Assembly: GCA_964016885.1 (NCBI GenBank)
Contig: OZ024742.1
Coordinates: forward strand, 120,094,001 to 120,158,000
Length of the DNA stretch: 64,000 nucleotides
Origin: Eledone cirrhosa
Lineage: Eukaryota
Direction: 5' to 3'
Of this stretch, positions 1-64,000 are shown one piece after another. Below the pieces are notes generated by a model. That model did no database searches. It had not been told where the DNA came from and worked only from the letters and a program-made list of their open reading frames with translations. Each line of letters begins with the position of its first letter. Position 1 is the stretch's first letter. The position numbers were made by a program, and so were the translations under genes.

Positions 1-699
1 AGTTCTTCCCATGGCAGACACCACTAGCAATATTGGAAAAAAAGGAGTTTGAAGCTGGAGACGAAGTATGCAGTATACAGAGCCGTAGTCGTGACTGCAT
101 TGCTGTATGGATACGAGTCCTGGACTTTCTACCATAGGTATGTCAAGCTATTAGATCAGTTTCACCAGCGCTGCCTCTGCCGTATTTTAAACACAGAATG
201 GTACCACAGGATCTCAAATGTGAAGGTACTTTTGTAAGCCCAGATGCCGAGCATAGATGCACTGCTAACAGTCTCAGTTAAGATGGTCTGGACATCTTGT
301 GCCATACAGGGTAACAGGTACCAAAGCAATTCTATGGTGAACTGACATAGGGTTATCGACCAAGAGGACAGCCTAAGCTTCGCTACAGACACACCCTGAA
401 ACAATCCTTCCCGAAATGTGACATTGATGCAGAACAATGGGAAATTAAGGCCACAAACAGGTGTGAATGGAGGCAAGCTATTCGCAAGGAAACAGAAGCT
501 TATAAAAATGAAAGACAAAGCAGCCAAGTGGAAAAGCATGCAACAATGAAGTCCAGAACCAACACTGTAGAAGGTTCCATTCACTGTCCAGTATGAAGCC
601 GCTTGTGTGCATGAAATTTGGGCTTGAGGTCCCACACGAGGGTACACAAATGAATGAAGTGCTAGACTGGACTTTATCGATTACGATAGTCAACCAACA

Positions 700-700
<1 letters not shown>
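1..700 (+). mobile_element. Degenerate RTE-clade LINE, C-terminal RT/3' fragment
   Basis: ORF 49-237 TKYAVYRAVVVTALLYGYESWT...FHQRCLCRIL is the typical post-RT region of RTE elements; downstream frames are broken; ends at a TA/GA microsatellite. Confidence 0.75.
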
Positions 701-747
<47 letters not shown>

Positions 748-2589
748 TAAAATCCTGACGGCGGCACCAAGCAGTTTTGGTTTGTGTGGTCAGCAAACCT
801 TTTCAAAGGTGTAGTAATATTTGTAGGGTATGGAAAAAATAGGCCACTGGTCTTGGTAGATTATATCTCTTTTACTATATTCATTGAATAGGATAAATAT
901 CTACTAGAGTAAGTTTTTGGTGGATAATGTGGAAATGGCAAAAATGATCTCCACAAATTAGAGAGACTGATAAAGCTTGCAACTTTTTCCTCAATAAGAT
1001 AACAAGTCTATTTAATGTATTGTTCCTTGGTAAATCTGAGAAATAGTCCTGACAGTGAGGTTAAATGGGAGATATACTGTATATACTCTAAGTTGTATTT
1101 TGACCACAGAAATGATCATATGAATCATCTACCATAACTTGCTCTGGAGCTTGAAATTAGCAGCATGTAGTAACACACACACATACACACAAAAATAAAT
1201 AAATGTAACACAGGTTGGTATCAGGACACAGTCTATATAATTATAGACATTGAAAAGAAATTTATGTTGATAATGCCACAAGCATACACAAAAAAACTAG
1301 TTTGATTCTGCTACAAAACAAATGCACCTTGGACAGATTGCTGTCTCATAAATGTATGCACACATACCTTTCACATGTGAGAAACATATGCAGTTCTCTA
1401 ACTGCCAGCTGTAATTCTAAGAGTTGCATTTGTTGTCAGTCAATCAAGAATTGTGATTTAAAAGCACCAGTTAATGTTTGTTCTGGTCATAGATGATATC
1501 TATGATTCTGTGTTTTGACATCAGATGGTACCACCACATTTCCAACAATGTGTTGCATGTGTGCACGCATCAGCCCACAGCTTTCCACCTCATAGCCACA
1601 CTTGAAGCCGAAACATTTTAAAGGTGAAGACATATACAATTGCAGCTTATATAAGCGTATAGAGAGTAAAGTTAAGTGCCATGACTATAGAAATAATGAA
1701 ATGCCTGTGGTGGGTGTGAGATCATGATTTATAAGACATTTCACTCATAACAATAAACATGGAATCCCAATACTTATTTTACCATCACTTGAATATCTTG
1801 CAACAAAACTTTCTTTAAATTCCAATAATAAATATACAAATGCAGAAAAAAAAAATAATACCGTTTAATGATGTACCCTAACCCTACTTTTTACCATAAG
1901 CAATTTAATAAGCCACAGAATATTACAGAAATGGTGAAGAGAAATCAAGTGTGGCAGGATAAACTGAGAGTGCAGATAAAGGAAGCTAAATATTGTCAGT
2001 AATTTCTGAGAACTGTCCTCCATAAAGTAATAACAATAATCATTTTGTTACTACTACTACTACTACTAGTAGTAGTAGTTGTAGTAGTAAATTCATTTTA
2101 TTTATTGCAAAGGTAACATATGACAGGGACATTAAAGAAACAAGTTACAGGTGTGAGGTCTTACAAAAAAATCTGATGAAGGAGAAAAAAAATGAGACAA
2201 AAGAGTATACAGAGTGAGAGTGCCAATGGGTAGGACTCCTACCTAGGGCTAATCAAGGAACCTTATATATATATATCAAGGTTCACCTGCCTACAAAGGA
2301 CAAGTACCCTCTCCTAAATGATATTCCTGATCTACAAGTGCATATTAAGATTAGGTTCGAGCTATGTTTCTCAAGTACGCCCAACTTTTAACAAATTTAC
2401 ATGAGGAGTGCACCTGTCTCCCCTTCCTTCCTTCCTTTCTTCTCGGTGCAGAACTTGGAAGACATTAGTGAGGGAATACATTTCAAACTTTTGTTCACTA
2501 AAATCATATTAACAGGGTTTAAAACTTAAAGAAGCCCCTTGGAAAATTATTTGCATCTCGTATATGAGAGAGAAAGAGAGAGTGATGAT

Positions 2590-2745
2590 AATAATTGTTT
2601 CTACTTTTGGCACTACCCAGTGCATTACTGGTACTTTATTTTATCGACCCCGTAAGGATGAAAGGCAAAGTTAACGTTGGAGGGATTTGAACTCAGTCTG
2701 TAAAGGGACGTAACTATGCTGCAAAGCATAGCGTCCGACCCTCTA
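2590..2745 (-). mobile_element. tRNA-derived SINE (family with GCCTTTCATCCTTACGGGGTCGATAAA core)
   Basis: Reverse complement matches the copy at 53583-53775 (B box GAGTTCAAATCC, Nin/Deu-like core, GAAACAATTATT tail). Confidence 0.85.
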
Positions 2746-2794
2746 ATTATGTGTTTTGTATAAGTATAAAATATTTGATATGATAAAAAAACCC

Positions 2795-2876
2795 ATAAAA
2801 AACAAAACCCATATTGATAGCAAAGAGAACCATATTGATAGCAAAGAAACCCATATTGATAGCAAAGAAACCCATA
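2795..2876. repeat. Short minisatellite, ~22-bp unit, about 3 copies
   Basis: AAACCCATATTGATAGCAAAG repeated. Confidence 0.85.
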
Positions 2877-2897
2877 GTTTAATGTAACATGTCTTAC

Positions 2898-2924
2898 CTT
2901 GAACAAGTTTAGCAATTTTTATAT
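2898..2924 (-). CDS. Candidate 27-nt phase-1 microexon of the GALNT gene (DIKIAKLVQ)
   Basis: Minus strand tatCTAATttgttttctatacatAAG|ATATAAAAATTGCTAAACTTGTTCAAG|GTAAGA; branch-point-like CTAAT, strong donor, frame-preserving and open in the phase left by the upstream exon. Confidence 0.55.
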
Positions 2925-3794
2925 CTTATGTATAGAAAACAAATTAGATAAGCGCATAAAATTAAGAAGAAAAAAACCCTAACAGAAACAACTTTCTACT
3001 TAACGCTAAGGTTTTTAAACGAGTGTGTTGGAACATTACAAGAGAGAAGAAAAGTAATTAGGCATTTCTTTGTCATACTGCTAGTCTAATTATGAAACAG
3101 ATTATATATTAAGATCATGAACAAATTCAAAACAAAGTTCAACAGCAACAACAATAATAACATTAAAAAATTTAACATTTCTTCAAGAAATTTCTAGATT
3201 CTCTTTCAACAGTTAAGACTCAGATTATATAAAAATAATACATGAAGTAATTAAAGACATTGGCATATGTATATCAAAAAAGAAAAGATAAAAAATAACA
3301 AAAAGTACCACAAAGAAAAATCAAAATACATTGATGTTCTTGTTAAAAAACAACAAATAAAAAAAATCTAATCAGGTTCTAACTTGATTAAAAGGATATG
3401 AGAGATTTTGTTTTTCTAAGCTAGTTCTATTTTTTTTAATTGTCAATTTTCTATGGAGAAAATTCAGAACACCTGCTTTAATATTGTAATTAAAATATTT
3501 AATATGATGGGAGAATTTCTTCTGTGCTATATAATTCCCTTTTCTTGGCAACATTTTCTTAAATTTGCATCTATACCAAGAAGTCTATTTAATCCATTCC
3601 CTGAATCGTGTACTTTCTATAACTTTAATTCTCATTACAATTACATTTTTTTATCATAATGAAAAAACAACAAATTAACTGAGAAAATGAAGGGGAAAAA
3701 AATCAGTTGCTTGTTTAGTTTTCACAATCAATTGTTGGAAGGAGTGGCTAATACTATAAATTATCATTTATTGAAATTATTATTAGTGTTATTT

Positions 3795-4010
3795 CTGTGG
3801 TTGCCAGAATTGTTAGTGTTAGACAATATGCCATGTGGTATTTGTCCTGGCTCTTTGTGGTCTCAGTTCAAATTCTGCCATGGTCAACTTTGTCTTTCAT
3901 CCTCGTAGGATCAATAAAATCAAGTACCAGCAAAGGAATGGGGTTGATTTAATCAACTTACACTTCTCTCAAATTGCTGGCCTTGTGTCTAAATCAAAAA
4001 CCATTATTAT
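3795..4010 (+). mobile_element. Diverged copy of the Nin/Deu-core SINE
   Basis: CAGTTCAAATTC B box, CTTTCATCCTCGTAGGATCAATAAAAT core, GCTGGCCTTGTG..AAACCATTATT tail. Confidence 0.75.
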
Positions 4011-4274
4011 CCCAATGAGGGCAGAAGTTAGACATTTTTGGGGGATGGGGGTGTAATTATTATTTCAACAGAAAAGATAAAATATAGGACTAAATAAATG
4101 CCTTATGGTACTTAGATGCATTACTTTAACACCTGTTGATCTTAACGTTACAGTATCAATAAAACCATGAACAGCTAAGTTCTGAACTTGATTGATTTAA
4201 ACTGTATCTTTCCTTTACAAATCTTGTGTTGAGATGTGAAAGTATTAAAGAAATTATCATTATAATAATCATTA

Positions 4275-4450
4275 GTGCAGTGAATTGGCGGAAATGACAT
4301 TAAGTTACATTCTGTTACATTCTTTTGCATTCAGATTTCAAATCCAACTGAAGTCAATTTTGTTATTTATTCTTCTGGGGTTGATAAAATAAATACTGGT
4401 TGATTTAATCAGCTACACTCCTCTGGCTTTATACCAAAGTTAGAAATTCT
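4275..4450 (+). mobile_element. Old degenerate SINE copy, same family (a minus-strand partner lies at ~4735-4870)
   Basis: GATTTCAAATCC..GGGGTTGATAAAATAAATACTGGTTGATTTAATC. Confidence 0.6.
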
Positions 4451-5494
4451 CCTCCACCTTCACCTGTTTCATTATTAGTGCATGTACTCTCCCCTCTCTC
4501 ATTCCATAATTCTAATAACATCTGCCATTTTCTTTCAGGTATTTCTGTACCTACAGTAAAGGCTTGTGAGGTAAAAACCGATAGGGCTCTGCTAAAGACA
4601 CTCAAGGGCCAGGAGGTCGTGGTGTTAAAACAGGCCATTAAAGTCTATCACCCAAGTGATTTGAACTCAGAATGCAAAGAGCTGAACCAAATGCCATAAG
4701 GCATTCTATCTAATGAGACCACCAATTTATAGTGGTACTTCATTAATCAATCCAAGAATGATTGAAATGAAAAGCTGACTTCAGTGGGATTTAAACTGAG
4801 AATACACAGAGCTGGAATAAATACCACAAGACATTTTGTCTGACAGTCTAATACTTTTACAAACAGGTTACTGATACAGAGAGCAAAGGAGATTGTAAAA
4901 ATGTTAGATAATAAAGAAATGCTTTTGTTAGCAGAATTGAAGTGAAAAAGGTTTGTTATCAACACATGCCACAATGCAGCAGCTTTCAATTTAAATAGTT
5001 CTTGGGAAAGGGGGGAGATGTTCAAACTTCTTTCCCCTTAACCATTTTGTTATATTTTGAATGACAATCATTGCCCATGATTTTCAAATAAGTCTTTTAA
5101 GAATTCAGAATTTGGGGGGATCCAGTAAACTAAAGTAAAGAATTCAATTTTTATTATGATGCAGTCATAATGCTGTTTTGTCTTGCTAATGTGGCTTCAT
5201 GTGGTACAGAATGTTAAGAGTTAAACTAGTGTTTGGAGTATAACTGAAAGGTTCTTACAGAAAATTAAAATGGAATGCTTTTAGATAAATAAAAACACTT
5301 TAAAACAAAAGGTTTTGTATTGTAGAAGGGTTAACAACCATAATACCACCAATACCATGTTGGGTCCCATAACTTACTGGGTTATAGGGGCACCACTGAG
5401 AACTCCGGCTTTGGTTAAAATATGGTGCTCTCAACAGAGAGTGTGATTAGATATTTTACTAAAATTAATAGTTTTGGCTTCTCATGTTGCTGCT

Positions 5495-5690
5495 TTGATT
5501 CAAGTCAACCCTGATTAAGCAAGCTAATAACTAAAGACATTCCAATTATGAGCACTCCATTTTTTCAGAGGTACTATGAATTATCTGATGCCTCCTTCTG
5601 TATTTAAAATGGTAGAGTGTGATTTGAGGGTAGTTTGACTGCTATTTCTAGCAGGTTTAGAAACTACATCGAGGCTGCTTTGTTGATTCT
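5495..5690 (+). repeat. Old interspersed repeat, related copies at ~7440-7610 (-) and ~54030-54190 (+)
   Basis: Shared motifs AAAGACATTCCA, GTGTGATTTGA and GCTATTTCTAGCAGGT. Confidence 0.55.
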
Positions 5691-8600
5691 AAATAAGAAA
5701 TGGTTTAAATTTTGCTGGACTTGACTTAATATTTCCGCCTTGTAATAATGGTATGATACATGAGTAGTGATCTCAAAAACATATTCAGTTGTAAAGGAAT
5801 CACCAAAGACTTCACCTTCATGTAATAAACCACTCTAATCCTGTTGATTTACTGCTTCTGTCTCAGGTTGTTGATAACCAGGTGTTAACCTCTCTGAGGG
5901 AGTGGGTATCCCTGAATCAGCTACATACAGGTGTCAGCCAATTCATTCCAGACATGCATCACTGGAACAGACTGCAGAACACATACTGAATGAGTGCTGG
6001 GATCTCTGCCTATCTGAGAGATTAGACCTCACACACCCTAATCCTACTACCAGGAGCCAGTTGGATGTCACATGACTACTGTCTCATAAGAAAGAAGATG
6101 AAGAACCACTCTAATCTATAAATTACAGTTGATCTCAGAACTGCATGTTAACAAAACACTTCACAATTTTAAATTGTTGTCAATTCTTGTTGTTACTACT
6201 TCCAGCAATTTAGCCACCCCTTTGATACCAACTTTATCTGAAACTATTTCAATATGAAACTGTTCATTCTAAAGTGTTCATATAAAATTTAAACCTTCCA
6301 TTATGATTTTATACAAGAATTTGTGAAGTTATCTTTCAAATACCAACATAATCATGAAAGAAATAGTTATATTACTGTTCATCTAACTTCTTGATTTTAA
6401 ACATTAATAGAAAATCACAGGTGACATCTTTTATGAAAAATATAGCAAGAAAAGGGCAAAGATATTCCTATATAGTCAACATTTTTCTCTTTTAATGAAC
6501 TGTTTTTGAACTGCCTTTAAGTTTGCTAGAGCACCCATATGCCTTTTTAAAATCCCAGGCCCCATTAACTATAATATTTCATCCCCTGTGGCTAACAACA
6601 CTCACTTTACTACACCCTAATTAGAAGTATTATTGAGAATGTTAGTTTACATTCCAATCATAACAGATAATGGCACAATTACATTATTATTGGTAATGGT
6701 TAATCTCATTGTTAATTCAAAACCAGATTAAATATTTTAGGTCAATTCATTTATCAGAATTAATGAACTGGAGCTTTCTAAAATCTAATAGATATTTTAT
6801 GTCTAATTAATTCCATGATCAGTAAATCCTCATTATGATGAATAATAGATGAGTCATAATGTATGGTATAGCTGTATGATTTAATGTTCCCTGTTACTGC
6901 CTTTCTCATTAGCCCCTTCCATAGATAATCATGTCCTGTCATCACAGTTGGTAATGCCACCCATTTTAAGAATCCTTTGTCTGTTATACATCCACATGTT
7001 TACCATCATCTAAATACATTTTATTCTATTCACTACACAAGCACTGAGAATTGCCTTCTATTCCTGAATACCAGTATTATATACATGTAGAACAATTATA
7101 ATAGCTACTGTTAAATAGAAGCTTACACAATTCTCATGGAACTCAGCCCTTCACGGCCATGTGTTTAAGAGACATGGAATAAAGGAGCAATAATGGGTGA
7201 ACATAAACCATCAAGGGTGACATCACTCTCAAATGATGAGGATGCCTCTATGCAATCACTGTACCTGCAAGAGATAACAGCCAAACCTTCCTCAATTCCC
7301 TATGCAGTCCTCTATGCACATGCAAGAGATAGCAGCCAAACCTTCTTCAAATCATACCCTAATCTTTTAAAAAAAAGACATTGGATAATGTAGTCTAGAT
7401 ACACTGTGACTGAACAAAAGTTTGGATAGTCAAGGCTGGAGCCAAGCAGCAGCTTAATCTCCTTCAAATCACACCCTATCATCTTAAATAAAGGAAAGGA
7501 TACATTAGATAATGTAATTCTGATACCTCTAAAAAAGCTGTGATCGTCATGGCTGGAATGCCTTTGATCAAAGGTCTGTTCAATTAGGGTTAACCTACAG
7601 CTAAATAACATTATTTTTTATAAATGTATCTACACTAATTGATGAAAATATAAAAAAACTAAATTTCAACAAAGATATTTACAAGCCAGTATACCACTGT
7701 GTATTCCAGTTTTTAAAATAAACACATTATGTCTGTGCATGCCATAAGAACTGACTAAAACGGTTGATGACAGGAAGGGCACCCATCTGTAAATCACTGC
7801 CTCAGAAAACCTAGTCATGCAAGCAGGACAAAAAAGGGACATAAAATTATGATGAGGATAATATTTATAAACCAGATTACAAAATGCACAGTTCAGTTTA
7901 CTTTTTACAAAAAAATTTCCTTCATATATATTTCTTCCTAATAATACTAATTAATTAGCTAGTTTGTTAAACATTTAAATTGGATAGCAGTATCCTAGTT
8001 ACAGAAGAGTTTCTAAACTAGCTCTCAATTTCTAAATTGCTTTTGTGTCACTTTGAAATATAACTTCATAAAAGAATTTTCAATAACTAGATATTATACT
8101 TTTGATAACACTATAACTAAGTTTAATTTTTGTCTAAATAACTCTTGAAGCATCATCATCATCATCATCATCATCATCATATTTGTATTAGTATTTCCTT
8201 TTAGTGGTGACAAAAACTAAACATACTTTTAAGGGCAACTGTGCATGTCTATGTGATATGTCCTTATTTTGATGATCATTTTTTTCATTATACAGTGAGG
8301 ATGAGCATTGCCTATTAAATTTGTTGGATTGCTTAATGGCTTGGCATTTTCCTTATTTTTTTAAACTCCATATTCTCTTCGTTAATCCTAATGATCCTAT
8401 TACTAAGCATTCTCATTGATATTCATGAATTAACTATTGAGCATTCCATAGATGCTTCTACTCTAAATGTTAATATTCAGGCAGAATCAACATAGCTGTG
8501 TGACCAAGACTGAATCTCAAATCACAAATATACACCACCCAATGGGCTTCTGTACAGGTTCCAACTTCCCAATTTCATTCACAAAGCTCGGTTCAACCTA

Positions 8601-9094
8601 AACTTATGAGAGATAACACTTGACCATGAAAATGAAGTTGGAACCTCGTAACTGTTCAACAAACTTAACAATACAGCCATATATCTATAACTATAGGAAC
8701 TGTAGTTATATCTATGTCACATATCCTTGCAAGTTTTATACTTGGAAAACTTTTCAGTCTTTTATTATTTTTGTTCCTATTACCCCCAACCCATCCAAAG
8801 TGAATCCAACAGTGATTCATTTCCATATATCAAAATTTCAAAAGAACCAATTAATTCCATGTCACCATAATTTATTCAAGCATATTTGACTTATTAAACA
8901 CAAGGATATAATAAAAGGAGACAGAAAAAAAATTACAATACAATTTCAAAAATAAAAATAGAGAAAAAAACAATAATAATGATGCACCAATACAATCCAT
9001 ACTTTACATATGGATGTATTAAAATACATGAAAAACATTTTCCAAGCATTTTACTTATTTCTTTTAGTGCCAGTATAAATGAATTTTGGCTTAC

Positions 9095-9121
9095 CTCTTC
9101 TTAACTTACGTTCAGTCTTAT
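9095..9121 (-). CDS. Candidate 27-nt phase-1 microexon (DKTERKLRR) with an internal alternative donor giving 12 nt (DKTE)
   Basis: ttttttcttggtcatAAG|ATAAGACTGAAC/GTAAGTTAAGAAGAG|GTAAGC; both donors are near-consensus and both lengths are multiples of 3. Confidence 0.55.
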
Positions 9122-9991
9122 CTTATGACCAAGAAAAAAATAATATCAAATTAAACAATAAAATAAATTGTGCAACAAAATAAAAACCCACAAAAAAAAA
9201 AAAATACAGCAGTAAATATATGGGAAAAACATCATATGGTGAGAATACACACACATACACACACCTATAGATTAACAATACCATTTTTTTTTTCATTTGT
9301 TATATAAAGCAATGTTATACAAATAGATTTGCTGACATGCATTCACAGAGAGAAAACAGTGGTATAAAGTAATATAGGAGGGGTGGATGGGGTGATCCAG
9401 CTGAACAACATAAAGCTGAAAATCAATAACTCTCATGGAAAGAGGTAAATAAATGTCTTTGAATTGGTGAACAACCATATTTTAGAACTGTTCCATCTAG
9501 CTATGGTTACATTCTTACTAAATATAAAAAGCTGTATTCTCAATAGGAAATTTTTATATTTACCTATTCGTATTTGTGTATTTATATATAAGAACATTCT
9601 CTCTCTCTCTCTCTCTCTCTCCCTCATTCATTTGTATATTTACTGACTCTGCTAAAAGACAGCAAGAAAAAAATTGTTTCTCCTCATATATATATATATT
9701 GCACACAGGTTAGGACTGTTGGCTACCTCACTTAACATTCAATACAAAGTTGTTTCAAATCCAATGTTACTACCCAGAATGTTTTATCATTGAAGGTTAA
9801 GAAAGAATAAGGTGTGCATGCATATATTTTAACTAGAGACTATAAACAGACAATAGAAATGCCTACAATGTGCATCTAAGTCTAATTGGATGGATAAAAG
9901 AACAAACTAGAAAGGAAGAGGTGTGTGCCGGGTGGGGGGTGGGGGGGGGGGGGGGCTTGGTCAATGTGACAAACTAACAATTAACAAATGT

Positions 9992-10053
<62 letters not shown>

Positions 10054-10939
10054 ATGTATATATATATATATATATATAATCATCATGGTCTTGGTTTTGA
10101 TTAGAATAATTAATAGCAACGATAAGAGGCAATGATATTTCACATGGAACTATGAAATATGTATTTTCACATCAATATATAAAAAATGTTTGAAAAAAAA
10201 AAAATAAAGAAACAAGCCAAAAAAAAAAAAAAGTAGGAAGAAAAACTTTGATTCATGAAATTTTAGAGGGCATAGATTAATTTCCAGCAGTACACATGAA
10301 ATAAAGTTTCCTTTGAAGGTATACCAAGATTTTAATAAAGTTGTGTATCACATCAGAAAACACCAAATACCAGACTACTATTATCACTACACATTAAAAG
10401 TAACTATAGAAACTGCAGAGATTAATTGCAAGCACAGCCTGTAGCCTAAAACGCAAGTTAGTATCAATACCATACATGACGAAAAAGAAAGAAATCATTT
10501 TTTTTTAAAAATGTTTTATTCTATTTCACACAGTCAACCCAGGCAGTGGGTCCCATCACCTACTAAATGATCTATTTAAACTGAAATTATTAATGCTTAT
10601 TAATGTTTTAAAATATTATTATTAGTGTATTTATTGTTGCTGCTTTTTTTAATATCATAAAAACATCTAAGTCCATTCATTCCCCAATAAAGAAGAAATC
10701 TACTGTGAAAATAGATGCAAGAAAAAAAAAAAAAAAAAAAAAACTAAGATGAAAGGGCAAGCAAAACACAAAAAAAAAAAACAAAAAAAAAAAAAAAAAC
10801 TGAGAAGCAAGATGTAAAACATCTAACAGGGGATGCAACAATTGTATTGATAATATTGATTTCTTCCTGAGGTATATGCTAAAATTTGAAAAAGGAAGTG
10901 AATATAATATATGTTTCTTTATAATATAGTTAACTGAAC

Positions 10940-11050
10940 TGATCCCAGTACTATTTTATTGACCCTAGCAAGATGAAAAGCAAAGCTGATTTCAACAGAA
11001 TTTGAACTCAGAATGGGGAGTCATGCTGATAATATTAACACTCCACCCTT
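10940..11050 (-). mobile_element. Degenerate Nin/Deu-core SINE (another at ~11530-11655, minus)
   Basis: TTTTATTGACCC..GATGAAAAGCAAAG..TTTGAACTCAG. Confidence 0.6.
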
Positions 11051-13230
11051 AGTTATAGTAGTATTCTAAACACAGAATGCCAACTTATTTAGATTGTGTT
11101 GTAACAAACGGCCTTCAGTCAAATCTGACATTTGAAACTTTACAGAATCTTGGATTTAATAAGCAGAGATAAACAAATTTTTTTTTTTTAAATTATCATT
11201 GCTGAGTGAACATTGTTCAACAGGTTATGTTCCAAGAAAGATGAGTCATAACCATTTAATATCTAGAGATAGAGCTGCTTCATGCTATGTCAATAATCCT
11301 CTTGGGGTAAAAGGCATAAAAGTAACAACTCACTCAACTATTCTGACAGCAATGAATACAGGAGAGGAAAGGAACCAATCATTAGATTGGATCAAAGAAC
11401 CTATGTTTCCATTGGTCTTTTAATAACCTATAGTCTCTAGCAGAAGCACCAGTGTTCAAAAAGTACAAAGCCGATATAGATACAGCAAAGCATCCTCTCC
11501 CACTCTTTAACAATTCTGTCAATCTCCATCCACTGTATTTGTTGACCACAAAAGGATGAAAGTCAATGTTGATACCAGCAGGATTTGAACTCAGAGAGCC
11601 AGAACAAAAACCCAGGCATTTAATCCAATGCTCTAATGACTCAGCCAATTTGCCCAAATATGGATATTATTGATTATATATATATATATATATATAGACG
11701 GTGATGATGATGATAGATACATTAATTATAGAAAACTAACTTGCAAGCAGGGAAAAAGCAGACGTAAAATGAAATGAAAAATGAATGATAACAGTACTAA
11801 AGGACAACAAAAATCTTTAGAATTCAAATTTCTAGTTGAATAAAAAAGACATTTGGGAGAGAGAGAGAAGTGAAGAGGAAGAAAGGAAGGGAGAGAGATA
11901 GAGAAAAATAAAGGGGTGAGAGTGGGGAAACAAGAAAAAAGAGAGACAAGGAGAGGGAGAGCAAGAAAAAATAATTACACGTTTTTAAGTATGATTTTGT
12001 GTGTGTATGTATGTGCACACAAGTATGATACATGTGTATATGTATGTATATATATATAAATAAATACCACAACACTGAAGCAAACAGAAAAGCAGACCTC
12101 ACACATACACATACATAGATATATAATATGCACACACATAACAGAAGTCAACTCAGTAATGAGTATGACTATTGCTCTTTACTAAGCTGCAAAATAAAGA
12201 TGACTTGCAGCTTCTACTATAGTTATTACATAAATTTCTCTTTTTGGTTAAATGTAATACAGAATCATGAAAATTTGCAAAGAGTGCAGGCATATATCAC
12301 TTCAGACTAGCCACAGAATGTCAATGTCTGTTACATGATTGGCAAACATATGTTCTGTCAGGTGGTGGTGATTTATTATTAGCTTCTTTTGCTTAATATA
12401 ACCAAGAGTGGCTTACATAACCACCTTTATTTAAAAGGACACATTCTGACACAAGGTGAACACTTGAAGGGATTATTTATATCTATGGAACTTCATTCTT
12501 TGCATCTTGTGTGTTCATTGAGATTTTCTTCCTTGGATGCAGTGAGTACATTCTTTTTATCCACCAAACTTTCCACATGGATATTACTTTTTTTTTAGAT
12601 CAGATTTAAAGCAGTCTTTGTATTTTAACTTCAGTTTGTGAAGAAGATATCTTTGAAATTCTTTCAACTTCCATATAAACTATATGGCCTATCCACATCT
12701 CTCTCTCTCTCCTGTCATTCAAGAAAGCTCCTAGGATCACTCCAAAGTCTCGCCATCACTCACAAGTAAAATTTGTTGAAGACACATTTAAAAAAAAAAT
12801 GCACCAACTTTTTAACATCTTCAGTTAATGTCACAGTATATAGTATGAGTATTTTATCATGGTACCAAACAGGTTGGCATGACCAAATGATGCTCATGGC
12901 CCTATGTAATTCCAGTTTGTTTTCAAACCATTTTAATAAGTGTAGTGGTTATTTTCTATTATGACACAAGAGCTAGTGAGGTTGTCTTGTACCCTGGAAA
13001 AACTAAACAGCACTCACTATTTCATATGGTATTCTTTCATTCAATACATTTTGACTAGAAGAGTGAACAAAAAAGAGAGAAATGACAAAAAGGGATTCAA
13101 AGCACAGAGAGAAAGAATGGAAATAACAGTGATTGGGGTGAGGGGTTAGCAGAGTAGGGAGGAATGGAAGAGAGACAGACAGTAATGCAGCTACATACTA
13201 GCTAGGGAGTGACATATATATATATATATA

Positions 13231-13406
13231 ACCAAAGAAGGTGTGGTAACAAGCTAGGTGGACTATAACGCACCAGAGTACTCGATACTTAGGGTAGTAG
13301 AGGGGGTAATAGGAAAAGAGTCAGGACCTCGACAGCTGAGCTCCGGCCGTTTCGACAGCTAGATCCGAACATTCGGAGCTCAGCAGTTGGGGTCCTGACT
13401 CTTTTC
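13231..13406 (-). mobile_element. Fold-back mini-element family A, diverged copy (Penelope-like 3' end)
   Basis: TA-flanked; inverted arms GAAAAGAGTCAGGACC..CTCCG / CGGAG..GGTCCTGACTCTTTTC; ~80-nt tail homologous to copies at 14727 and 25616. Confidence 0.8.
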
Positions 13407-13520
13407 ATATATATATATATATATATATACACATACATATATGAGAGAAATACCAAGTGATGGATGAATGATGGGTAGTCACAGAAATAGGCAACAATGA
13501 GTGATCTATGAAAAAGAGAG

Positions 13521-13940
13521 ATGGCTAGCAGTATAAGCTAGTGATGGTAAGGTGTATCAAATATGAACAGATCTGATGCAATGGCACATTATATAGAGGT
13601 TGTGATGGCTAGTAGTATAAGCTAGTGATGGTAGAGTGTATCAGATATGGATAGATCTGATGCAATGGCACATTATATAGATGTTGTGATGGCTAGTAGT
13701 ATAAGCTAGTGATGGTAGAGTGTATCAGATATGAACAGATCTGATGCAATGGCACATAATATAGATGTTGTGATGGCTAGTAGTATAAGCTAGTGATGGT
13801 AGAGTGTATCAGATATGGATAGATCTGATGCAATGGCACATTATATAGATGTTGTGATGGCTAGCAGTATAAGCTAGTGATGGTAGAGTGTATCAGATAT
13901 GGATAGATCTGATGTAACACTCCATTACATAGAAATTGTG
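13521..13940. repeat. 84-bp minisatellite, about 5 copies
   Basis: GGCTAG units start at 13523, 13607, 13691, 13775 and 13859. Confidence 0.95.
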
Positions 13941-14116
13941 TTGAGAATGAGGTAGAGTAATATTGGCTGTGGTAGGGGGATATTCTTATATAGACAATTT
14001 GGCAAGGTGAATAGGGGAGAGAGAGAGAGTGTTAGATAAGATGGTGTCAAAAATGAGGGTGGTATGCTGGAGGGAAATAAATGTAGACAACAAGAATATA
14101 ATGGTTGAGAGACCCA

Positions 14117-14153
<37 letters not shown>

Positions 14154-45436: not shown

Positions 45437-46576
45437 ATTTTATGTCCTAAATGCAAAGTATGGGTGCATAAAAGATGTAGTGGGATCACAGGTAAGCTAA
45501 CTAAGAACATAGATTTTTACATGTGGCCGGTGCTCTGGTGCAATAAGTAGCAGCAAGTGCCCACAAAATACTAGCTCTTTCAATTGCGCAGAGGGTTCTA
45601 TAGAAATAGTGGACAGTTTCCGTTACCTGGGTGATAAAATCAGCAGTGGGGGAGGGTGCTCTGAAAGTACAGTAGCTAGAGTCAGAACTGGTTGGAAAAA
45701 GTTCAGAGAGCTTATACCACTATTAGCTGCTAAAGGGTTCTCCCTAAAAATGAAAGGCAGGTTGTACGATGCCTGCATACGAACAGCAATGTTGCATGGC
45801 AGTGAGACCTGGGCATTGTGTGCAGAGGATATACGCAGACTAGAGAGGAATGAAGCTTGCATGCTCCGCTGGATGTGTAACAGTAATATACGTGAACGGC
45901 AAAGCATAAACGAACTAAGGAAAAAATTAGAAATAAGAGGGATCAGATGTTGTTTACTCGAGAGAAGGCTACGTTGGTATGGACACGTGATGCGCATGAA
46001 AGTCGATAGCTGTATAACAAAGTGCAGGGCAATAAAGATAGACGGTAGCCACGGAATAGGCAGACCTAGAAAAACCTGGGACGAGCTGATAAACTCCGAC
46101 CTCACACACTTACACCTCTCCAAGACAATGTCACTGGACCGAGACCTTTGGCGGTACTCAGTAACAGAGAAGACCCGCCTTACCTAAATACATAGTAAAA
46201 CCTACTACAGCCAGTAGGCATCTAACAAAATACCCCCCCCCCCCCCCGTCCCACCACCCCCAACCCATCCACGCCACCCCGTTCTATGTAAAGTTCTGTT
46301 GGTGCCACACCATCCAGGCCGAAACAAATGAGATCGTGTAGCTGTCACAACAAAAAAACACACAGTCCACGCTGTAATGTGGCCGTGTAGGCAACACGGT
46401 AAAAACCTCCCAGCCCTACACTGTAAATGTGGTTGGTGTTAGGAAGGGCATCCAACTGTAGAAAACCTGTCAGACAGTCCTATGCGAGCAAGACAATCAC
46501 TCTTGCCTCAAGTGGGACTACCCCCGTCCAAACCCATGCAAGCGTGGAACACGGACGCTAAACCTGATGATGATGA
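45437..46576 (+). mobile_element. 5'-truncated RTE LINE copy
   Basis: Starts CATTTTATGTCCTAAA; one frameshift near 45515; 3' UTR; (GAT)n tail. Confidence 0.95.
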
Positions 46577-46614
46577 TATAATTATATATATATAAAGATT
46601 ATATATATATATAT

Positions 46615-47330
46615 CATCATCATCATCATCATCATCACCGTTTTACGTCCGTTCTTCCACGCTAGCATGGGTTAGACGGGTTGTCCTCTTGTGGGCAGTA
46701 TCTGGTCGGCTGACCATGCCTTGCTCATACAGGAACTGATTTGGCTTGATTTCTACAGCTGGATGCCCTTCCTAACACCAACCTCATTTACAGTGAGTGC
46801 TGGGTGCTTTTTCATGGCGCCTACACATCCACTTTACAGTGTGGGCTGGGTGCTTTTTAGCCGTGGCACCTCCACGACCACCTTGCAGTCGGGCGTGTGG
46901 GGGCATATTGTCTATATGCTTCAGCTTGTACCCATGGGAGGTTGGGTACTCTTTATTACTGCGTGACGCCAGAGGTCACGGTCGTGTGTACTCTCCTTTG
47001 AGAGGTCTAATTGGGTAAGGTCGGCTTTTATCACCTCATCCCAGGTCATCTTGGGTCTCCCCACTCCGCGGTTTCCATTGACTTCTAGTGTCTGCACCTT
47101 TTTATGCAGCTGTCATCCTTCATACGCATCACATGTCCATACCAACGAAACCGCCTCTCCTGCACACAGCATTTGATTCCTCTTATGCTCAGTCTCTCTC
47201 TCAATTCATTAATGCTTTGTCGTTCGCGTATATTACACATCCATCAGAGCAAGCAGGCTTCGTTTCTCTCTAATCTATGTAAGTCTTCCACCTTCAGCGC
47301 CCAGGTCTCACTACCATGTAACATTGCTGT
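46615..47330 (-). mobile_element. 3' fragment of a second RTE family
   Basis: Minus strand encodes [28 protein letters not shown]; (GAT)n tail. Confidence 0.88.
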
Positions 47331-48573
47331 ATATATATATATATACATACATATATATCTTTATATATACATATATATCTTTATATATACATATATATCT
47401 TTATATATACGTATATATCTCTATATATATCTTTATATATACATATATATCTTTATATATACATATATATCTCTATATATATCTTTATATATACATATAT
47501 ATATATCTTTATATATACATATATATCTTTATATATATATATATCTTTATATATACATATATATATATATCTTTATATATATATAGATTATGATGATGAT
47601 GATGATGATGATATATATATATATATATATTCATATATATATGTACAATGAACTGACTGAAAAATTCTAAATATCGCATGAGATAACTGATAAGCAATAT
47701 CTGCCAGTAATAATTTTATCAGAAAATATTGTTAGCTATACATTAAAATATTTATGTATGATTGTCAGCTTTTTATAATTCATACACAAGTAGTTTACTT
47801 CCTGATACAAAGAATTTACTTATTCTCTTTTTAATTTATACAAAAAACCACAGCACGAATAAATAATGCCTAACCTATATGTCAATAAGACATGTATGGT
47901 AATGTGAATGAACAAAAAAAAAAAATACAATATAACACACTATTATATATATATATAGACACACACAGATATATATATAGACTCACAGACATATGTAAAT
48001 ATTTGAAGCGTGCATGTATGTGCGTGTGTGTGTCTGCGCGGACGTGTGTATATATATATGTATATAAACACACGCACATACTACTTAATATATATATATA
48101 TAATATAGTCAAAGAGCGATAATTCTTTCTTTTTAAGAATAAAAAAAATAAAGTCTTTTACTACAAATCTCACAATGCTTCGTACTAACTCCACTACTAC
48201 ATATATAATATATATATATATATATAAAACACCTATTTGTGAACAAGCACAATCTTTAGCAGATGTGTTTTTCAAAAGATGATTTCAGACTTAATTTTTT
48301 CTTAATGTTAAATGATTTCATGGTGAATATTTGGAATTGTAGGAGAAAGGTAGTAATTTAGATATATTTACTTCACTTATTTCTGAGGTACAAAGTTAAC
48401 TTTAGTATAGAGGTTTTGGTTTTTTTTATTCTTAGCCATAATCTTTCGAGCCCATTTTTATCAAAGGGCCCTACCCAAAATGTCATCACACACCTTTCTT
48501 CATGGAACATGAACTGAGCTATAATATTTTTCTTCTTTTGTGAGGGAAAAAAAAAAAGGCAAAGTTAGCCTGC

Positions 48574-48908
48574 TTAACCCTTTAGCATTTTTCCATTCTG
48601 AGTTCAAATCCCGTCGAGGTTAACTTTGCCTTTCATCCTTACGGGGTTGATAAAATAAAGTACCAGTAATACACTGGGTAATTGCTGGCCTTGTGCCAAA
48701 AGTAGAAACAATTATTCTATATTTGCTATTATATTTTCACGGTAATGACTTCACTTCACATAATTATCTCACATAATATTGAATTTATGAGATTTTGATA
48801 TTATTTATTTTGAGAACAACACCTTAACATCAGTATGAGCAGCTGGTTTGAACAGAAAGATGTGAGAGATTTCTGGCCAGATCCGGCTGGTTTAAATGCT
48901 TAAGGGTA
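48574..48908 (+). mobile_element. piggyBac-like MITE with a nested SINE (~48590-48715)
   Basis: TTAA-CCCTTTAGCATTT ... AAATGCTTAAGGG ends; internal sequence shared with 57660-57952. Confidence 0.6.
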
Positions 48909-50459
48909 TGGTATAGTTGGGTATTGTAAAGTATTTAGTTTACACTGCTACTTTGTGTTTGGGTAGCAGGTTTAATCCATTGACTCGTTTCATACCACCA
49001 CACGGACTTTAGCAACCTTTAACAGTCACTTTATTGCAAGCATTTAGACGATAACTAAATATATCTGTGTTGTGTTCTCATACAATAACCCTTGAGTTGT
49101 GATTCTTCCCCCCTTTTCTCCACTCCAATCCCTAAATCCTGCAATGGTCACAAACATTGATCTTACACTTAAAATTTCCTTCTATTGTTTTGATTAACAT
49201 CAACAGACTAAAATACTGAAGACTATTCAATTTCACATAGAAGGTTTGGGTTAACCTGAGGTAGATGATAGCAAAGTGTAGTAGGATCAAACCCACAACC
49301 AATACCATTCTTGAGCATATACCCTGTTTGAACAAAAAACAGATGATATGGTCACAGCTAAAATGCTATTGATCATATGTCTGCTAAATTAGGGCTGATC
49401 TATAGCTAAGCCAAATAAAATCAACCCAGTATATGTTCAAATGCAGTTGGTGATAGAAAGGGCAACTAGACTATAAAACCAAGCAAAGAAAAAAAAGGTA
49501 TATACAAAAAGAATGAATTCTTTTTTTCCTGCTAAAAGACCATGACATGTTGAAAGACACTGAGAAATGTCCAATGTATGAAGGTTTGATTGTTTGTTTA
49601 ACAAGCTTACTTTACAATAAATAATGGGATTTGGGGTATGACCTCACTATGCAGCCCTTTGGGCAAGCATCTCTTTATCATAACTTCGGATCAACCAATA
49701 CCTTGTGAGTTAGCAATAGGAGAATGTAAAAGCATGATAGGCAGATAATTGTGAATGTTAAGTTTCCCCCAAGGAAACATGTACCATATAACATAAATGA
49801 GTGACTAGAGGCAACAGCTACACAGCTACACAGACCCAGACACACAAAACAATCTGAAGAAGGGAAGTAAAGAACTAAAGATCTCTCTGCCAAGCATAGG
49901 TTAAAGAAAGGTATAAACTGATGTATATGTCAAGAACGATGAGATATAGACATTTACTATAGAAGGCAATTGGGAGTTTCTACAAGACAATCTGCTGAAA
50001 AACACAGACCCGATTTGGTCACACTTGGCCGGAAGTGACGTCACCGAGCCTTTGTGCATGTATTCACCACAAAAGGTTGAAGCCAGTCAGAAGGTAGTGG
50101 AATGGCATGGGAAAGAGAGCACTATAAAAGACAGGTCTGGAAGAATAAATAAATAAAGGGGCAGCTGCATCTACAGGTTATCTACAACAAGACAGACAAC
50201 AGATATACTTAACAGGAGGAGAGGTGGAAAGTAAGTTCGCCAATATTTAGCTATGTGATGTAACACATTGCAAAGCTATGTATCAATATGAATCAGTGTG
50301 TACATAATTGTTTCTACGTTAGGCCAGCAATTTCTACGTTAGGCCAGCAATTACCCAGTGCAATACTGGTACTTTATTTTGTGTACATAATGATAGAGGG
50401 ATACCTGCCCTAACTGAATACTAAGAGTTGCTGGATGAGGAGAATGCATGGGAGAAAGA

Positions 50460-51660
50460 GGGACAACAACAAGTAGACAATAGAAGGATAAGCTATTAAA
50501 GATACAAAGGATGAGAAAGCATCCAGGACATTAGGGATAATTGCTGAATTGCTGGAAGGCAGTCATTCCCAATGACTGTCATAATAGTATTATCCTCAAC
50601 AGCTACAAATCAAAGGAGATGCTCTAGAACAAAAAAAAAAGCAACTATGGAGGCATTAAACTGATGAAGTAAGCAAAAAAAAAAAAAATAGCAGAAAAAA
50701 GTAGGCTACAAAGTAAGTAATAATAAAATTAGATGTATTTCAGGTTTGCTCAGGACAGGGTAACACTTATGACAATGATGAAATTAGCATTATCTTAGTC
50801 CTCTAGGTAATAACAGGAAAGTTTAAATGGCTGTATATAGGAACTCAATTATGCTGAATCTATAGTAGACTTATAAAGTAATTCCAAACATAGGATTAAA
50901 ACCTAAAATCAAGAGGTCTGAAAGTAAACCTAGCAATGACTACAGTTTTAGAAATTATGAGAGTAGACCAGATTTTGCTAGTCAGAGAAATGAACAGGCT
51001 TGATATGCAGGAACAAATGAGATTATAGGCAGGCTAACAGAGAAGGTAGACTTTGTATGTGGCAGATAAACAGGAGCAGTTAACACTGAGAGCACATGTG
51101 AAATACTTGCAAGGCTATATAAACATATCAGTTTCTGTTACTGAATTAGCAGTGGAAGTAAGCACTCTGAAAATATAGTAGCCAGTGGAAGAATGGGATG
51201 GAAAAATGTTCAGGGAGCTATTATTTCTACCGACAAGATTCTCTTTCCATGTGAAGGATAGATTGTATGATCCTTGTGTACAAATTTTATTGTTGCATGG
51301 TAGTGAGATTTGGGCCTTAAATGCACAGGATTTGTGAAGACTGGAAAGAAATGAAGCAAGCATGCTCCACAACAAAACTCAAATGAGCTGGGGTAAAAAA
51401 AATTGGATAAAAGAAACTAAGATATAGTGTGCAAGAGAGAAGACTCAACTGATATCAACATGTGATGACAGCTGTTTAAAAAAAGTGCATGAGCATCTAG
51501 AGTGAATAGAATCTTTTGAAGAAGGAGACTAAAGAAAACAATGAAGTGGTGAAGACTGATTTTAGGATACTGAGACTCATAAAGGTGATGCGTGGCAACA
51601 CATAGTGCTTGATAAGAACTGTCCACCCAGGATTGCAAAACCAATATCGTGATAGTGATA
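50460..51660 (+). mobile_element. Old, heavily decayed RTE LINE
   Basis: Remnants of GWKMFREL, RLYDPCV, LHGSEIWAL and LERNEASML; no intact frame. Confidence 0.75.
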
Positions 51661-51832
51661 TGGTGGCTAGGAGGGTTAATATATTTACATTTAAGTCTCT
51701 TCCCCAATATATCCCTGTTAAGTCTCCATCTAGAGCTGCACCCCCACCTCTTTGATATATATTCCAGCCTCTTCACAATTCATTGTACCAGACTGTCTGA
51801 GTGATGACATGGTAAAGGATCGGTCTGACCAA

Positions 51833-52432
51833 CCCAATCTTTCTGACACACATCCATTCTTTAATTTACTACACCAGGACACTACACATGACGATATATC
51901 TGACTAGTCATCCCAATCTTTTTGACACACACCCATTCTTTAATTCACTACACCAGGACACTACACATGACGATATATCTGACTAGTCATCCCAATCTTT
52001 CTGACACACATCCATTCTTTAATTCACTACACCAGGACACTACACATGACGATATATCTGACTAGTCATCCCAATCTTTTTGACACACACCCATTCTTTA
52101 ATTCACTACACCAGGACACTACACATGACGATATATCTGACTAGTCATCCCAATCTTTTTGACACACATCCATTCTTTAATTCACTACACCAGGACACTA
52201 CACATGACGATATATCTGACTAGTCATCCCAATCTTTTTGACACACACCCATTCTTTAATTCACTACACCAGGACACTACACATGACGATATATCTGACT
52301 AGTCATCCCAATCTTTCTGACACACATCCATTCTTTAATTCACTACACCAGGACACTACACATGACGATATATCTGACTAGTCATCCCAATCTTTTTGAC
52401 ACACACCCATTCTTTAATTCACTACACCAGGA
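51833..52432. repeat. 79-bp minisatellite, about 7.6 copies
   Basis: CCCAATC units start at 51833, 51912, 51991, 52070, 52149, 52228, 52307 and 52386. Confidence 0.95.
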
Positions 52433-52837
52433 TATTCTAGACACAATAGCCACATGACATTTGTCTGTATTCAATGTTGCTCTGCCATAAACCTTTGATC
52501 TATCAGCAAGATGCTTATGTAGGAAGGATTGCATCAAATATGTTTGTCCCCTACCATCACTCATTCAATACTGTCAGCTCCCACTACATCCCCTCAGGCC
52601 ACTTCATACGAATATCTATTACTTTCTTTTACCACCACCCATCACTATTACTATCCATTACCTTACCTCTGACCAACAAACATGTAACTGTCATCAGTTG
52701 TCACTGTTATTACTTCCTCTCTCCCATTATTTCCCTTACCCTCTCTTACCCCAATCACTGTTCCCCCTATCATACTCTCACTCCCTGATGTAAAAGTATG
52801 ATTATACATGCATGCACAAACACACGTGTGTGTGTGC

Positions 52838-52890
<53 letters not shown>

Positions 52891-53189
52891 TATATACACA
52901 CATATATACACACACATACACACAGCACAATGTGTACTCTGTTACCGAAACAAGTGATGGTCAAGTGATCTGTCATGTCACAGAATGTGTGACAACCTAT
53001 CTAACCCACGCAAACGTGAAAAATTGAAGTAAAACAGTAATTATGATGATACGTATAAAAACTTTGCTTTCTAATGTACTCAATTCATGGTGTAGAGTAT
53101 AGCGAAAATTATTTAACTGAAGTCTTCTGCCATTACTTTAACTACCATAAATGCTTGATCTATCACATACACACAGACACACACTACAA

Positions 53190-53370
53190 TGATGGTTTCT
53201 CATTTTGGCACAAAGCCAGCAATTACCCAGTACATTACTGGTACTTTATTTTATCGACCCTGTAAGTATGAAAGGCAAAGTTAACCTCGGTGGGATTTGA
53301 ACTCAGACCGTAAAGAGACGTAACTATACTGGAAAGCATGGCATCCGACTCTCTACCGATACTGCCAATG
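53190..53370 (-). mobile_element. Nin/Deu-core tRNA SINE
   Basis: Reverse complement of 53583-53775. Confidence 0.88.
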
Positions 53371-53582
53371 TGATACAATTAGCATTTTTATGTTTTTTGT
53401 TGCATGGGGTCTTGCTTTGTTCTCATATGGTCCATGCTAGTAATTTTCTTAAAAGTTCAAGTAAATTTGTTTGTTCAAAGGCTTAACTACAAATAGGCTA
53501 TAATTTTCAAATTATTTTGAAAATAATCAAGAATTTGGAGAGATTTAGTAATATTGGTAACCCTTCTCATTATTTAACCAAA

Positions 53583-53775
53583 GGGCGGTGGATTGGCAGT
53601 ATCGGTAGAGGGTCGGACGCCATGCTTTGATGCATAGAGTTACGGCCCTTGCCATTCTGAGTTCAAATCCCGCCGAGGTTAAATTTGCTTTTCATCCTTA
53701 CGGGGTCGATAAAATAAAGTACCAGTAATGTACTGGGTATTTGCTGGCCTTGTGCCAAAAGTAGAAACAATTATT
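53583..53775 (+). mobile_element. Nin/Deu-core tRNA SINE, full length
   Basis: GGCGGTGGATTGGCAGTATCGG head, GAGTTCAAATCCC B box, TTTCATCCTTACGGGGTCGATAAAAT core. Confidence 0.9.
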
Positions 53776-54584
53776 TAACCAAATTTTTTAGCATAACTTC
53801 ACACTAGTGCTTACATATCATGATGGAAGGTTTTTATATAAATATAAACACTGTAAAACCAACAGTTTTATATCATAGATCCAGGGGCAGTGTCAGGCAG
53901 GTTAGTATCAAAAGGTTTAAGACAGACAGTTTTCATATTTCAACATTGAGGATCCATTTTAACATTTTACTCTGTGTCTTTAATTTTTTCATATATAACA
54001 AGGCTGTGTATTTTCTTGTTTTCTTTAGCCCAGGATATAGCAGGTAGAACAAATCCATGATTAAAGACAATCTGTTTCTTTTTTTCAGACATCTACATTA
54101 TCCAGTGTGTCCTTCTGTGTTTTGAGGTAACAGGATGAAAATGTAAATACTTCTATTTCTTGCAGGTTGAGTGACCATGTAGATGCTCCTTTCTTGCATG
54201 GGGTTCATGTATGTTGAGATCTATGATTAGCCATTTTAAAACTTATTTAGATAGAGACTCCTCCTTTGTTTACATATTGGAGGCTTTTTTAGAAACTAAA
54301 ATAACCTATGATTTCTACACTATTAACATTATCTTTCATGTCTCCATATTTTATGCTACACTGTCAATGGTCAATCAAGTGCCATACTTCCTTCATTAAT
54401 TCTATGCATAAATACTTGGGCTGAGTTAAAACTCAATTTTACTCTCACAAAAAATACTCTAGAAAATTATATTTTCTAGAGTATCTTTTGAGAATCACAC
54501 ACAAACACCCATCACATACAAAAAATACAGAAAAGTAATTAACCGTTTTCATAATACACAAAAACTATTTCTATAGATATGAGT

Positions 54585-54775
54585 AATAATTGTTTCTAAT
54601 TTTGGCACAAGGCCAGCAATTATCCCAGTGTATTACTGGTACTTTATTTTATCAACCCCATAAGGATGAAAGGCAAAGTTAACCTCGGCGGGATTAGAAC
54701 TCAGTCCGTAAAGGGACGTAACTGTGCTGCAAAGCATGTTGTCCGACGCTCTACCGATACTGCCAATCCACCATG
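54585..54775 (-). mobile_element. Nin/Deu-core tRNA SINE
   Basis: Same family, full length. Confidence 0.88.
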
Positions 54776-55204
54776 GTTTCAACATTGAACTTAACCAAAA
54801 TCTAAAGAAAATACTTCAACTGTTAAAAAAAAACAAACATTTGCAAGACAGTTAATTATGATACAATATTCTCTAGAGACAGAAATCAGCAAATAAAAGA
54901 TCCTTCAGCTTGCTCTAGTTCTCAGCATATATCCAGATATAAGAGACATTATACAGAAGTCAATTGGGGGTATTACATTAATCCCAATGCCAGTGGCATA
55001 TGACAATTATCATACACTGGCATTGGAAATTAAGGAAGTCAATTATAGCAATGGCAACTAAATTGTGTGTTGAAACCTATTCTGAGTATTCAGTTATTCT
55101 GAGTTATCATTAAATAGACTTCATTGCTATTCCTGAATTCATTGCTAATTGATGGAAACCTGCCATCAGAATTTAAAGTTCTAGGTTTGAACCCAGCCAT
55201 AGTT

Positions 55205-55827
55205 TGTGTATGTGTATGTACTTCTGTATGTGTGTGTGTGTGTGAGTGAGAGAGAGAGGGTGAGAGAGAGAGGGGTGAGTGAGAGAGAGAGAGAGGGGTG
55301 AGTGAGAGAGAGGGGTGAGTGAGAGAGAGGGGTGAGAGAGAGAGGGGTGAGAGAGAGAGAGGGGTGAGAGAGAGAGGGTGAGAGAGAGAGGGGTGAGTGA
55401 GAGAGAGAGAGAGAGGGGTGAGTGAGAGAGAGAGAGGGGTGAGTGAGAGAGAGAGAGGGGTGAGTGAGAGAGAGAGAGGGGTGAGTGAAAGAGAGAGAGA
55501 GGGGTGAGTGAGAGAGAGAGGGGTGAGTGAGAGAGAGAGAGGGGCGTGAGTGAGAGAAAGAGAGAGAGTGTGTGTACTTTGTGTATGCGAGAGAGTAAGA
55601 GAGAGAGATAGTGTGTGTGTGTGAGAGAGAGAGAGAGTGAGTGAGTGAGAGAGAGAGTGAGAGAGAGAGTGAGAGAGTGTGTGTGTACTTTGTGTGTGCG
55701 AGAGAGTGAGAGAGGGTGTGTACTTTGTGTGAGAGAGAGAGTGAGGGAGAGAGGGTAAGAGAGAGAGAGAGAGAGGGTAAGAGAGAGAGAGTGTGTGTGT
55801 GTGTGTGTGAGTGTGAGTGTGAGTGTG

Positions 55828-55876
<49 letters not shown>

Positions 55877-55878
55877 AT
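55205..55878. repeat. Compound (GA)n/(GT)n microsatellite
   Basis: Direct inspection. Confidence 0.95.
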
Positions 55879-56788
55879 ACATTTGCTGAAAACATCAAAG
55901 ATAAATTAAGTAGTCTAGATATTTAAAGTATTTGTTTACTTTAAGAAAACTAAGTTAACCTAGAAAAAAATCTAGCGAAACAAAATGTGTTTCCTCAGTA
56001 CTAAGATTTAGATGAAAATTGAAATATAAAAACAGTAGAAATAATATTTCCCTTGTTCTAAAACATTATTCTATCATAAAAAAAACATTCACTTCACTCA
56101 TAACCAGAAACATTACACTTCTTTAATGGAACCATAAATTATACAGATTCACCGAAATTAAATTGAAACATTTTAAAAAATACTAACATTACTTTATAGC
56201 CAGACTATAAATATTAAATGGTTTTTCTTTTTTTCATATTCTTTCTATTTTTAAGCAATCTAGTTCAGAAAGAGGTGTACAGTAGATTCAGTACTGAAAA
56301 GTATATAACTGATATTTTAATGACTTTGGATGGGTGAAACATATTACCTAAACCTATAAATATTTAAAAGCCTTATAGTGAATGTTAGTCATAAATTGCA
56401 AGTGTAAATTGTGAGCCATTAATTAATAAGGAGAATGGTCCTCACTGCTATATTTCAAATGCAGTAAATGAATGAGGTGTAAGTTGTTTGTTTACATAGC
56501 TGCATCTCAATAAAAAAAAAAAGAAGTGAAACTGAATAAAGTGAACTCTATCTGAACTTGCTTTACATGCTGTCAATACCTTTATCAACACGGCTATGCA
56601 GATATTAAGTGATTCAGGACATAAATATTCTCTCCAATTATTCAAGTAAACAAATAAAGAGAAACTTAGTCAAATCTTTTCAAAGAAGTTAAATTTCATA
56701 TAAATTCAACTAATTTGAAAATCAAGGTTTTTTTTTTTTTTAAAGGAAAATAAAGAGATTTTTTTAAAACTTTCAAACTTTTGCTTAC

Positions 56789-57023
56789 CATTTGGTATTT
56801 TATTGAAGAGTCCACCAAATTTTTTAGGTGCTCCTTCTCCTCCTCCACCACCACCACCACCACCAGGATCTTGATCACTCCTACGCATGCCATCGCCACC
56901 ACATGGTCGACTACTGCCGGCGCAGTCAGTATAGTACATAATGAGAAAGACATCTAAGAGGAACCATACCATCGAAGTGGCCAAGATTATTTTACAGTAC
57001 TGTAGACTCAGACGACTGACCAT
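56789..57023 (-). CDS. GALNT1: First coding exon of a polypeptide N-acetylgalactosaminyltransferase (GALNT1/GALNT13-like): cytoplasmic tail, type II TM helix, Gly-rich stem
   Basis: MVSRLSLQYCKIILATSMVWFLLDVFLIMYYTDC resembles the GALNT1/13 N-terminus ([26 protein letters not shown]); donor ATG|GTAAGC in phase 1; orthology to GALNT1 versus GALNT13 not resolved. Confidence 0.88.
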
Positions 57024-57244
57024 AGCTATAGTTGTCACAACAATCAAAAGACTAAACACTAGTTTTAACTAATATGGGAGTATCCAAAGTAATTCTGGGA
57101 GTCCCTGTTGCTATCACAGACAGTAACAAATGAAAGGGTAAAAACTCAAGTCCAATTGGATCTGTAACCACACATGGTTTCCTTGAATTGTTTACAAAAC
57201 TTGCACATATCTCACAACTTGGCCCAAATAACGACGTAGGTTAT
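57024..57244 (-). other. 5' UTR part of the same exon
   Basis: Acceptor tttttatttttattttgcAG| with AG at 57246-57245; implies an upstream non-coding exon. Confidence 0.65.
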
Positions 57245-57659
57245 CTGCAAAATAAAAATAAAAACACCAAATAAATATATTGTTAATGTAAGTTAAAAAT
57301 AGCATCAGAAAAATTATCCAGAATAAATACAATAATAATCAAACACATATCTTGTTAGATTGTAGAAGCTAGTTTTAATTGAAATGACAGTAAATGGGAA
57401 TAGACAAATTAAATTCAATTAAAAATATTTCATGTCATGATCAACAGTCTATTTAAAACAAAAATAGAAGCAATTGTCATTCTTTTTTTATTTTTTTTTG
57501 CTTCTCTACAGGTATAACTGCAGAAAAGAGTATTTGCCCAACTGATGTTTCCATTGGCAAAAGAAGACAAAAGCTGTTTGCTTGAAATGTAAGGCTTCAC
57601 ACCATAAATTCTTGATTATTAAAATACGTTATTTCCTTGTTTTTGCTGTTGCCGCCATC

Positions 57660-57952
57660 TTAACCATTTAGCATCTACATTACTCTACTATATTTACTAT
57701 TATATTTTCATCGTAAACACTTTATTTCACATAATTACCTCATATAATATCGAATCTACAAGATTTTGATATTTATTTTGAGAACAATACCTTAACATAA
57801 GTATGTTCAACTGTGGTGGAACCACATCTAGTTAAGCTTTGTAGCTGACACTCTTGTGGACACGATATGAAGAAGTATGAGCAGCCAGTTACGGCCGGTT
57901 TGAAGAGAAAGAGGTGAGAGAATTCTGGATGGATTAAATGCTAGAGGCTTAA
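57660..57952 (+). mobile_element. piggyBac-like MITE, second copy
   Basis: TTAACCATTTAGCAT ... ATGCTAGAGGCTTAA; homologous to 48574-48908. Confidence 0.6.
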
Positions 57953-58389
57953 TAACTTCTGTTCTTCTGAAACTGTTGTATCTTTATATGAACTCTTTCA
58001 ATACAGCTGCTTTTCTTCCTCCCTGTCTTTCTCTGTATTATTACATCTTACACCAAACACTTTACCATATCTTAAAAAAATGGAACCTTCTTTCTACCCA
58101 CCACTTACTTCTAATAGCTCCAATTATTTTTCAACATAGAGAAGAATGGCAGCACCTTTTTTTTTTTTTTTACCTTTTAGGGTTTTTGAGACTGGTGAGA
58201 AGAAGGGAGGAAGTTATCTTTAAATTAGAGACCTGCCCTGAATATTTGCAGCAGGGTGAAATCTATTAAAAATATCCAAGAACTAAGTGGCAGTGTTAAA
58301 TTGGGTGACAGATTAAGTCTATCATCCAAGTAGCTCAGTGCTAGAACAAATACGGAATGACATCTCATCTAACAGTAATTATTTAACTA

Positions 58390-58765
58390 GTAGTAGTTTA
58401 TTATTGGCCCTAAAAATGTGAAAGGCTAAGTCAACCTTGGTAGGATTTGAACTCAAAGTAGAGAGAGCCAGAACAAATGGCACAAAGTATTTTTGTCCTA
58501 TGCTTTAATGACTCTGCAACTTCTCTATCTTTCTATCAATATAATATCGAATAAGGGCAGTGGATTGGCAGTATCAGTAGAGCGTTAGACACCATGCTTT
58601 GCAGCATAGAGTTATGGCCCTCTACGTTCTGAGTTCAAATCCTGCTGAGGTTAGCTTTGCCTTTCATTCTTATGGGGTCGATATAATAAAGTACGAACAA
58701 TGCACTGGGTTGATTTAATCGACATTCCCCTCCTCCATGGTCTTGTGCCTAAATCAGAAACCATT
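58390..58765. mobile_element. Head-to-head pair of Nin/Deu-core SINEs (~58390-58520 minus, 58555-58765 plus)
   Basis: B box and core motifs in opposite orientations. Confidence 0.8.
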
Positions 58766-59659
58766 CTAATATTGATATTCAACAGTTGTCTATTATCAGT
58801 CGAAGAGCCCTAAATAGACTATCAATAATACCCTTCCTCCTTAGATTAATACTTACAAACAAAATATAGTGTATAAAGCTGTATCATTATGTTACTTAAA
58901 CACTATATTACAGACAGTGTTTAACAGTACTATTTGATGGTTTGTATAACGATTTCCTTCTTTTTTCTTGTTCTTCATAACAAAGAGTTGAATAGGTTTT
59001 TAGACTCTCAAGAAGATTGAAATAATGATGAAGGACAGATAAAGAACAATTTTTAGATAAAAGATAAGTAATAAAGTATGAATGGAATGGTAAAATGCTC
59101 AGATTATGGGTATTGGCTAGATTAAATTATTTATCTTCAATACTTGTAAAGATCAATATAAATAGCGAACTAACAGAACACAATGTTTATGAACTGATAG
59201 TTTTCAAGTGGTAATATAAACAAAATACATAAATAAACTAGAAAAACAGTTACAGAAATGCAGAATAGAAATGTCCCATAAGCCATTATGTTGTTGGGTA
59301 GAAGGGCAATATTAAATGTTTATGTAGTATGTTACGGGTAGATCAGCTAGGAAGATTTTTATTCTTTCACAAGCTGTTGTATTATAAATTGGATTTATCA
59401 AAGGTAGGAGTTGCAACATTCATGCCTTTCAAATAGACATCAGTGATGTAAGTTGAGAAAAATGGCTGTAGCTGGGGATGGAAATTTGACTATGAACAAG
59501 AGAGATGAAAGTAGGAATATAAAATGGCAATCAAAAATGCTTTACAATCATAAAATATGGCATATGTTAGTGTTGTTATGTACATTGATAGATGTGGGGG
59601 GAATATATGCATGAGAAGCCTCCAAGATAATCATAACATCGTTCAACAACAACAATAAT

Positions 59660-59845
59660 AATAATGGTTTCTTATATAGGCACAAGGCCAGCAATTTTGG
59701 GGAGGGGAAAGTCGATTAAATTGACACCTCGACCCCATAAGGATGAAAGGCAAAGTTAACCTCAGCAGGATTTGAACTCAGATCATAAAAGGCCGTAACT
59801 CGATGCTGCAAAGCATGGCATCCGACCCTCTACCGATACTGCCCT
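59660..59845 (-). mobile_element. Nin/Deu-core SINE
   Basis: Same family; an inverted copy of its tail lies at 59891-59937. Confidence 0.85.
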
Positions 59846-59851
59846 AACAAC

Positions 59852-59890
<39 letters not shown>

Positions 59891-59950
59891 TTAATCGACT
59901 TTCCCCTCCCCAAAATTGCTGGCCTTGTGCCTATATAATAATAATAATAA

Positions 59951-61546
59951 GGACTAGATAAATGCGCCAAAGCAACGTTCACCAGAGGAAAGCTGCTGAA
60001 GAGTTCAGACATTAATCTTGATCGGGGGAACGTGATAAGAGAACTTGATCAAGAAAAAACTTACAAATATCTAGGTGTTTGTGAAGGAGACGGAATCAAG
60101 CACTCGACAATGAGGGAAAGGATAAGGAAGGAATGTTACCGCAGAGTAAGAGCAATCTTAAGAACGGAATTGAATGCAAGGAATAGGATCGATGCCATAA
60201 ACACGCTTGCCATACCAGTAGTAACCTACAGTTACAATGTCATCAACTGGTCAAGCACAGAGATCCGTAGGCTCGATACAAAAATTCAAAAATTCTTAAC
60301 CATGCACAGAATGCATCACCCTAAGGCAGATACAGATAGAATATATCTCCCTAGGAAAGAAGGAGGACGTGGGTTAATCCAGTTAGACATTGCGTTGAAA
60401 ACTGCAACAATTGGATTATCTACATATCTAAGGGAATCACATGATTGGATGATCAAACTCGTTTTGAAACACGAAAGCATCAAAAGATCATATTCCATTA
60501 CAAAAGATGCACAAAGATACAGTAATGGACTACAAATTTCAGAAGTCCCATTTACTGTTGAAATGGAAAACACAGAAAAAGCAAAGCAGGTAAAAGTAAC
60601 TGCAAAGAAAGAACTGCTACAGAAACTGGCTAAGAAATGGCAAGAAAAGCCTCTGTATGGAAAATACCCAGAGCGAGCTCACAATCCTGATGTTGACAAA
60701 ACTTTAACCCATCAGTGGTTGGCATCCTCTGGACTGAAATCGGAGACTGAAGGACTGATTATATCAGCACAAGATCAGTGTCTGCCAACAAAAAATTACC
60801 AAGCCGACATAATAAAAAATGGATGCAGCCCATTATGCCGTGTGTGCAAAAAACAACCAGAGACCATTGACCATATAATTTCAATGTGCAGTCCTATAGC
60901 TCCAACCGAATAACTAAACAGGCATGACAGAGCTGCACAATACATACATTGGATAATGTGTAAGCATTTTGACCTGCCCCATCAAAAGAATTGGTGGGAG
61001 CATCAACCACCTCCCATACTTGAAAAAGATCACATCTCAATCTTGTGGAACTTTAGCATCCAAACAGACCGAAAAATAGATGCAAATAGACCTGATATAA
61101 TATTGAAGGACTTTAAAAAGAGGGTATGCCTGCTAATTGATATGTCTGTTCCAATAGACAAGAATGTATCTATAAAAACATTTGAAAAATTGAGCAAGTA
61201 TAAGGACCTGGAGATAGAAATTGGAAAAATGTGGAAATTGAGAACTAAAACAATACCAGTGGTTGTAGGCGCTCTGGGAATGATACCTAAGGGGTCTAAT
61301 GATTACTTATCGCAAATCCCAGGAAACCCACGTATAGGAGAAATACAAAAGATAGTACTAATGGGAACTGCCCATATACTAAGGAAGATTCTGTCAATAT
61401 AAGTACATCACAAGTCTAAACACTAAAGATGCATGTGTGAGTATGTATGTTCTTTCTTGAACATGGCGGACCTTGTTGTCTCTTGAGGTCACTGGTTGTG
61501 ACTTGGTGATAACTCGTATGAACATAAAGCAAGATAAATGCAACTG
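59951..61546 (+). mobile_element. R4/Dong-like non-LTR element (restriction-like endonuclease), 5'-truncated
   Basis: YKYLG, CRVC..ETIDHI..C knuckle, RHD, RPDI..ID..EK..KY; one in-frame TAA at 60911; (AAT)n on both sides. Confidence 0.9.
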
Positions 61547-61572
61547 TAATAATAATAATAATAATGATAATA

Positions 61573-63692
61573 TTGATGTCAGGTGAGGTACCAGAGTGGT
61601 TGACAAAAGGTACCACAGTTCTGGTAATGAAAGACCGAATCAAGGGTAATGATGTTACCAACTATAGACCTTTCACATGTCTGTCCGTAATGTGGAAACT
61701 GTTGACAAGCATTGTGTCTGAGGAAATCTACCATCACCTCCACACAAACAACTTGTTACCGGACGAACAGAAAGGATGCTGAAAGAAGTCCCGTGGTACA
61801 AAGGACCAGTTACTGATTGATAAGATGGTAATGAGGAATTGCAAGAGGAGACACACTGGTCTTGCCATGGGATGGATAGACTACAAAAAGGCATTTGACA
61901 TGGTGCCTCATTCTTGGATCACCAAAAGTCTAGAGATCTTCAAGGTGGCAGATAACATCAGACAGTTGTTGGGCAAAAGTATGAAGTCCTGGAAAACAGA
62001 GTTAACATCAGCTGGAGAATCCTTGGTAGGCGTGAAGATCAAGAGAGGTATCTTCCAGGGAGATAGTCTGTCCCCTCTGTTGTTTGTCCTTGCCCTGATG
62101 CCCCTGACCATTATACTGCGAAAAGTGAGAGCAGGATACAAGTTGGGAAAGGGAGAGCTTACCATCAACCACCTCCTCTTCATGGACGATCTTAAGCTCT
62201 TCGGGAAGAGTGAAAAGGAGTTGGATGTACTTGTTGACACTGTCTGTATTTTCAGCAATGATATATGTATGCAATTTGGTATTAGTAAGTGTGGAGTCCT
62301 TGTGATGAAGAGGGGTAAATTGAGCAGAAGCAACAGAATCCAGGTACCAACAGGTGAGATGATAAAGGAAATTGACACTGAAGAAGGATACACGTATTTG
62401 GGTGTTCTGGAAGCTGATGACATCAAGAACAAAAAAATGAAGGAATTGATAAAATCTGAATACATTCGGAGAGTATAGAGCGTATTAAAGTCACATCTGA
62501 ACAGTAGGAATGCCATAAGTGCAGTAAATTCCCGAGCTGTGTCTATTATTAGGTACAGTGTGGGAATTCTGAGATGGAATGTTGCTGAACAAAAAGAAAT
62601 GGATAGGAAGATTAGGAAGCTATTGACTATCTACAACATGTTCCACAAGAGGAGTGATGTCGATAGACTCTACTTAAGGAGATCTGAAGGTGGAAGAGGT
62701 CTTATCAGCATAGAGGACTGTGTTCAGATGGAGAAAAACAACCTACACAATACGTGACTGATAGTAAGGAGCCAATGCTCAGAATTGTACTGAAGGAGAG
62801 GACAATAGACCAGGGGATGTCCAAGGAGGAAATAACAACGAGGAGTAAGAGCAGCCTTCATGAAAAATCCCTTCATAGTACTTTCTTTGAGAAAACTGAA
62901 TTCAGATATCCACAAACATGGAACTGGTTGAGAAGAGGAGACCTTAAAAAGGCTACAGAAGGAATGCTAATGGCTGCGCAAGAGCAGGCCCTCAAAACGA
63001 AGTGGCTGAAACACCATATTTACAAGGAGGAGGCTAGTCCACTGTGCAGGATCTGTGGAGAGAGAGAGAGGAGACTGTGGCTCACATTGTATCCGAGTGT
63101 AAACACCTCGCCCAGACTCACTATAAAGGCTGGAGACATGATGTGATGGGCAGGGTGATCCACTGGCACCTATGCAAAGTAAACAATTTACCACATTCTG
63201 AGAAGTGGTATGAGCATAAGCCAGAGTCGGTGATAGAAAACGATCAGGTGAAGGTGCTGTGGGATTTTAGGATACAGACGGACAAGAAACTGGAACACAA
63301 TAGACCTGACCTGGTGGTTTTAGACAAGGAAAAAAGATTGTGCCTGATTGTGGATGTGGCTTGCCCATTCGACACGATAGTGCAAGAGAAGGAGAGGGAG
63401 AAAATTAATCGATACCAGGACTTAAAGTCGGAGGTAAAAAGGATTTGGAACTACCATGAAGTCAAAGGGTCCCGATTGTCATAGGTGCACTAGGTACTAT
63501 CTCAAAAGTTTCCAGGGATGGTTAAAGAAAATTGGCCCCGCCCCGCTTTTTGGAACACTTCAAAAGGCATGCTTGCTGGGAACAGCAAGAACCTTCCGAT
63601 ACGTCCTGAATATCTGAGGCTGCAGATAGTGGCTTGATATTCATTTCAACAAACTTTCCAGTTAACTAACATCAATGACTGAGACTCAAAGA
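61573..63692 (+). mobile_element. Second R4/Dong-like element, different family, decayed
   Basis: [43 protein letters not shown]; several stops and frameshifts; (AAT)n flanks. Confidence 0.9.
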
Positions 63693-63718
63693 ACAATAAT
63701 AATAATAATAATAATAAT

Positions 63719-64000
63719 GCTTTCTTTATTAACCACAAGGGTTTACACAAAGTAGACATTAAGGACAGTACAGGACAATACAGGACGACCGTCCTGTATT
63801 GTCCTGTACAAATGGGCATTTCTGTGTGTAAAAAACAAAAAAACAGAGGATGTAATAATAGAACAATGAAAAAATTCCCCAATAGGGGGGAGACTTCCGA
63901 TGGCCATCGTGGAGAAAGCCCATTAAAAAAGCCACGGTGATCCTGACCACCAGGGCAATTGTCCTCTCCCAGTTTTCCACCTTCAATTTACAGGCATATA
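63719..64000 (-). mobile_element. Probable 3' UTR of an L1/Tx1-type LINE running off the window
   Basis: Minus strand ends CCTTGTGGTTAATAAAGAAAG at the (TTA)n tract; no coding evidence within the window. Confidence 0.4.

What the first reader, a model, noticed from the sequence alone, without database searches (positions are those of the whole stretch)
2898..9121. Two look-alike 27-nt microexons for the GALNT stem
Seen: both have the uncommon acceptor CATAAG|ATA, a strong AG|GTAAG donor, a length of 27 nt and an open phase-1 frame matching the upstream exon (DKTERKLRR; DIKIAKLVQ). Such coincidence is unlikely for random intron DNA. Inference: duplicated, alternatively or mutually exclusively spliced microexons that tune the Golgi stem region.
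Basis: partly seen in the sequence, partly recalled or inferred. Interest (0 to 1): 0.7.

Follow-up and report, generated by a model that had tools for sequence, protein, structure and literature searches.

The report
Octopus GALNT1 stem microexon cluster
The two tiny exons match optional exons annotated in other octopuses and belong to a set of four that likely lengthen or shorten the stalk holding a sugar-adding Golgi enzyme; this is a likely ordinary case of alternative splicing, and the two show no sign of being copies of each other.

Summary
Both 27-nt elements are at the stated places. They are the best matches in a 91-kb intron to optional stem peptides in annotated GALNT1 isoforms of Octopus sinensis and O. 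bimaculoides, so they are very likely real cassette microexons. They are not detectably duplicated (10 of 27 bases alike, p=0.30). They are not mutually exclusive: 4 of 15 listed isoforms carry both. Exon A is 30 nt in the other two species, so the equal length is not shared. The 15 isoforms show 10 stem combinations. B and C never occur together there, so they may be the exclusive pair. One transcript-type contig from a related species shows the skip-all junction; no inclusion junction was seen directly. Likely role: tuning stem length (0-21 residues) and charge. Bolder reading: long A adds a dibasic cleavage site that its inner donor removes. New member of a known kind; modest interest.

The parts
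56789..57244 (-). Upstream exon with the start codon (57023), transmembrane segment and Gly-rich proximal stem of a GALNT1/13-type enzyme; ends in phase 1
   Evidence: tblastn of Octopus proteins, 82-87% identity; a same-species contig in run X21 stops matching at 57244, the exon edge
14410..14418 (-).
   Evidence: Only AG-(VLQ-coding 9 nt)-GT match in the intron (sequence); VLQ insert in O. sinensis isoforms P0013, P0014, P0015, P0017, P0020, P0026
9095..9121 (-). Microexon A, long form, 27 nt (DKTERKLRR), AAG acceptor; orthologue DKTERKLLKR is 30 nt
   Evidence: single match in own genome
9110..9121 (-). Microexon A, short form, 12 nt (DKTE), through an inner GTAAGT donor; lacks the basic tail
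   Evidence: Donor in the sequence; the matching KTE-only insert is in O. sinensis isoform X11, P0026
2898..2924 (-). Microexon B, 27 nt (DIKIAKLVQ), AAG acceptor; orthologues DFKIEKLIE and DFKIGKLIE. The fourth member, exon C (27 nt, GQHFIPVLD; orthologue GERLIPVLN), lies outside the window, 5,418 nt downstream of B, at G000:C3:120091479-120091453 (L001 7479-7453, minus strand)
   Evidence: B; single match in own genome. C; top of 562 candidates, 1 of 200 shuffled peptides reach its score

Best explanation
The two elements match annotated optional exons of other octopuses and are likely cassette microexons in a four-exon array (9, 27 or 12, 27, 27 nt) in the stem intron of an octopus GALNT1/13-type O-glycosyltransferase, where combinatorial splicing likely adds 0-21 residues to the stalk between membrane anchor and catalytic domain. 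Shown: all four exons are present, in the order seen in the annotated isoforms, and all 24 combinations tried stay in frame. Inferred: the weak AAG acceptors of A and B make skipping the default and inclusion regulated. Inferred: B and C, not A and B, are the alternative pair. Inferred: the changed stem length and charge alter Golgi retention, reach or shedding of an enzyme whose catalytic domain is unchanged.
For: Stem inserts matching all four exons in RefSeq isoforms of O. sinensis and O. bimaculoides; 10 distinct combinations among 15 listed of 34 members. Each of A, B, C is the top hit of 562 candidates, and the genomic order mu0-A-B-C equals the protein order. All 24 combinations are stop-free. 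The skip-all junction is in a transcript-type contig of run X11, another species: exon 3 runs straight into the end of exon 1. AAG acceptors occur only at A and B among 19 acceptors examined in the gene. The inserts fall in the low-confidence stem, residues 33-109 of the P0013 model. The same junction carries unrelated optional inserts in clams, oysters, mussels and a ribbon worm. Stem sequence and length affect secretion of another Golgi transferase, FUT8 (PMC12927314, passages).
Against: No inclusion junction was seen directly, in this or any species: of 4 runs laid on exon 3, one gave the skip form and three gave no contig. Inclusion rests on automated RefSeq models of two other species; that such isoforms come from RNA alignments is recalled, not checked. 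No tissue data. B/C exclusion rests on 6 B-containing and 3 C-containing isoforms with none shared, 19 members unseen, and no pairing mechanism found. The peptides drift between species (B and C: 5 of 9 residues identical to O. sinensis), which also fits weak constraint. The functional step is untested.
Confidence: 0.75

Rival explanations
1. Splicing switch for shedding: long A ends in a dibasic, proprotein-convertase-like site; the inner 12-nt donor or skipping removes it, so splicing decides between Golgi-anchored and released enzyme. This is compatible with the best explanation and more specific.
For: A motif of R at P1 with two basic residues among P2/P4/P6 (rule recalled, from no call) appears only in combinations with long A: 8 of 24. 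It is kept in O. sinensis and O. bimaculoides despite the 3-nt length difference. The inner donor is shared with O. sinensis (P0026). Furin and SPPL3 shedding of Golgi transferases, including Lunatic fringe, is described (PMC9156939, passages). The closest PDB chain is named 'GALNT1 soluble form'.
Against: The canonical RXXR is present here (RKLR) but absent from the orthologue ending (LLKR). The same loose motif occurs in 11 non-octopus stems among 81 distinct stems, often at the constitutive junction, so it is common. No paper on furin cleavage of a GalNAc-T stem turned up in the listings.
Confidence: 0.2
2. One reading: A and B are tandem duplicates that are spliced in a mutually exclusive way.
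For: Same acceptor hexamer, same donor pentamer and same length in this species. Very short old duplicates can lose detectable similarity.
Against: 10 of 27 identity, p=0.30, and null flanks; different lengths in two other species; co-inclusion in 4 of 15 listed isoforms.
Confidence: 0.04
3. Real but nearly neutral exons: a disordered stem tolerates exonised intron pieces that are included at low level with no selected function.
For: Peptides diverge faster than the catalytic exons, which are mostly 92-100% identical. Inserts at this junction are unrelated between lineages. None was seen in the 8 cuttlefish-cluster members or the 1 Argonauta model.
Against: All four exons, their order, their frame and the inner donor of A are shared between this genome and O. 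sinensis (A, B and C also with O. bimaculoides); the one length change is a multiple of 3.
Confidence: 0.2
4. Chance splice-like strings in intron DNA.
For: Microexon-like candidates of any length are no more common than in shuffles (3 against 2.17).
Against: Top orthology scores with 0 of 200 shuffles reaching them, and the correct order.
Confidence: 0.02

Closest known systems
RefSeq GALNT1 isoforms of Octopus sinensis (e.g. XP_029633241.1 X1, XP_029633286.1 X4) and O. bimaculoides (XP_014774705.1 X1)
   Same: Same gene and the same stem inserts in the same order; the 9-nt exon and the 12-nt short form of A were seen in O. sinensis only
   Different: A is 27 nt here and 30 nt there; B and C peptides differ at 4 of 9 residues; these are automated models, not a described mechanism
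Optional stem exons of the same gene in Dreissena, Mercenaria, Ruditapes, Crassostrea/Magallana, Mytilus and Lineus
   Same: Inserts at the same protein junction, present in some isoforms and absent in others; Lineus has a 4-residue plus a 17-residue pair
   Different: Mostly 14-41 residues long, with no evident sequence likeness to the octopus exons (judged by eye; no alignment test)
eMIC (SRRM3/4, Srrm234)-dependent neural microexons
   Same: Size of 27 nt or less, frame-preserving, weak 3' splice sites at A and B
   Different: No UGC within 30 nt of any of the four acceptors; neural specificity unknown (features from PMC8797185 passages)
Tandem duplicated mutually exclusive exons of GALNT13 / Pgant5 / gly-5 (PMC9741552, passage; pgant5 181-nt pair in the PMC8797185 supplement)
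   Same: Same gene family uses alternative exons
   Different: Those are homologous exon pairs; A and B are not detectably homologous and are co-included. The lectin-domain exon pair further down this gene is the likelier counterpart

Membership tests
GALNT1/13-type polypeptide GalNAc-transferase gene | N-terminal membrane anchor, stem, GT2 catalytic domain, ricin-type lectin domain | tested here: met
   12 exons mapped by tblastn with P0001 at 82-100% identity; orthologue carries PF00535 and PF00652; best PDB hit GALNT1, E 3e-254
Cassette microexon | At most 27 nt, canonical AG/GT, frame-preserving | tested here: met
Cassette microexon | Both included and skipped transcripts exist | tested here: inconclusive
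   Skip junction seen in run X11 of another species; inclusion only through RefSeq models of two other species; neither form seen directly in this species
Tandem duplicated mutually exclusive exons (A versus B) | Sequence homology between the two exons | tested here: not met
   10 of 27, p=0.30; flanks null
Tandem duplicated mutually exclusive exons (A versus B) | Never included together | tested here: not met
   Together in 4 of 15 listed isoforms
Mutually exclusive exons (B versus C) | Never included together; same length and phase | tested here: inconclusive
   Both 27 nt; 0 of 15 listed isoforms hold both, 19 of 34 unseen; 9 of 27 identity, p=0.35; 5,418 nt apart
eMIC-dependent neural microexons | UGC close to the 3' splice site | tested here: not met
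   None within 30 nt for mu0, A, B, C; nearest is B at -32
eMIC-dependent neural microexons | Long AG exclusion zone and strong CUAAY branch point | tested here: inconclusive
   Zones 50, 141, 52, 26 nt, within the 17-144 range of the other exons; CTRAY at B (-23) and C (-13) only
eMIC-dependent neural microexons | Neuron-specific inclusion dependent on Srrm234 eMIC | not testable with these tools
   No tissue-labelled raw reads were offered
Furin-shed glycosyltransferases (Lunatic fringe type) | Conserved RXXR site in the stem, with demonstrated cleavage | tested here: inconclusive
   RXXR here but not at the orthologue's end; a looser dibasic motif is shared; cleavage not testable

The most novel reading that the evidence does not exclude
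An octopus microexon code on the GALNT1 stem works as a shedding switch: the long form of exon A installs a convertase-type dibasic site, its inner donor deletes it, and the alternative exons B and C set the residues after the cut, so splicing decides whether the enzyme that starts O-glycosylation stays in the Golgi or is released.
Probability: 0.15. Interest if true: 0.65.

Novelty: new member of a known kind. Interest (0 to 1): 0.3.

Why it matters
Microexon splicing in cephalopods is little described in the searched library: 'microexon' with 'octopus' gave 3 listed papers and 'cephalopod' with 'alternative splicing' and 'microexons' gave 1, none about this gene by title, abstract start or the passages read. 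A four-exon array in one glycosyltransferase stem, at a junction where bivalves and a ribbon worm carry their own optional inserts, is a compact case for asking what stem length and stem cleavage do for GalNAc-transferases. The exons are already in automated annotations of two Octopus species, and short exons in disordered linkers are common (general knowledge), so the surprise is modest unless the shedding switch holds.

Tried and rejected
Duplication of A and B: rejected. Origin from a repeated element: each 181-nt stretch around A and B has one match in the genome, itself, though that search skips simple repeats. Junction evidence: no RNA holder was listed for this species by record. Run X21 holds a 1,762-nt contig that matches 56878-57244 and looks spliced, but X21, X18 and X14 gave no contig on exon 3; the tool warns that such blanks can be false, so nothing is concluded from them. 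A search with the stem alone (P0013 residues 66-125) returned only the Octopus cluster, 1 of 25 candidates. A second look-up of the cluster listed the same 15 of 34 members. RNA pairing for B/C exclusion: one 12-nt complement to the end of exon C lies at window 669, but 194 of at most 500 random intron windows have such a match, so it is chance-level. eMIC motif: not met. The structure model (mean pLDDT 62) places the inserts in a stretch under 50; its helix at 97-107 is not trusted. Pfam found nothing in exon 1 alone. Papers: listings only; term passages from 10.64898/2026.09.05.749416 (no 'galnt'), PMC13703833, PMC11635297, PMC5288242, PMC8797185 (plus one supplementary table), PMC9741552, PMC9156939, PMC12927314 and 10.1101/2021.02.15.431224; none read whole. 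The supplements of the bioRxiv 20-species splicing study, which includes O. bimaculoides, were not seen and may list these exons. No general source for the P2/P4/P6 convertase rule was found, so it stays recalled. Earlier scan notes: none.

Full report
Setting. The window is G000:C3:120094001-120158000. A minus-strand exon at 57244-56789 encodes a membrane anchor and Gly-rich stem and ends in phase 1. Its closest proteins are annotated Octopus GALNT1 isoforms (86% identity). With P0001 as query, tblastn places 12 exons of the gene over about 177 kb at E far below 0.001, 11 of them downstream of the window; P0002 adds one alternative lectin exon. The orthologue's best PDB match is GALNT1. The next constitutive exon begins at G000:C3:120059951, so the stem intron is 90,837 nt.

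Observation. Both elements are as described: 9121-9095 and 2924-2898, 27 nt, CATAAG|ATA, AG|GTAAG, open in phase 1. Two such 27-nt candidates are more than shuffles give (1 of 200), but that test is post hoc, and over all 3n lengths of 6-51 nt the count is ordinary (70 of 200). The case rests on orthology.

Orthology. Of 34 members of the Octopus cluster, 15 were listed. Their stems carry inserts at exactly this junction: VLQ, DKTERKLLKR (or KTE alone), DFKIEKLIE or DFKIGKLIE, and GERLIPVLN. In this genome, A, B and a third 27-nt exon C (outside the window, G000:C3:120091479-453) are each the best of 562 loose candidates. Shuffled peptides reach their scores in 0, 0 and 1 of 200 trials. A 9-nt exon for VLQ lies at 14418-14410, and A has an inner GTAAGT donor at 9110 that gives the 12-nt form. 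The genomic order mu0-A-B-C equals the order in the proteins. Spacings are 5.3, 6.2 and 5.4 kb. All 24 combinations are stop-free.

A and B share 10 of 27 bases (p=0.30) and their flanks are unrelated. A is 30 nt in O. sinensis and O. bimaculoides, so the equal length is not shared with those species. A and B occur together in 4 of the 15 listed isoforms (P0001, P0013, P0015, P0022). The 15 show 10 stem combinations. B is in 6, C is in 3, and none has both. The isoforms numbered X1 are mu0+A+B (613 aa) and A+B (608 aa); if RefSeq numbers by length (recalled; the listed lengths do fall with the number), no A+B+C form is annotated. B+C alone cannot be excluded among the 19 unseen members. So B and C may be the alternative pair, but they are not detectably homologous either (9 of 27, p=0.35), and no pairing mechanism was found.

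RNA evidence. One of 4 runs laid on exon 3 gave a contig (X11, another species, 90-95% alike). Its loose end is the end of exon 1, which is the skip-all junction (read by hand, 27 of 30 letters match the window's exon end). No inclusion junction was seen, so inclusion rests on automated models of two other species. No tissue information was available.

Wider context. The same protein junction carries optional inserts in Dreissena (41 aa), Mercenaria and Ruditapes (35), oysters (34, 38, 38+14), Mytilus (22) and Lineus (4 and 17), with no evident likeness to the octopus exons. None was seen in the 8 members of the cuttlefish cluster or the one Argonauta model, which is weak evidence of absence. 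The likely reading is a long-standing splicing hotspot that was filled separately in each lineage (inferred).

Mechanism. Shown: the exons change only the stem, a low-confidence stretch (residues 33-109) between anchor and catalytic domain in the P0013 model, by 0-21 residues in the combinations annotated elsewhere. Inferred: AAG acceptors, found only at A and B among 19 acceptors examined, favour skipping unless inclusion is promoted. The UGC mark of eMIC targets (PMC8797185, passages) is missing within 30 nt of all four acceptors, so I do not file them as eMIC exons. Inferred: stem changes affect retention, reach or shedding, as stem sequence and length do for FUT8 (PMC12927314, passages). 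The sharper rival is a shedding switch. A convertase-like dibasic motif (rule recalled) appears only with long A and is kept in this genome, O. sinensis and O. bimaculoides, and furin shedding of Lunatic fringe is a precedent (PMC9156939, passages). Against it, canonical RXXR is not kept in the orthologues, and the loose motif occurs in 11 non-octopus stems among 81. I give it 15-20%.

Verdict. Very likely real exons (about 0.95), part of a four-microexon stem array that is already in automated annotations of Octopus (all four in O. sinensis, three in O. bimaculoides among the listed isoforms). No paper on it was found in the searches. New member of a known kind; interest 0.3.

Noticed in passing
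G000:C3:119994332-119994195 and 119987520-119987389 (L010, L011): Two alternative lectin-domain exons of the same gene, swapped between annotated isoforms in octopus, cuttlefish, chiton and bivalves; likely the counterpart of the duplicated exons reported for GALNT13/Pgant5/gly-5.
   Followed up: partly
L004 6985-6974, minus strand (G000:C3:120060985-974): A further 12-nt in-frame candidate with a good pyrimidine tract, CAG acceptor and GTGAGT donor, 1 kb before exon 3; not in the 15 listed isoforms.
   Followed up: partly
window 20017-23280 (+), partial copies at 17551-18300 (-) and in L020: A 1,088-codon stop-free frame that reads like an endonuclease plus reverse-transcriptase LINE element inside the stem intron (family judged by eye, not searched).
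   Followed up: no
window 27925-28512 (+), 42145-43437 (+), 61528-62754 (+): Other retroelement-like frames: a GIY-YIG-like piece, an endonuclease-like frame and a broken reverse-transcriptase-like frame (judged by eye).
   Followed up: no
window about 29700-34900, 24900-26800: Very long (TA)n-type microsatellite tracts, about 5 kb and 2 kb.
   Followed up: no
window 57650-57900: A short repeat with very high contig depth in run X21, upstream of exon 1; probably a highly repeated or transcribed element.
   Followed up: no
window 669-658, minus strand: 12-nt perfect complement to the 3' end and first donor base of exon C, in the B-C intron; chance-level by control.
   Followed up: yes
proteins P0105/P0106 (Mytilus), P0193/P0125 (Lineus): In these lineages the dibasic motif is formed by the skip junction and loses its P6 lysine when the insert is included, the reverse of the octopus case.
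   Followed up: partly
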